Source: an uncultured cyanobacterium
GTDB taxonomy: Bacteria > Cyanobacteriota > Cyanobacteriia > Cyanobacteriales > Cyanobacteriaceae
Direction of reading: 5' to 3'
NCBI GenBank assembly: GCA_963710605.1
Contig: CAVQBA010000001.1
Span: 64,001-128,000, forward strand
DNA: 64,000 nucleotides
Within the stretch, counting starts at the first letter, position 1; the number at the start of each line of letters is the position of its first letter. Position numbers and translations under genes: made by a program. Positions 1-64,000 of the stretch are shown here, one piece after another. The notes below the pieces were generated by a model that ran no database searches, was not told the DNA's origin, and saw only the letters and a program-made list of their open reading frames with translations.

Positions 1-2
1 TT

Positions 3-212
3 ATTGCAATTTTGTTCGAGGTAGTTTCGGCATTCGGTACGACGGGTTTATCTACAGGTATAACTAGTAGTTTGTGTTTGGTGGCAAAATTAGCGATCGT
101 CGTGGCGATGTATCTTGGCAGAGTAGGAATACTATTATTTATGTCGGCAATAGTTGGGGACCCTCGTCCTAGCCGAATTCAATACCCTGAAGAAAATTTA
201 TTAGTAGGTTAA
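3..212 (+). CDS. ktrB: Ktr/Trk potassium uptake membrane subunit, C-terminal part (5' truncated by window)
   Basis: FEVVSAFGTTGLSTG pore motif, MYLGRVG and YPEENLLVG C-terminus; directly upstream of a KtrA-like gene. Confidence 0.9.
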   Translation: MAILFEVVSAFGTTGLSTGITSSLCLVAKLAIVVAMYLGRVGILLFMSAIVGDPRPSRIQYPEENLLVG

Positions 213-356
213 CAACTAACAATTAATGTAAAATTAAAAATTATGATCTAACGAATGATAACTTCTTTTTACTCATTCTTGTATTGTCAAATTTCATACT
301 TCACATTTTATTTAAACCATTATGTTTTATTTTCAATCAAAGTAGGTGAACTATAT

Positions 357-1121
357 ATGTTAGAGAAAAATTCTCTTCCTTCTAAAAAAAATCAACCTCC
401 AAAACCCAAAAGTCTTTTTAATTTAGATTTAAGTTCAGTCAAATTTCTAAATAGTCTCAAAAAAGAAAGTCGTCAATTCGCCATCATTGGTTTAGGACGA
501 TTCGGAAGAGCAGTTTCTAGAACTCTTTATAACTTAGGTTACGATGTTTTAGGTGTTGATTTAGATGAAAAGCTAGTTGCCCAAGCCCTAGCCGATCGAA
601 TTACCACCAATGCTATTCAACTAGATTGTACCGAAGTTAGTGCCTTAAGAGAAGCAGGTATTTTTGAATTAGATACCGTTATTGTAGCGATCGGTAATTA
701 CTTAGAAGAAAGCATCATTACGACACTTAATCTTAAAGAAGCAGGAGTTAAATATGTAGTTGCCAAAGCATCATCCGAAATTCACGGCAAATTACTCCAA
801 AAAGTTGGTTCTGATTTAGTGGTTTATCCTGAAGACGAAGCAGGATGCGAACTCGCTCATACTCTCACTAAACCCAATATGCTCGATCGATTTGAATTAG
901 ATCCAGATCACAGTATCGTCGAAATCTATATTCCACAAGAATTTGACGGGCAAACGCTTTCGCAAATTAAGTTACGTAGCAATTATGGGCTTAACGTTTT
1001 AGCGGTTGGTAATGATGACAAATTTGTGATCAATCCCCCTCCTCAATATATCCTCACTAAAGGTTTATGTATGGTTGTGATTGGTTCTAATGATGATATT
1101 AATCGATTACCATCAACTTAA
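357..1121 (+). CDS. ktrA: KtrA/TrkA RCK-domain regulatory subunit
   Basis: IIGLGRFG Rossmann motif, VIVAIG, TrkA_C-like C-terminus; ATG 357 preferred over 255. Confidence 0.9.
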   Translation: MLEKNSLPSKKNQPPKPKSLFNLDLSSVKFLNSLKKESRQFAIIGLGRFGRAVSRTLYNLGYDVLGVDLDEKLVAQALADRITTNAIQLDCTEVSALREAGIFELDTVIVAIGNYLEESIITTLNLKEAGVKYVVAKASSEIHGKLLQKVGSDLVVYPEDEAGCELAHTLTKPNMLDRFELDPDHSIVEIYIPQEFDGQTLSQIKLRSNYGLNVLAVGNDDKFVINPPPQYILTKGLCMVVIGSNDDINRLPST

Positions 1122-1227
1122 TTGGTGAGAAATAATACCGCCATAGACAATGAAGATATTTAATGATTAATTATTGATGATTTATTAATTATCTTTGCTT
1201 TTTTCTATCTCTTATAAAAACGAACTT

Positions 1228-2637
1228 ATGAATTTCACTCCTAAATTAATTAGAGATAAAATACCAGATTTAATACACACAAATCAGCAAAAATGTCAAG
1301 TTAAAAAACTAGATAATAAAGAATACAAACAGGCTTTAAAAATTAAATTAGTTGAAGAAGCTAAAGAAGTATTAAATGCAGAGGAAGACGAGCTAATCGA
1401 AGAAATAGCCGATGTTTACGAAGTGATTGATACTTTAATACAAACCTATAATTTAGATAAAACAAAAATTGCTCAATTTCAACAACAAAAAGCAGAACAA
1501 AAAGGTAAATTTAACGATCGTATTCAACTAATTTCGGTTTCACCTATTCCCAATAAAAAAATAATTGAAACGACAAAAAAAGTAGATGATCTACTATCTA
1601 AAGCTGAAAGTTTTTTACAAACAGAAGTAGTTAAAAAAGCTAATGAAATCGATCGAGATAGTGAGCAATTAAAACAAACTTTAATTGAAATGAATGAAAT
1701 CGATCGTAATTTTTTTCGTTTGAAATTAACTAAACAATGGGGCGGTTTAGAATTTGACAATTATGACTATTATAGATGGCAAATGACGATCGTTAAATAT
1801 TCAGGTGCATTAGCCTTTTTGCAAACCCAACATCAAAGTGCTGTCTCAATTTTAAGCCATAGTCAGCAACCGATGATCAAAGAAAAATACTTACCCAAAT
1901 TAGTTAATGAAAATACTTTTTTTGGTGTCGGTTTTTCTCATTTAAGAAAACAAGGTAAGCCTTTAGTCACTGCTATTTCTTCTGATAATGGTTATCAAAT
2001 TAATGGTTTTGTACCTTGGATTACAGGCTGTAATATTTTTGATTATTTTATCCTCGGTTGTAGTTTACCAACAGGCGAAGAATTATATGCGGTTTTACCC
2101 TTCAACTCTTTATCTTCTTCATTAAAGTTAAGTAAGCCATTGTCTTTGAGTGCGATGAATAGCACCAATACAGTTTCTGCTACTTTGCAAGATTATTTTT
2201 TAGCCGATGAAGATGTCGTCACAATTAATCCTGCGAATACAATTCATCAAAAAGATATACAAAATGTTTTAAATCACGGTTTTTTTCCCGTCGGTTGTAG
2301 TTATGGTGCGTTAGAAATACTCGCTGAAAATTGTCGTAATTTTGATTTACCCGAAATTGATCATGTTTATCAAAATTTAAAATCGCAAATAGACAACCTC
2401 AAAAATCAAATGTTAACAGCGTTGTCACAAGAAACTAGTTTTGAAGCCAAATTGAATTTAAGAGTAAAAGCGATCGATTTAGCTTTTCGTAGTGCTAAAC
2501 TTGCCGTTGTTAGCTCAAAAGGTAAAGCCAATGAGAATCATAATCGGGCTAATCGTATTTACCGTGAGGCTTTAGTTTATAGTGTTTCAGGACAAACATT
2601 GCCTGTCTTAACCAAAACATTACAACAGATTGTTTGA
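1228..2637 (+). CDS. Fusion of MazG-like NTP pyrophosphohydrolase domain and acyl-CoA dehydrogenase-like domain
   Basis: N-term KLIRDKIP...KLVEEAKE...EEIADVYEVID; C-term GVGFSHLR, GFVPWITG, ANRIYREALVYSVSGQT. Confidence 0.7.
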   Translation: MNFTPKLIRDKIPDLIHTNQQKCQVKKLDNKEYKQALKIKLVEEAKEVLNAEEDELIEEIADVYEVIDTLIQTYNLDKTKIAQFQQQKAEQKGKFNDRIQLISVSPIPNKKIIETTKKVDDLLSKAESFLQTEVVKKANEIDRDSEQLKQTLIEMNEIDRNFFRLKLTKQWGGLEFDNYDYYRWQMTIVKYSGALAFLQTQHQSAVSILSHSQQPMIKEKYLPKLVNENTFFGVGFSHLRKQGKPLVTAISSDNGYQINGFVPWITGCNIFDYFILGCSLPTGEELYAVLPFNSLSSSLKLSKPLSLSAMNSTNTVSATLQDYFLADEDVVTINPANTIHQKDIQNVLNHGFFPVGCSYGALEILAENCRNFDLPEIDHVYQNLKSQIDNLKNQMLTALSQETSFEAKLNLRVKAIDLAFRSAKLAVVSSKGKANENHNRANRIYREALVYSVSGQTLPVLTKTLQQIV

Positions 2638-2708
2638 AGTTATATAGCTTTGCTATGAAAGGTAAATTATTTGTTGGTTAGGTTTATTTCGAGCATAATT
2701 AAAATACT

Positions 2709-2735
2709 GTACACTTAAGAGTATAAATCGTGTAC
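2709..2735. promoter_or_regulatory. Putative antitoxin operator (inverted repeat)
   Basis: GTACAC...GTGTAC inverted repeat just upstream of the Phd-like gene. Confidence 0.35.
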
Positions 2736-2746
2736 GCTTTGTTAAA

Positions 2747-2986
2747 TTGATGAAAAAGATTACACCGACGCAATTACAGAAAAATCTTTATAACTTACTA
2801 GATGAAGTAATTAATACTGGTATTCCTCTACAAATAAATAGAGATGGCAAGATATTACAAATTACTCCTGTGGAAAAAATCAACAAACTCGATCGACTTA
2901 TATCACGTCCTAATGTAATTGTAGGAGATACCGATGAGATTGTGAATATCACATGGGAAGGAGAAATGAATCTTGATTTACCTTGA
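2747..2986 (+). CDS. Phd/YefM family antitoxin
   Basis: ITPTQLQKNLYNLLDEVINTGIPLQINRDGK pattern; overlaps a PIN-toxin start. Confidence 0.8.
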   Translation: MMKKITPTQLQKNLYNLLDEVINTGIPLQINRDGKILQITPVEKINKLDRLISRPNVIVGDTDEIVNITWEGEMNLDLP

Positions 2987-3044
2987 TACTCATATTGTGG
3001 TTTGGCTTTACGCAGGATTAACAGATAAATTGAGTGAGTTGTAG
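2973..3044 (+). pseudogene. Truncated VapC/PIN toxin (23 codons)
   Basis: TTG-IYLDTHIVVWLYAGLTDKLSEL-TAG; the stop lies in the GTAG end of a REP-like element. Confidence 0.75.
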
Positions 3045-3220
3045 GATGGGTTAGGCAATGATACTTAATCAGTTTCCACAAATTAATTGATGATTTAGCC
3101 GTAACCCATCATCAAAAATAATCAAATAACTAATTCAAATCTACTAGGATTAATTGTTGGGTTTCGCTTTTTTTATTTATCGTTTATGGTTTAAGTTTTT
3201 CGAGGCTTAACCCAACCTAC
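3041..3220. repeat. GTAG-type REP doublet (REPIN-like), inverted pair
   Basis: GTAGGATGGGTTA...TAACCCATC on the left; GTTGGGTT...AACCCAACCTAC on the right. Confidence 0.7.
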
Positions 3221-3227
3221 AAAATTA

Positions 3228-5159
3228 TTAATTCTCTGTTGCCGATTTTCTCTCATCCAGATAATAACGGTATCTCTTTTCTAATTGAGTAAAATCGAGG
3301 TTTTTTGTCCAAAACTCGACTAAAGCATGACCAAAAGCCCAAGCATCGTCCTCTGGCAAACCATTTGTCTCGACTATCAACGTCCATAAAGAAAGTAAAT
3401 CAAATTGTTTTTTAGTTGCATCATCACTAAGTAGATTAAACAATTCATAGGCTAATTGTAATTTACCAATCACAACAGGCAACTGCTCAACGGGTATTTT
3501 TTCCGCTAACAGAAAGGCTAAACGAGGCGAACCTGTAGTAAGAGTAGATAAAAATTGTAGTATGGGGCTTTTAAGTAAAGCAGTTAATCCTTGAGAAGTC
3601 GCCATTTGAAAAGTATATTTCTCAATAATTTGGGCGGCGGCGACACTTCTTGCTTCGAGGTTACGCAAAAAACGAGCTAGTCTAATTTGTTTGGCAGGTT
3701 CGATCGAATCTAAGATTTTTAAAGCTAAAATATCATCATACCAAGCAACTCTAGGAGAATCACCATAACTTGCGGTAACGATAGGTAAAAAATCTTCAGT
3801 ATAATCGCCGAAAATTTCTTCTCGATATTCTACTGCCTGACGGATAGATTTTTCTTTAGGTGCATCGCCCGTTATCCAATTATAAGGAGGTTGCCATTCT
3901 CTGACGGGGCGAAGACGATCGACTTGTGTAATTACAGTGATAATAGGAATACCTTCAGGTAAATCTTTAATTATGTCTAAATCCATTTGTAAAGCAGGAT
4001 CTAAAGCTGGATTTAACAGTAAAATTAAATCAGTATCCTGACTATAATCAATTACTTGTTCTTTAAATTCAGGACGATCGACTTGTTCGTAACCAGGGGT
4101 ATCATATAGATATAAAGCCTCACCTGTTTTTGCTTCCCATTGATAACTTTGAATATCGGCGGTGTTAGGTAAAATATTTACCTCAGCAATTTGGGAATTA
4201 AATAAAGTATTGATTAAGCTACTTTTTCCTGCACCTGTTCTACCCGCTAATAAAATCTTAACTGGTTTTTGCTCAATTTGTTCTGGTTCTTCCACTTGAG
4301 CAAAAATTTCTTGTAGTGTCTGGGTTTTTGCTTCGGGTAAAGTAACAGTTTCTTGCTCAAATTTGTCTTGAGGTAAATTGTCTCCACCATATAATAAAGC
4401 CGCTTGTCTGCCTAAGTTTCTCAGGGCAACTTCTTTTAAAACTTGATTGAGGTTGATTAGTAATTCTTGATTAGCTTGATTATTCAGAGGTTTACTAGCT
4501 AATTTTGCCGCCGCAACCGCAGGATTAACTATCCATTGAGCCCAATTCCATACCTTGATTATTTTACGAGCAGACGGTTCTAGTTTACGATAAAGCTGAT
4601 ATCCTTGATAACCTTGAGCAACGGTAATTTGGTTAAAGACAGGAGACAACTGTTTCATCCATCTATCCATATCATCAACTGTATCACGCATTAAACCGTA
4701 TGCTTGAGGAATATAAATATTTAGTAAAGGATATTCTACCTCTGGATGATAAACCTTAGCGATAGTTTCCACCGAAGTTTGACATCTTTGCCAAAAAGCA
4801 GGAAAGTCTTCCCATATAGGTGCATCTTCTTTTGCTTGACTAATAATCTGTTGTAACGATGTTTCTATTGTATTAATCGTATCAGCATTCAATTCTGGTA
4901 AAACAGTTGATGTGCTTGTTTTTTGCTCTTCTAATTCTTTTTGGGCATCAGCAATAATATTTTCGACATTACTAAACGCAGGCTTTGTCCATTTTACCAA
5001 TAACCATCGCCAACCGACTAAAATTAAAACAAAGAATGCCCATATCCAGTTGATACCCCAACGGTGTATTTGTAATCCTGTAGCGATCGAAAAAAAAACA
5101 ATTAGACCAATTATAGGTGTACTTAAAACTACCCATTGCCAAGGTTTTAAACGAATCAT
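3228..5159 (-). CDS. Membrane-anchored Era-like/MMR_HSR1 GTPase family protein
   Basis: GRTGAGKSS (G1), DTPG (G3), TQVD (G4); two N-terminal hydrophobic helices. Confidence 0.8.
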   Translation of the reverse strand: MIRLKPWQWVVLSTPIIGLIVFFSIATGLQIHRWGINWIWAFFVLILVGWRWLLVKWTKPAFSNVENIIADAQKELEEQKTSTSTVLPELNADTINTIETSLQQIISQAKEDAPIWEDFPAFWQRCQTSVETIAKVYHPEVEYPLLNIYIPQAYGLMRDTVDDMDRWMKQLSPVFNQITVAQGYQGYQLYRKLEPSARKIIKVWNWAQWIVNPAVAAAKLASKPLNNQANQELLINLNQVLKEVALRNLGRQAALLYGGDNLPQDKFEQETVTLPEAKTQTLQEIFAQVEEPEQIEQKPVKILLAGRTGAGKSSLINTLFNSQIAEVNILPNTADIQSYQWEAKTGEALYLYDTPGYEQVDRPEFKEQVIDYSQDTDLILLLNPALDPALQMDLDIIKDLPEGIPIITVITQVDRLRPVREWQPPYNWITGDAPKEKSIRQAVEYREEIFGDYTEDFLPIVTASYGDSPRVAWYDDILALKILDSIEPAKQIRLARFLRNLEARSVAAAQIIEKYTFQMATSQGLTALLKSPILQFLSTLTTGSPRLAFLLAEKIPVEQLPVVIGKLQLAYELFNLLSDDATKKQFDLLSLWTLIVETNGLPEDDAWAFGHALVEFWTKNLDFTQLEKRYRYYLDERKSATEN

Positions 5160-5210
5160 GGTTGATATTGAAGAAGTAATAGTTCACAGTCGATAGGTTA
5201 TAGATAAATT

Positions 5211-5286
5211 AATTGTCAACTGTCAATTGTCAATTGTCAATTATTAAGTATTAACTATCAACTATCAACTATCAACTATCAACTAT
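5211..5286. repeat. STRR heptamer tandem repeats
   Basis: (TTGTCAA)n followed by (ACTATCA)n between genes. Confidence 0.85.
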
Positions 5287-5287
5287 T

Positions 5288-5710
5288 TTAATAACCTTTT
5301 TTGAGGGCAAATTCTACTTGTCTGAATTCTTGAGTTAAACGTTTGTCAAGTTTTTCAGGTAAAGGGCGACTTCCAAAAGTAGTGTAATAACCAGCTAAAG
5401 AATTTAAAGCAGTTTGCATGGTAGTGAAAGATTTTAAACCATTGTATTTAGAATTTTTACGATAACGTGAGATGTAATCATTCATCTGGTTTTTCGCTTC
5501 TGCTTGTAATTCTTTTTTCTGTTGGATATCAGTCTCTGCTGGTAAACCAATAACTTCTCTGAGATTCTCTAAAACAACGATCGTATCTTCACCATAATTA
5601 CCTGTCAAACTGATATCATTTGCATAAGCTGAAGCCCCAAACGTACCAAACCAACCAATAACTATTGTTAAAACTAATGCTAATGCTTTAGATAGATAAG
5701 ATTTTATCAT
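5288..5710 (-). CDS. psb27: Photosystem II assembly protein Psb27
   Basis: NDYISRYR...SFTTMQTALNSLAGYY...RPLPEKL; N-terminal signal peptide. Confidence 0.92.
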   Translation of the reverse strand: MIKSYLSKALALVLTIVIGWFGTFGASAYANDISLTGNYGEDTIVVLENLREVIGLPAETDIQQKKELQAEAKNQMNDYISRYRKNSKYNGLKSFTTMQTALNSLAGYYTTFGSRPLPEKLDKRLTQEFRQVEFALKKGY

Positions 5711-5777
5711 AATTTTTTTTTGTTAATTTTTATTGTGATTTGATCTGATTTTATCAGGATAGGGTGAAGAATGAAAA

Positions 5778-5880
5778 TGAGTAAGGAGTAAGGAGTAATG
5801 AGTAATGAGTAAGAAATATTAATTTATACTGAGCGTTAGTCTAAGTATTGTCAATTGTCAATTGTCAATTGTCAATTATC
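5778..5880. repeat. STRR heptamer tandem repeats
   Basis: (GAGTAAG/GAGTAAT)n and (TTGTCAA)n. Confidence 0.8.
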
Positions 5881-5882
5881 AA

Positions 5883-7001
5883 TCATCGTGTTTTGATGGT
5901 AGATAATTTAGCGTTACTGTAATAATGAGACAAAATTTGATCATAACTCACACCATTTTCAGCTAAATATTGCGAACCCCATTGGCTTAAGCCTAACCCA
6001 TGCCCAAAGCCTCTACCTGATACCTGAATACTATTACTATTTAGCTGGGTACGGAATAAAGTACTACGTAAATCTAATTCTTTACGAATTTGAGTACCTT
6101 TGATATTTTTTGTACCACGATCGCCCACTACTTTCAGCGTCACAACTCTACCTTGAGGAGTTGTTTTTTGCGGTACGAGTGCTTTAATGTTACCGACATT
6201 TCCTGCTAAACGATTAACTGTATTAGCTGAAACGGTTTTATTCCAATTAAAAACAGGAGAATAATGATCATAATCAACTACACCTCGAAGATAAGGTAAA
6301 GGAGATGTCCAGATATCTTCGACATTTTCGGTATGTCCACCAGAAGAAGAATGAAAAACAGCCAAAATAACTTTACCATTATAGGTCATCACTTGCCCTT
6401 TAGTTGCATTAACTGCTTGATGAGTGGTGGTATATTCGCTTTTTAAGCCTTTATAAACTTGAGTCGCAGTGCTAGTATCAACATCATATACTTTATTTTT
6501 ACTACTATCTCTTTTATAAAGTGCATAAGTACGAGCCGCAACTGCTTGGGCTTTAAGGGCTTCGGCTGGCCAACTAGGAATTGCTTCTGCCCCAACTACG
6601 CTATATAAATAGTCTTCTAAATCAACATAATTAACTGCTGTTACATTATTGCCTTGTGAACTTAATAATACTCTACCTCGATACCAACGATCGCCAATCC
6701 AGACAACTCCATCTCCACTAGGCTCTAACCATAAAGCGTTTGATTTCCATTGATTAATATTAACTCTACCACCTTGAGCCTTAGAAACAAATGAATTCAT
6801 TCCCGCAACCTGCCCTAAAACTTTACCTCTAGTATCTTTGACTACAGCAGGGGTAGAGCTACCTATTTGAACATTACTAATATTTCTTTTAACTGCTACT
6901 CTTAATTCTAAAGATGCTTGGGCGCAAGGGGCGAAGATTAGCCAAAGAAAGGCAATAAAACTAAATCTGGTAATTGCTTGAAAAATTATTTTTTGCCACA
7001 T
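5883..7001 (-). CDS. SpoIID/LytB domain lytic transglycosylase
   Basis: LEDYLYSVV...WPAEALKAQAVAARTYA, FHSSSGGHTE, GFGHGLGLSQWG. Confidence 0.9.
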   Translation of the reverse strand: MWQKIIFQAITRFSFIAFLWLIFAPCAQASLELRVAVKRNISNVQIGSSTPAVVKDTRGKVLGQVAGMNSFVSKAQGGRVNINQWKSNALWLEPSGDGVVWIGDRWYRGRVLLSSQGNNVTAVNYVDLEDYLYSVVGAEAIPSWPAEALKAQAVAARTYALYKRDSSKNKVYDVDTSTATQVYKGLKSEYTTTHQAVNATKGQVMTYNGKVILAVFHSSSGGHTENVEDIWTSPLPYLRGVVDYDHYSPVFNWNKTVSANTVNRLAGNVGNIKALVPQKTTPQGRVVTLKVVGDRGTKNIKGTQIRKELDLRSTLFRTQLNSNSIQVSGRGFGHGLGLSQWGSQYLAENGVSYDQILSHYYSNAKLSTIKTR

Positions 7002-7211
7002 AGTTTTCGTAGATTGTATCTTAGGTTGCAATTTTTGACGTGAAAAAAGACTTTGTTAAAATGCTTCTCAATGATAGTAACACAAGAATTACTTTGAAGG
7101 ATGAGGGAGCAAAGAGCAAGGATGAAAGATTAATTATCTTTCTTATTTTAGTAAACAATGTTAGTCTATTTTTTTATAGAGTCGATCGATAATATTTTTG
7201 TTCCTGAACTA

Positions 7212-7320
7212 TATAGCGTTTATCATCTTTATGAGGTACATTTTCAATTGACAAGTCCCCCTTCCGAAGGGGGATTTAGGGGGATTAGTTTGTACGTCAC
7301 AATAATGATAATTGCTATAG
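7212..7320. mobile_element. MITE-like element with TATAGC ends enclosing a GC-rich hairpin repeat
   Basis: Imperfect terminal inverted repeat TATAGC..ATGAGGTACA / TGTACGTCAC..GCTATA; related copy, inverted, at 41911-42046. Confidence 0.65.
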
Positions 7321-7495
7321 AGATGGGATGAAGTAAGGTAGAAAAGCCATTAGTTTCAATAGACTTCTTGTAAAATTATAACGATCAGACGATCGATTCT
7401 GGATTTACCACTATTGATAGATACTCACAATTCTCATTTGGACATATGCTGATAATTATTCATTAATTAATTTTGTTATTTAGATCGATAATTTT

Positions 7496-8230
7496 ATGGT
7501 TCCTTTAAAAGATGAAAATCCTACCCAAATAACTCCTTATGTTACTTATGGCTTGATAGCAGTTAATATCATAGTCTTTTGCTACCAACTTAGTTTAAAT
7601 CCTCGTCAGTTAGATCAGTTTTTTCATCGGTTTGCGATCGTACCCTTAGAATTAAGTACTAACTGGAGTTTAGTTTCATCACAATCTATTCCCGAACCAC
7701 TAACCTTAATCACTTCACAATTTATCCACGCAGGTTTTATCCATATCGCTTTTAATATGTTATTTCTGTGGATTTTTGGCAACAATATTGAAGAGAAACT
7801 AGGTAGAATCAAATATATTGTATTTTATTTAAGTTGTGGTGTTTTAGCTGGACTGGCTCAATATTATTTTACTGCTAACTCGCCTGTTCCTTCCTTGGGT
7901 GCTAGTGGTGCAATCGCAGGAGTAATGGGAGCATATATTATTCGTTTTCCCCAAGCTCAAGTTGTCACGCTGGTACCATTGGGTTTCTTTTTTCCTGTCT
8001 TTAGAATTTCGGCTTTTTGGTATTTAGGTTTTTGGTTTGTGCAACAGGCTTTTAATGGTATTACCATGTTAGAAGTTAATGCCCATGTGGGAATGCAGGG
8101 AGGAGGAGTTGCTTATTGGGCTCATGCTGGAGGTTTTGTTGTTGGGGTAATTCTTGCTCCTATATTAGGGCTATTTAGCGATCGTATTGAAGGCAATGTA
8201 ATAGTTGAAAACGAAAACTACGATCTTTAA
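7496..8230 (+). CDS. Rhomboid family intramembrane serine protease
   Basis: HIAFNMLFLWIFG, GASG catalytic Ser, AHAGG catalytic His. Confidence 0.93.
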   Translation: MVPLKDENPTQITPYVTYGLIAVNIIVFCYQLSLNPRQLDQFFHRFAIVPLELSTNWSLVSSQSIPEPLTLITSQFIHAGFIHIAFNMLFLWIFGNNIEEKLGRIKYIVFYLSCGVLAGLAQYYFTANSPVPSLGASGAIAGVMGAYIIRFPQAQVVTLVPLGFFFPVFRISAFWYLGFWFVQQAFNGITMLEVNAHVGMQGGGVAYWAHAGGFVVGVILAPILGLFSDRIEGNVIVENENYDL

Positions 8231-8341
8231 CTTCCATTCGATCGTCATCAGACTGTTGATAATCTCCGCAAAACCTTTCGGGTACGTTTAACTGATTTTG
8301 AAGAAGAATTATAACCCAAAGTCAAACTTACCGCCTGAAAG

Positions 8342-8375
8342 GTTTCAATCCCTAGGTATTGATAGTTGTTTAAAT
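8342..8375 (-). CRISPR. Isolated degenerate CRISPR repeat
   Basis: GTTTCAATCCCTAGGTATTGATAGTTGTTTAAAT aligns with the array repeat GTTTCAATCCCTCATAGGGATTATAGTCGATTTCAAC (first 12 nt identical). Confidence 0.55.
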
Positions 8376-8420
8376 TAAGTTTGAGACAGTATAAAAACAG
8401 TATAAACAAGAACATAGAAC

Positions 8421-8474
8421 TCGCCTTGGGTATAAATTGACAAGGCTAATAGATACCGTTTAATAAATTAAACT
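8421..8474 (+). repeat. Partial copy of the dispersed repeat also at 11419-11553
   Basis: TCGCCTTGGGTATAAATTGACAAGGCTAATAGAT versus TCGCCTTAGGTATGAATTACTAAGGCTAATAGAT. Confidence 0.7.
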
Positions 8475-8929
8475 TTAATTTTAGCTTCAAAATTGTCTCA
8501 CCGTTATTTTAAATGACTATAGTTGACATTTCAACATTATCTCCCCTTTAACTATTTTTTCTTCTCAAATTTGATAATCTTTTTATTGGACGCTATCATA
8601 TTAATTAATTCATTTCGCCTCCGTTTTAGTTCTACTGGATGAATGAGTATTTTTTTTACTTTTTGCATTTTTTTTGTTTTCAATTATATGTTGTTCTACT
8701 AAATTAATGTACCTTTATTTGTCAACGCCTTGTGAATTTGAAAGCATAATCGCACGATTCATTTATTATTAATAATCGAATTCCCTTCCTTCATAAAGAT
8801 GGGCTAGGGGTGGTTACAAAGTATTAATTAACTTGTTAGTTACTATATAATCAAGAAAGCCAAACAAGCAAGAGAAAAACTCAACTATTACTCTTCCTCG
8901 GCTACTTTTATTAAAGGAGAAAGTACAAA

Positions 8930-10537
8930 ATGATAGCAACAAATACTAAAAATAGTCTCCCAGAAATTGTCAGTAAACTTCAACAAGAAGAAAAGCTTTT
9001 AGAAGAAGGTTATACCGTGAGCGACTATGCAGTAACATTACCAACTTTTAATGGTGCAGAAGACAAAAAAACCCACTTAGCCCACAAAATAGCTAGATTT
9101 CTATTCCCTAACGAAGATAAAGATAAAGCAAACAGCTACATTGCTTACAAAAAACTGTTATCAAAATTACGTAAGGCTTACAGACAACAAATTCAACATA
9201 AATCTCAATTAGAGCAAATCGAAAAAGCAAAACGTGATCAATTTCGTGATGCCCGTAAATTTGGTCAAAGACAACTTTTTGAAACCCTTTTAAATCAACC
9301 AATTTCCGAACAAATTCTCAACCCAAAAGCCATGCCAGTTGAGGTTGCACCTTTAGATGATTTAACGCCTTTATTTACTTATCTTAAACAAGGCAAAGCA
9401 GTCAAGGAAGATTATCTGGAATTTGCTCGTGGTGCTTATTATAATGATGGGCGTATTGATATGTGTAAGCAGGTAGTAGGAAGCGATTGGATTGGTGAAT
9501 TAGTAGATTCAATTCAAGTCAATACTAATGTTGAACACTTTTTGCTCGGTAATAATATTGTCGGCGATCGAGGTGCCAAAAAAATAGCTGAATTAATTGA
9601 AAGTGAATCTTCCCCCATAATTAAAACCTATTATTTAGCAGGAAATTGTTTTACCGCTACAGGTGCATCTTATTTAGGTAACGCCCTTAAACATAATCAG
9701 ACAGTAGAATCATTATGGCTAAAACGTAATCCTCTTAAAGCTGAAGGAGTGAGTCAGATTGCTCAAATGTTAGAAGTAAATAAAAGTTTGCAAACACTTG
9801 ATTTAGTTAATGTGGGGATGTTGGATGATGGAGTTAAAATACTTTTTGAGAGTCTAAAAAAGAATACTTGTTTAAGAACACTTTATCTTGATGCTAACGG
9901 TATAGGTGTGAATGGTGCAAGATATATCGCTGATTATTTTAAATATCTCAAACAAACTAAACAAAAAGGTTTGACGGGTTTGTTTATAGCGATGAATCGT
10001 CTGGGTGATGAAGGTACAAAAATAATTGCTAATGCGATCGCTAATTATCCTTATCTTAAACGATTAGATTTATCTTCTAACCGCATTCAAAATGATGGTT
10101 TGACTGTTTTACTCAAGCAAATTAATACTTTACCTGAATTAATCTATTTAGGAATTGGTTTGTATAAATCTACTTCTGATTTGAGAGAGTTACCTAATTA
10201 TTTTGATGGTGAAGGTGCAAACATTATGGCTAACTTTTTGCAATCGAATCAAACTGTTAAAGCGATCGAAATAAAGGATGTTAATTTTGTAGATGGTGGC
10301 TTAAATACGATCGCTCAAGCCTTAGAAGAGAATACCACATTGTTATATTTATCTCACACTCAGTTTCACTACACGATACCTGAAACAATAGAGACGAAAA
10401 TTAGTGATTGTTTAGCCCGAAATATTCAACAACAATTAGGAATGGATGCAACTGAATTTCGACGTACTAAGTTACGTGAAATCAGACATACGGCACAGGT
10501 TGCTTATATTGATAGTATCTATCGTAATCAAGGCTAA
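8930..10537 (+). CDS. Ribonuclease-inhibitor-like (28-residue) leucine-rich repeat protein
   Basis: Repeated LxLxxNxI/LGDxGxxxIAxAL units (LLGNNIVGDRGA, LWLKRNPLKAEGV, LYLDANGIGVNGA, LDLSSNRIQNDGL). Confidence 0.85.
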   Translation: MIATNTKNSLPEIVSKLQQEEKLLEEGYTVSDYAVTLPTFNGAEDKKTHLAHKIARFLFPNEDKDKANSYIAYKKLLSKLRKAYRQQIQHKSQLEQIEKAKRDQFRDARKFGQRQLFETLLNQPISEQILNPKAMPVEVAPLDDLTPLFTYLKQGKAVKEDYLEFARGAYYNDGRIDMCKQVVGSDWIGELVDSIQVNTNVEHFLLGNNIVGDRGAKKIAELIESESSPIIKTYYLAGNCFTATGASYLGNALKHNQTVESLWLKRNPLKAEGVSQIAQMLEVNKSLQTLDLVNVGMLDDGVKILFESLKKNTCLRTLYLDANGIGVNGARYIADYFKYLKQTKQKGLTGLFIAMNRLGDEGTKIIANAIANYPYLKRLDLSSNRIQNDGLTVLLKQINTLPELIYLGIGLYKSTSDLRELPNYFDGEGANIMANFLQSNQTVKAIEIKDVNFVDGGLNTIAQALEENTTLLYLSHTQFHYTIPETIETKISDCLARNIQQQLGMDATEFRRTKLREIRHTAQVAYIDSIYRNQG

Positions 10538-10544
10538 AACGGCT

Positions 10545-11330
10545 ATGTCATCAACGTATAGGGCAAGTATCGGCAAAATTGGTCTTGGAACTTATAAATT
10601 AGGAGAAGAGACTCTTTTTGCCTGTTTAAAGGCTTTAGAAATTGGTTATCGTCATCTTGATACAGCTTCTTTGTATCGTAATGAAAAGCAAGTGGCAGAA
10701 GCAATAAAACGATCGTTAATTAAACGTGAAGAGATTTTTGTTACTTCTAAAATACACTTAAAAGATATTAAATCGGGAAAGCTAAAAACTGCTGTATGCA
10801 AATCTTTAGATAACTTAAACAGTATCAATTTATTATTATTACACGCACCGACAGAAAATTTAGTTGAAGCGTGGCAACAAATGTTGGAGATAAGTCAGTG
10901 GCAAGAAATAGGCGAGGTTGGAGTTAGTAATTTTGATGTCTGTCATTTACAAAAATTAGAGTTTCAATTACCGAAATGGAATCAAATAGAAGTTAGCCCA
11001 TATTTGCAACGTCTCGATTTAGTTCAATATTGTCAACAAAATAAGATTCAAATTGTCGCTCATTCTCCTTTAGTTAAAGGTAGGAAATTGTTAGACGATA
11101 AATTAAAATCAATCGCGAAAAATATTAACATTACTACTTCTCAACTGTTAATAGCTTGGTCATTAGCTAAAAATTATATCGTATTACCTCGTAGTTCTAA
11201 TTTAATTCATTTACAAGAAAATTTTGATGCGATTAAAATAAAGTTACCAGAGAGTATTATGGAAAAATTAGATTGTCTCGAATCAGGTTATGCGACACAT
11301 CCTCAACATATTATGAATAATAATAGATAA
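10545..11330 (+). CDS. Aldo/keto reductase
   Basis: IGLGTY, GYRHLDTASLYRNE, LLLLHAP, GVSNF, NQIEVSP; starts 7 nt after the LRR gene. Confidence 0.92.
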   Translation: MSSTYRASIGKIGLGTYKLGEETLFACLKALEIGYRHLDTASLYRNEKQVAEAIKRSLIKREEIFVTSKIHLKDIKSGKLKTAVCKSLDNLNSINLLLLHAPTENLVEAWQQMLEISQWQEIGEVGVSNFDVCHLQKLEFQLPKWNQIEVSPYLQRLDLVQYCQQNKIQIVAHSPLVKGRKLLDDKLKSIAKNINITTSQLLIAWSLAKNYIVLPRSSNLIHLQENFDAIKIKLPESIMEKLDCLESGYATHPQHIMNNNR

Positions 11331-11418
11331 CTGCAAATTTAAGGATAATGTCTGAGCAACTTTTTTAAACTTTATTACTTTCTTTTGAAAAAAATATAAT
11401 CATCTTGATTGCGACAAA

Positions 11419-11553
11419 TCGCCTTAGGTATGAATTACTAAGGCTAATAGATGGCGTTCATTAAAATGAACTATTCAAACGTAATTAATTTTATTTGAAT
11501 TGCTGTTTAATTCATTAAACGATTTACATTAGCCTTGAATTTCAATTCGAGGT
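11419..11553. repeat. Dispersed palindromic repeat / MITE-like element
   Basis: Inverted ends CGCCTT...AAGGCTAAT and ATTAGCCTT...GAGGTG, each with an internal hairpin. Confidence 0.6.
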
Positions 11554-11579
11554 GGGATTTAAACGTAGAGACAAATTCT

Positions 11580-12122
11580 GTTTCAATCCCTCATAGGGAT
11601 TATAGTCGATTTCAACAATTCTCTTGTTCTTAGCGATAAAGGATTAATTTCTGTGTTTCAATCCCTCATAGGGATTATAGTCGATTTCAACATTCGCATT
11701 CGTCAAAGCGATCGCTATGTTTGTTTGTTTCAATCCCTCATAGGGATTATAGTCGATTTCAACTTCAGATAATGCTTCGTTTGGATCTACTTCAAAGTTT
11801 CAATCCCTCATAGGGATTATAGTCGATTTCAACTCGCCTTCATTGTCAAATAGAAATTTATTCCCTTCGTTTCAATCCCTCATAGGGATTATAGTCGATT
11901 TCAACAGTTTTAGAAGATATTGATTCAATACCGCATGAAATGTTTCAATCCCTCATAGGGATTATAGTCGATTTCAACCGTTTTCTTTTATCTCAGATAT
12001 TCAATTACCTCCTAGTTTCAATCCCTCATAGGGATTATAGTCGATTTCAACCCAATTCGTTTAACCAAAGGAAAGATTATGCCCAGTTTCAATCCCTCAT
12101 AGGGATTATAGTCGATTTCAAC
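11580..12122 (-). CRISPR. Orphan CRISPR array: 8 identical 37-nt repeats, 7 spacers of 33-38 nt; type I-D-like repeat
   Basis: Repeats start at 11580, 11655, 11727, 11797, 11869, 11942, 12015, 12086; minus strand reads GTTGAAATCGACTATAATCCCTATGAGGGATTGAAAC with an AATCCCT/AGGGATT stem and ATTGAAAC 3' end; no cas genes in the window. Confidence 0.97.
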
Positions 12123-12350
12123 TGCCCACGATCGTAACCGTTGATATATTTAGTTTTCGAGGTACGATTGCGTAAGGCTACCATAATTATAGACATGATC
12201 AAAAGTAATTGTCCACTGAAATCGCTGAAATGATTGCTGTACAAGGAGCGTAAAGGGGTCAAAATATTATATCGCTGAAAGCCCCTGACGGTAATAATCA
12301 TAGCCATTTTTATTTTGTATAGTATTTTAACACCCTATCCCTTACGCATT
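12123..12350 (-). promoter_or_regulatory. Probable CRISPR leader
   Basis: Non-coding stretch on the 5' side of the oriented repeat, with duplicated ATCGCTGAAA and (T/A)GCGTAA motifs. Confidence 0.6.
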
Positions 12351-12386
12351 TTAATCAAATAATTCTCTATTCTCCATTCTCCATTC

Positions 12387-15071
12387 TCAATTCTCAATTC
12401 TCCAAATATCTTCCACCACTGTATAAAAAACAGGTACAAAAATCAAACTCAAAACCGAAGAAGTAATCAAACCACCAACAATTGCCACTGCCATCGGTTG
12501 TCTTAATTGTGCCCCCGCCCCAAAACCGATCGCAATCGGTAACATACCTAATATAGTAGATAAAGTCGTCATCAAAATAGGACGGAATCTAGTTTGACAA
12601 CTAAGCACGATCGCATCATAACGTGTTTTACCCTGTTTACGTAACTGATTCGTATAATCAATCAACAACAAAGCATTTTTATCTAACAAACCAACAAGGA
12701 AGATTAAACCCAACAAAGAAATCATACCAAAATCACTTTGACTGATTAACAAAGCCAACATCGCTCCCACAATAGATAAGGGTAAGGAAAAAGCAACCAC
12801 TAAAGGCTCTAATAAACTACCAAACAAACCCCATAAAACTAATAACATCATTACGATCGAAAAAGCAAACGTAATTGAAAATTGTTTTAATACTTCCATC
12901 ATCCTCGCCGAATCACCACCCACAGACAAAACGACATCTTCAGCTAACAATGGTTGAATAATATCGACCACTTCAGTAGTCACATCTCCTAAAGCATTTC
13001 CTGACGCTAAATTAGCAGTAAAAGTAACCGAAGGTTTACCATGACGATGTTCAATTAAAGGTATATTATCGTTATTTTGTATATCTATATCCGCAGGAGA
13101 AAAACTTAAATCTACTAACGAAGTAACTTGACTTAACTCCTGATTAATTGTTGAAGCGGTTTTAAATAAAGCAGTCAGATTATCACTAAGTAAAGTAAGG
13201 GCGAAAGGTTTCTCATCGCCTGTATCGACAAACTTAATATCTTCTACACTTACCTGTGTATTTTTAAGTTGGGGTAATTTTTCTCTAACTAAGTTTTGAA
13301 CTTCACTGGTAGTAAATTGTCGATCGTCTTTTAACCTCAGATAAATCTTACCTTGATTTGGTTGCCCCCGAAAACCAACGGTATTAAAACTAGATGCAAT
13401 TTCAGGTATTTCTAAAATCGCTTCTTCTATTTCTTCCCCAACCCGACTCGTACGTCTTAAAATAAAACCACTAGGGTTACTTTTCACCTCACTTAGCCAA
13501 CTAAAAACACCTTCATTTTCATTGTTTTGTCTATTTTCTTCTTTTTGAGTCAAAATGTTAGCTAACTCCTCGTTATTCGCTAATTTAGGTAACTCCGTGG
13601 TGTAAATAATATTGAATTCTCCTCGATCTAATTGAGGTATAAATCCTTGGGGAATAAAAGGAATCAAACCGATACCAATCACAAAACTAACCACACCAGC
13701 AAGTAAAACTAAGCGACGATGAGATAACGACCACTTTAACCAGTTAGTGTAAACTTCGTTTATCAATTGTCCCCATTTATTTGATTCAGATTGAGATTTA
13801 GTCGTTGATTTTCGTTTTAACCAATACATACATAAAACTGGTACTAAAGTACGAGCAATAAGTAATGAAGCCATTACCGCCGCACTGATGGTTAAAGCAA
13901 AAGGTTTAAAAAACTGCCCGACATTACCACTAGTAAAAGCCACGGGTAAAAAGACAGCGACAATGGTGATAGTAGAAGCAGAAACACTCAAACCGATTTC
14001 ATCACTACCTTTGATAGCCGCTTGTTTAGGTGTATATCCTTGTTCGATATGACGAGCAATATTTTCAACATCAACAATGGCATCATCAACTACTATACCA
14101 ATTACTAAAGCTAAGGCTAGTAAGGTGATGGTTTCCAAATTAAAATCGTATATCGCCATAACAATGAAAGTTGCTAACAACGAAAGTGGTATCGTCAATG
14201 TAGTAATTAATGTAGCGTTAAAATTACCAAGAAAAGGATAAATGACGAGTATAGCTAATATAACAGCTAAGACCAAACTATCGATCGTTGCCCCTGTAGC
14301 TTCTTGAATATAATCAGCTTGATTTTGAGCAATTTGGATATTTATATCAGTTAGTTGTGGTTCAATTTTAGCCATTGTAGTGGTTATTAAATCAACTACT
14401 TTGAGAGTGTTTGCTTCTCCTTGTTTGATAATTTGAATTGCTAAACCTTCTTGTCCGTTATAATGAACGATCGTAGATGTTGGTTGTGATTCTTCTGTTT
14501 GTGTTTGAGGGTTATTATCTATGCCTAATAAATTAATTTTGAGGATACCGTCAATTTTTTCTAACTGAGGAATTATCTGACTTTGAGTAATCGTTGTGAT
14601 TTCGGTTAAAGTTTGTGTCTCGCTGGTGACAGCATAAGTAATCGCTGATGATTCGTTGAGGTTATAAGGGATTATTTCTATTTTTGTATTTGCTGGTAAT
14701 TTTACATTAGCGATCGTTTTTTTGACTAAATTTGTCCTTTCTTTTAAGCTATCACCTGCAAAAAACAAATTAGTAATCACTGCTTGATTGGGATAACTAG
14801 AAGAAGAAATCATCTCAACTGATTCTAAAGTTAGTAAAGCTGATTCTAGAGGTGTAGTTATTTTTTCACTAGTATCAAAGGCATTATCCAAGTTACTCTC
14901 AGCACGAATGATGACAACAGGAAAAGTAACATCAGGAAACAAAGCATATTCCAAACTAAAAAAAGCGAATAATCCTGCTACGGCAACACCTAACCAAAAA
15001 CTGATAGTTAACCAAGGATGTTTGATTGCTAAGCGTGAAACATTTAATCGCTGTCGCCAAGAAAAATTCAT
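12387..15071 (-). CDS. RND efflux transporter permease (AcrB/AcrD/AcrF family)
   Basis: GIVVDDAIVDVENI, RFRPILMTT, PMAVAIVGGL. Confidence 0.93.
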   Translation of the reverse strand: MNFSWRQRLNVSRLAIKHPWLTISFWLGVAVAGLFAFFSLEYALFPDVTFPVVIIRAESNLDNAFDTSEKITTPLESALLTLESVEMISSSSYPNQAVITNLFFAGDSLKERTNLVKKTIANVKLPANTKIEIIPYNLNESSAITYAVTSETQTLTEITTITQSQIIPQLEKIDGILKINLLGIDNNPQTQTEESQPTSTIVHYNGQEGLAIQIIKQGEANTLKVVDLITTTMAKIEPQLTDINIQIAQNQADYIQEATGATIDSLVLAVILAILVIYPFLGNFNATLITTLTIPLSLLATFIVMAIYDFNLETITLLALALVIGIVVDDAIVDVENIARHIEQGYTPKQAAIKGSDEIGLSVSASTITIVAVFLPVAFTSGNVGQFFKPFALTISAAVMASLLIARTLVPVLCMYWLKRKSTTKSQSESNKWGQLINEVYTNWLKWSLSHRRLVLLAGVVSFVIGIGLIPFIPQGFIPQLDRGEFNIIYTTELPKLANNEELANILTQKEENRQNNENEGVFSWLSEVKSNPSGFILRRTSRVGEEIEEAILEIPEIASSFNTVGFRGQPNQGKIYLRLKDDRQFTTSEVQNLVREKLPQLKNTQVSVEDIKFVDTGDEKPFALTLLSDNLTALFKTASTINQELSQVTSLVDLSFSPADIDIQNNDNIPLIEHRHGKPSVTFTANLASGNALGDVTTEVVDIIQPLLAEDVVLSVGGDSARMMEVLKQFSITFAFSIVMMLLVLWGLFGSLLEPLVVAFSLPLSIVGAMLALLISQSDFGMISLLGLIFLVGLLDKNALLLIDYTNQLRKQGKTRYDAIVLSCQTRFRPILMTTLSTILGMLPIAIGFGAGAQLRQPMAVAIVGGLITSSVLSLIFVPVFYTVVEDIWRIEN

Positions 15072-15523
15072 GCTGATAAGTAACCTCTTATTGGAGACCA
15101 AAATATTGTATTCTAACGAATAAATGTGAGATGATGATGATTTAGATCAATTTTTAGCTATTTTGATGATCAAAAGATTGACAATTAGCAATTCAAGTTG
15201 TATAAATATTATCAAAGATTAATATTTCAATTAATTTTAATATTCAAGTTTTGTTAACATTAGAACTGGTCTAAAAATAACTTTTTTAATCGTTACGAAA
15301 TTATAGTTATGTTTAAAGCTAATTTTTTTGAAGCTAATTATACATGAGCTTTTTTGGTATATTTGAAGACAGGTATAATCGTTAAAAAAAGATTGAGACT
15401 AGATTCTTAAATTATCAAAAAAACCATTTTTTTTTGGTTTATCTAACTAAAGATAGATGAATTATGACGCAAAATTGAGTAATATAATGGGTGACAGAAA
15501 AAATTAATACTTAAGTATATAAA

Positions 15524-17428
15524 ATGATCACAAATCATTCATTTTTACAGTCGTTACCGCTAAACAACATCTTCGCTCAGTTTAATAACTTAAATTTTTC
15601 TGGCGATGCATTGTTGGGTACTGCAGGATCGATTGTAAAAGCGTTGCTAATTCTGATTATTGGTTTAATTTTAGCCAATATAATTAAAGGAGTAGTCAAA
15701 TCGGCACTAAAGAAAACAGATATAGATAATAAAATCGTGGGCTGGATTGGAGGTGACTCTAATAATCAGCAATCGAATTTTGCGGTCGAAGAATGGATTG
15801 GTGAAATAGTTGGTTGGATTCTAACTTTATTAGTTGTCGTCGCCTTTTTAGATGCGATTGATCTTAAAGTTGTTTCCGAACCTCTTAATGCTCTTTTGAG
15901 TGAAATAGCTCAGTTTTTACCTAGATTAGGTGGTGCAGCCTTACTTTTAGCTGTTGCTTGGGGTTTAGCTACTATCGCTAAAATGCTAATTAAAAAAGCT
16001 TTTGAGAATTTTAAGATTGATGAGCGTCTTAATAGCCAAATACAAGAAGAGAAAGCTCCAGAAGAAGATTTTAACTTCAACGATCCTGATACAATGGGTT
16101 TTAGTTCAACTCAAGCTGTTGGCGGTACATCTGCTACATCTTCTTCAGGTGGCGGTAGTAACGACAATATCAGTTTAGGCGATACAATCGGTAACGCTGT
16201 ATATTGGTTAATTTTCCTTTTATTCTTACCTAATGTTTTAAGCGTTTTAAGATTAGAAGGTACACTTCGTCCCTTAGAAGAATTAGTTAACGAAATTTTA
16301 GGTATTATTCCTAACATTTTTGCCGCTATTTTAATCGCCGCTGTTGGTTGGGTAGTTGCTAGAATTGTTAAAAAAGTTGTTACTAATTTACTTAAAGCTT
16401 CAGGAGTTAATAGTATTGGTGCTAGATTTGGTATCGGTAGTACTCGTACAACTACAGTAGGTAGTTCAGGAAGTAGCACCAGTAGTCAATCTTTAGCTCA
16501 AATAATTGGTACTGTAGCTTACGTTTTAGTTTTAATTCCGATCGCTATTACTGCTTTAGATGCACTTCAGATTGCGGTTATTTCTCAACCTGCAACCGAG
16601 ATGCTTAATCAAATCTTAGATTTGTTACCTAAACTCTTCTCCGCGATCGTTATTTTAGGTTTAGCTTATGTAGGTGGACATTACCTCTCTGAATTAGTAA
16701 GTAACTTATTAGCCAGTGTTGGTTTTAATAATGTGACTGAATGGTTAGGTGTCGAGCCAAACCAATCAAAAGCAACATCCACAATGCAAGTCGATGTTTC
16801 TTCTGGTAGAAGTACAACTGCTACAAGCAGTGCTGCACCTCAAACACCATCAGAAATTATTGGTACAGTTGTTTTAGTTGTCGTCATGTTAGTTGCGGCT
16901 TTAACAGCAGTTGATATTTTAGGAATTGAAGCTTTAGAAGAAGTAGTCGCATTCCTTCTTGTCTTAGCAGGGCAAGTATTAGTCGGGATGATTATCTTCG
17001 CAATTGGTTTATACTTCTCTAATTTAGTATTCCGTTTAATTGCTAATTCTGGTAGTAGTCAATCTAACTTTCTCGCTCAAACAGCACGTATCTCAATCTT
17101 AGTTTTAGTTTCAGCTATGGCTTTAGAAAGAATAGGTATTGCACCAAATATTGTTAATTTAGCCTTTGGTTTACTAACAGCAGGTATTGCTGTTGCGATC
17201 GCTCTTGCCTTCGGTTTGGGTGGTAGAGAAACAGCAGGAAAACTTGTTGATGAATGGGTTGGTAAATTTAAACGTGGTGATGTGCCTCAACCTAATTCTC
17301 CTACTCGTCGTAACAATCCAAATCCTGCACCTAGCCCAAGTAGTGGTAGTACAGGTACAACAGGAAGTACAACCACAACACGTTATCCATCCCCTGATGA
17401 TACTGATGACTTAGGTTTAGGTCTATAA
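15524..17428 (+). CDS. Conserved TM-helix-repeat membrane protein (mechanosensitive channel-associated, CmpX-like)
   Basis: Repeated 'LPxLxxAxxxxxVGW' helical units; LAFGLGGRE C-terminal motif; Ser/Thr/Gly-rich linkers. Confidence 0.75.
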   Translation: MITNHSFLQSLPLNNIFAQFNNLNFSGDALLGTAGSIVKALLILIIGLILANIIKGVVKSALKKTDIDNKIVGWIGGDSNNQQSNFAVEEWIGEIVGWILTLLVVVAFLDAIDLKVVSEPLNALLSEIAQFLPRLGGAALLLAVAWGLATIAKMLIKKAFENFKIDERLNSQIQEEKAPEEDFNFNDPDTMGFSSTQAVGGTSATSSSGGGSNDNISLGDTIGNAVYWLIFLLFLPNVLSVLRLEGTLRPLEELVNEILGIIPNIFAAILIAAVGWVVARIVKKVVTNLLKASGVNSIGARFGIGSTRTTTVGSSGSSTSSQSLAQIIGTVAYVLVLIPIAITALDALQIAVISQPATEMLNQILDLLPKLFSAIVILGLAYVGGHYLSELVSNLLASVGFNNVTEWLGVEPNQSKATSTMQVDVSSGRSTTATSSAAPQTPSEIIGTVVLVVVMLVAALTAVDILGIEALEEVVAFLLVLAGQVLVGMIIFAIGLYFSNLVFRLIANSGSSQSNFLAQTARISILVLVSAMALERIGIAPNIVNLAFGLLTAGIAVAIALAFGLGGRETAGKLVDEWVGKFKRGDVPQPNSPTRRNNPNPAPSPSSGSTGTTGSTTTTRYPSPDDTDDLGLGL

Positions 17429-17654
17429 TATATTTAGTTATTTAGTAGATTATTTAAATATATAGAAATTTTATTTAAAGGCTATTACAAATACTTTCTC
17501 GATAAAAAAATTATTTTTTATGATGATTAGTATGATTGTGATAGCTTTTTCTTTTTTATGAGTATGGCAAAAAATAGTTAATAGATTGCTATTAATAATT
17601 AGTACTTTGTGCTACTCTACTTTTATTATTGTGATAACTGTTAATTCACAAGTG

Positions 17655-17978
17655 TTAACTATTGATTACTATTGATTCTTCAAGTAAGGGATCAAGTTTA
17701 TTTTCGCTGTCTAGTTGATATAAATCGTCGCAACCGCCTAGATGTCGATCGTTAACAAAAATTTGCGGAACACTTTTTTTACCACTAGCTCTTTGTGCCA
17801 TTAGTTTACGAGCATTTTCATCACCGTCTATTTTGTATTCAGTATATTCGCAACCTTTATACCATAATAATAATTTGGCTCTAATACAATAAGGACAAGT
17901 TTGCCATGTATATATTTCCACATTGGCGTTAACGGTTTTTTTGTCTATTCCAAAAACTTTTTCGATAAGTTTTAACAT
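17655..17978 (-). CDS. grxC: Glutaredoxin 3
   Basis: CPYC, SVPQIF, GGCDDL. Confidence 0.92.
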   Translation of the reverse strand: MLKLIEKVFGIDKKTVNANVEIYTWQTCPYCIRAKLLLWYKGCEYTEYKIDGDENARKLMAQRASGKKSVPQIFVNDRHLGGCDDLYQLDSENKLDPLLEESIVINS

Positions 17979-18149
17979 AAATTAATTCAGATTAAAATAA
18001 ATAGTTAATCAATAAATATTTTAATAAATAAAGATATTTACGCCTCCTATTATAATACATTTATTTTTTATTTAATTGTAGATATTAAGCTGAAAAATAA
18101 AGATTAACTAAATATAATAAATTTTAAAAAACTACTAACTAATTATTAA

Positions 18150-19148
18150 TTAATTTAATTTTTTAGATTGAAAATAAGTATTTAATTTTGTCCATAAAGA
18201 GTATTGATTAATTTTTTCTCGCTGGTTAATGAAGTAAATACTAATCAAAGTTAAACCAACACCTTGCCATTGTAAAGTAGATAATGTTTCACCTAATAAT
18301 AAACTACCAAAACTAAGAGCAAAGATTGGGGTAAGAAAAGTTAAAGCACTCAAACTAGTTAAATTACCTTTAGATGCCAAAAGAAAAAATAAGCCATAAG
18401 CGATCGCACTTCCAAAAACTGTGGCATAAGTTAAAGATAACCAAGCAGACAAATCAAGATTTACCCATTGAGCGGTTTCGTACTGAAAACTAAAACCAAA
18501 TAAAACTACACCTGCCAAAACTAAATGCCAACCAGTCGCAACGATGGGGTCAACATAACGACAAACAAAAGGTATCATTACAGTGCCAATTGCCATTGAA
18601 ATTGAAGCCAATAACATTAACCATTCACCATTATCAAACAAACCATGCCAACTTAATTGTACATCGACAAAATTACCCTGCCACCAACTAGTAATCCACT
18701 CATCAGGTAAACCAATCAAACTAATTCCTAGAATACCAACAACCAAACCTAACCAACCCCAAAAACCAATTATTTCTTTGAATAACCAACGAGACAAAAT
18801 CGCCACTGCTAAAGGTTGAGAATCAATCATTACCGAACCTAATCCTGCCCCTGTACGGCTTAAACCTTCGGCTAAAAAACCTTGAAATAAACAACCATCA
18901 ACTAAGGCAAATAAACTAATCCATAACCATCCTTGCCAATTAATTTTTTGTTCTTTTTTGAAAATGATGCTAACTATTAAAATTAAGATACCTGCGGGTA
19001 AAATTCTTACACCTGCAAGAAATAAGGGCGTTGTTTGCTCGATTACTCCTTTCATTGCTACCATTGCCGTACCCCAGAAAAAAAAGGGTGCAATTAAGAC
19101 AACGGGCATAAAAAAAGGTAAATTATAATTATTTTTTAGTTGCATCAA
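18150..19148 (-). CDS. DMT/EamA family transporter
   Basis: About 10 hydrophobic helices; two EamA-like halves. Confidence 0.85.
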   Translation of the reverse strand: MMQLKNNYNLPFFMPVVLIAPFFFWGTAMVAMKGVIEQTTPLFLAGVRILPAGILILIVSIIFKKEQKINWQGWLWISLFALVDGCLFQGFLAEGLSRTGAGLGSVMIDSQPLAVAILSRWLFKEIIGFWGWLGLVVGILGISLIGLPDEWITSWWQGNFVDVQLSWHGLFDNGEWLMLLASISMAIGTVMIPFVCRYVDPIVATGWHLVLAGVVLFGFSFQYETAQWVNLDLSAWLSLTYATVFGSAIAYGLFFLLASKGNLTSLSALTFLTPIFALSFGSLLLGETLSTLQWQGVGLTLISIYFINQREKINQYSLWTKLNTYFQSKKLN

Positions 19149-19289
19149 CTACTTGGATTGATTTGTTTACATTTGTTTATATTAATCTAAGGTGAAGCAA
19201 AATGACGAATAAGATCGAGTAAAGTGATTTTGAGATAAAGCGATCGATCGGACTCTATATCCCTTCAAAACAAGCGATCGATCGTATCC

Positions 19290-19502
19290 TCATAAAAGTT
19301 TTTTAAATTCTGCAATAGTCAAACCAGAACCTTTGATAATTGTAGCCATTGTATAAGCGTTGATGGGATTAGCTCTAGGAATAGTTAAAATATGTTCTCC
19401 ATCGTCATCGTTATATGTTTTCCTTGTCGAACAATCACAAAACCTACTTTCTCAAAGGCTTTAACAGCTCTTAAGTGATTAACTACCTGAAAGTTTAGGC
19501 AT
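19290..19502 (-). pseudogene. HicA family toxin with two frameshifts
   Basis: Reconstructed MPKLSG/VNHLRAVKAFEKVGFVIVRQGKHITM/DGEHILTIPRANPINAYTMATIIKGSGLTIAEFKKLL; start overlaps hicB stop. Confidence 0.75.
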
Positions 19503-19701
19503 AATTTGTTTCAACCTCTAAATAGATTGATTCTATGTTTTTATCTAATTCTGCTTTAACTTCTAGATAAACAGCAATCGCATCTTTGATGTTTTCAATT
19601 GCTTTAATTCTGGTTTCTCCTTGAGATGCACAACCTGGTAAATGAGGACACCAAATATGATAGCCTTCTTCTGTCTTTTGTAGGTTAACTTTATATTGCA
19701 T
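19495..19701 (-). CDS. HicB family antitoxin (short form)
   Basis: CPHLPGCASQGETRIKAIENIKDAI. Confidence 0.88.
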   Translation of the reverse strand: MQYKVNLQKTEEGYHIWCPHLPGCASQGETRIKAIENIKDAIAVYLEVKAELDKNIESIYLEVETNYA

Positions 19702-20586
19702 AACCTTTTGTTGAATTATTATTAATCTAAACTGATTATAACCGATAGGGATTTTAACTAATAATTAAAAGTAAAGAAACTCTATAGCTACTAAAATTTT
19801 AGAATACAAAGACGATCGTATTCTATATTTTCTTTTTCTTATTTAATCTTATCAATAAATTACAAGTCCTCTGCGTCCTTCTTTTTTCCAAATTCTAAGA
19901 ATCTATTCTGTAAAGAGGATATTTTCCTAAATAATATTTGACATCAAAACTAAAGAACTTATTCCCTACTTGAATCTACATGTCTTAACCAATAATAATC
20001 ACGCCATTGATGTTAATCATTACTTTTACTAAATCTGAATGTATATCTCTATAATATCTTCAAATCGACTTCCTGCTTCTTTTAAACCGTTAGTTAACCC
20101 ATCTTCAAAGTTTTTTCATTACAACGACTGACTTTGCCATCAACTAATCTACTATCATAAAGGAATATATTATTCCACCCAAACATTTTTCTGCCATCTG
20201 TTAAAAAAATAATCTACATTTGATGGTATTGTTCTCTTGTTATGGTTTCGTAAACAGAGCTGTTTTACCTTTCGATTGGGTAAATCAATTATTTGAGTAG
20301 CCAATAGAATTGTACTCAAACTGAATGTTGTTAAAAACTTTGAGAATTTCATAATCTTAAAATCATTTTTTATTTTAATTGTTATTAGGTGATAAAAGCT
20401 ATATTTTAATTATTCCCTAAAATGTTAATAAAATATTTATATATAAGTAATAAAAAACCTTTACCGTAAAAAAAATATCTTTTCTTATCTATTTTCAGTT
20501 TTAAAAGTAGTAATGATGATAGACTTTTATTAATAACTAAGCGATCGCAAAATCAGTATATTTACGACTTTGTGGATTGTGGAAAG

Positions 20587-20772
20587 CTAAGACATTTGTA
20601 CACCTTTTCTTAATAATTCTGCTAAGATTGTACCTCTTTGATTCTCACTTAAATCTGATAACTCTAGTTGATTAATTAAAGATAAAACATCATAACATTC
20701 TTCTTTAAATTCCTTAATTAAAGTATTTAATGTAGAATTATCAACATTGATTTTATTTTGAGCTAGTTGCAT
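20587..20772 (-). CDS. Small hypothetical protein, possibly truncated
   Basis: 61-aa helical ORF coupled (TAATG) to a decayed upstream ORF. Confidence 0.45.
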   Translation of the reverse strand: MQLAQNKINVDNSTLNTLIKEFKEECYDVLSLINQLELSDLSENQRGTILAELLRKGVQMS

Positions 20773-20945
20773 TATTTTTTACCTAATCTTTTTAATGCTT
20801 GTTCAATTCCTCTTTCAAACGCTTTTATTTCTTTTTGCCAATGATTTATCAATACTACTCGATCTGGTATTTCTTTCTTTCATTCTAGTTTAATTTTTTC
20901 TTGATGTTCGCTAATTCGAGTTTGTAAAGATGAAATTACCTTTCT
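20772..20945 (-). pseudogene. Decayed small basic helical protein
   Basis: Fragments KVISSLQTRISEHQEK / KEIPDRVVLINHWQKEIKAFERGIEQALKRLGKK in shifted frames. Confidence 0.45.
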
Positions 20946-20980
20946 AAAAAGATTTTTATTTATTAACAGAGATATTAAAA

Positions 20981-21013
20981 GTCCCCCTTACAAAGGGGGA
21001 TGAGCGGGGGATT
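20981..21013. repeat. GC-rich CCCCCTT...AAGGGGG hairpin repeat
   Basis: GTCCCCCTTACAAAGGGGGATGAGCGGGGGATT; relatives near 7255, 41948, 48085 and 48264. Confidence 0.75.
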
Positions 21014-21033
21014 AAAAATTAGAAATTAGTTAA

Positions 21034-23667
21034 TTATTTAGCACCTGCGGGCATACCTAAAATATCCTCAATTTTGGGCATATCTTCTAAGGCAATAACT
21101 CGCCCTTCATCTTCAAAATTGTCAATTTCGTTGAAGTTTAGGTAACGATATAAATCATCTTTAAAAGGATCTATTTTTTCATTGACGATCGTCATATACT
21201 CTTCTACAGTAGGTATTTTACCGAGTAACGCACAGACTGCCGCTAACTCAGCACTACCAAGATACACTCTTGCACCTTTACCCATACGGTTATTAAAGTT
21301 ACGGGTAGAAGTAGAGAATACAGTTGCCTCATCTTCCACACGAGCTTGGTTGCCCATACAAAGCGAACAACCAGGCATTTCCGTTCTTGCACCCGCCGCC
21401 GCAAAGATACCATACATACCTTCATTACGTAGCTGTTGCTCATCCATACGAGTTGGAGGACAAATCCACAAACGCCCTTTAACTGTACCTGCACCTTCAA
21501 GGATTTTCGCCGCCGCACGATAATGTCCGATATTAGTCATACACGAACCGATGAAGACTTCATCAACCACATCACCAGCACATTCACTCATCAGTTTAAT
21601 GTTATCAGGATCGTTTGGTGCGGCAACGATCGGCTCTTTAATCTCATCTAAGTTTACCACGATCGTATCGACATATTCGGCCTTTTCATCCGCAGACATC
21701 AACGAAGGATTAGCTAACCATTCTTCCATTTTTGCCATCCGACGTAACAAAGTACGAGCATCAGTATAACCTCTAGCAATCATATTTTTTAATAAGACTA
21801 CATTCGATCGAAGATATTCAGCTACAGTTTCTTCGCTTAGTTTTATTGTACTACCAGAGCAAGATCTTTCAGCCGTCGCATCAGTCAATTCAAAAGCCTG
21901 TTCAACTTTCAAATCTGGCAAACCTTCCATTTCCATGATACGTCCGTTGAAGACATTAATTTTATCACCTTTATTATAAGTTAGCTTACCTTCTTGCATC
22001 GCTACCCAAGGAATGGCATTGACAATATCTCGTAAAGTCACACCTGGTTGTAATTCACCAGTAAATTTGACTAACACCGATTCGGGCATATCCAATGGCA
22101 TCGCTCCAAGTGCCGCCGCAAAAGCTACTAAACCTGAACCTGCGGGGAAGGAAATACCGAGGGGGAAACGAGTATGAGAATCACCACCCGTACCGACTGT
22201 ATCGGGTAATAACATTCTATTTAACCAAGAGTGAATGATACCATCACCGGGACGTAAAGCAACACCACCACGATTAGCAAAGAAGTCAGGTAAGTTTTTG
22301 TGGGTATTGATATCAACAGGCTTAGGATAAGCGGCGGTATGACAAAAAGTTTGTAAAGTCAAATCGGCGTTGAAACCCAAACAAGCTAATTCTTTTAATT
22401 CATCACGAGTCATTGGTCCTGTGGTATCCTGAGAACCAACAGTCGTCATAATCGGTTCGCAAGAAGTGCCGGGTAAGATACCTTCAACACCACAAGCTTT
22501 GCCGACCATTTTTTGAGCGAGGGTAAATCCGACCTCACCCCCGTCCCCTCTCCTCGCAAGAGAGGGGGGTACTGGGCGGACAAATAGTTCGCTAGCAGGT
22601 AAACCTAATGCTTGACGAGTTTTATCGGTTAAAGCACGTCCGATTAATAAAGGTATTCTTCCTCCCGCTCTAACTTCATCTAAAATAGTTTCGGGTTTTA
22701 GATCGAAATTACAGATGGTTTCACCGCTTTCGCTTTCGATTTTTCCTTCGTAAGGATAGATGGTGATAACATCTCCTGTGTTCAAATTATTGACATCACA
22801 TTCGATCGGTAATGCACCAGAATCTTCAGCAGTATTAAAGAAAATCGGGGCTATTTTACCACCTAAAACGTATCCACCAGCTTTTTTATTAGGAACATAG
22901 GGAATCTCTTCTCCTAGATGCCATAAAACCGAGTTGATAGCAGATTTACGAGACGATCCAGTCCCTACAACATCGCCTACATAAGCTACGGGATGTCCTT
23001 TTTCTTTAAGTTTAGCAATTACATCTAAACCATCTGGCATTCTCGATTCTAACATCGCCAAGGCGTGTAAAGGAATATCAGGGCGAGTAGTAGCGTGAGG
23101 TGCAGGAGACAAGTCGTCGGTATTAGTTTCGCCTTCTACTTTAAAGATAGTAACGGTAATGCTTTTGGGTACTTTTGGTTTACCAATAAACCATGTCGCA
23201 TTTGTCCAAGCATCGATTACTTGTTTGGCATGAGGATTAGTGTCGGACAATTCGAGGACATCGTTAAAAGCATCAAAAACTAAGATAGTTTTACTTAAAG
23301 CGTTAGCGGCTTCGGATGCGATGTTACTATCTTTTGATTTAAGTAGTTTGACTAATGACTGGACATTATAACCACCCATCATTGTACCGAGTAAACTGAC
23401 TGCACCTTGAGAGGAAATTAAAGGTGATTTGATTTCACCATTAGCTACTGCGGTAAGAAACCCTGCTTTGACATAAGATGCTTCGTCAACTCCTGGGGGT
23501 ATTCTATCCCGAAGTAAATCCATCAATTCTTCTCTTAATTCTTGAGGCGGATTTTTAAGCATCTCGCATAGTTGCGATGTCTGCTCGGCGTTGAGAGGTA
23601 AAGGAGGAATACCTTGTTTTTTTCTTTCTTCTACGTGTTGATGGTATGTTTCTAACCAAGTTGCCAT
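21034..23667 (-). CDS. acnB: Aconitate hydratase B
   Basis: [51 protein letters not shown]. Confidence 0.97.
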
Positions 23668-23796
23668 ATTATTCTATTTTTCTTCTTGACAATAATTTAC
23701 TATTTTAAGCATATCAAGGGAAAAGGGTTTGATTTTGTATAGTAACGATCGATTTTGATATATTATGAAACGAATAAGTATTTGTGCAAACTTTAA

Positions 23797-25020
23797 ATGA
23801 ATTCTCAAGAAAAAGATAAAGCTATCTGGCTTATTTTGAGAGCATTAGCGATACAATTTCTTCCTATTATATTTATTCAATATTTGAGTTCTCAATTTAA
23901 TCTAGTTTGGGAAAATTTATTACTGTATAATGTTATTTCTTGTTTGTTATGGGGATTATTACTTTATGGATATATCCCTTTTATCAAGGGCTGTCGCCAT
24001 TATATTAAAAGTAAAGGTTATTCTGCTCATTGGGGTTGGCTAGGATTATTGAGTATTTTTGGTCTTTTTCTTTTATCGTTAATTCCGCCTAAAGCTCCTA
24101 TTATTTTGTCTCCAGAAATCTCAGATAAAGAGTCAATAAATCAGCCTTTTAGCAATATTAATCTCTTAGAAATTTTGGTATTATATTTGTTGAATTCTTA
24201 TATTGTCATGGCGTATTTTGCTTACTTAATTATTTTTATTACCGATCGGCAGAACGAAATTGAGGACTTATTTCAAGTAATAGATACTCCCATAGAATAT
24301 ATTGTTGTTGGAATTATTATTTCTATTTTTTCGTCATTGTTGATTAGAGATTTGAAATTAGTCGGTTTTGCTATTAAAGACTTTATTCCTGATTTTCAGA
24401 TCAACTGGACAATAGTTATTAAATCAACTTTTCTTTACAGTATTTTTATTATTTCATTTGGGAGATTAGTCTATTATTGGCTTTCTTTTATTTTTCCTAA
24501 TTATATAGAAAATCTAATTAACTCTAACCGTCCTACCAATTTTAATGTATTGGTAGCAGAAATATTTTTCAGCATATTAATTCTTCCAATTTTTGATTTA
24601 ATTATTTGTCTTGTTCTACAAAAACAGGCTCTTAAATGGAATAATAAAATAAGTATATTATTTTTATCTATTGTATCCTCTTTAATGTCTTTTTCACCTT
24701 CTTTTTTTGGTTCTTTCTTACACGTAATTATCTGGGCGATATTATTTTATAAAACAGCAAGTTTACTTAATATATTCATTTTTCAAACCTTTATTAACTT
24801 GATATTTAATTTTATCTATATTATTACTTATAGAAATAATAATAACTTGTTTAATATTTCAATTATAGAGTATCAAGAAATACATCAACCATATTTAATT
24901 TTATACTCTATTTTAGCTATGATATCGATTACATTTATAATCAATTTTATTTATAAAAATTTCCCTAAAGAAAATGACTTAATTCCTTTATATAAAAATA
25001 GAAGCAAACTATTATCTTAA
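23797..25020 (+). CDS. Polytopic membrane protein, degenerate CPBP/CAAX-protease-like
   Basis: Many hydrophobic helices; ILPIF..LQKQALKW and ILFYKTASLL resemble CPBP layout without the catalytic residues. Confidence 0.5.
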   Translation: MNSQEKDKAIWLILRALAIQFLPIIFIQYLSSQFNLVWENLLLYNVISCLLWGLLLYGYIPFIKGCRHYIKSKGYSAHWGWLGLLSIFGLFLLSLIPPKAPIILSPEISDKESINQPFSNINLLEILVLYLLNSYIVMAYFAYLIIFITDRQNEIEDLFQVIDTPIEYIVVGIIISIFSSLLIRDLKLVGFAIKDFIPDFQINWTIVIKSTFLYSIFIISFGRLVYYWLSFIFPNYIENLINSNRPTNFNVLVAEIFFSILILPIFDLIICLVLQKQALKWNNKISILFLSIVSSLMSFSPSFFGSFLHVIIWAILFYKTASLLNIFIFQTFINLIFNFIYIITYRNNNNLFNISIIEYQEIHQPYLILYSILAMISITFIINFIYKNFPKENDLIPLYKNRSKLLS

Positions 25021-25025
25021 TTTTT

Positions 25026-25181
25026 TTAACCTTTTGCTACTTCTAACCATCCCTCGACAGCTTCTGTTACCATTTCCATCAAATGTTCATAACTTTCTCC
25101 CCATGTATGACAACCAGGTAAAGCAGGTACAGTAGCACACCAAATATCATCTTCTTGCCAAACAATAACTTTGATATTCAT
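25026..25181 (-). CDS. HicB family antitoxin, 51 aa, probably truncated (absent from the ORF track)
   Basis: MNIKVIVWQEDDIWCATVPALPGCHTWGESYEHLMEMVTEAVEGWLEVAKG. Confidence 0.75.
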   Translation of the reverse strand: MNIKVIVWQEDDIWCATVPALPGCHTWGESYEHLMEMVTEAVEGWLEVAKG

Positions 25182-25331
25182 TATATTTTTCGTTTCAAAA
25201 TTTATTTTTACGATAGCAGAAATTTAGCTTTTTATAGGAAATGCGATCGATCGTTTGTAGTTGTGGCTTTAGCCATAAAGATGAATGTTTTTTGATGGAG
25301 TTAGAAGTGCGATCGTATCTTAACAAATCCA

Positions 25332-25670
25332 CTATTTAGTACTAATAGACCGATCTAAAGTATCAACAATCCATTGATTCAAACTCTTCCCTGAAGTTGA
25401 TGCCCTAACAGCGATTTCGGCGTGTAAAGTCGGTGATATTCGCAGATTGAATTTTCCCGAATACTCTTTACGTGGTTCAACTCCATCTTCAATACACATA
25501 TCCAAAAATACTTTTAATGAAGTTGCACCTTCTTGACGTAACCCTTGAATATCTGTAGCGTAAAAATCCGCTCCACCGTTTAAATCAATAAATTCTCCAC
25601 GAAACATATCAATATCTGGATCGTATTGAATAATGGCTCTGTAGCCGTTAATTTCCATTATATTTATCAT
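25332..25670 (-). CDS. hicB: HicB antitoxin with RHH domain
   Basis: YSGKFNLRISPTLH...SLNQWI; ATGA overlap with hicA. Confidence 0.9.
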   Translation of the reverse strand: MINIMEINGYRAIIQYDPDIDMFRGEFIDLNGGADFYATDIQGLRQEGATSLKVFLDMCIEDGVEPRKEYSGKFNLRISPTLHAEIAVRASTSGKSLNQWIVDTLDRSISTK

Positions 25671-25924
25671 GGCTCTACCCCGTTTTCTTTTAACCATTTA
25701 CGAATACTTACTACCGCTCCTTTATCTGTTTTTGGGGAAGGATGTGGTCTATGAAAAACACGCCTTTGCCCAAACAATCGAACACCTATTCTAGAGCCTT
25801 CTCTTTCACTTAATTCACCATCAAGGGCGATAAACAAAGCTTCAATATCTTTCCAATCAATATTGGCACTAGTTGGTTGAGTAAAGATGAGTTCTAATGT
25901 TTTGCGATGCTTACGTTTTATCAC
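25667..25924 (-). CDS. hicA: HicA family toxin
   Basis: WKDIEALF...EGSRIGV...FHRPHP. Confidence 0.9.
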   Translation of the reverse strand: MIKRKHRKTLELIFTQPTSANIDWKDIEALFIALDGELSEREGSRIGVRLFGQRRVFHRPHPSPKTDKGAVVSIRKWLKENGVEP

Positions 25925-25929
25925 TATTA

Positions 25930-25950
25930 TAGTACCATTATTTAGTACTA
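25930..25950. promoter_or_regulatory. Putative HicB operator
   Basis: TAGTAC-N9-GTACTA inverted repeat just upstream of hicA. Confidence 0.45.
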
Positions 25951-26057
25951 ACAAAAGAAAATAATCGTTACAAAACTTCGTCTAGTAGATAAGTACGATA
26001 GATTTTTATCTAGATTGAAGGTGCGATTAGATTAAGTACAATTTCTTTGTTGCCACA

Positions 26058-26261
26058 TTATATTAAGTCAGAATCTTTTAAATTTGCTTGTTTCATCACG
26101 GTTTTTAGTAAACCTATTTTTAAATCTTGATTAGCATGAATAGGGATAGATATACTTTGATTCTCTTTTTGATAGCGATGATGACTACCTTTAACCCTAA
26201 CTAACCGCCATCCCTTTTTCTCCAATATTTTGCCTAATTTTTTCCCTGATATTGCTTTCAT
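26058..26261 (-). CDS. HicA family toxin
   Basis: GWRLVRVKGSHH...IPIH..DLKIGLL. Confidence 0.9.
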   Translation of the reverse strand: MKAISGKKLGKILEKKGWRLVRVKGSHHRYQKENQSISIPIHANQDLKIGLLKTVMKQANLKDSDLI

Positions 26262-26455
26262 ACAGTTAACTCAACCACTTTATCGGAAGGACTAAGATTT
26301 TCTGGTTCATCCTCCGCATATAAACTGATAACTTCTTTCAGGTTTTCTAAAACTTCATCAATAGTTTCACCTTGTGTATAACATCCCTGAAAAATTGGTA
26401 CTTCTGCCCAATATCCACCTTCTTCGGCTTCATGAATTATGGCTTTAACTTTCAT
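26258..26455 (-). CDS. HicB family antitoxin (short form)
   Basis: EEGGYWAEVP..GCYTQGET. Confidence 0.9.
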   Translation of the reverse strand: MKVKAIIHEAEEGGYWAEVPIFQGCYTQGETIDEVLENLKEVISLYAEDEPENLSPSDKVVELTV

Positions 26456-26611
26456 TTGATTTTATTTGAATCATTTATTATTTGCTAGAAACTTAAGTTC
26501 ATTATAATAAACACAGAGATCCTTTATCGGCTCTAGTTTTCAAACGGTGAAAGGTTTTTTTGTAGAGGTTAGAGATACGATCAGGCGAAGCCTGGCACTG
26601 CGTGATCGTTT

Positions 26612-26863
26612 TTATTTTAATAGTCTTTCATATTCTGCATGACTTCCTATCCATACCCAAATATAATCTTCTCCCTCCTTAAAAGCTAAAGCACGGTAAT
26701 TAATCCCAATTCTTGCTGACCAAAATTTCCCTACTTTTTTTAAAGATAAAGAAGGATGATTTGAGTTGTTTTTTAAGAGTTCAAAATTCTTTTTTGCTAA
26801 AATTTGAGTTGATTGAGGTAACTGGTTAAAACATTCCCAAAATCTCGCATTAGTTCGATGCAC
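26612..26863 (-). CDS. RelE/ParE superfamily toxin
   Basis: HPSLSLKKVG..WSARIGINYRAL...WIGSHAEYE. Confidence 0.82.
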   Translation of the reverse strand: MHRTNARFWECFNQLPQSTQILAKKNFELLKNNSNHPSLSLKKVGKFWSARIGINYRALAFKEGEDYIWVWIGSHAEYERLLK

Positions 26864-27064
26864 TTATAACTCCTGTAATTGATTTTTACTCTTTTCTAGT
26901 AAAGCTTCCTCAATTAAAAAATCAAGTTTTCCCGCATTAGAATCTTCCTCAATTTGCTTGTCCCATTTTTGCTCGTCTAACTCATTAATCCAATTTTTTA
27001 AATAGCTAAAGTCATTAGGCGTAAGAGTTTCTATTTCTGCCTGAATTAATTGTAATTTACTCAT
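26864..27064 (-). CDS. Putative antitoxin of the RelE/ParE-like toxin
   Basis: Acidic 66-aa protein (WDKQIEEDSNAGKLDFL) abutting the toxin gene. Confidence 0.7.
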   Translation of the reverse strand: MSKLQLIQAEIETLTPNDFSYLKNWINELDEQKWDKQIEEDSNAGKLDFLIEEALLEKSKNQLQEL

Positions 27065-27215
27065 ATTATCTATTTTTAAACATCATAGTTTTTGATATTT
27101 CGCTGTTATTCTAACATTTTAGTAAAGGTTGGAAGTACGATCGGGCGAAGCCCACCACTTCAATTATTTATAGATAAAATATTAGTAATCTTTTTTGATA
27201 GTTAGTGACAAATTC

Positions 27216-27437
27216 ATGAGACAAGTTTTATTTTATAGGGATGAAGACGACTATTGGATAGCAGAATGTCCAAGTTTAAAAGGTTGCGTTTCTCAAGGTG
27301 AGACAAAAGATATTGCCTTGGTAAATATTAAAGAAGCCATCAATGGTTACATAAAAGCTTTAGAAGAGGATAATATCCCTATTCCTGCCGAAAATTACGA
27401 CGAATTAGGGCGATCGACAAAACTAAACCAACTATAA
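27216..27437 (+). CDS. HicB family antitoxin (no adjacent cognate toxin)
   Basis: WIAECPSLKGCVSQGET. Confidence 0.85.
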   Translation: MRQVLFYRDEDDYWIAECPSLKGCVSQGETKDIALVNIKEAINGYIKALEEDNIPIPAENYDELGRSTKLNQL

Positions 27438-27482
27438 TTAACTCAAGATAAACTAAAAAATTTGAAGAGTAGAGCAGTAAAT

Positions 27483-27692
27483 ATGACAGAAATAGTATTT
27501 TTAGTAGAAGATGCACCCGAAGGTGGATATACAGCAAGGGCTTTAAGTGAGTCTATTTTTACCGAAGCAGATGACTTAGAATCTTTACGAGAAATGGTAA
27601 AAGATGCCGTTAATTGTCATTATGACGAGATCGAAAATCGTCCTAAAATTATTCGTTTACATATCGTCAGAGACGAGGTATTAGCAGTATGA
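27483..27692 (+). CDS. HicB-like antitoxin
   Basis: EGGYTARAL..SIFTEADD...VKDAVNCH; overlaps a hicA-like gene. Confidence 0.8.
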   Translation: MTEIVFLVEDAPEGGYTARALSESIFTEADDLESLREMVKDAVNCHYDEIENRPKIIRLHIVRDEVLAV

Positions 27693-27928
27693 AACTGCCT
27701 AGAGATTTATCCAGTGATGACTTAATTAAAAAACTATCTAAGTTAGGTTACGAAATTACTCGTCAAACAGGTAGCCATATAAGAGTAACTACTTCTGAAA
27801 ACGGTACACATCAAATAACTATTCCTGCCCATAATCCTATTAAAATAGGTACTTTAAATAATATTTTACGTGATGTTGCTCAACATTTAAATCTAAGTAA
27901 AAATGAACTATTGAAAAGATTATTTTGA
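27689..27928 (+). CDS. HicA family toxin
   Basis: GYEITRQTGSHI...ITIPAH..IKIGTL. Confidence 0.9.
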   Translation: MKLPRDLSSDDLIKKLSKLGYEITRQTGSHIRVTTSENGTHQITIPAHNPIKIGTLNNILRDVAQHLNLSKNELLKRLF

Positions 27929-27968
27929 AAATGCGATCGGGCAAAGCCTACCAATGCTTAATCGCTTC

Positions 27969-28277
27969 TCAGGCAAAATATTGCGATAATACCAACACTA
28001 AAGTAATTACTCCCAAAATAATCATTAATCCTGCGGGCATAAACTTACCTGTTTTTTTTAGTCGTACAGAAAAGACAATAATCAAAAGTAAAGTTATTGC
28101 ACCAGCCATCAAAAAAGCCCACTCTAATCCTTGAGTAATTAAATAACTAGAAATTAACATCAAAATTCCACTGATACTACCTGAGATTAAAGAAGGTGTA
28201 CTTTTAGCTTGAAGATAACCGATTACCCCGCCAATGATACAGATTACGCCATAGATTGAACTTGCAATGACTGCCAT
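27969..28277 (-). CDS. TMEM14 family small membrane protein
   Basis: GGVIGY..KSTPSLISG, KFMPAG. Confidence 0.85.
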   Translation of the reverse strand: MAVIASSIYGVICIIGGVIGYLQAKSTPSLISGSISGILMLISSYLITQGLEWAFLMAGAITLLLIIVFSVRLKKTGKFMPAGLMIILGVITLVLVLSQYFA

Positions 28278-28363
28278 AGTAATTTACTCGTGTTAAAGTG
28301 GTTGTTTATTTTATTGTTTCGCATCGTGTTATAAAAGTCATTAGTCTTATTATCGATCGATTT

Positions 28364-29266
28364 ATGGATTTAATTTTCAGTGAATACAAAGGAGAAATAG
28401 CGGCTTTAGTTGGGGCGGCGTTATGGGCAATTTCGGCAACTGTTTATAGTAAGGTTGGTGCAACTATTCCCCCTTTGTTTTTGAATTTAAGTAAAGGTTT
28501 AATTGCGATCGTTTTTATTTTACTTACTTTACTCATCACCAAACATCAATTTTCTGATCTTAACCTAATTTCGCTCGTTGGTTTAACTATTAGTGGCATT
28601 ATGGGCATCGGTGTAGGAGACACTGCTTATTTTCAAGCCTTAAACCATTTAGGAGCGAGAAAAACTCTCCTTTTAGAAACTTTAGCACCACCTCTAACTG
28701 CTATTTTAGCTTTTGTTTTCCTGCAAGAAAAACTCAACAGTATTATTTGGATTGCGATGATAATCACGATTATAGGTATTGCTTGGGTAATTAATGAAAG
28801 AAACCTCCAAGCCGATAGTAAAAATGAGAATCTGACTATTGGTATTCGTTGGGCATTAGTTGGTGTCGTTTCTCAAGCTATTGGTGCAGTGATTGCGAGG
28901 TATGCTTTATCGACAACCAATGTATCTCCCCTTGAAAGTGCTTTGATTCGTTTAATTGGTGGCACGATTATTATTATTATTTTACTGGCTGGGCAAAAAA
29001 AACCTTTATCTCCATTATTGAGTAATAATTGGTCAATAAAATTAGTTAGTACTTTAATTGCCACCGCTTTTGCTAGTACTTATTTGGGTATTTGGTTGCA
29101 ACAAACAGCATTCAAATTTGCTCCTGCTGGAATTGCTCAAACTCTTCTAGCGACTAGCCCTTTATTTGTCTTACCTTTGGTTGCCTTTTCGGGGGAAAAA
29201 ATTACTTATCGATCGATATTAGGTGCGATGATTGCTTTATTAGGTGTATTTTTATTGTTTAATTAG
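28364..29266 (+). CDS. DMT/EamA family transporter
   Basis: About 10 hydrophobic helices; GIGVGDTAYF. Confidence 0.85.
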   Translation: MDLIFSEYKGEIAALVGAALWAISATVYSKVGATIPPLFLNLSKGLIAIVFILLTLLITKHQFSDLNLISLVGLTISGIMGIGVGDTAYFQALNHLGARKTLLLETLAPPLTAILAFVFLQEKLNSIIWIAMIITIIGIAWVINERNLQADSKNENLTIGIRWALVGVVSQAIGAVIARYALSTTNVSPLESALIRLIGGTIIIIILLAGQKKPLSPLLSNNWSIKLVSTLIATAFASTYLGIWLQQTAFKFAPAGIAQTLLATSPLFVLPLVAFSGEKITYRSILGAMIALLGVFLLFN

Positions 29267-29318
29267 ACAATACAGTACCTCTGATGTGAATTTTGATTTC
29301 TTCTAAATAAACATGACT

Positions 29319-31410
29319 TTAATTAGCATCAACCAAATAAGCATTTTTTAAATTAGTACCTTTTAGATTAGCACCCGTTAAATTAGCATCAACCAAATAA
29401 GCATCGGTTAAATCAGCACCTGTCAAATTAGCATCAGTTAAATTAGTATTTTTTAAATCAGCACCTGTCAAATTAGCATCAGTTAAATCAGCACCTGTCA
29501 AATTAGCATCAGTTAAATTAAGAGCTTCTAAATTAACACCTTTTAAATTAGCATCAGTTAAATTAACACCTGTTAGATTAGCATCAACCAAATAAGCATT
29601 TTTTAAATAAGTATTAGTTAAATTAGCACCTTGTAAATTAGCACTACACAAATAAGCATTTTTTAAATAAGCATTAGTTAAATTAGCACCTTGTAAATAA
29701 GCACCGCTCAAATCAGTATCTTGTAAATAAGCACCGCTCAAATCAGTATCTTTTAAATTAGCATCTCTCAAATCAGCACCAGCTAGATTTTTTTTCGATT
29801 GATCGTTATTAACAATATCCCAAACCAATTGCCATTTTTTCTGTATTTTACTATTTTCATTTAACTTAGTATTCTTTAAACAAACACCTTCTAACTGTGC
29901 ATATGTTAAATCAGCATCCATTAAATCAGCATCTGTTAAATTAGCACCACTCAGATAAGCCCACTTTAAATTAGCACCCGTCAAATCAGTACCTGTCAAA
30001 TTAGCACCACTCAAATTAGCATTAGCTAAATTTCTGTTTAACTGATGATTATTAACAATATCCCAAACTAATTGCCACTTTTGGTCTATTTTAGTTTTTC
30101 TATCTAACTTCGTATTCCTTAAATCAGCACCTGTCAAATTAGCACCCGTCAAATCAGTACCTGTCAAGTCAGCACCATTTAAATTAGCCCCTGTTAAATT
30201 AGCACCTGTTAAATCAGCACCAGCTAAATTTCTGTTTAACTGATGATTATTAACAATATCCCAAACTAGTTGCCATTTCTGGTCTATTTTACTATTTTCA
30301 TTTAACTTAGTATTTTTGAGATTAGCACCTTCTAACTGTGCATCTGTTAAATCTGCGTCTGTCAAATCTGCATTTGTTAAGTTAGTATTTTTGAGATTAG
30401 CTCCTTTTAGATTAGTATTTGTTAAATTAGCATCCGTTAAATTATATTCTTCTAAATAAAAATCGCTTAAATCATTACCACTTAAATTAGTACCATCTAA
30501 TTCTGAAGTGTATAAATGTTTATCCATTAGATCGGTATTACTTAAATTAGCACCACTCAGATCAGCCCACTTTAAATTAGCACCGCTCAAATTAGCACCG
30601 CTCAAATTAGCATCCTCAAAACCAACCTCGACTAAATAAGCATTGGTTAAATCAGCACCGCTCAAATTAGCACCTCTTAAACTAATATTTCTTAAACTAA
30701 ATCCTTCTAGAGAGACTTTAACTTGAGGGTTATCTTTTCTCCATTGATTCCAAACATTACGGTTATTTTTTAAGATGAGTTCTAATATTTTTCTAGCTTG
30801 ACAACTGTTTAAGGCACGTAAAATAAATGAATTAGGAAGTAATACACGATCGCAATTTAGTAAATTAGTTAAAGTATCCGATGGTATTTCGTCTAAAAGG
30901 TTACTGTTAGCAAGTAAATATAAATCTAAAACACTGTTGTCTAAAAATTGATCTGGATAATAGTTTACCTAATATATTTAATAATTCCCAAGGAGTATTA
31001 GGATTAGAAACGATCGCTTTTAAGATGATTTCCTCATTCAAACCAGATCTTAACAAATAACAATAGGATTGAAATATTTGTGTTAAACGCTCAATTGATG
31101 TAGTTTCATCGTTTGCCTCTACCAGAAGATAATTCAATTCTGATGTACTCACAGGTGAGTCTTTATCAAGATAAATTTTAACCCCTAAATCTTGTAATTT
31201 TTTCAATTGGTAATGAAAATAAAATTTAGTTATCCAATGTAAAGGAGCGGAAATTTCAAATTTAACAGGTACAGATTCTAGTAAATCGCTAACTTTTTCA
31301 GATCTAAAACCAGTCCACTCTTTTACAGATTCAAAAGTAGGTATTTTCTGTTCGCCATAGCTAACTAAAGAAATAGGAATAGTTACCAGTAATTGATTTT
31401 CTAAACTCAT
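29319..31410 (-). pseudogene. Single LRV/HEAT-like plus pentapeptide-repeat gene split by a +1 frameshift near 30965
   Basis: Removing one base joins ...SNPNTPWELLNILG to YYPDQFLDNSVLDLYLL..., which reads open into the A(D/N)LxG pentapeptide repeats. Confidence 0.75.
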
Positions 31411-31626
31411 CTTTTTATAAATATCCTTTTTTATTTAACGTCTTGACTTTTATTATCTGCTTTTTTTCCTAATGGCTTATTCATCAATTAGACTGAAAAT
31501 TTTATGACTATTTATTATTTCTAAATGTGATAGTTTTACAAACGATCGTATTTAATTCAACCACTATTTAAATAAGATAACTAACAGCAAAATCTATCCA
31601 TCTCTAATAGCTACTGTAAGGTAAAA

Positions 31627-32238
31627 TCAAGAAACTATTTTTTTAAATTCAACTAAACGATTATCTAAATATTCTACAAGCTTTTGTGATGTCGAAATCA
31701 TTGGTTTCACTTTTTGATTAAAAATAAGATTCGATTTTACTTTTTTAATCGTATTATAATCAACTAGATAATCACCATCCAAATCTTCTAAATCTAATTC
31801 ATCCATGAATAAACTAACACCAATTTTTTTAGAGTATTGAAGAACTCTTTTTTTATCTTTATTACTAAATTTTTCTTGTTTAATAAATAAATCTATAGCA
31901 TTAATTCTCAGATATTTACAAAGAAAATGAATATCACTATAACCAATATTAAAAATTTCGATCGTGAATGGGTTCGATTGAGGATTTAAACTAGACATTA
32001 CTTCAATCCAATCATACACAGAAAAATGTTGCCAAAGATAGGGTGTTGACAAAATAAACTCTAGTATTTCGGAAACAGAAAACTTGTTTTGCGAAGATAA
32101 ATAAGCTAATATTTGACTAAATTCGTACTTTTGTAATTCTTCTGAAAACTGATTATAGTAATCTAAACCAAAATTACCATTTTTATTACCACCACAATCA
32201 ACTATACGATCGAGCAAATGAATCATATTTTCTGACAT
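31627..32238 (-). CDS. Hypothetical protein
   Basis: 203-aa ATG-started ORF, very AT-rich, no recognised motif. Confidence 0.55.
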   Translation of the reverse strand: MSENMIHLLDRIVDCGGNKNGNFGLDYYNQFSEELQKYEFSQILAYLSSQNKFSVSEILEFILSTPYLWQHFSVYDWIEVMSSLNPQSNPFTIEIFNIGYSDIHFLCKYLRINAIDLFIKQEKFSNKDKKRVLQYSKKIGVSLFMDELDLEDLDGDYLVDYNTIKKVKSNLIFNQKVKPMISTSQKLVEYLDNRLVEFKKIVS

Positions 32239-32558
32239 AATATTTATCTAAAATTATTAACAAAAATAAACCGCTCGATAAGTTAATAAATAAGCATATA
32301 ATAAAAACATAAATCTTGCTAATCTTTCAATTGAAAAAATTAGTTAGATTAGTAATGCGATCTAGGTAAGTAAAACAAAACGATCGTCAGTACTGTTTAT
32401 TGTTTTATTCAATTCCTCGAAGAATAGTTTTCTGTCTTTTTCTTTGTTGAATTTAGTATAAGTTTTATTTAAATCAAATATTATCTATTTTCATTATTAA
32501 CGATTTCAAAGACTAAAGTCCTGACTACAAGATATTACGATCGTACACATCAAAAAGA

Positions 32559-35500
32559 TTAAGTTTGCACAGACTCTAACCATTTTTCAGCTTTAGAATA
32601 ATTATCTTGTTGTACTTGTTTAATCGCTTTTTGGTAATTTAAAGTTACACCCCAAACATCACTATTAAAACGTTTTTCTCGTTTCATGTTATCAAAAAAG
32701 TCAACCGCTTCAAGGTGAGACATTTTTCCTTGAGATTTAGCGATCGCAAACATCGTGTCAAAAACATTATCCGCCATTTTTGCATCTCCACAAACATAAT
32801 AATGACATTGAGGATTACTTAAAATTTTCCATACCTGTGCCGGTTTTTTTTCCATTAAATGTTGCACATAAGCCTTTTGTTTTTTCAGACGAGAAAAAGC
32901 GACAGCAATATAAGTCAGTACTCCTGTTTTTCGCCATTGTTTTAAATGTTCTCGGTAAATAAAATCATCATGGTTACGACAACCAAAATACAAATGAGCT
33001 TCACCTAATGTTTGTCTTTGTTCGAGCAACGCCTGACGGTACTCCATAAAGGCAATTAAAGGAGATATACCAGTACCAGGTCCCACCATCAAAATAGGTG
33101 CGTGAGGGTCTTCTGGGGGGCGGAAACTCGATGTATTAACCCCAATTCTTGCGGTTTGCTGAGGTTCAAGATTCGCTAGATAGTTAGAACACAATCCTTG
33201 TCTTATCTTACCTGCATCGGTTTTAATTTGTAGTACTCCAACTGTAATTTGAATTTTATCAGGATGAAGTAAGTTAGAGGAAGAAATCGAATATAGACGG
33301 GGTTTTTGCTGAGGTAAAATTTCTAGTAAAGAGCCTAAATCGATCGTTGCTGAGGGAAATTGATCGAATAAATCAACTACCGTCATAAATTTATCGATCA
33401 AACTTTTAGTTAAATTTTTACTATCTTCATCCGCATTAGCTTGAGTGATAATTTCGAGCCATGTTGTGAGAGTATTTTTTTCTTGAGGATTAGTAACTAC
33501 TGAGTTAAGATAAGTCAATAACTCTTCTAATGGTTCACGCAAAGACAAATCTAATTCTTCTGTTAATACTTGTCTTACAGTTGTTGGTAGTTGAATCGGT
33601 AATTCATCTTCTAGTTTTGTACCATCACTAGTCACATAACTAGCGGTAAAATAAGCCTCAGGATTAAGATCGAGTTTTGTACATAAACGATCGACAATTT
33701 CGCTAGAATTACAAGGAAGAATTGATAAATGATCGCCTGTTTCGTAGTTAAGCTCAGTCTTACTAATATCAAAAGCTATGTAACGAGTCGATCGACTTCC
33801 TGCAACTACTTTGCCTAAAAGTTCTTTGTTGGCGACTAGAGGCACTCTCACACCTTTATCTGAATCAATAGCTAAAGTTTCAGTAGTAAGATTATCTAAA
33901 AAAGTAACTTCTAGTTTAGGTGCATTTATACTAGTAGCTGAAGAATTTAAATCATCTCCTAAGACACGAGAAATCAAACCTAACCATTGTTTGAAAGTAT
34001 TGGCTTGCCCTTTAATTTCATCGGCTTTGTGTAAAGGTACAATCGAATTTGCTCCTGCTTTTCTTAATCCTTTATCGATCGAGATTCCTGCCGCACAAAA
34101 ATGCTCATAAACCGTACTCCCAATCCCTAACACTGCATAATTAAGCTGACTAAGAGAATTAGTTTTTTGTTGTTGATTAAGCCATTGAAGAAACTTTCTG
34201 CCGTTACTAGGTATCGAGCCATTGCCAAAGGTAGAGGTAATCACTAATAATAGTTTTTCTTGACTTATTTTACCAATATCATATTCATCCAACGCCATTA
34301 CTTGGGTATTATGTTGTTGGAGTTGACGGGAACTTTTACGAGCAAAACCTTCTGCTGTCCCTGTTTCGGAGGCATAAAGAATCAAAATACGATCGTTTTG
34401 ATCGTCGTCTTCTTGCTTGATGGTGATAAACTGTTCTAAATCAATATCTTTTTCAACTGCCCAACGATCGGCACCATGATGATAAGCTGGATCTAGATAA
34501 AAGTCACGCATTTGATGATGCCATACAGGGCAAGTACTACCACCAGATGGAGGCACAACCCAACCATAATCAGCAGGGCATTCTCTACCAGATTTTTTTT
34601 CTCTTAAATCATGGCTTAAAAATTGTCTGGATGCGGACTGATGATCGACCATTGAGACTTTAGCTTTTTGAAATGAATGCAAGATAGCGACATTGGTTTC
34701 TAAGGCAACTCTATCTCTCCATAAGGTAGATTCAGCACTAGTATCAAGATTTAATAACTTAGCAACATCATCCATTCTGTCATAACGCCAATCTTCTAAA
34801 AAATCACGGCTAAGTTCGGTTTCCATATACCAACCATTAAAAGGCAGACAGCCATAAGTTATCCCACCAATATCCATACGGAAGTTACTAATAGCAGGTA
34901 TGGCATACCAACGTAAATCGAGAGATTCAAATTCGGGGATAGATGGGTGGGTAATTGGTACTTCTAAAACATCTTCTTTATTCCATTCGTAGATTTGGGG
35001 TTTTTTACCCGGTATTTCGATTACTAAAGGTAAAATATCATAATGACTTTTCTGGGCTGGTGGTTGCCACCCTAATTCGATAATTGCCTCGGTGAGATCT
35101 AAATTAGCACGATCGCCTAATACGCTACCATCAGGTTGTGGATAAGCCGCATAACGAATTAGCTGAGAATTCCAAATTCTTGGTCCCCATCTTTCTTTCG
35201 GTAATTTAGGACGAAATACGCTCATCACAATTTGAATATTACCGCCATTAGTAGCTAAACGTAAATGTTCTTCTAATTGCTTAAACATCTCATCAGGCTC
35301 GGTTACCTGACGGCAATCTCGAACTATCATATTACTCCACTGTATCCGTGCAATACATTTAGAAGCATTACGCCAAGATAGTTGAGCACCATAAGCTAAT
35401 TCTTCGTAGCTATGTGTATATGTACCCGTTGCTTGTACCTGTGACTCTATCTCTTGCCAACGTTGCAATCTAGCTTCTTGTGACCATCCTTGTTCTTGAG

Positions 35501-36962
35501 ATATTATATCTAAAAATCGACGTGCTTTTTTAAGTAACCTTTCTTCATTAATTTTAGGTAACTTCATTATATTGGTAACACGATCGAATAAAGTTTGCCA
35601 TGCTTGTTTTAATTCAGGATTAAAATCAGGTACATATTTCTCAAACAAGACAAACATCGTATCGGAAATAGCAGGATAAGCAGAAGAAGGAACACCAACT
35701 TTACCATGTAATTGCCCTAGCATTCTTAATTCTCGTAACATAGCATCACTACTACCTGCTTTGAGACAACGAACTAAAAACTCAAGAGATTCAAATAAAT
35801 GTAGAGAAAGATAATCCATATCCGCTCGACCAAAAATTGGTAAAACAGAGGGATATTTATGGAATAAAATTTGATAAAACTCCATTCCCATTTCATGTTT
35901 ACGATTGCTAAATACTGTCCAAGAATCAGCCATTTTCAAAAGCATTTCAGAAGATAGTGCTAATTGATAACGATCGATCGCTTCTACCATTGGTAAAATA
36001 ACATGGGTATTAAAAAACTTATCTAAAGCTGAATCGCTACCTAAACTTAAATTTTCACGATCGTATTCTTCTAAATAAGGAATAGAAGGCAACATCCACA
36101 TCCAAACTTGTCTTGCTTTCAACCAATGTTTAGGTTGCATACCAATATCGGCAAACAAAGCCCCATATTCTTCAACTGAATTTAATCCATCTCCTTTTTC
36201 TGGAGGTACACCCATCATCGGCTCATTAATTACGTTTTGGGTTTGGGGTGTTAGTTGACGCACACAACAATCAAACAAATCAAAAAAGTAATCGCCTATA
36301 CTGTCAATTGCTTCATCAAACAAATATTCTAATTCAGGCTCTTCTAATAATAACCGTTTGAAAAACTGCTCCATTTCTAACTCTTTCCAAGCTCGTAATT
36401 TATTCCAAACGTCTTTGACGATTACTACTTCTGGAGGCGAAAGTGTGGTAGCTGTCGGAAGTTCGATCGGTGTTTCGTCTTCACTTTGTTTCGTTGAATT
36501 TTTTCTTTTTTGCTGATGATAACGATCGTCTTTTGTACTAGTAAGAATATTTAGTTTGTTATTATTAAGACTAGTCTGGCTTGAATTAACATTTACGCCT
36601 ATTTTCAATTCAGGTGCTACATCCCAACTAGAAATGGCGAATTCTAATTCTTTAAATTTATCTTCATTTAATACTTCTTGCGTCGCAAACTCGACTGTTT
36701 CTAAATCTTGCCAAGGATTAGTAATATCTCCAGTACGATAACTAATCTTTACTTTGACGTAGCAGTCTCCTTTATACTTAATATCAATTAACCAGTTAGG
36801 TTGTAATCTAGTTAATAATGACTTTTGTAATTTTGTTTGTCCATCATCATCAGAATGTAGAGTTACAGAACATCTATATCTATAATCAGCGGCTTGAGGA
36901 AAGTTATTAGCTTTGATTTCGGTAATCTGAATAGTTCTGACAGTAGTAGCAATAGCAGACAT
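32559..36962 (-). CDS. nos: Nitric oxide synthase with globin, oxygenase and flavodoxin/FAD-NADPH reductase domains
   Basis: [13 protein letters not shown] heme-thiolate motif, [21 protein letters not shown] (FMN), [34 protein letters not shown]; globin segment FYQILF...LGQLH. Confidence 0.95.
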
Positions 36963-37114
36963 ATATTGTTATCTAGTAGTTTTGTTTTGATTAAAGTCCT
37001 GATGTTTTGATGCTTCAATAATTGTGTGAAATAAAACAGACTATCTGATTAATAATTATAGCTAAACAAAATTAATAATTGATCACGTAAATTATTGATA
37101 ATGTCAACAAAGGG

Positions 37115-37275
37115 CAATGAGTAAGAAGTAAGAAGTAAGGAGTAAGAAGTAAGGAGTAAAAAGTAAAAAGTGAAAAGTAAAAAGTGAAAAGTAAATAAAT
37201 TTACTCTAGCTAATAGTTAACAGCTAAAAGCCAATAGCTAAAACCTAACTCTTAACTCTTAACTCTTAACTCTTT
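37115..37275. repeat. STRR heptamer tandem repeats
   Basis: (AGTAAGA/AGTAAAA)n and (TAACTCT)n. Confidence 0.85.
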
Positions 37276-37297
37276 TAACCTTTTCTCTATCTGTTCA

Positions 37298-38420
37298 CTA
37301 TTCACTGTGTTGAAGATACTTACGACTAATTTTAACAATCCTCGCTGAAGCTTTACCATCACCAAAAGGATTAATCGCCTCCGCCATTTGCTCATAACTA
37401 TTTTGATTACTTAACAATTCACTAGCTGAAGAGAGTATTTTGGCTGAACTTGTCCCAATTAGTTTAGCTGTACCTGCTGTGACAGCTTCTGGTCTTTCTG
37501 TAGTCTCTCGTAATACTAAAACAGGTTTACCTAAACTAGGCGCTTCTTCTTGCAACCCTCCTGAATCGGTGAGTAAGAGATAACTTCTTTGGATTGCTCC
37601 GACTAATTCTTGATAGTCTAAAGGTTCGGTTAAAAAGACTCGATCATGATTACCCAGATTTTGTTGTAAAGGCTCTCTAACGATCGGATTACGGTGTAAA
37701 GGAAGTAAAATCGCTACATCAGGAAAACTAGTCTAAAATTGATTGTAAGGCTTTGATAATATCTTGTAAAGGTTCACCCCAATTTTCTCGACGATGTACT
37801 GTAACCAGTAAAACACGGTATTTTTGCCAATCCAAACCTGTCACATCACAAGCAGGATTTTGATCAGCAACTGAAAGTAAAGCATCAATAACCGTATTAC
37901 CTGTTTGATGAATCTCTCCTGTGACATCAGAATTTTTGAGGTTTTCTACCGCTAAAGTTGTCGGGGCAAAATTAAGTTGAGCAATCTGTGAAATCAAACG
38001 ACGATTAGCTTCTTCAGGAAAGGGATTATAAATATTATTTGTTCTTAAACCAGCCTCAACGTGTCCGATCGGTATTTGTTGATAAAATGCAGTCAAAGCG
38101 GCGGCAAATGCTGTAGTGGTGTCACCTTGAGCAATAACTAATTGAGGGTTTATTTGCTCGTATAGTTTTCCTAACCCTTGTAAGCTACGACAAGTAATAT
38201 CATTTAAAGTCTGTTTTGGTTGCATAATATCTAAATCAAAAGTAGCAGTTAAGCCAAATAAATCCATGACCTGAGCTACCATTTCTCGGTGTTGTCCTGT
38301 CAAAATGACCTTGGTATCAAAATCATCATTTTCTTGAAAAGATTTGATTACAGGTGCGAGTTTGATGGCTTCTGGACGTGTTCCGAGGGTGATACAAATA
38401 GTTTTTTGATTGACAACCAT
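37298..38420 (-). pseudogene. wecB: UDP-N-acetylglucosamine 2-epimerase split by a +1 frameshift near 37729
   Basis: GTRPEAIK, GHVEAGLR, HRREN in the first frame; FPDVAILLPLHRNP...DSGGLQEEAP continues after one extra base. Confidence 0.9.
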
Positions 38421-38599
38421 AAAGATTTTATTCGATCGAAGAGCTTAATTTAAAGATATTAGTTGTTAATTGTTCATGGTTAATCGCTGATTGTCAACTG
38501 TTGGACAAGTTATATCTTCTAGAGGAGTAAATATAATTATAAGTTATGGTAAAATCATTAACAACAATTTATGTTCTAAATAAATTTAGGAGTAGTTAA

Positions 38600-39082
38600 T
38601 TGTCTAAAATTCGTAATTCTCAATTACCCCCTAATAGATCAATCGAATTAGATGATAGTCTTCATGCCACCACCGAAAAATGGTTTGAATACCCTATAGT
38701 TGTCCATCCTCATCATACTGATTATGCGGGTATTGTTTGGCATGGCACTTATCTTAATTGGATGGAGGAAGCGAGAATTGAATGTTTACGCTCTTTAGGA
38801 TTAGAGTACAATAATTTTGTTAATTTGGGTTATGAGTTACCTGTCATCGAGATTAATTTACGTTATCATCAATCTCTAAAAATGGGTGAACAAGCGATCG
38901 TTAAAACTAGACTTAACGATATCACAGGAGTTAGAATACATTGGGATTATCAAATCACTAATTGGCGAGGCTCGACAGTTTATGTTAGTGGAAGGGTAAC
39001 ATTAGTAGGTATCGATCGAAACAAAGGTAAAATTATGCGACGATTACCCCCAGTATTAAAAGAAGCCCTTGTAAAATTGTAA
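38600..39082 (+). CDS. Acyl-CoA thioesterase (YbgC/4HBT family)
   Basis: HTDYAGIVWHGTYLNWMEEAR. Confidence 0.88.
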   Translation: MSKIRNSQLPPNRSIELDDSLHATTEKWFEYPIVVHPHHTDYAGIVWHGTYLNWMEEARIECLRSLGLEYNNFVNLGYELPVIEINLRYHQSLKMGEQAIVKTRLNDITGVRIHWDYQITNWRGSTVYVSGRVTLVGIDRNKGKIMRRLPPVLKEALVKL

Positions 39083-39136
39083 GTAAAGATATAGATATAG
39101 ACAAACAATCATTATCCTTAGTTAGGGTTAGTAGTT

Positions 39137-39433
39137 ATGAGTGATGAACAAAAAAATAATAATTTCGTAGTTGGTTTGGTTATTGGTAGTAGTATAAGTA
39201 CGATCGCAACTTTAGTTTTTCATCCTCGTAGTGGTGAACAAACACGCAAAATTTTAACTAAAACAGCTCAAGCTTTACCCAGTATGGCTGAAGATATTTC
39301 TTCGTCTTTAAATACTCATACAAATAAATTATCTTTTCTTTCTGGGCAAAAATGGCAACGTACTTTGCATCGTTTTCAAGTAGCTGTAGAAGCAGGAAAA
39401 CAAGCAACTCAAGCTAAGTCTAAACGATCGTGA
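39137..39433 (+). CDS. YtxH-like protein
   Basis: FVVGLVIG...PRSGEQTRK. Confidence 0.75.
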   Translation: MSDEQKNNNFVVGLVIGSSISTIATLVFHPRSGEQTRKILTKTAQALPSMAEDISSSLNTHTNKLSFLSGQKWQRTLHRFQVAVEAGKQATQAKSKRS

Positions 39434-39721
39434 ACTTCAATTGTTATTATATTTTAGATCTGATTTGATGTATAGTAATCATCAACTGATTGAAGATAAC
39501 AATTAAATATTAATACTATTAGTAATTAAAATTAAAAATAGTGTTAGGCGATCGTATATTAGAAATTAAATATTATCAGAAAGCTAAAAAAAGTAGAGTA
39601 TTTAATCTTGTAACTAAACTTGCTAGGACTGAATTCTTAATTATCATTGCTTAAATATTGATATTATAGAAAAACTCATGACAGATTATTTATTGTTCAC
39701 AACTGGTTGACAACATAACGT

Positions 39722-40093
39722 ATGGAAAACCCTTTATTTTGGTTAGGATTATCCCTCGGTTTAGTTGCCATGAGTTTGACGGCGGTTTTAATTGCTTTTA
39801 TTCCCTTGGCACAAGAATTAATCCAGACTGCACGTAGTGCCGACAAATTATTAAATACTCTTAATCAAGAATTACCTACTACTCTAGAAGCCTTGAGAAT
39901 GACTAATTCAGAATTAGCCGAATTAACCGAGGAAGTCAAAGGAGGGGTTAAAAGTGCTACAGGTACAGTTAAAAGTATTGATAAGGGTATTGTAACAGCA
40001 AAAAAACAAGCTCAAAATGTCAATGAGAAAAGTCGTAGTCTTTGGGCAGGAGTCAAAGCAGGTATTCGTACATGGCAAACTTATGATGAGTAA
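39722..40093 (+). CDS. DUF948-like membrane-anchored coiled-coil protein
   Basis: PLFWLGLS helix; ARSADKLLNTLNQELPTTLEALR. Confidence 0.7.
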   Translation: MENPLFWLGLSLGLVAMSLTAVLIAFIPLAQELIQTARSADKLLNTLNQELPTTLEALRMTNSELAELTEEVKGGVKSATGTVKSIDKGIVTAKKQAQNVNEKSRSLWAGVKAGIRTWQTYDE

Positions 40094-40124
40094 CCAAAAG
40101 AAAATATCAATTTTATTAATCAGA

Positions 40125-40362
40125 CGAAACAACGTTATCACCTACTCTTTAGTCTCTTCTCCCAGTGGAATTATCCTCGATTCTACCACAGGTCAATTAA
40201 TCTGGACACCTAATAGCTAACAATCACGAATAAAAGAAATTATTTTCAAAGCCATAGATAGTAAAGAAGGAGAAACGATTCAAATCAAACTATTACCGTT
40301 GATGTAATTGAATCTCAACCTAACCAAAATCTTCAATTTACTTCCTATCCTCGTACTAGTTG
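40125..40362 (+). pseudogene. Remnant of a putative Ig/cadherin-like (He_PIG) repeat
   Basis: ITYSLVSSPSGIILDSTTGQLIWTP*...KAIDSKEG...NQNLQFTSYP with stop and frameshift. Confidence 0.55.
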
Positions 40363-40478
40363 TCCTTATTGGTCATAACTATTTAGTATTAAAGTATTAA
40401 AAAACGATCGTCTTGAATCTAAATTTTGAAAATTGTGTTTTTATGCCTAGATTTTATACGACAATATATTCTGCCAAC

Positions 40479-40506
40479 AAAAAACACCCCCTGTTGCCAG
40501 AGAGTG
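40479..40506 (-). terminator. Intrinsic terminator of psbA
   Basis: Minus strand CACTCTCTG-GCAA-CAGGGGGTG followed by T6. Confidence 0.75.
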
Positions 40507-40564
40507 ATTTTTGAGATTTCTATTTAATTGTTATTTCAATTTAAATCACAAATCATTTTTTTGA

Positions 40565-41635
40565 TTAGCTGTTGATTACAGGTGCTGTTACGACATCTGC
40601 TGACGCTAAATCTAAGGGGAAGTTATGTGCATTACGTTCGTGCATGACTTCGATACCGATGTTGGCACGGTTTAATACGTCTGCCCATGTTCCGATTACG
40701 TGACCTTGGCTATCTAAGATTGATTGGTTAAAGTTAAAACCGTTCAAGTTGAATGCCATGGTGCTGACTCCCATTGCTGTGAACCAAATACCAATTACAG
40801 GCCATGCTCCTAAGAAGAAGTGTAAGGCACGTGAATTGTTAAATGATGCATATTGGAAGATTAAACGACCAAAGTAACCATGTGCGGCTACGATGTTGTA
40901 GGTTTCTTCTTCTTGACCGAATTTGTAACCGTAGTTTTGTGATTCGGTTTCAGTTGTTTCACGAACTAATGAAGAAGTTACTAAGCTTCCGTGCATTGCG
41001 GAGAATAAAGAGCCACCGAAGACACCGGCTACACCTAACATATGAAATGGGTGCATTAAGATGTTATGCTCTGCTTGGAATACGAACATAAAGTTGAATG
41101 TTCCACTAATTCCTAAAGGCATACCATCAGAAAAACTACCTTGACCAATTGGGTAGATTAAGAATACTGCTGTTGCCGCAGATACAGGTGCAGAATATGC
41201 TACACAGATCCAAGGACGCATTCCTAAACGGTAGGATAATTCCCACTGACGACCCATATAACAGAAGATTCCGATTAAGAAATGGAATACTACTAATTGG
41301 TAAGGACCACCATTGTATAACCATTCGTCTAATGATGCTGCTTCCCAGATTGGGTAAAAGTGAAGACCAATAGCGTTAGAACTAGGGACAACTGCACCAG
41401 AAATGATGTTGTTGCCGTAAAGTAATGAACCGGCTACTGGCTCACGAATACCGTCAATATCTACAGGAGGCGCTGCAATAAAAGCGATAATGAAACAAGT
41501 GGTTGCAGTTAATAGACAAGGGATCATCAAAGTACCGAACCAACCGACATATAGACGGTTATTGGTTGATGTGATCCACTGACAAAACTGTTCCCAAGCA
41601 GATGACTGCTGTTGTTGTTGTAAAGTGGTTGTCAT
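40565..41635 (-). CDS. psbA: Photosystem II D1 protein (Q130 form, 356 aa)
   Basis: Canonical D1 sequence incl. [25 protein letters not shown]. Confidence 0.99.
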
Positions 41636-41757
41636 GTTTGTTATGATTGCGATTAAATTTTCAAGGTACGATCTTATCTGTGCTTCAAGTGAGCGAGATA
41701 AGTGACATCAGTTAAGCGGATAAATAAATAATTGCTTTGTTTGATGTGTATATACCT

Positions 41758-41786
41758 ATATTAACAGTAATATTAACTTTTGTAAA
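41758..41786 (-). promoter_or_regulatory. Sigma70-type psbA promoter
   Basis: TTTACA-17 nt-TAATAT on the minus strand upstream of psbA. Confidence 0.65.
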
Positions 41787-41910
41787 GGATTCTCAGTTTA
41801 TTGTTACTTATCTGAGTCATTAGGTTTACTTAATTTAGATACTAAGTAAATTTGTTAATTCTTCGATTTTTGTTCTTGAGTAACGATCGATCGTTAATAA
41901 GGTACTCCTA

Positions 41911-42046
41911 CTATAGCAATTTTCCCCATTATGAAGGACAAAAAGATCCCCCTTCGTAAGGGGGAAGATAAGCAGATGCTTCGCTTTTATGTCTGGGGAC
42001 TTGAAAATAATTAATGTACCTCATAATTATGGGAAACGCTATATAG
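41911..42046. mobile_element. Second copy of the TATAGC-ended MITE-like element
   Basis: CTATAGCAATT...CCCCCTTCGTAAGGGGGA...TGTACCTCATAA...AAACGCTATA matches the reverse complement of 7212-7320. Confidence 0.65.
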
Positions 42047-42330
42047 TTAAAACTACCAATTTTAAAAGATTACTGAAGAAGTGGCTTTGCCGAACGAAAG
42101 ATTGTTAAAATATCTAAAAATCTTATAGGGTAATATAGATCGAGTGTATCCATTGTCAAACTAAATATTATTGAAAAATAATTAGATATTCCTCGTAATT
42201 GTTAGCAAGAAAGTTGCAATGCTTGTTTTATTGCTTCAAAATTGTATTCTTTAAAAAAGTAAGTATCTCAAATCTTTTCACCATTTATTCCCTGTTCGCT
42301 ATTCTCTAACTCCTGTCAGAAATATAAATA

Positions 42331-42939
42331 ATGACTTCAAGACGTGAATTTTTAAGATTATTTACCATTTCTTTCACAGCGATCGCTTGTGGTAATAAAC
42401 CTGACTTTGTTTCACAACAAAATTTATCAGATGACTCTCTATGGTCAAAATTACAACAAACAGAGGAGCGAGCTTACGTTATCTTGTTTCGGCACGCTAT
42501 AGCACCTGGTACAGGAGATCCCTCTAACTTTAATCTTAATGATTGTTCAACTCAACGTAATTTATCCTCAGAAGGAAAAACCCAAGCAGTTCGTATGGGA
42601 TTAGCCTTTAAACGTCGTCAAATTCCTGTTAAGCGAATTTTATCTAGTCAATGGTGTCGGTGTTTGGATACGGCAACTCTGATGGATGTAGGAAGCGTAG
42701 AATCCTTTCCTCTTTTAAATTCATTTTTCAATAATACTAGTCGTTCTGAGCAACAAACAAGTCAATTACGAGAGTTTATACTCCAAGAAATCGATCGAGA
42801 CGGGGTGATAGTTATGGTTTCTCATCAAGTTAATATTACAGCGATCGCTAATATTTTTCCTAAATCTGGTGAAGGAGTAGTTTTGTCGATCGATCGAGAT
42901 AAGAACGAAATTGAAGTTTTAGGACGGGTATATCCTTGA
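42331..42939 (+). CDS. Exported histidine phosphatase family protein (Tat/lipoprotein signal)
   Basis: SRREFL twin-arginine motif, AIAC lipobox, FRHA, SSQWCRCLDTA, VSHQ. Confidence 0.85.
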   Translation: MTSRREFLRLFTISFTAIACGNKPDFVSQQNLSDDSLWSKLQQTEERAYVILFRHAIAPGTGDPSNFNLNDCSTQRNLSSEGKTQAVRMGLAFKRRQIPVKRILSSQWCRCLDTATLMDVGSVESFPLLNSFFNNTSRSEQQTSQLREFILQEIDRDGVIVMVSHQVNITAIANIFPKSGEGVVLSIDRDKNEIEVLGRVYP

Positions 42940-42945
42940 AAAGCA

Positions 42946-43731
42946 TTAAAATACGTCAGTAGATATAGAAAGCATTCCTTGTTTTAAAACTTGCAATTTA
43001 TCACCTAAAGATTGAGAATCCCGATTATCTAAGCTTTCAATCAATTTAGTCAACAATGAATTAAATTCAAGCAAAGTTTTATCTTCAAGAATCTTACTAA
43101 TATCTTGTCCCAGTAAATAGATACTCGCATCAAGAAAATTTACTATTTCATCAGTAAGTTCGTCTATCAATTCAGAATAAACACGCTCATCATCTTCATA
43201 TTTTGATAAAATAAATTCAATATCTTCTAAATCTTTATTTGTCCGATCGCCTCGATCGCCCCAAGCAAATACTTTTAGGACAACAAAAGCGGGGGTATCA
43301 ACGACTTTGATTTCTAACTCATTATCAATAGTAGTCGTTTTAGCAGAAGAAAGTGCTTCAGCAAAACCAGAAACATTCATCGAATTACCACTATCTGACC
43401 AAACTATTTTTTGATTCGGTTCGCCAATTTTACCAAAAGGAACGATATCAACTTCAATATTTGTCTTGATATGAATAAATTTGTGAGAATTCTTAGTCGA
43501 TCTAAATAGTGGATAATTACCAGTTGTTAAAGATAGGCGAAGTTGTTCGTATATTTGCCAACTATCGATCGATATTGCAATATCCCAATCCTTTGTTGCT
43601 CTTCCTTCACCAAATTTTCGATCGAATACTAAAAGCCTCGCTCCCGCACCGACTAAAATCATCGGCAAATTCAACGAACTTATTATCGTGACTAAATCAC
43701 TTAAAGCTTTTTTCTCTCTTGAGCCAAGCAT
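42946..43731 (-). CDS. Nucleotidyltransferase, AbiEii/type IV TA toxin-like
   Basis: LVGAGAR, RATKDWD, VDIVPFG, LKVFAW.DR..KDLED. Confidence 0.8.
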   Translation of the reverse strand: MLGSREKKALSDLVTIISSLNLPMILVGAGARLLVFDRKFGEGRATKDWDIAISIDSWQIYEQLRLSLTTGNYPLFRSTKNSHKFIHIKTNIEVDIVPFGKIGEPNQKIVWSDSGNSMNVSGFAEALSSAKTTTIDNELEIKVVDTPAFVVLKVFAWGDRGDRTNKDLEDIEFILSKYEDDERVYSELIDELTDEIVNFLDASIYLLGQDISKILEDKTLLEFNSLLTKLIESLDNRDSQSLGDKLQVLKQGMLSISTDVF

Positions 43732-44812
43732 GATAATTTTGTCCTATTTTATCAAGATATCGATCGTAAATTAGTTGTGCCGTTTCTTTTAAGCGACTAT
43801 TTCCAGATTGAACTAATTCAGCATGAATTAAAAGTGGATGGACGAGACTAGATTGAAATTCTTCTCGATCGTATTGATAATATTTCATATCGCCAATAGT
43901 TTGAAAAAAAGCTATGTGACCATTAGGATCTGGTTTTAACTTGAATTTGACTGCTATTATACGAGTATGAGAATTACTTATGAGGTGTAAATTTGCACCA
44001 ATTGGACGAAGATAATCAGTTATCATTGAAGCGGCTAACTCACCAGCGATGAAGTAACCCTCAACTTTTACATTTTCTTTTATTTCATTTGCAACTTGTG
44101 CGAAGCTTTGATTTTGGATTGGTGAGAAAGTTTCTAAAAGTAGTTTGGCACGCAGTTGTTCGCTGTAACCTAATTCCCAGCGTTCAAGAAGCTTGACATA
44201 ATCAATAATTTCATACCTTTCGTGTGTATATTTTATATAATCCAATTCTTCTAGTTTTCTTAAAGAATTTCTGACTGTTTTAATAGTAACACCAGAGAAA
44301 AATGAAATTCTATTTTCAAAATTATCATCATTTTGTATCGTTAACATTGGTTGACTTAGCAACGCATACATAACTTGTAACGTACCATTAGTAATATCTA
44401 ACGATTTTGCTCCATTATTTACAGACGATTGATTTCTAACTAAAATATATACCCCCGAACTATTGAGATAAATTTGCCCATCGACATCAATAAATTCGAT
44501 ATTTTTTTCTAAAAGTCGATCGACTACCAAATTTGATAAACTGCGTGTAATCAGTAATGGTCTTTCTTTTGATTTGAGTCTTTCGCCTAACTGAACAAAA
44601 TATTGATTGAGTTGTTCTATAACATCATTTGTAATACCCGTTTTGATCTCGCAAATATAATTAACAGGTACCCCAGAAGTATTAATTGTTAGTTTTCCAT
44701 CAGCTAATACTTCACTGGAAAAATAAGGCTCTCCATCAATATTTGCCTCAACATTAGGTAGCGATTTAAGATAGTTAAGACACTTTTGGAAAAGTGGGTT
44801 TTTGGGTTGCAT
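43697..44812 (-). CDS. AbiEi-like type IV antitoxin / transcriptional regulator
   Basis: FIDVDGQIYL, LLERW..Y..LRAKL, GELAA, VHPLLIHAEL; overlaps the nucleotidyltransferase gene. Confidence 0.75.
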   Translation of the reverse strand: MQPKNPLFQKCLNYLKSLPNVEANIDGEPYFSSEVLADGKLTINTSGVPVNYICEIKTGITNDVIEQLNQYFVQLGERLKSKERPLLITRSLSNLVVDRLLEKNIEFIDVDGQIYLNSSGVYILVRNQSSVNNGAKSLDITNGTLQVMYALLSQPMLTIQNDDNFENRISFFSGVTIKTVRNSLRKLEELDYIKYTHERYEIIDYVKLLERWELGYSEQLRAKLLLETFSPIQNQSFAQVANEIKENVKVEGYFIAGELAASMITDYLRPIGANLHLISNSHTRIIAVKFKLKPDPNGHIAFFQTIGDMKYYQYDREEFQSSLVHPLLIHAELVQSGNSRLKETAQLIYDRYLDKIGQNYHAWLKREKSFK

Positions 44813-44981
44813 TATATTAATTGCCCACTTAATAACTGACAATATCAATTTTAATTATACACTGTTTAAAAGATTGAAAAAAACATAGATATTCACATAA
44901 AGGTAAATAAAGCAGAAAACTGCTGTTTGGATTATTAAGGATATTATAAGTACCCGCATAAAATTGTTTATATATTTATTT

Positions 44982-45005
44982 GTAGGGGTGCAAGGTTTGC
45001 ACCCT
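44982..45005 (+). repeat. GTAG-type REP hairpin
   Basis: GTAGGGGTGCAAGGTTTGCACCCT. Confidence 0.65.
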
Positions 45006-45117
45006 TGATTCTCATAAATAATAAATAAAATTTGCTCAAACTCGATCGAATTGATACTGTAATCCTTTAATCCTATTAATCCCGATAAAGGCAGGGGAGG
45101 GAGTATCTCTAAAACAA

Positions 45118-45831
45118 TTAACTAACCACTTTTGCTTTACCTTGACATAATAATTCTGTGGCTGATAATTGTAACGTCTTTATTTCCACATCTGTACCTA
45201 AATCAACTGCAAAATCATTTAATACAATCAAAGGCATTTCGGGTATTCCTTCCATCTGAATCGGGCATAAAGACAATGTATGACTATCTTTTGAAGTCAA
45301 ACAAGAAGTTAGTTTGAAACTGAAAGTGCGTTGTTGTTGATTAGTTAAAATCGCATCAAGCATAAATTTTTCTGGATAAATAGTTAATTTTTGCCAATCA
45401 AATTGATATTGGCTGACAATGTTATCGTAATTATCGATCGATTTTTCTTTTAACAATAACTCCATTAAATCAACTAACCCTTGTTGTAATAACGCTGAAT
45501 TTAAAGAAGTTTGTAAATCATTTTTGTTTAACTTGATTTCGCCATCAACAAAAATTGGTTGTAACAAATTCAATGGTTTACCTTTTAAAACTCCTCCTAG
45601 ATTAACCGCTATTTTTTCTGTTTTAACAGTAGCTTGATTAACATGAATACCTTGATAAACCGCTTTACTAGTAGTTAAAAAAACCTCATCTATTTTTCCT
45701 CTCAAAATCTTACTATCCCCTGCTGTGATTTTTATCTCTAAATCCTCTACTGTTTCTAACTGGGTTTTTAACCAATATTTAATCGCAGGATTTAAAAAAC
45801 GGGAAATGATTTCTGATTTACGTTTAACCAT
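45118..45831 (-). CDS. DUF2993 (LmeA-like) protein
   Basis: PAIKYWLKTQLETVEDLEIKI...GKPLNLLQPI. Confidence 0.7.
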   Translation of the reverse strand: MVKRKSEIISRFLNPAIKYWLKTQLETVEDLEIKITAGDSKILRGKIDEVFLTTSKAVYQGIHVNQATVKTEKIAVNLGGVLKGKPLNLLQPIFVDGEIKLNKNDLQTSLNSALLQQGLVDLMELLLKEKSIDNYDNIVSQYQFDWQKLTIYPEKFMLDAILTNQQQRTFSFKLTSCLTSKDSHTLSLCPIQMEGIPEMPLIVLNDFAVDLGTDVEIKTLQLSATELLCQGKAKVVS

Positions 45832-45941
45832 ATCGAGAGTTAAGAGTTAAGAGTTAAAAGTTAAGAGTTATAATTGTTAGACACGAACTTAATTTTTGAT
45901 TATCAATTGTCAATTGTCAATTGTCAATTACTATTTTACTT

Positions 45942-46775
45942 ATGTCTGAAAGAATTCAAAAAGTTTTACGTCAATGGGGTATCGCCTCCCGTAGAGAAGC
46001 AGAAAGGATGATTGAGGCAGGAAGAATCACCGTTAATGGTGTCACCTGTAAATTAGGAGATAAAGCTGACCCTTTTCAAGACAAAATAGTTGTAGATGGT
46101 AAAGAATTAACCAATACTTATCGCCCCAGATTATTTTATATTTTACTTCATAAACCTAAAGGGTATTTATGTACTTGCGACGATCCTCAAGGAAGAAAAA
46201 CTGTTTTAGATTTGTTGCCTCCTAATTTACGTCAAGGAAAAGGTATTCATACTGTGGGCAGACTCGATCGTAATTCCACTGGTGCATTAATCTTAACTAA
46301 TGATGGTGCTTTAACGATGGCTTTAACTCATCCTCGTTATCATCAACCGAAAACTTATCTAGTTACTTTAGAAGGCTCTATTGATGATGATAAATTAGAT
46401 ACATGGGCGAAAGGATTTGTGTTTGAAGGTAAACAAACTTTACCTGCGGATATTATTCTTAACGATCGATCTTCTAAACAGACTAAAATAAAAATTATCC
46501 TTCAAGAAGGGCGTAATCGTCAAATTCGTAAAATAGGCGAACATTTTGGTCATCCTGTCACTACTTTATACCGTCAATCGATCGGTATCTTAAATGTTTC
46601 TTCCTTAACTTTAGGTAAATATCGTTTATTAACTAAAGAAGAAATTACTAATCTGAAAAAAAATATTCCTACTTCTGACAACAAATCTCCATCTAAAAAT
46701 AATCCTCGCAAATTTTATCCAACTACTCAAAAAAACAAGAAAAAAGTAGTTAATAAAAAAAGATTACGATTCTAG
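45942..46775 (+). CDS. rRNA pseudouridine synthase (RsuA/RluB family)
   Basis: S4 domain SRREAE, HKPKG, GRLD, EGRNRQIR. Confidence 0.93.
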   Translation: MSERIQKVLRQWGIASRREAERMIEAGRITVNGVTCKLGDKADPFQDKIVVDGKELTNTYRPRLFYILLHKPKGYLCTCDDPQGRKTVLDLLPPNLRQGKGIHTVGRLDRNSTGALILTNDGALTMALTHPRYHQPKTYLVTLEGSIDDDKLDTWAKGFVFEGKQTLPADIILNDRSSKQTKIKIILQEGRNRQIRKIGEHFGHPVTTLYRQSIGILNVSSLTLGKYRLLTKEEITNLKKNIPTSDNKSPSKNNPRKFYPTTQKNKKKVVNKKRLRF

Positions 46776-46796
46776 AAGAATTGACAATTGATAATT

Positions 46797-46846
46797 GCGG
46801 TGGAAGCCCGCGTCGGCGAGAGACGCAAGGGAATGTCCACCAAGAC
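46797..46846 (+). mobile_element. 50-nt GC-rich structured element inserted in a (TTGACAA)n repeat
   Basis: GCGGTGGAAGCCCGCGTCGGCGAGAGACGCAAGGGAATGTCCACCAAGAC; removal restores the heptamer phase. Confidence 0.75.
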
Positions 46847-46905
46847 GACAATTGACAATTAAATATCGTTTTAAAATTATCAAGTATCAACTATTAACTA
46901 TTGAC

Positions 46906-48090
46906 GTGTTAATCAAATCAGCTTATTTACACATTCCTTTTTGTCGTCGAAGATGTTTTTATTGTGATTTTCCGATTACGGTATTAGGAGATAAAGGTGG
47001 CAATCGATATTCAAATTGGCAACAAGAATATGTCGATTTTATTTGTCAGGAAATAGAAATTACGGCTAGTTATCAAACTAATAATTTAGAGACGATATTT
47101 TTTGGTGGTGGTACTCCTTCATTATTAGCGATCGAAGGATTAACTAAAATTTTAGAAACTTTATCTCAATGTTTTACTATTAATAAAAATGCCGAAATAT
47201 CTTTAGAAATCGATCCAGCTACTTTTGATTTAGATAAGTTAAAAACATATCAAAAATTAGGAATAAATAGAGTTAGTTTAGGTGTACAATCTTTTCAAGA
47301 TAATCTCTTAGAAAAATGTGGGCGTACCCATACCCAAAAGGATATTTATCAATCAGTAGAATGGATTAATCAAGCAGGTTTTGATAATTGGAGTTTGGAT
47401 TTAATTTCGGGTTTACCCCATCAAACTATAACCGATTGGTCAGAATCTTTAATTAAAGCGATCGAACTTTCTCCTAAACATTTGTCTTGTTATGATTTAG
47501 TATTAGAGCCAACTACAGTATTCGGCAAAAAATATCAAGCTGGGGATAATCCCCTTCCTGCGGATGAAACTACGGCTCAAATGTATAAAATGGCTTCTGA
47601 AAAACTAACACAAGCAGGGTATATTCATTACGAAATATCCAATTATGCTAAGAAGGGTTATCAATGTCAGCACAATCAAGTTTATTGGTACAATCAACCT
47701 TACTATGCTTTTGGTATGGGGGCATCTAGTTATTATGATAATCAGCGATTTACTCGCCCACGTACTCGTCAAGAATATTTTGTTTGGTTGGAAAAATTAC
47801 GAAAACAACAAGGAAAATTAGATGTTAATAATCTGACGGAAAACGATCGATTATTAGAAACTTTAATGTTAGGTTTAAGATTAAAAGAAGGAGTTAATTT
47901 AGCCGATATAAATATTAAATTTGGTCAAGAAACTAGCGGAGAGATATTAAAATGTTTGTCTGATTTTATTAAACAAAAACTAGTTAATTATAATCAAAAT
48001 ACTCAACAACTAACTTTAACTGATCCTGAAGGATTTTTATACTCTAATACAGTGTTAACTGCTTTATTTACACAGTTCGATCGCCCTTAA
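46906..48090 (+). CDS. hemW: Radical SAM heme chaperone HemW
   Basis: YLHIPFCRRRCFYCDF, FGGGTPS, YEISNYA, HNQVYW; GTG 46906 chosen because the upstream extension is repeat-derived. Confidence 0.88.
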   Translation: MLIKSAYLHIPFCRRRCFYCDFPITVLGDKGGNRYSNWQQEYVDFICQEIEITASYQTNNLETIFFGGGTPSLLAIEGLTKILETLSQCFTINKNAEISLEIDPATFDLDKLKTYQKLGINRVSLGVQSFQDNLLEKCGRTHTQKDIYQSVEWINQAGFDNWSLDLISGLPHQTITDWSESLIKAIELSPKHLSCYDLVLEPTTVFGKKYQAGDNPLPADETTAQMYKMASEKLTQAGYIHYEISNYAKKGYQCQHNQVYWYNQPYYAFGMGASSYYDNQRFTRPRTRQEYFVWLEKLRKQQGKLDVNNLTENDRLLETLMLGLRLKEGVNLADINIKFGQETSGEILKCLSDFIKQKLVNYNQNTQQLTLTDPEGFLYSNTVLTALFTQFDRP

Positions 48091-48107
48091 TCCCCCTTAT
48101 AAAGGCA

Positions 48108-48267
48108 GGGCTGATTCATTCTTAAATTTTATAACTTCTATACCTAAGAAATAGCAGTAAATTTAGCTGTTTTTTTCTAATAATAAAAACATCATGTAAC
48201 CAAATCGATCGATCGTATAGTAATAATAGCTTCTAGCTATTTTCTTCTTCCGAGAATGAATCAGTCC
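48108..48267. mobile_element. 160-bp MITE-like element with 15-bp terminal inverted repeats
   Basis: GGGCTGATTCATTCT ... AGAATGAATCAGTCC (14/15 complementary), non-coding interior. Confidence 0.65.
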
Positions 48268-48320
48268 CCCTTACGAAGGGGGGTTGGGGGGATTGATCTG
48301 TCGTAGTATTATTAGAAAGA

Positions 48321-48345
48321 AGGTAGAATGATATTCTACCCCTAC
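48321..48345 (-). repeat. GTAG-type REP hairpin
   Basis: Minus strand GTAGGGGTAGAATATCATTCTACCT. Confidence 0.6.
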
Positions 48346-48398
48346 GGTGGAAAGATTATTTATCTGTTACTAATATTTGAGTAATTCATCTCATTATT

Positions 48399-49100
48399 TT
48401 AAACAGCTAAAAATTCTTGAATCACTCTTTGACTTAACTCACTAGTAGCACCAGAAGCAACAATACCGCCCTTTTGCATAGCGTAATAACGATCGGCTTG
48501 GCGGACAAAATGTAAATGTTGTTCAACTAAAAGAACAGATATACCAGTTTCTCTAATAATCTTTTTAACAGCCGCTTCTATTTCTAAAATAATCGAGGGT
48601 TGGATACCTTCTGTCGGTTCGTCTAACAATAGTAATTGCGGTTTGCCCATCAATGCACGAGCGATCGCTAATTGCTGTTGTTGCCCACCACTTAAGTCTC
48701 CTCCCATGCGATTTAACATCGTTTTTAAGACAGGAAACAATTCAAAAATATCTGATGGTATTTCTCTTTTAATTTTGCCATTATTAGGAATTGCTTCTAA
48801 ACCTAAAAGTAAATTTTCTTTAACTGTTACTCGTGGGATAACTTCTCTACCTTGAGGTACATAACCGATACCTAACTTAGCTCTTTTATCTGTGCTTAAT
48901 CGATCGATATATTTGTCTTTGAATTTCATTCCCCCCGTACGAGAATTTAATAAACCCATAATTGTTTTTAATAAAGTAGTTTTTCCTACTCCATTTCGCC
49001 CAATCAAACAAACCATTTCACCACTATTGATGTTTAAATCGACATTTCTTAAAATATGACTTTCGCCATAATAAACATTTAATTCTGATAAATTTAACAT
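48399..49100 (-). CDS. urtE: Urea ABC transporter ATP-binding subunit UrtE
   Basis: GRNGVGKT, LSGGQQQQ, LDEPTEGIQPSII. Confidence 0.92.
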   Translation of the reverse strand: MLNLSELNVYYGESHILRNVDLNINSGEMVCLIGRNGVGKTTLLKTIMGLLNSRTGGMKFKDKYIDRLSTDKRAKLGIGYVPQGREVIPRVTVKENLLLGLEAIPNNGKIKREIPSDIFELFPVLKTMLNRMGGDLSGGQQQQLAIARALMGKPQLLLLDEPTEGIQPSIILEIEAAVKKIIRETGISVLLVEQHLHFVRQADRYYAMQKGGIVASGATSELSQRVIQEFLAV

Positions 49101-49153
49101 GATATTTAAAAACAAAAAAATTTTACTTTAATTGATGAAAGAATTATTAATTA

Positions 49154-50254
49154 TTAACGACACAAACGATCGACAGTTTCAGGAGGTAAATTCAATAACT
49201 CAACTAACTCATTAAAAGCCTGATTGTTTAACTCATTAGCCTCGTTTCGATCGATAATTTGATAGCTTAACGCCAAAACTTGCTCTTTTTGTTCTTGATT
49301 TTCTAACAGAGGCACTAACTCAGTTAAAGGTATCTCTTCGGCTAAAAAGTTATTTAACTTTTGTTTTAACTCTTCTTCTTCCTCAGGGGAAGAGGCAAAT
49401 TGCTGACTTAAATTATCTAAAATTATTTGTTGTTGTTGAGAGTTTATATTATAATCAGCCCATGCGATCGTAGCGGCAATTCTAGCAATTACAATTTGAT
49501 CGGCTTCTAAAGTTGTTTCTTCTCCTAAATACACTTCAATTACACGGGGGTCATTTTGGATTTGGTTCATGTTACCCTCACACAAAACTGTACCTTGATG
49601 TAAGACAGTTACTTTTTCAGCAATTTGTCTGACAAACTCCATATCATGTTCAATGACAATAATAGAGTGATTTTTAGCTAAAGCAATTAAAAGATTACCA
49701 ACATTTTCTGTTTCTTCATCTGTTAAACCCGCTACTGGCTCATCTACTAATAATAAATCAGGGGATTGAGCAACTAGCATACCTATTTCTAAACGTTGTT
49801 TTTCGCCATGGGATAACAAATCGGCGTTAAGTTCGGCTTTGGATGTTAAACCGATCGTTTCTAGTAAACCTGCGACTTTGCGTCTATCTTCTGAAGACGG
49901 TTTTTGGAATAAAGTTGTTAAGACATTTTTATTTTTATTCGTCACTAAATCTAAATTTTCTCTGACTGTCAAATTCAAATATACTCTAGGTGTTTGAAAT
50001 TTACGCCCAATTCCTAAGCGGGCAATATTATGCTCACTGATATTACGCAGATTTTTACCTTTAAAAAGAACTTTACCTTCGGTTGGTTGTACTTTTCCTG
50101 TTATGACATCTAAAAAAGTCGTTTTTCCTGCACCGTTTGGTCCTATAATGACCCTTAATTCTCCTGATTCCATTGCGAAGTTAAGATGATTTAGTGCTTT
50201 AAAACCATCAAAATTAACGGTTAAGTTATCGATTTCTAAAATAGGTTGGTTCAT
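49154..50254 (-). CDS. urtD: Urea ABC transporter ATP-binding subunit UrtD with C-terminal TerB-like extension
   Basis: GPNGAGKT, GRKFQTP, LSHGEKQ, VIEVYLG, then about 120 extra residues with IAWAD. Confidence 0.88.
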   Translation of the reverse strand: MNQPILEIDNLTVNFDGFKALNHLNFAMESGELRVIIGPNGAGKTTFLDVITGKVQPTEGKVLFKGKNLRNISEHNIARLGIGRKFQTPRVYLNLTVRENLDLVTNKNKNVLTTLFQKPSSEDRRKVAGLLETIGLTSKAELNADLLSHGEKQRLEIGMLVAQSPDLLLVDEPVAGLTDEETENVGNLLIALAKNHSIIVIEHDMEFVRQIAEKVTVLHQGTVLCEGNMNQIQNDPRVIEVYLGEETTLEADQIVIARIAATIAWADYNINSQQQQIILDNLSQQFASSPEEEEELKQKLNNFLAEEIPLTELVPLLENQEQKEQVLALSYQIIDRNEANELNNQAFNELVELLNLPPETVDRLCR

Positions 50255-50362
50255 GTATTATCCGATCGTAGTCTTATTTTCTAAGATTGAAAATAATTAG
50301 ATATTGTTGAGTTGTTATATAGAAATGATAATTATTAATCGTCGATTGTCAATCATTAATTG

Positions 50363-50767
50363 TTATTTTGATTTTTGATTCTCTAATTGCTTTATTTTTT
50401 TTAGTTGTAGCAATTGTTTTTCTAGTTGGTTTTGTTTAGCTTCGATCGTTTGTAGTTTATTGAGTATTTGTTGAAAACATTTTTCTTGTTGAAAGTTAAT
50501 ATTTTCGGGAATAACTTTTTGAGAATTATTTTTGGCGAGATAATTTCTAAATATAAAAGGAGATTTGAAGATAAATAACCAAATTCGACCTACTAAAACA
50601 GGAATCATCTGAATTATTGCCCAAATAGTTAAAATAATTGTAATTAATAATATAAGTCCTAAAATTGGATGGGAAACAAAAAAACCAATCACAGGATGAT
50701 TAGCTATCCAATTATTTAACAAAGACTGTATAGTAGATTTAATGTTATAAGAAACTGCACTACTCAT
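50363..50767 (-). CDS. Hypothetical membrane protein
   Basis: Hydrophobic helix plus C-terminal coiled coil. Confidence 0.6.
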   Translation of the reverse strand: MSSAVSYNIKSTIQSLLNNWIANHPVIGFFVSHPILGLILLITIILTIWAIIQMIPVLVGRIWLFIFKSPFIFRNYLAKNNSQKVIPENINFQQEKCFQQILNKLQTIEAKQNQLEKQLLQLKKIKQLENQKSK

Positions 50768-50957
50768 GTTTTATCTATCTTAAGCAAATTTGATTATAAA
50801 GATGGAGATTGAATCTAATTATTTTAATACTGTTTAATTAATGTTAAGACTTAGTACTAATATAACAAGAGTAAAAAGCTTTAACAGTTAAGAGTTAAAA
50901 GTTAAGAGTTAAGAGTTAAGAGGCTATAAATTCACTACCGATTACTCTTTACTCCTT

Positions 50958-51060
50958 GCGGTGGAAGCCCGCTCAGGAGCGTAAGACGCAAGCGGTCAGA
51001 ACCCGCGACGACGGCAAGTCGCAAGGGAAGGCTGACCAAGACGGGAATGTCCACCAAGAC
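50958..51060 (+). mobile_element. Nested pair of ~50-nt structured elements in a (NTTACTC)n repeat
   Basis: Outer GCGGTGGAAGCCC...GGGAATGTCCACCAAGAC interrupted by inner GCGGTCAGAACCC...GGGAAGGCTGACCAAGAC (50992-51042). Confidence 0.78.
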
Positions 51061-51089
51061 ACTCCTTACTCATTACCCATTACTCATTT

Positions 51090-52601
51090 TTAGGCGTGTT
51101 CAATTTCGTGCATAATTTTTAGATATGAGGGAGTATTTGAATTGATTATCGCAGTATCAATGTGATTTTCGTCATAAATAGCTCTTTTAGCGTTATCTGC
51201 AATTACAGCATGAGAAAGTAACTCTAATGAATCAGCTTGTTGCAAATTATCTAATGCTTCTGCGTATTTACGACTATGACTATGTCTAACAGATTCTTGA
51301 CAATAATTTGATAATTCTCTACTTTCTGTCATCACTTCAAATGCCAGAATTTTATCTTCCTCGCTACCATATAATGCTTTACAAAGTAAGTTAACCATAG
51401 AAGCATCATGGTAAGGGATATGATATTTCTTTTCAATTTGGGGCCAATATTTGAGAGCTTTTAATCCTTCTAATGCACCTGTGTTTAATCCTGCATTTAT
51501 ACACCAATGTTCAAATTCTTCGACATTATGAGGACAACGATTGTGATCTCTCATTCCCTGTGCTAAAATCTCTCCTGCTCTAAAATTACGGGTAGGTTTA
51601 CCAGAAACAGGACGCATCATACTACCACGTACATCAGCAACGATCGCAGTTAATTGCGAAAAAGTATGGTCACGAACATTTTCGGTGAAACCGCCTTTAT
51701 TTAAGACTGCTTCAATCCGAGGAATGGCATAACCTAATTCAGTCAAAGCGATCGTCTGTTGACTATAAAGTTGATGTCTATCTTTTCTGCACATTGAGAC
51801 AGTTGCGGCTTGATCTAAACATTGATGAAGTAGTAAAGTCAGTAATGTCGGTAAAACACCTGGATTTTCTTTATGATATGTATAACCAAATCCGGCAAAA
51901 ATAGAAGACATATTTTTAGCCGCTTTAATATATTGGGCTTCTACATTATGAATACCAGGTGAAACTTGGATATTAGGTGAAAGTTGATTAAATAAATAAG
52001 CACCGATTAAGGCGGTTAAAGCATTAGGATGGCAAAAATTGGCAGTAAAACTATCAACGGGGTCTCTTAATGAGCCATGTCGATGAAAACCTGAGAAAAA
52101 GGCTAAATCAGGAAACTTCTCGCATAAAACATAAGCGTCTCCTGTATTTTCATCTTGGTTAAATGAACCTGATAAACAACCTAAAACTACATTATTACGA
52201 TCGAGTTTATCTTTGATATGACGTGCTTGTTTTAAATCTTCTTCAACATATTTACTGTTAGCGGTTAAAATAACTAGATCACATTTAGAAATTAAATATT
52301 CTAATGTATTCGGTATTAATTGACCTTCTTTTTTATGAGAAGACATTTGTTTTAACTTAGTTAAATGATTGGGGTCCATTCCCGTTATTTCTTCTTCAGA
52401 AAATGCACCTAACAGATTTCTGTCTGGGCGTGCGGCTAATAAAAGAGATTTAGGACTTTTTTGCATTGCCGAATTATAGGCAAGGGAAGCAGGATACAAA
52501 CCAACACTATAAAAGCCAACTTTAGCTTTACTTAATTTGCGTAATCTTTGTTTGATTGTTTTTTTGTCGAGAGCATCTTGATTAAAAAAATTATTTTTCA
52601 T
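51090..52601 (-). CDS. Hypothetical protein with divergent GpsA (glycerol-3-phosphate dehydrogenase)-like motifs
   Basis: CDLVILTANS, AAKNMSSIFAG, TRNFRAG, LEGLKAL in GpsA order. Confidence 0.5.
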   Translation of the reverse strand: MKNNFFNQDALDKKTIKQRLRKLSKAKVGFYSVGLYPASLAYNSAMQKSPKSLLLAARPDRNLLGAFSEEEITGMDPNHLTKLKQMSSHKKEGQLIPNTLEYLISKCDLVILTANSKYVEEDLKQARHIKDKLDRNNVVLGCLSGSFNQDENTGDAYVLCEKFPDLAFFSGFHRHGSLRDPVDSFTANFCHPNALTALIGAYLFNQLSPNIQVSPGIHNVEAQYIKAAKNMSSIFAGFGYTYHKENPGVLPTLLTLLLHQCLDQAATVSMCRKDRHQLYSQQTIALTELGYAIPRIEAVLNKGGFTENVRDHTFSQLTAIVADVRGSMMRPVSGKPTRNFRAGEILAQGMRDHNRCPHNVEEFEHWCINAGLNTGALEGLKALKYWPQIEKKYHIPYHDASMVNLLCKALYGSEEDKILAFEVMTESRELSNYCQESVRHSHSRKYAEALDNLQQADSLELLSHAVIADNAKRAIYDENHIDTAIINSNTPSYLKIMHEIEHA

Positions 52602-53190
52602 TTTAAAGTTCTATTAATTTCGGTTTTATGTTATTATCCAAAGCTTAGTAAGTTGAAATAGATAACAATTTTCAACTATGAAATTCTCTTCTCAACATCG
52701 TAAATGACTATTATTCTGTCAAAAAAATGAACTAAATAAAAATAAAAGAAAATAAAACAAATATAGCCTAAAAAGTTAAAAAGCTGATTCAAAACGGTTT
52801 TAATTTTTCATTTACATATTCCTATTTGTGATAATTGATAAGTATTATAAAAATACATAATAATTAAATTATTTAATTGTTCAGTTCCGATAACGAAGTT
52901 ATGAGAGTAAGTTTGATATCTAGTTAGAGATTAAATTTTTTACGTCAATAAATACTTGACGCTCATAGATTTTATGGGGATTAAAGTTATTGCTCTAAAA
53001 ATTTTTTGCCAAATAAGTTGATTTTTTTAGGTATTTAAACTCTTATTTGTCTTAAAATAAAGGAGCTAAAATACCTGTTTGATTAAATTAATCGTAGCAG
53101 AAACATTATGAACGAGCAAATAAACTTATTAGTTGAAGTTATTACTTTTCTTGATTGATGATTAGCTTTTTTGCTGTTAAAATCAACTTC

Positions 53191-54711
53191 TTAGTAGTAT
53201 CCCTGTGATTGCGAGGAGTATTCCTTCGGTGCAAATGCCAACCATAGAGGAAATTTTAGTAATGATAAACTAACTCGATCGTCATCTAAATCCATTATGA
53301 CAAAAGGTAAATCTCGTTGCTCAACAATTTGATCTCCTTTTTTAGCTAAACCAGAGGGTGTTTCAAATAAAATTACACCACGACTAGGACCAAAATCACT
53401 CCGAGAGATACCTAAACAATCTTGTAAGCCTCGTCGCCATTCGCCTAGCTTTTCGGGGGTATCCGCTAGGATTAAAATACGACTACGATCGCCATAAAGA
53501 TGAGATAAGATCGAAATAATTGCTGAACCTACGAGAATATTTTGTAAACGAGAGTCCATACTTGAAATAGCACCTCTACCACCTTGAGTAAAAAACCAAT
53601 CAGCGACTGTTTTAGCGTGTATCGGTTCAAAAGTACGTCTTAGTTGCCAAGATGGACCATAATAATCAGGGCGTGTACGATATTGATCTAATAAACGACG
53701 AATTTCTTTTTTTTCTTGAGTAAAATTTTTCTCAACAAATTCGGGGGTAGAAGAAGATTCATTTTGAGTAGTAACTGGGGAATTAACTTGATTGTCTGAT
53801 TCATTCCAGTTGTCGTAATCATTATTTGATGAAAGTTCTAATTGCTCAGCGGCGGCGGCTAAATCTTGTAAACTACCGACTAAATAATCTTTGAATCCTT
53901 GAACTCTGATGGCTAAATCTTGAGAAACACCAGCAAAGTTTTTGGTCATTTCTTGTTCTATTTTAGCTTTTCTTTTTTCTAATTTAGCGATCGTATTTTC
54001 TAAATTTTCTCGTTTTTCTTCTAACTCTTTTAAACTATTTTTTACTAATGAATTGAGGTTGTCAGAAACTTCTTTTTCGACTGGGATAAATTCTGGTTGG
54101 GGCTTTTGAGTATTACTAAAATCATCTATTACAGATACAAAATCAGTAGTAGAATCAATCGTTGGTTGGGGTTGGTTATCTAATTTTGATTCAATTTCAT
54201 CTAAACTAGAAATAAGGTCATCTTGATTATCATTAGATTCAATAATCGTTGGTTGTATCTCTTCTTTTTCTGGGGTAGTTGGTGAAACTAAATCTACTTC
54301 TTGGTTGATAATTTCTACGGTTGATTTGTTTTGTTCTTCCACTGTAGTAGTTGTGTTATCTACAACCGAAACTATTTCTTCTTCTACTACATTCTGGTTG
54401 AGGATAGATACAGATGATAGTGGTGGTGGTGGTGGTGAAACCGAATTTGATTCAATCGTTTCAATTGGTTGAGTTGATTGGGGTTGGCTGGGTGTTTCTA
54501 CTGTGATATCATCTTCTTTTACTACTTGGTTAGGTTTTTTAGTTTCTGATACAGGTAATTCAAGCGGTTCAAGATTATCATCATCAAAACCATCTATATC
54601 TATTAATGAGGTATCTTCTTTATCTGATTGTAATGCCCATAAATCATCTTCATCATCAAAACTATTCATATTTGAACTAATGTTTTGATTATCTTTTCTT
54701 ATTTCTGACAT
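53191..54711 (-). CDS. DUF3086 domain protein with long acidic N-terminus
   Basis: FAGVSQDLAIRVQGFKDYLVGSLQDL, PDYYGPSWQLRRTFE; downstream of a DUF3119-like gene. Confidence 0.85.
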   Translation of the reverse strand: MSEIRKDNQNISSNMNSFDDEDDLWALQSDKEDTSLIDIDGFDDDNLEPLELPVSETKKPNQVVKEDDITVETPSQPQSTQPIETIESNSVSPPPPPLSSVSILNQNVVEEEIVSVVDNTTTTVEEQNKSTVEIINQEVDLVSPTTPEKEEIQPTIIESNDNQDDLISSLDEIESKLDNQPQPTIDSTTDFVSVIDDFSNTQKPQPEFIPVEKEVSDNLNSLVKNSLKELEEKRENLENTIAKLEKRKAKIEQEMTKNFAGVSQDLAIRVQGFKDYLVGSLQDLAAAAEQLELSSNNDYDNWNESDNQVNSPVTTQNESSSTPEFVEKNFTQEKKEIRRLLDQYRTRPDYYGPSWQLRRTFEPIHAKTVADWFFTQGGRGAISSMDSRLQNILVGSAIISILSHLYGDRSRILILADTPEKLGEWRRGLQDCLGISRSDFGPSRGVILFETPSGLAKKGDQIVEQRDLPFVIMDLDDDRVSLSLLKFPLWLAFAPKEYSSQSQGYY

Positions 54712-54801
54712 AATAATGGTAAATAATAAACTTATATTAAATAGATATTTTTGGTTTTTTGGTTAACTACAGTAACAAAATAATTGCGTTATTATTATAA
54801 T

Positions 54802-55188
54802 TTATTTTGGGCGAGGACAATATTTTTCTAAACAAGCTTTCAATTGAATCGGATTGAAAATGATCGGTAAAAAATGAATACTTTTTACTTCTTTAAAATA
54901 AAATAAGACAGGTACAGCAGAATAAAAAATTAGCCAATTTTCCCATTCACTATAAGGAAAAGAGCGGATTTTGTTTTGACCACGATATACATCTAAAGCT
55001 GTGGTGCTAAACTTTAATTTAATAATGAACGCTTGTACTAACAAAAATACGCCAAAAACAGCGACAATTAAACCAACGATCGTTTGCCAGACAGTTAAAC
55101 CGATTCCGCCGACAATGATGATAATGGGTAAGTTATAACTCGGTGCTAATTCTATCTCTTCAGTAATTATAGTTTCGTTGTTATTCAT
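54802..55188 (-). CDS. DUF3119 family protein
   Basis: FPYSEWENW...LFYFKEVKSIHFLPIIF. Confidence 0.85.
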   Translation of the reverse strand: MNNNETIITEEIELAPSYNLPIIIIVGGIGLTVWQTIVGLIVAVFGVFLLVQAFIIKLKFSTTALDVYRGQNKIRSFPYSEWENWLIFYSAVPVLFYFKEVKSIHFLPIIFNPIQLKACLEKYCPRPK

Positions 55189-55282
55189 AAAAATATTTCT
55201 CTCATTATTGATAGTGAAAGGTGTACTTAATTATATTTTAACTAAGCACTCGAATAACGATCCAAAATAATTAATGATCAAT

Positions 55283-57263
55283 TTACGTTGTCACTGATGG
55301 TTGCTCAACTAAAGGGATTGTAAAGTGGAATTTACTACCTAAATTTTTACCTTCAGATTCTGCCCAAATGTCTCCACTCCAATTGTGTACCATCTGCCGA
55401 CAAATCGCTAAACCTAGCCCTGTACCGCCAGCAGAACGTCTTAATGCACCTTCTTCTTGATAAAATCGATCGAATACCTTATCAAGTCGTTCGGGTTCGA
55501 TACCTCTACCATTATCAGCAACTGTTATTTGTAAACTATCATCATTACGAAAGCTTGCTTTTAAAGTTATTTTGCCCTCAGCGGGGGTGAATTTACAAGC
55601 ATTGTCAAGTAACTTACTTAAAACTTCGACTAACCATTCTCCATCGGTTTGTACCAGTAAATCAGATGAATTAATTTGATTATCGATCGTACAAAGGTTC
55701 TCTTTATTTTGACGAGAATTAATTTGACAAAGAGATAAATCAACACATTCTTGTAAAGATAAAACTTCAGGATTCCAAGCCACTTTCCCACTTTCTAGTT
55801 GCGAGAGAGTTAAAAAGTCTTGCACTAATTTACGCATTCTCTCAGCATCATGTAACGCTGTACTCAACATTACTTGTTTTAATTCTTCAGACATATCCGG
55901 CTCAGATGCCAAACTTTCTAAACAAACTTGGATGGTAGATAAAGGAGTACGTAACTCATGCCCTGTAATAGCTACTAAATTAGAGCGGGTTTTATCTAAT
56001 GCTTCTAATTGTTCGTTTAAGTCTTCTAAATTTGCGTAAGATTCAGCTTGAATTAAGGCAACACCGACTTGAGTTGCAACTGAATCAACTAAGGTAATAT
56101 CTTCGCTTTTCCAAGTGACGGGGGTAGAATCACAATGATGTAATTCCATCATTCCTAATAATTTACCTTGATAAATAATCGGTACAATTAACCAAGAAAT
56201 AATCGAACAACTATTGATCAAATTACCTAAAGCTTTTTGATTTGCTTGTATTAAAGGATTAAGTTGAACATCATCGATACTAATAGATTCTCTTAGGGTA
56301 AGAACTTCTTGAAAAAGAGGGTTATTTTTTAACGGCCAAACTTGCCCTTTTAATGAACTAATATCTTTATTTAAAAATTCATGTTGAATATCAGCACTAA
56401 GAATCATTTTCTTGACAGCGATAAATCAAACAACGACAAACACCAAATCCTTTACCTAACTTGTCAACCGCTACTTGTAAAATTTCTTCGGAATTTAGTG
56501 AGCGACGAATTGCATTACTAACCGAATTAAGCAAACGCTCTTTTTTCTCTTTCTCCATCAAAAAACGATTTGCTTTCATCAGTTTATATTGCCCTGCTTG
56601 CAAATAAGCAATTAATCTTTGCACAAATGGACCAGTATTTATTTGTAAATTAGGATGAGAAACCTTTTTATTACTTTTAGTTTTCTTGCTTAAAACTGGC
56701 TGACAATATGAATCGATCGCATTAGTGATTTTATCAGTTAATTCAGGACGATATTCTTTAATTCGATTTAATAAAAGTTCGGCGGCTTTTTGGGTGATTA
56801 ATCTTTCACTCGTCCAAATACCTTCAAAACGTCTATTGTTGTCTAATTTTACCATCTCCTCATCTTCTTCTTCACTAGGAGAGAGTATTTTTTCTCGGCA
56901 GATTAAACTGTTAGCATAATCTTGAGTGATAATAATTAAGTGCCACTCTTGTGCTAACGCGTCATCATGATTAAAGGCAACTTTCTCATAAACATCAGAA
57001 TCGTGACGAAACTTTGATTCAGGTACGGCTAAAACATAAACTTGATCAGATAGTTTAGCTATTTTTTCATAACGATGAGCTTCTTGAGCATAAAATTTTT
57101 CTTTTTGAAATGTAGCAATAATTAAAGGCTTTTGTTTATTAGCTAAAACTTGATCTTCCATCGCATGAGAAAGGGCAGTCAGAGATGACTTAAAATACAT
57201 CTGTGGTCGCCAATCAGAGAACGTTTCTAGTATTTCTGTGACGATAGAATGGGTGTTGCTCAT
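55283..57263 (-). pseudogene. DICT-GAF sensor histidine kinase split by a +1 frameshift near 56400
   Basis: YFKSSLTALSHAMED (DICT), GAF split across the two ORFs, HELRTPL, DNACKF, GTGLGL. Confidence 0.85.
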
Positions 57264-57607
57264 CTAATCTGGTTGAGAAAGTTGTTAGCTTTAATAATTA
57301 ATTGTTCAATCTTTAAAATCTGCAAGTTTAAATTTTGAGCAAATTATCATATCATCATCTATCGTACTACTACTTTGCCCTTGCTAGTTATCGCTTTTAC
57401 TTTAATTTTTATTAAGTTTTGTCAAAAAATCTGTTTTTAACCTTACAAAAATTGACAATTGACGATTAAAACTTTTTAGCTAAGCGACTGTTTTTTATCT
57501 CAGATGTGTAAAAAAGACCCACGCTACAAATTCTCTCAAAAACCGAATACATTTTAGCTATTGATGAATTTGCACCAACGAAACAAATCGAACTCAAGTG
57601 CGAGTCC

Positions 57608-58030
57608 TTAATTTGTAGGGCGGTTTTGTTCTTGGACATATTGTTTTAGGGTTTCTATAGTCACACCACCACACGAAGATATATAGTAACTGCCTGACCA
57701 CAAAGCATCTTTCCAATAATATTGTTCAAATCTTTCCTTAAACTCTTTTTTCAGATAGCGGCTTGTCACGGTTTTTAGATTGTTAACCAACTTGCTTAGT
57801 TGTATTTGTGGAGTGTATTGAAACAGTAAATGCACATGATCTTTTTCACCATTAAACTCTAAACATTCACATCCCCATTTTTCTGACAACTCCCTTACTA
57901 TTTGTTCTAATCTAACTAACATTGCTTTGTTGAATAACTTTTTACGATATTTAGGCACTAACACCAAGTGAGCTTTTAAGTCTGATCTACTTCTAGCACT
58001 TGAAATTAAATTACTATTTGGGCTTGACAC
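57608..58030 (-). CDS. tnpA: IS200/IS605 Y1 transposase
   Basis: HLVLVPKYR, DHVH (HUH), LWSGSYY, YVQEQ. Confidence 0.95.
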   Translation of the reverse strand: MSSPNSNLISSARSRSDLKAHLVLVPKYRKKLFNKAMLVRLEQIVRELSEKWGCECLEFNGEKDHVHLLFQYTPQIQLSKLVNNLKTVTSRYLKKEFKERFEQYYWKDALWSGSYYISSCGGVTIETLKQYVQEQNRPTN

Positions 58031-58081
58031 TATTTTAATTAAAATGATACACTAAGCATCATCTTAACTCTAATTAAGTTG

Positions 58082-59323
58082 ATGAGACAAGCCTATCAGT
58101 ACAAACTACTTCCTGACGCTGAACAAAAAAGACAAATTAATAGATGGTTAGATATGCTCAGGCATCAATATAACTATTTATTGGCAGATAGGTTTGCTTG
58201 GTGGCAAGAAAATCGCAATGAGGCGGTATTACCAAGTGGTGATTTTTGTCTCTATGCTTGTACTTTACCCCCCAAGCAGTTAAGAGAGAATCCTAATTAT
58301 CATTCACAAAGTGCTAGTCTTCCTCAATTAAAAAAAGATCGCCCTTGGTATGGTGAAATGTATTCGCAAGTATTGCAAGATGCAGTAAAACGTGTTCAGT
58401 TAGCTTTTGATAGATTCTTAAAAGGTGATTTTAAGGGGAAAAGAAGTGGTAAACCTCGATTTAAGAATCATAATCGCTACCGTACTTTTACTTACCCTCA
58501 AGCAAAGGATAACTGGATTCAAGGGAACAAAATTAAGTTTCCCAAATTAGGACTCATCAAGTTCATTTCTCATCGTTGTTTTAATGATGGTTGCACTGTA
58601 AAGACGGCTTCTATCACTAAGAAAGCTGATGGTTATTACGTCACTTTGATTGTAGAAGATAAGTCAATACTAGACTTTGAGCCTGATATAACACCGACAG
58701 AAAATAACTCTATTGCCATTGATTGTGGTTTGGAGAAACTGTATGTGGATGATGAGGGGAATCAAGTATTACCTCGAAAATTATTTAGAAAAGCAGAGGA
58801 AAAACTAGCTAAATTGCAACGTAAATTAGCAGATGACAAACCGAAGAAGAAGGCTAAAAGACTCATCCGTCAGAAGATTGCTAAGTTACACCAAAAAATA
58901 GCTAGACACAGAAGACAATGGCATTTTGAGGAAGCCAAAAAAATATGTTTCAAAGCTGATGTAATCTTTGTGGAAGACCTACAAATAGCTAATCTCAGAC
59001 GGAAAAATAAACCGAAAAAAGAGGATGGTAAATTTGTGGCGAATGGACAAAGTGCTAAAGCAGGTTTAAACAAGAGTTTTTCTGATTGTGGCATTGCTCA
59101 ATTTTTAGAAATTTTGCAATATCAAGCTAAGAAGCTTGGGAATAAAATAGTTAAAGTCAATCCTTCAAGGACGAGTCAAGTGTGCTATAACTGTTTAAAT
59201 TTAGTACCAAAGAGTCTTTCTGATAGATGGCATAACTGTCCTCATTGCAAAGTTTCGCTAGATAGAGATGAATGTAGTGCAAAATTAATCAAAAAAGTGG
59301 GGTTGGGCATCGCCTCACTATAA
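58082..59323 (+). CDS. tnpB: RNA-guided endonuclease TnpB
   Basis: RuvC IAIDCG / VEDL / DRDE; zinc finger CYNC...CPHC. Confidence 0.95.
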   Translation: MRQAYQYKLLPDAEQKRQINRWLDMLRHQYNYLLADRFAWWQENRNEAVLPSGDFCLYACTLPPKQLRENPNYHSQSASLPQLKKDRPWYGEMYSQVLQDAVKRVQLAFDRFLKGDFKGKRSGKPRFKNHNRYRTFTYPQAKDNWIQGNKIKFPKLGLIKFISHRCFNDGCTVKTASITKKADGYYVTLIVEDKSILDFEPDITPTENNSIAIDCGLEKLYVDDEGNQVLPRKLFRKAEEKLAKLQRKLADDKPKKKAKRLIRQKIAKLHQKIARHRRQWHFEEAKKICFKADVIFVEDLQIANLRRKNKPKKEDGKFVANGQSAKAGLNKSFSDCGIAQFLEILQYQAKKLGNKIVKVNPSRTSQVCYNCLNLVPKSLSDRWHNCPHCKVSLDRDECSAKLIKKVGLGIASL

Positions 59324-59416
59324 AATGCTCGTTGGCTTTTGCCTCCCGTGAAGCCCACACCATAAATCTTCGATTTTGGTGATGGAAGTATGTCACTGTG
59401 AATTACCTAGTAATTC
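59240..59416 (+). ncRNA. Predicted TnpB omegaRNA (scaffold ending at TCAC 59396 plus flanking guide; 5' end uncertain)
   Basis: Position at the tnpB 3' end and right IS end, as established for IS605 elements. Confidence 0.55.
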
Positions 59417-59992
59417 AGGATTATCGAATTTATCTAGACGTTGAGGTGGCCAAAAACGTACATATGCACGTCCGATAATTTTGTCTTCTGGTACAAATCC
59501 CCAATAATGAGAATCATAACTATTATTACGGTTATCTCCTAAAACTAAATATTCTCCTGCGGGTACAGTTACAGGACCATATTCGTATGATGGTGCTTCT
59601 TTGATATATGATTCTTCTAGTATTTCTCCATTTACTATCACTTTTCCACTTCTAACTGCAACGGTGTCTCCTGGTATGCCAATAATTCTTTTGATAAATG
59701 CTTCTGTATAATCTTCAGCTTGTAGTGCTTCTGTGGCGTTAAATACTATCATCTCACCTCTTTCTGGTTCGGTAAAACGATAGCTCATTTTTTCGATAAT
59801 TAATCGATCGTTTATTTGTAAAGTAGGCTCCATCGAAGAAGAAGGAATGTAACGCGCTTCAGCGACAAAAGTACGAATTCCGAATGATAAAACCGCCGCC
59901 ATTGCAATTGTTTTGACGATTTCTACAACTGGGTTTTCTTCTTTTTCTACTAATTCTGATGGCTTCTGGTTATTAGGTAAATCTTGGCTCAT
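59393..59992 (-). CDS. lepB: Signal peptidase I
   Basis: IPSSSMEPTL, FIKRIIG, GDNRNNSYDSH. Confidence 0.95.
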   Translation of the reverse strand: MSQDLPNNQKPSELVEKEENPVVEIVKTIAMAAVLSFGIRTFVAEARYIPSSSMEPTLQINDRLIIEKMSYRFTEPERGEMIVFNATEALQAEDYTEAFIKRIIGIPGDTVAVRSGKVIVNGEILEESYIKEAPSYEYGPVTVPAGEYLVLGDNRNNSYDSHYWGFVPEDKIIGRAYVRFWPPQRLDKFDNPELLGNSQ

Positions 59993-60293
59993 ATACAAAT
60001 AGTGATACTAATAATATTGATCGATCTAATCTAACTATTATAATTAGAGTTTTTCTAAATTGACGATCGAATCTTCAAAAGGAGAAAAAACACGAGCCAA
60101 TCCGTACAAATAAGAGTTAATAGTTAGTAGATGATAAATTACTCTTAATTGTTTCTCATACGCTGACAAATAAAAAGCGACAAATTGTATTTAATTATCT
60201 ATTATCTGTTCACTGTTATCTGTTCACTCTTAGCACTGTTATCAATTGCTATATAATTATTTACTGTACGTCAAGAGCAAACTTGGAGAATAG

Positions 60294-61388
60294 ATGCAAG
60301 ATAAATTAATGTTAATGATACCAGGACCTACACCAGTTCCTGAAAGAGTATTACTCGAAATGGCAAAACACCCGATCGGACATCGTAGCGGTGGTTTTAG
60401 TAAGATTATTGGTGAATTAAACGAGAATCTAAAATGGTTACATCAAACTAGTAATGAAGTTCTTACTCTTTGTGTTTCTGGTACAGGAGCAATGGAAGCA
60501 GGTATAATTAACTTTTTGAGTGCTGGCGATCGAGTTTTAGTCGGTAATAATGGTAAATTTGGCGATCGTTGGGCTAAAATGTGTCGTGCCTTTGGTTTAG
60601 AAGTAGATGAAATAACGGCAGAATGGGGACAACCTTTAAATCCAGATACCTTTAAAGAAAAATTATCAGCCGACACAGACAAACAAATCAAAGCCGTAAT
60701 CATTACCCACTCAGAAACATCCACGGGGGTACTAAACGATTTAGAAACCATCAATAAGCACGTTAAAGCCCACGCAGAAGCTTTAATTATGGTCGATGCT
60801 GTAACTAGTTTGGGTGCGGTTAATGTTCCTACCGATGAATGGGGTTTAGATGTCGTCGCTTCAGGTTCACAAAAAGGATATATGATTCCTCCTGGTTTGG
60901 GTTTTGTGGCAGTGAGTGATAAAGCATGGAAAGCCTACGAAACAGCTACTTTACCTAAGTTTTATTTAGATTTAGCCCCTTACAAAAAAGCAAACGGCAA
61001 AAATAGCTCTCCTTTTACTCCACCAATTAATCTCATGTTTGGTTTAAAAGCCGCTTTAGAAATGATGAAAGATGAAGGTTTAGACAGTATTTTTGCTCGT
61101 CATAAGCATCTAACCCAAGTTACTCGTACAGGTATTAAAGACATGGGTTTACCTTTGTTTGCTGATGATGATTGTGCGGCTTTAGCTGTAACGGCTGTTA
61201 TGCCTGATAAACATGATGCTGAGGCGATTCGATCGACTATGAGCAAAAAATATGATATCGCTTTAGCCGGTGGACAAGATCATCTTAAAGGTAAAATTTT
61301 CCGTATTGGGCATTTAGGGTTTGTTTCTGAGGCTGATATTCTTAAAGGTTTAGCCGCAATTGAAGCTACTTTAAAACAATTAGGTTAG
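60294..61388 (+). CDS. Class V PLP aminotransferase (alanine-glyoxylate/serine-pyruvate type)
   Basis: MIPGPTPV, SETSTG, VDAVTS, SGSQKG, FRIGHLG. Confidence 0.92.
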   Translation: MQDKLMLMIPGPTPVPERVLLEMAKHPIGHRSGGFSKIIGELNENLKWLHQTSNEVLTLCVSGTGAMEAGIINFLSAGDRVLVGNNGKFGDRWAKMCRAFGLEVDEITAEWGQPLNPDTFKEKLSADTDKQIKAVIITHSETSTGVLNDLETINKHVKAHAEALIMVDAVTSLGAVNVPTDEWGLDVVASGSQKGYMIPPGLGFVAVSDKAWKAYETATLPKFYLDLAPYKKANGKNSSPFTPPINLMFGLKAALEMMKDEGLDSIFARHKHLTQVTRTGIKDMGLPLFADDDCAALAVTAVMPDKHDAEAIRSTMSKKYDIALAGGQDHLKGKIFRIGHLGFVSEADILKGLAAIEATLKQLG

Positions 61389-61397
61389 TTTAGTTAA

Positions 61398-61483
61398 CAG
61401 TTAAAAGTTAAGAGTTAAGAGTTACAAGACGTAGCGGTGCGCTACGTCTGTACTTAAAAGTTAAGAGTTAAGAGTTAAGAGTT
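61398..61483. repeat. (AGAGTTA)n STRR interrupted by a REP-like hairpin
   Basis: AGACGTAGCG-GTG-CGCTACGTCT at about 61428-61450 inside the heptamer run. Confidence 0.75.
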
Positions 61484-61535
61484 GGTAATTATTCCTCTTT
61501 TTTTATTTCTACTGATTACTCCCGACTTGGTTAGA

Positions 61536-62690
61536 CTATAAGTTTAATTCAGTCAGGATTTGAAATACTTTACCCATTTCTTTTTTATCTAAATGTTCGG
61601 CAAAACATTTCATCGCCTCTTTTTTATTATTTTTAATATCTAAATTATTATCTTGATAAATTTTTAACACTTGTTCTTTTAAAGCTAGTTTATCTTGAAT
61701 AAATTGGATACAATAATTGATTTGCTCGATCGATTCATTAACAGTATCTTCCTTAAACTCTTCTTTGAGTAAAGAAACAATTACATCCGTACTCACCTCA
61801 TCTTCAGTCTCCATCGCATTCCAAATAGTAGGTACAATCACCGACTGAGGAATAATACCATCATTCAAATTGCGGTTTTCTACTAACTCAGACTTACATT
61901 TAAACATCTGCCATTGAGAATCTGAATCAAGAACATAAAAAATATAACCTTCACTACCAAGAAGATAATCACCATCAACTTTACTTCTTCTTCGAGCCAA
62001 ATAAAGCATTTTTTGATAAAAATTGATTAAATCTTCATCCGCCCCACATTCAGCTACAGGTTGAATATCTTTACCCATACTCCAAAATGATTCGGGAGGA
62101 TAAACTGAGGCATCCTCTTGACTTACAGAAAATAAAGGGTGAGCAGAGAGCTGATTATCGTATTTAATCATATGGAGATTATTTGCTCCATAAAGTTCAT
62201 AACAAAAAGAGCGTTTACCATAAAATTCAGGACTAATATTGTCTATTTCGGGATATTCAACCAACATTTGTCGCCATAAATCTAAGGGTTTCGTTCCTTT
62301 TGTATTAATTATTGCAGGAGTTAGACGAGTTTTGTAACAAGTATAATATTTTCCGTTAGCATCATGATAAAAATACTGACATATATTTGTACCATCTAGT
62401 TTTTCATAAACTTGGACTTTTTTGTGGACGGGAAATTTATATTTTCGAGTCAGGACAAAATTATTACTACAAGCATAGTTTAGTTTAGGAGTACAGTAGA
62501 TAAATTGAAGGGGTACATCTTCTCCATTGACCACAGATAAAGCTAAAGCACCATATGCCGAACCTGATTGCCGACAAATTATTCCTTCTAAAGTATTTCC
62601 TTGATTAAATGGATCTTTTATGCTAAAGCGATCGAGAGTATTTTGTGGTGCGTTAAATTTAGCGGCACATTGAGAAATTAAATCTGACAT
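61536..62690 (-). CDS. RNA ligase-like covalent nucleotidyltransferase
   Basis: YEKLDGTNI (motif I), YELYG (III), EGYIF (IV), FKCK (V). Confidence 0.72.
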   Translation of the reverse strand: MSDLISQCAAKFNAPQNTLDRFSIKDPFNQGNTLEGIICRQSGSAYGALALSVVNGEDVPLQFIYCTPKLNYACSNNFVLTRKYKFPVHKKVQVYEKLDGTNICQYFYHDANGKYYTCYKTRLTPAIINTKGTKPLDLWRQMLVEYPEIDNISPEFYGKRSFCYELYGANNLHMIKYDNQLSAHPLFSVSQEDASVYPPESFWSMGKDIQPVAECGADEDLINFYQKMLYLARRRSKVDGDYLLGSEGYIFYVLDSDSQWQMFKCKSELVENRNLNDGIIPQSVIVPTIWNAMETEDEVSTDVIVSLLKEEFKEDTVNESIEQINYCIQFIQDKLALKEQVLKIYQDNNLDIKNNKKEAMKCFAEHLDKKEMGKVFQILTELNL

Positions 62691-62950
62691 GAGTAATAAG
62701 TAATAAGTAAGGAGTGAAGATTGAGTAATAAGTAATGAGTAAGAAGTAATAAGTAAGGAGTGAAGATTGATAGTTGATAGTTTACGGATATAAAAAGTAT
62801 TAGTTCATTATTTTTCTTTAATCCCTAATCTCTAATCTCTAATCCCTAATCTCCAATCCCTAATCCCTAACCCCTAACCCCTAAAGCCTAATCTCTCATC
62901 TGTTATCAATTATCAATTATCAATTATCAATTATCGATTATCAATTATCA
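62691..62950. repeat. STRR tandem repeats of several types
   Basis: (AGTAATA)n, (TAATCCC/TAATCTC)n, (TTATCAA)n. Confidence 0.85.
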
Positions 62951-62963
62951 AACCTATCAGCTA

Positions 62964-64000
62964 TCAATCTATCAATTGTTTGCGGTTATCCATTAATAAT
63001 TTAATCGCTGATTGAGCATGAAAAATCACCTGCTGATTACCACTTAATTCAATTTCTTGTAAAAAAGGAATAGCTTCAAATGCTCTTAACTGACTCCAGG
63101 TATAACATAGTGCTTGTAAAACTTGCGGTTGTCGCCCAGAAGGTAATTCGCTTTCATAAAATTGAGTCAAAATATCAAGGATGACTGATTTTAATTCAGT
63201 AGGCTGATCAATTCTACCTAAAACTTTAATGATTTCTACAGTTAACATTTCAGGGCTTACTAGAATGTATTTACCCAAACATTCGATACTTTCAGTTGTT
63301 TCTATCCATCCTAAAACTCTAATGATTGTTTGCTTTAAAGCCTCAGGAGTAAAATTAGAAACTAAAACTTCTTCTAAAGCCCAGACAGCGAATGGATGAC
63401 GACAGCGACTTAAGGCAATTGCCGCTTGTTGTGCTACAGATAAATCAACATCACTAAGTAAGGGAATGATAATAGAAATCAAAGGTATCTCTTGATTGGC
63501 TTTTAATTTTAAACCCAAACCGATTAAAGCTTCTTTTCTAATTTGCGAATTAAAGTCTTGTAAAGCATTAATCATTACTTGGATAATTTTAGGATGACTA
63601 AAGTTACGTAAAGCGACAATAGCTGTTTTTCTCACTTCCACATTCTCATCTTCTACTACCGACAATAAAGACTCAATTACTTTTTTGCTAGGTATTTGGG
63701 CTAATGCTTTACAAGCTAATAAACGATAAGATTCTTTTTTCAGTAATCCAGATAAATAGAAAATAGCCTCTTTTCCTTGAACTGCTAGAGTTTGAGTCGC
63801 TAAAGAAATTAATTCATCTTCCTCAGTTTTATTTAATAATTCAGTAACAACTAAAATAATTTCAGGATTTCTCAGTTGACTAAATATTCTCAATCCAAAA
63901 CAACGATGTTCAACTTCCGCATTTTCATCAAGAATAACTTTTTTTAATGGTGAAATAACTGCATCACCAAATTTAACTAATATTTTGGCCGCCGCCCATT
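62964..64000 (-). CDS. HEAT/PBS-lyase repeat protein (5' end beyond window)
   Basis: DENVEVRKTAIVAL, DFNSQIRKEALIGL, DVDLSVAQQAAIAL; frame stays open to the window edge. Confidence 0.85.
   Translation of the reverse strand, partial: WAAAKILVKFGDAVISPLKKVILDENAEVEHRCFGLRIFSQLRNPEIILVVTELLNKTEEDELISLATQTLAVQGKEAIFYLSGLLKKESYRLLACKALAQIPSKKVIESLLSVVEDENVEVRKTAIVALRNFSHPKIIQVMINALQDFNSQIRKEALIGLGLKLKANQEIPLISIIIPLLSDVDLSVAQQAAIALSRCRHPFAVWALEEVLVSNFTPEALKQTIIRVLGWIETTESIECLGKYILVSPEMLTVEIIKVLGRIDQPTELKSVILDILTQFYESELPSGRQPQVLQALCYTWSQLRAFEAIPFLQEIELSGNQQVIFHAQSAIKLLMDNRKQLID

Follow-up and report, generated by a model that had tools for sequence, protein, structure and literature searches.

Ten small open reading frames (ORFs), all of which had been taken for toxin-antitoxin (TA) genes in a preliminary description, form an array of 2.9 kb in the window, the 64,000-nt stretch of DNA analyzed here, whose numbering is used for all coordinates; G000 is the genome carrying the array and the other G-numbers are comparison genomes. 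Eight of the ten are named HicA, HicB or ParE-like by Pfam, and small neighboring genes with toxin and antitoxin domains predict type II TA systems of the hicAB and parDE types here. The two partner ORFs, 26864-27064 (-) and 27462-27692 (+), matched no Pfam or NCBIfam family and are called putative antitoxins by position only.

The leftmost gene (25026..25181, -; 51 aa) encodes an orphan HicB-like antitoxin (Pfam HicB_lk_antitox, E 7e-9), the 88%-identity block of which adjoins hicA in G014. It is followed by a hicB gene of the PF05534 type (25332..25697, -; 121 aa; Pfam E 4e-21) and a hicA ORF of 95 aa (25667..25954, -; HicA_toxin E 7e-9); because the Pfam match of the latter begins at residue 34, the real start is probably further inside the ORF. 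A second hicB-hicA pair recognized by Pfam (hicA 26058-26261 and hicB-like 26258-26455, -) has blocks of 79-92% identity, over 26058..26455, in G002, G006, G013, G017, G018 and G026. The parE pair, also on the - strand, comprises a ParE-like toxin gene (26612-26863; Pfam ParE_like E 6e-6) and the 66-aa ORF upstream of it (26864-27064), with blocks of 85-92% identity in G009, G012, G013 and G017, that in G017 being a 90-nt fragment. On the + strand are a second orphan hicB-like gene recognized by Pfam (27195..27437), for which the 85%-identical block in G018 adjoins both a hicA gene and a strong copy of the repeat J described below, and a unit (27462..27928) composed of the 76-aa ORF without a family (27462-27692) and a third hicA (27689-27928; HicA_toxin E 4e-15), with blocks of 72-82% identity in G005, G007 and G019. 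All of the window's cassettes have counterparts standing alone in other genomes, with identities of 72-92%.

The 15-nt Motif and the CGATCG Background

The preliminary description had placed a 15-nt motif at seven boundaries of the array, and all seven strings are present on the + strand, at 25235, 25301, 25987, 26015, 26569, 27129 and 27925. When scored with a leave-one-out weight matrix over 7.9 million genome positions, with the expectation scaled to the 2.9-kb span, the sites at 25301, 27129, 27925 and 25235 ranked 6th, 7th, 41st and 72nd (0.004-0.05 expected per span), far beyond chance, while that at 26569 was moderate (586th; 0.44 expected). Sites 26015 and 25987 were at chance level, with 1.1 and 13 expected in the span. 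A chance origin is therefore ruled out by the ranks for four to five of the seven sites and kept for 25987 and 26015; strings and strand were read correctly, and significance does not extend to these last two.

The genome contains 8449 copies of the motif's core, CGATCG (2.15 per kb), compared to about 340 expected from base composition by our own estimate, and the HIP1 octamer GCGATCGC has just 708 copies. The hexamer is the iterated unit here, the form taken by the cyanobacterial iterated palindrome in this low-GC genome. Since CGATCG density is equal in coding and non-coding DNA, without a peak at gene ends, the array is not enriched in cores, and an enrichment in the array or at gene ends is ruled out; what distinguishes the array is the shared flank and strand, not the number of cores.

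The view that the 15-nt string is an extended HIP1 site used genome-wide had to be abandoned: the flanks of all 16898 oriented CGATCG sites are almost information-free, and the string is instead part of a mini-repeat of about 35 nt with five significant copies in the genome. Its strict consensus, TTRRARRTRCGATCG, has 25 genome matches, three of them inside the array; looser matches of the extended motif outside the array lie mostly in ordinary coding sequence, as do 22 of the 23 matches of the pattern GTTRGARRTRCGATC in relatives. Neither of the two outcomes that had been named beforehand as contrary was found, namely an equal frequency of the motif at ordinary intergenic CGATCG sites, or break points unrelated to it. 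Separately, a rough count by eye found CGATCG within 120 nt in 25 of the 62 flanks of 31 hic loci, about 13 being expected; this count is given no weight as evidence.

The Junction Repeat J

The mini-repeat, J, consists of CGATCG, about 23 nt and a second CGATCG, with the 15-nt motif as its 3' part; alignment of 15 copies from seven genomes gave the consensus CGATCG-nATTTTTnTnGGAGTTAGAnGTG-CGATCG. Its copies have nhmmer scores on the + strand far above those on the - strand. J1 (25289..25320, +; the site at 25301), the best copy of the array, scores 23.7 bits on + versus 6.2 on - (genome-wide E 1e-4) and sits 12 nt past the stop of the hicB gene at 25332. J2 (26556..26586, +; site 26569; 17.7 bits) and J3 (27113..27146, +; site 27129; 19.4 bits) lie in the left and right copies, respectively, of 43-nt direct repeats, 79% identical, that flank the parE pair, and the homology blocks of this pair stop at 26604-26612 and 27119-27126. 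Weaker are a partial copy at 25235..25253 (+; 10.8 bits under the J model) and the J part at the start of 27924..27965 (+; site 27925; 7.9 bits), which overlaps the stop codon of the third hicA. Sites 25987 and 26015 correspond to two decayed J-like units 28 nt apart (25987..26029, +) that are not significant (7.2 bits, E 0.67).

Throughout G000, five J matches have E<=0.01 and all are beside TA genes: three in the array, and two in tandem near a VapC PIN gene, from which they are separated by about 250 nt that include a small ORF. Over 22 stretches totaling 280 kb, the nearest ORF belonged to a TA, restriction-modification or abortive-infection (Abi)-type Pfam family for 28 of 47 J matches, and for 16 of 32 after removal of the 15 training copies. 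Among clusters at loci chosen by their J score and nothing else, just 4 of 10 had a Pfam-named TA or restriction-modification neighbor, a count that weighs against the recombination hot spot proposed below. One genus of the family, g3, is nearly devoid of J (best E 0.3-0.7), and an exact-pattern scan for the Geminocystis-type J consensus, which is too strict for mapping its spread, matched only in two genomes already included. Intact J copies have hairpin folds of 9-15 bp (-8.6 to -10.4 kcal/mol, z -3.5 to -6); the copies of G000 lack the 5' core, cannot form this hairpin and may be relics.

K Inserts and Module B

At three junctions of the array, J is followed by K, a 21-nt insert inside a CGATCG site that lies between GCGATC and GATCGC. 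K1 (26579..26608, +) occupies a duplicated GATC as GATC-AGGCGAAGCCTGGCACTGCGT-GATCG and has a predicted hairpin of -8.8 kcal/mol (z -2.7). K2 (27139..27165, +) is decayed at its right end, the homology block of the next cassette beginning at 27163, and K3, following the J part in 27924..27965, is one of three 29-nt copies. Of the 201 genomes examined from the order, 24 had the K1 pattern, versus one match for the reversed control, and K-type inserts reach 13 copies in one genome and include a nested variant. G000 has its own K-type variant in about eight places, seven of which overlap predicted ORFs and none of which is near TA genes; a K copy at C4:943118, inside a 289-aa ORF and without a TA link, was dropped. 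Another small hairpin repeat, module B (TTTGTAGT..GTGGCTTTAGCCATAA; 25252..25278, +), follows a CGATCG core; it has ten genome matches at <=2 mismatches, six of them sharing an upstream GTAGT flank as read by eye, and is also found after a J copy in G010 and G013.

The position and folding of these repeats raise the idea that J and K are REP- or ERIC-like stem-loops at operon 3' ends, kept by selection, and not by recombination, as mRNA stabilizers, terminators or insulators separating toxic modules. J does lie mostly just past stop codons (typically 10-50 nt past that of a cassette), hairpin formation is possible for K1 as for intact J copies, and a T-rich run follows K1 on the + strand. However, J and K are antisense to four of the six gene units of the window, the J copies of G000 form no hairpin, a simple terminator scan found none at J or K, and a search of Rfam gave nothing relevant at E<=1 in 24000-29000, by which a known RNA family was ruled out for both; selection for such stem-loops would, moreover, leave the break points at cores unexplained. 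We consider this role very improbable.

A further likeness is to SDR5, a small dispersed repeat of 21 nt located inside HIP1 (Elhai et al., 2008, Genome Res 18:1484; PMC4390886, PMC13756078) which, in the source passages, is reported only from Nostocaceae (PMC5861425, PMC13756078) and inserts precisely inside HIP1 (PMC4390886, PMC5861425). K matches the published description in its build, a 21-nt insert between the duplicated GATC of a HIP1-type site, and J shares the arrangement core-insert-core; unlike K and J, SDR5 is given no link with TA cassettes in those passages. J and K could belong with SDR-type selfish mini-elements, inserting into CGATCG cores and piling up in TA islands, the DNA of which would be dispensable and often imported, with the cassettes moving by ordinary horizontal transfer unrelated to the repeats. 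The wide distribution of K-type inserts, their copy number, the nested variant and the G000 variant away from TA genes are all consistent with passengers of this kind, as are the precise insertion described for SDR5 and the build of J. Passengers do not explain why all five significant J copies of G000 are at TA genes, given about 1858 CGATCG sites outside long ORFs, nor the homology blocks ending at cores, nor the uniform strand within arrays, and we judge this explanation to be unlikely.

The Locus Upstream of acnB

Upstream of acnB, five Geminocystis-like relatives likewise have cassettes in a row, of the TA, restriction-modification or abortive-infection type. At E <= 0.03, the J copies upstream of acnB all have the same strand relative to this gene in G010 (7/7), G015 (3/3), G018 (3/3) and G017 (2/2), and two of three do so in G006, the third being reversed; G018 has a fourth, weaker same-strand match (E 0.08), and the three strong and two weak J copies of the G000 array are all on +. 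The layout first described for the window, same-strand repeats at cassette boundaries regardless of gene direction, is real and recurs upstream of acnB in five relatives, where the uniform strand may simply have been inherited with the locus. G002 has a relE/parE pair and a hicBA pair, both of them with copies of a related repeat at their borders. G001, the sole genome of the same genus (67% complete), has no synteny here beyond acnB.

The cassettes themselves have been shuffled: mazEF, hicAB, pemIK, vapBC and phd are common to the relatives at 77-94% identity and differ in order and number among four of them. Junction repeats are similar inside one genome and different between genomes, although the cassettes are common to them. 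Break points are enriched at cores, 18 of 62 unique homology ends being <=10 nt from CGATC/GATCG as opposed to 5.7% of random positions (about fivefold), and 10 of 62 from CGATCG as opposed to 3.6%; these ends are BLAST block ends, which are imprecise, and those from related genomes are not independent. Some junctions are base-exact, one of them being CGATCG^AGCTTATGATAAAAT, which follows J in G015 and a bare GCATCG in both G010 and G018; others bear only a bare or decayed core. The other 44 of the 62 ends lie away from any core, which we count against the explanation given next.

Proposed Cassette Exchange at CGATCG Cores

Our preferred explanation, to which we give about an even chance, makes the region upstream of acnB a hot spot of recombination, with CGATCG cores and junction repeats as the sites of cassette exchange. 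On this reading, TA and defense cassettes would have come and gone there as whole units, with duplications, inversions and changes of order, the cores being the join points. The anatomy of the array, its conservation, the shuffled cassettes and the enrichment of break points at cores are observations; the route of recombination is a proposal. The mini-repeats at the junctions, present singly or in twos, have a core on either side; being 35-45 nt long, alike and one-stranded within a genome, they would supply short shared homology between neighboring or incoming cassettes. A circle or taken-up fragment with one junction repeat could then recombine with a resident repeat, leaving its cassette between two direct repeats, the position that the parE pair has here; since the core is palindromic, a cassette may sit either way round while the repeat keeps its strand. 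The proposal of the preliminary description that cassettes are added and swapped at the motif finds agreement in the reordered shared cassettes and in the homology ends enriched at cores, and fails for genome-wide extended HIP1 sites. Its "gene-capture platform" would be one reading of the array, and short-homology recombination would yield the same picture; neither an excised circle nor an empty site in a close strain was found.

IntI beside an array is not required for clusters of the CALIN kind, and the attC sites of integrons, about 57-141 nt long, are imperfect palindromes whose ends are RYYYAAC and GTTRRRY. The array differs from integrons in having neither IntI nor attI and in having cassettes in both directions, and J, judged by reading the sequences, differs from attC in being about 35 nt long with CGATCG at both ends. 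Passages of one source on chromosomal integrons and CALIN, including the Vibrio super-integrons with their VCR repeats (PMC4889954), nonetheless describe a similar row of small cassettes, many of them TA, with a same-strand repeat after each cassette, repeats alike within a genome and a cassette content varying among relatives.

These likenesses raise the possibility of a dedicated, site-specific system that works like an integron. J, possibly together with K, would serve as its recombination site; cleavage and rejoining at the CGATCG cores, potentially on a folded single strand, would be the work of an enzyme encoded elsewhere in the genome, with the cassettes moving as circles and the core as crossover point. 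The placement of J on one strand, typically the same 10-50 nt after the cassette stop, resembles attC; repeats uniform within a genome and divergent between genomes despite common cassettes are seen in chromosomal integrons, as described in that source (PMC4889954); and the base-exact junctions at the core, the hairpins of intact J copies and the near-absence of J in genus g3, which would fit a missing enzyme, point the same way. The absence of an integrase, as first described, held: the nearest of eight genome matches to Phage_integrase is 58 kb from the array, and the ORFs scanned up to about 10 kb away include no recombinase, nor was one found adjoining J copies in relatives, so that no examined array has a recombinase gene in or beside it. 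A candidate enzyme was sought among three RAYT-like genes of 180 aa in G000, two of which are flanked by hairpin repeats GTAGGTTGGGTT..AACCCAACCTAC and the third by another repeat; as these are repeats other than J or K, RAYT was ruled out as the mobilizing enzyme, and no other candidate was found. Moreover, the J hairpin is a trivial outcome of two palindrome copies, the J copies of G000 lack one core, and a palindromic core gives no polarity. A dedicated system therefore appears quite unlikely, and for the hot spot upstream of acnB we favor host functions, acting after DNA uptake through short-homology or illegitimate recombination, over a dedicated integrase.

Relation to Known Systems

REP/BIME repeats served by RAYT transposases are likewise short, palindromic, intergenic and near gene ends, the difference being that J and K flank none of the three RAYT-like genes. 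The locus also resembles defense islands and integration hot spots, with variable TA, restriction-modification and Abi genes beside a conserved acnB across genera, and differs from them in that each of its units is one small operon with mini-repeats at its borders; it is usually the integrases of mobile elements that serve hot spots of that sort. Junction repeats of this kind at TA cassettes were found in no description in the literature searched, which mostly excluded subscription papers.

HIP1 has been linked to the deletion of smtB in Synechococcus PCC 6301 (Gupta, 1993) and to plasmid recombination in PCC 7002 (Akiyama, 1998), according to passages of later sources (PMC13756078, PMC9239245, PMC5861425, PMC4390886), and has been tied to homology-dependent transformation efficiency (bioRxiv 10.1101/2024.09.10.611283). 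The acnB locus is similar in having break points at the iterated palindrome, but the rearrangements in those accounts are single events at plain HIP1, whereas the acnB hot spot is conserved, has had its cassettes turned over repeatedly and bears special repeats at its junctions.

The function of HIP1 has been described as an open question for thirty years (PMC5861425, PMC13756078). Were the dedicated J system true, HIP1-type palindromes would gain a concrete role in building defense islands. Mini-elements of the SDR type are seen here outside the group of the earlier report, and a conserved locus with cassettes joined at CGATCG cores provides a concrete setting in which to test the proposed link of HIP1 with recombination or gene transfer, and an example of integron-like assembly of TA and defense islands without an integron.

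The Array and Its Setting

Ten small ORFs occupy the interval between a membrane ORF of 407 aa, assigned to no family (window positions 23797-25020), and a Tmemb_14 gene (27969-28277). The preliminary description took all ten for toxin-antitoxin (TA) genes, and Pfam names eight of them as such: on the minus strand, a HicB-like gene (25026-25181), HicB (25332-25697), HicA (25667-25954), a second HicA (26058-26261), a further HicB-like gene (26258-26455) and a ParE-like gene (26612-26863), and on the plus strand, a HicB-like gene (27195-27437) and HicA (27689-27928). The designation does not extend to the two partner ORFs (26864-27064, minus; 27462-27692, plus), which matched no family in Pfam or NCBIfam. 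The conserved gene acnB (21034-23667, minus) lies beside the array. The claim that the array lacks an integrase was confirmed; no recombinase was found among the ORFs scanned within ~10 kb, which encode AcrB, a mechanosensitive-channel protein, glutaredoxin, two EamA transporters and a pentapeptide protein, and of the genome's eight tyrosine-recombinase matches the nearest is at a distance of 58 kb.

The source genome (3.93 Mb, 33% G+C, seven contigs, C1-C7) has the hexamer CGATCG as its iterated palindrome (HIP1), with 8449 copies (2.15 per kb) in a whole-genome count compared to an estimated 340 or so expected from base composition; the octamer GCGATCGC occurs 708 times. Density is 2.20 per kb within long ORFs versus 1.99 outside, and no peak was found at gene starts or stops in this genome.

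The 15-nt Motif and the J Repeat

Seven copies of a 15-nt string built on CGATCG had been read as an extended form of HIP1, and all seven strings are indeed present (25235, 25301, 25987, 26015, 26569, 27129 and 27925). In a leave-one-out weight-matrix test over 7.9 million positions of the genome, the sites at 25301, 27129, 27925 and 25235 ranked 6th, 7th, 41st and 72nd, respectively, and that at 26569 ranked lower (586th); those at 26015 and 25987 (1470th and 17655th) were at chance level for a 2.9-kb span. Sequence flanking all 16898 oriented CGATCG sites carries almost no information, and looser matches to the motif elsewhere in the genome lie mostly within ordinary coding sequence. Given these flanks and matches, together with the high local ranks, the motif is a local family and not a general extension of the palindrome.

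Together with ~15 nt upstream, the motif forms a longer unit, of which it is the 3' part, that recurs at TA junctions of other genera. This ~35-nt mini-repeat, J, has the consensus CGATCG-nATTTTTnTnGGAGTTAGAnGTG-CGATCG in an alignment of 15 copies from seven genomes, and is represented in the array by J1 (25289..25320), J2 (26556..26586) and J3 (27113..27146), all on the plus strand. An nhmmer scan of the source genome returned only five matches at E<=0.01: these three, and a tandem pair (C6:469153-469218) separated from a VapC gene by ~250 nt that include a small ORF. Most matches of the following tier (<14 bits) fall within ordinary ORFs. A sequence-only model gave weak matches in all 20 family genomes, as expected of one that includes the abundant core; strong matches were clustered. 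Among 47 matches at a threshold of 13 bits in 22 stretches (280 kb), the nearest ORF belonged to a TA, DNA-methylase or AbiEii-type Pfam family in 28, and in 16 of 32 when the 15 training copies were left out. Ten loci chosen by J score alone had such neighbors for 6 of 20 matches (4 of 10 clusters), and several of the remaining loci adjoin small gene pairs without a Pfam match. The TA census of the source genome (21 HicA, 27 HicB-like, 18 ParE, 6 PIN and 2 PemK matches) spans an estimated 1-2% of it.

Copies of J with two cores form predicted hairpins of 9-15 bp (-8.6 to -10.4 kcal/mol; z -3.5 to -6) because the palindrome is present twice; those of the source genome, being without the 5' core, do not fold. 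No terminators were predicted at J or K, the insert described below, and the region had no match in Rfam. A literature search of main texts, covering few subscription papers, found no description of J.

The K Insert

The sites at 26569, 27129 and 27925 lie in 29-nt direct repeats, which at the first two reach 43 nt (79% identity) and exactly flank the parE pair. Their 3' part, CGATC-RGGCRAAGCC..., was found in 24 of 201 genomes of the order versus one match for a reversed control. There, the full unit, K, reads GCGATC-AGGCGAAGCCTGCCACTTCGC-GATCGC, a 21-nt insert with the GATC of the HIP1 site duplicated; in the array it is seen at 26579..26608 (K1; folding energy -8.8 kcal/mol), 27139..27165 (K2) and after the site at 27925 (K3), all on the plus strand. 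Passages of published accounts describe SDR5 (Elhai, 2008) as a 21-nt element precisely inside HIP1 (PMC4390886; PMC5861425; PMC13756078). K shares this build as far as the published description goes, and J, in which a short sequence is likewise inserted between two cores, adds another repeat of like build.

The source genome has its own SDR5-like variant, GATCGGCTGAAGCCGGCGCTGCGCGATCG, inside CGATCG sites at ~8 places (C1:340236, C1:310300, C2:136123/136198, C4:383204, C7:74880 and C7:497905 among them); seven of the eight lie across predicted ORFs, and TA genes are near none of them. The literature states that no SDRs were found beyond the Nostocaceae (PMC5861425); K-type inserts are nonetheless present in the 24 genomes.

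A reading of J and K as no more than passenger mini-elements agrees with their build and with the behavior of K elsewhere. It would leave unexplained both the restriction of J to TA junctions and the break points at cores detailed below, and is considered unlikely.

The Region Upstream of acnB in Related Genomes

The acnB-upstream regions of five relatives from one genus, compared in window orientation, show the hot spot to be conserved. In G010, the cassettes (a restriction-modification pair, an AAA_21 ATPase module, a relE/parE pair, hicB, mazEF, vapBC, phd and pemIK) take up 8.6 kb and are accompanied by seven J copies on one strand, each in an inter-cassette gap. The same strand is used in G015 (three copies), G018 (three, and a weaker fourth match, E 0.08) and G017 (two); G006 has two on the common strand and one reversed. 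J usually lies 10-50 nt beyond the stop codon of the preceding cassette. Cassettes common to the relatives are 77-94% identical, and differ in order and number.

Three features would be expected of a dedicated core-specific recombination system: the position of J behind stop codons, the similarity of its copies in any one genome, and its near absence from one genus, compared with J arrays in five others. No recombinase is present near any array, however, and such a system is judged quite improbable.

The 3' side of acnB also bears islands. In the window, a hicB gene, a HicA remnant and a 61-aa ORF lie at 19397-19701 and 20587-20772, and in relatives TA and XisH/XisI islands are found there, the latter also containing the 61-aa ORF. 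At the edges of inserted blocks 3' of acnB and in G010 lie duplicated segments of one or other acnB end. Extra copies near inserted blocks in relatives, 35-180 nt long, are of the 3' end in three stretches (L017, L019 and L021) and of the 5' end and promoter region in a fourth (L020); these resemble target duplications at an insertion hot spot.

Break Points

Twenty homology blocks between the five hot spots, leaving out those with acnB, gave 62 unique ends. Of these, 18 were within 10 nt of CGATC/GATCG (versus 5.7% for random positions drawn from these stretches) and 10 within 10 nt of CGATCG (versus 3.6%); 44 ends lie away from any core, and those from related genomes do not count as independent. 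At single-base resolution, the mazEF cassette starts at CGATCG^AGCTTATGATAAAAT, preceded by J in both G015 copies and by a bare GCATCG, with hicAB before it, in G010 and G018; it ends at ...ACAACGATT-CGATCG, with J next in G010 and hicAB immediately next in G015. The vapBC cassette starts just past a CGATCG that is preceded by J in G010 and by a K-type insert in G015.

Within the array, the parE block common to G009, G012 and G017 opens on the right-hand GATCG of K1 (26604-26612) and closes within J3 (27119-27126). The block of the following cassette starts at 27163, the decayed K2 end, and that of the last cassette ends at 27918-27927, 7-16 nt short of the core at 27934. A related repeat with HIP1 at both ends edges two pairs in G002, relE/parE and hicBA, each of them with three same-strand copies.

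Other Elements in the Window and Genome

An IS200/IS605-type TnpA gene (57608-58030, minus; Y1_Tnp, 144 bits) adjoins a 414-aa ORF (58079-59323, plus). RAYT-like genes for 180-aa Y1 transposases (C4:589590-590132 and C2:30776-31318) have GTAGGTTGGGTT...AACCCAACCTAC hairpin repeats on their flanks, and three tyrosine-recombinase genes stand in a row at C1:2657-6283, with further copies at C5:328986-330553 and C2:201-758. A small intergenic hairpin repeat, (T)TTGTAGTN-ATGGCTTTAGCCAT, has ~6 copies (window 25252-25278; C4:354988, C6:16823, C6:442348, C7:364534 and C7:506776), of which one has a hicB-like gene (C7:506107-506331) at ~450 nt and another a hicAB pair at ~2.5 kb. On the minus strand of the window, a 1467-aa ORF (32559-36962) combines, by Pfam, a globin, a nitric-oxide-synthase oxygenase domain and a flavodoxin/FAD/NAD reductase, and a UDP-GlcNAc 2-epimerase is spread over two ORFs (37298-37555 and 37728-38420; profile positions 2-210 and 270-345), such that the gene may be broken or interrupted.

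A Proposed Route of Recombination Through Junction Repeats

The array works like a chromosomal integron or CALIN; lacking IntI, and with a J that is not an attC, it is not a member of that class. In the favored route, host functions would recombine cassettes after DNA uptake by way of the short junction repeats that the cassettes share. It is preferred because no recombinase lies near any array, because inserted blocks carry direct repeats of 43 to ~137 nt at their edges, and because published reports link HIP1 with homology-dependent transformation (bioRxiv 10.1101/2024.09.10.611283) and with deletion as well as plasmid recombination (PMC13756078; PMC9239245; PMC4390886). A single crossover with a circle bearing the same homology would leave such direct repeats. 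The comparisons show the locus to be a hot spot of small-cassette exchange, with CGATCG cores as favored joints and J and K as junction repeats.
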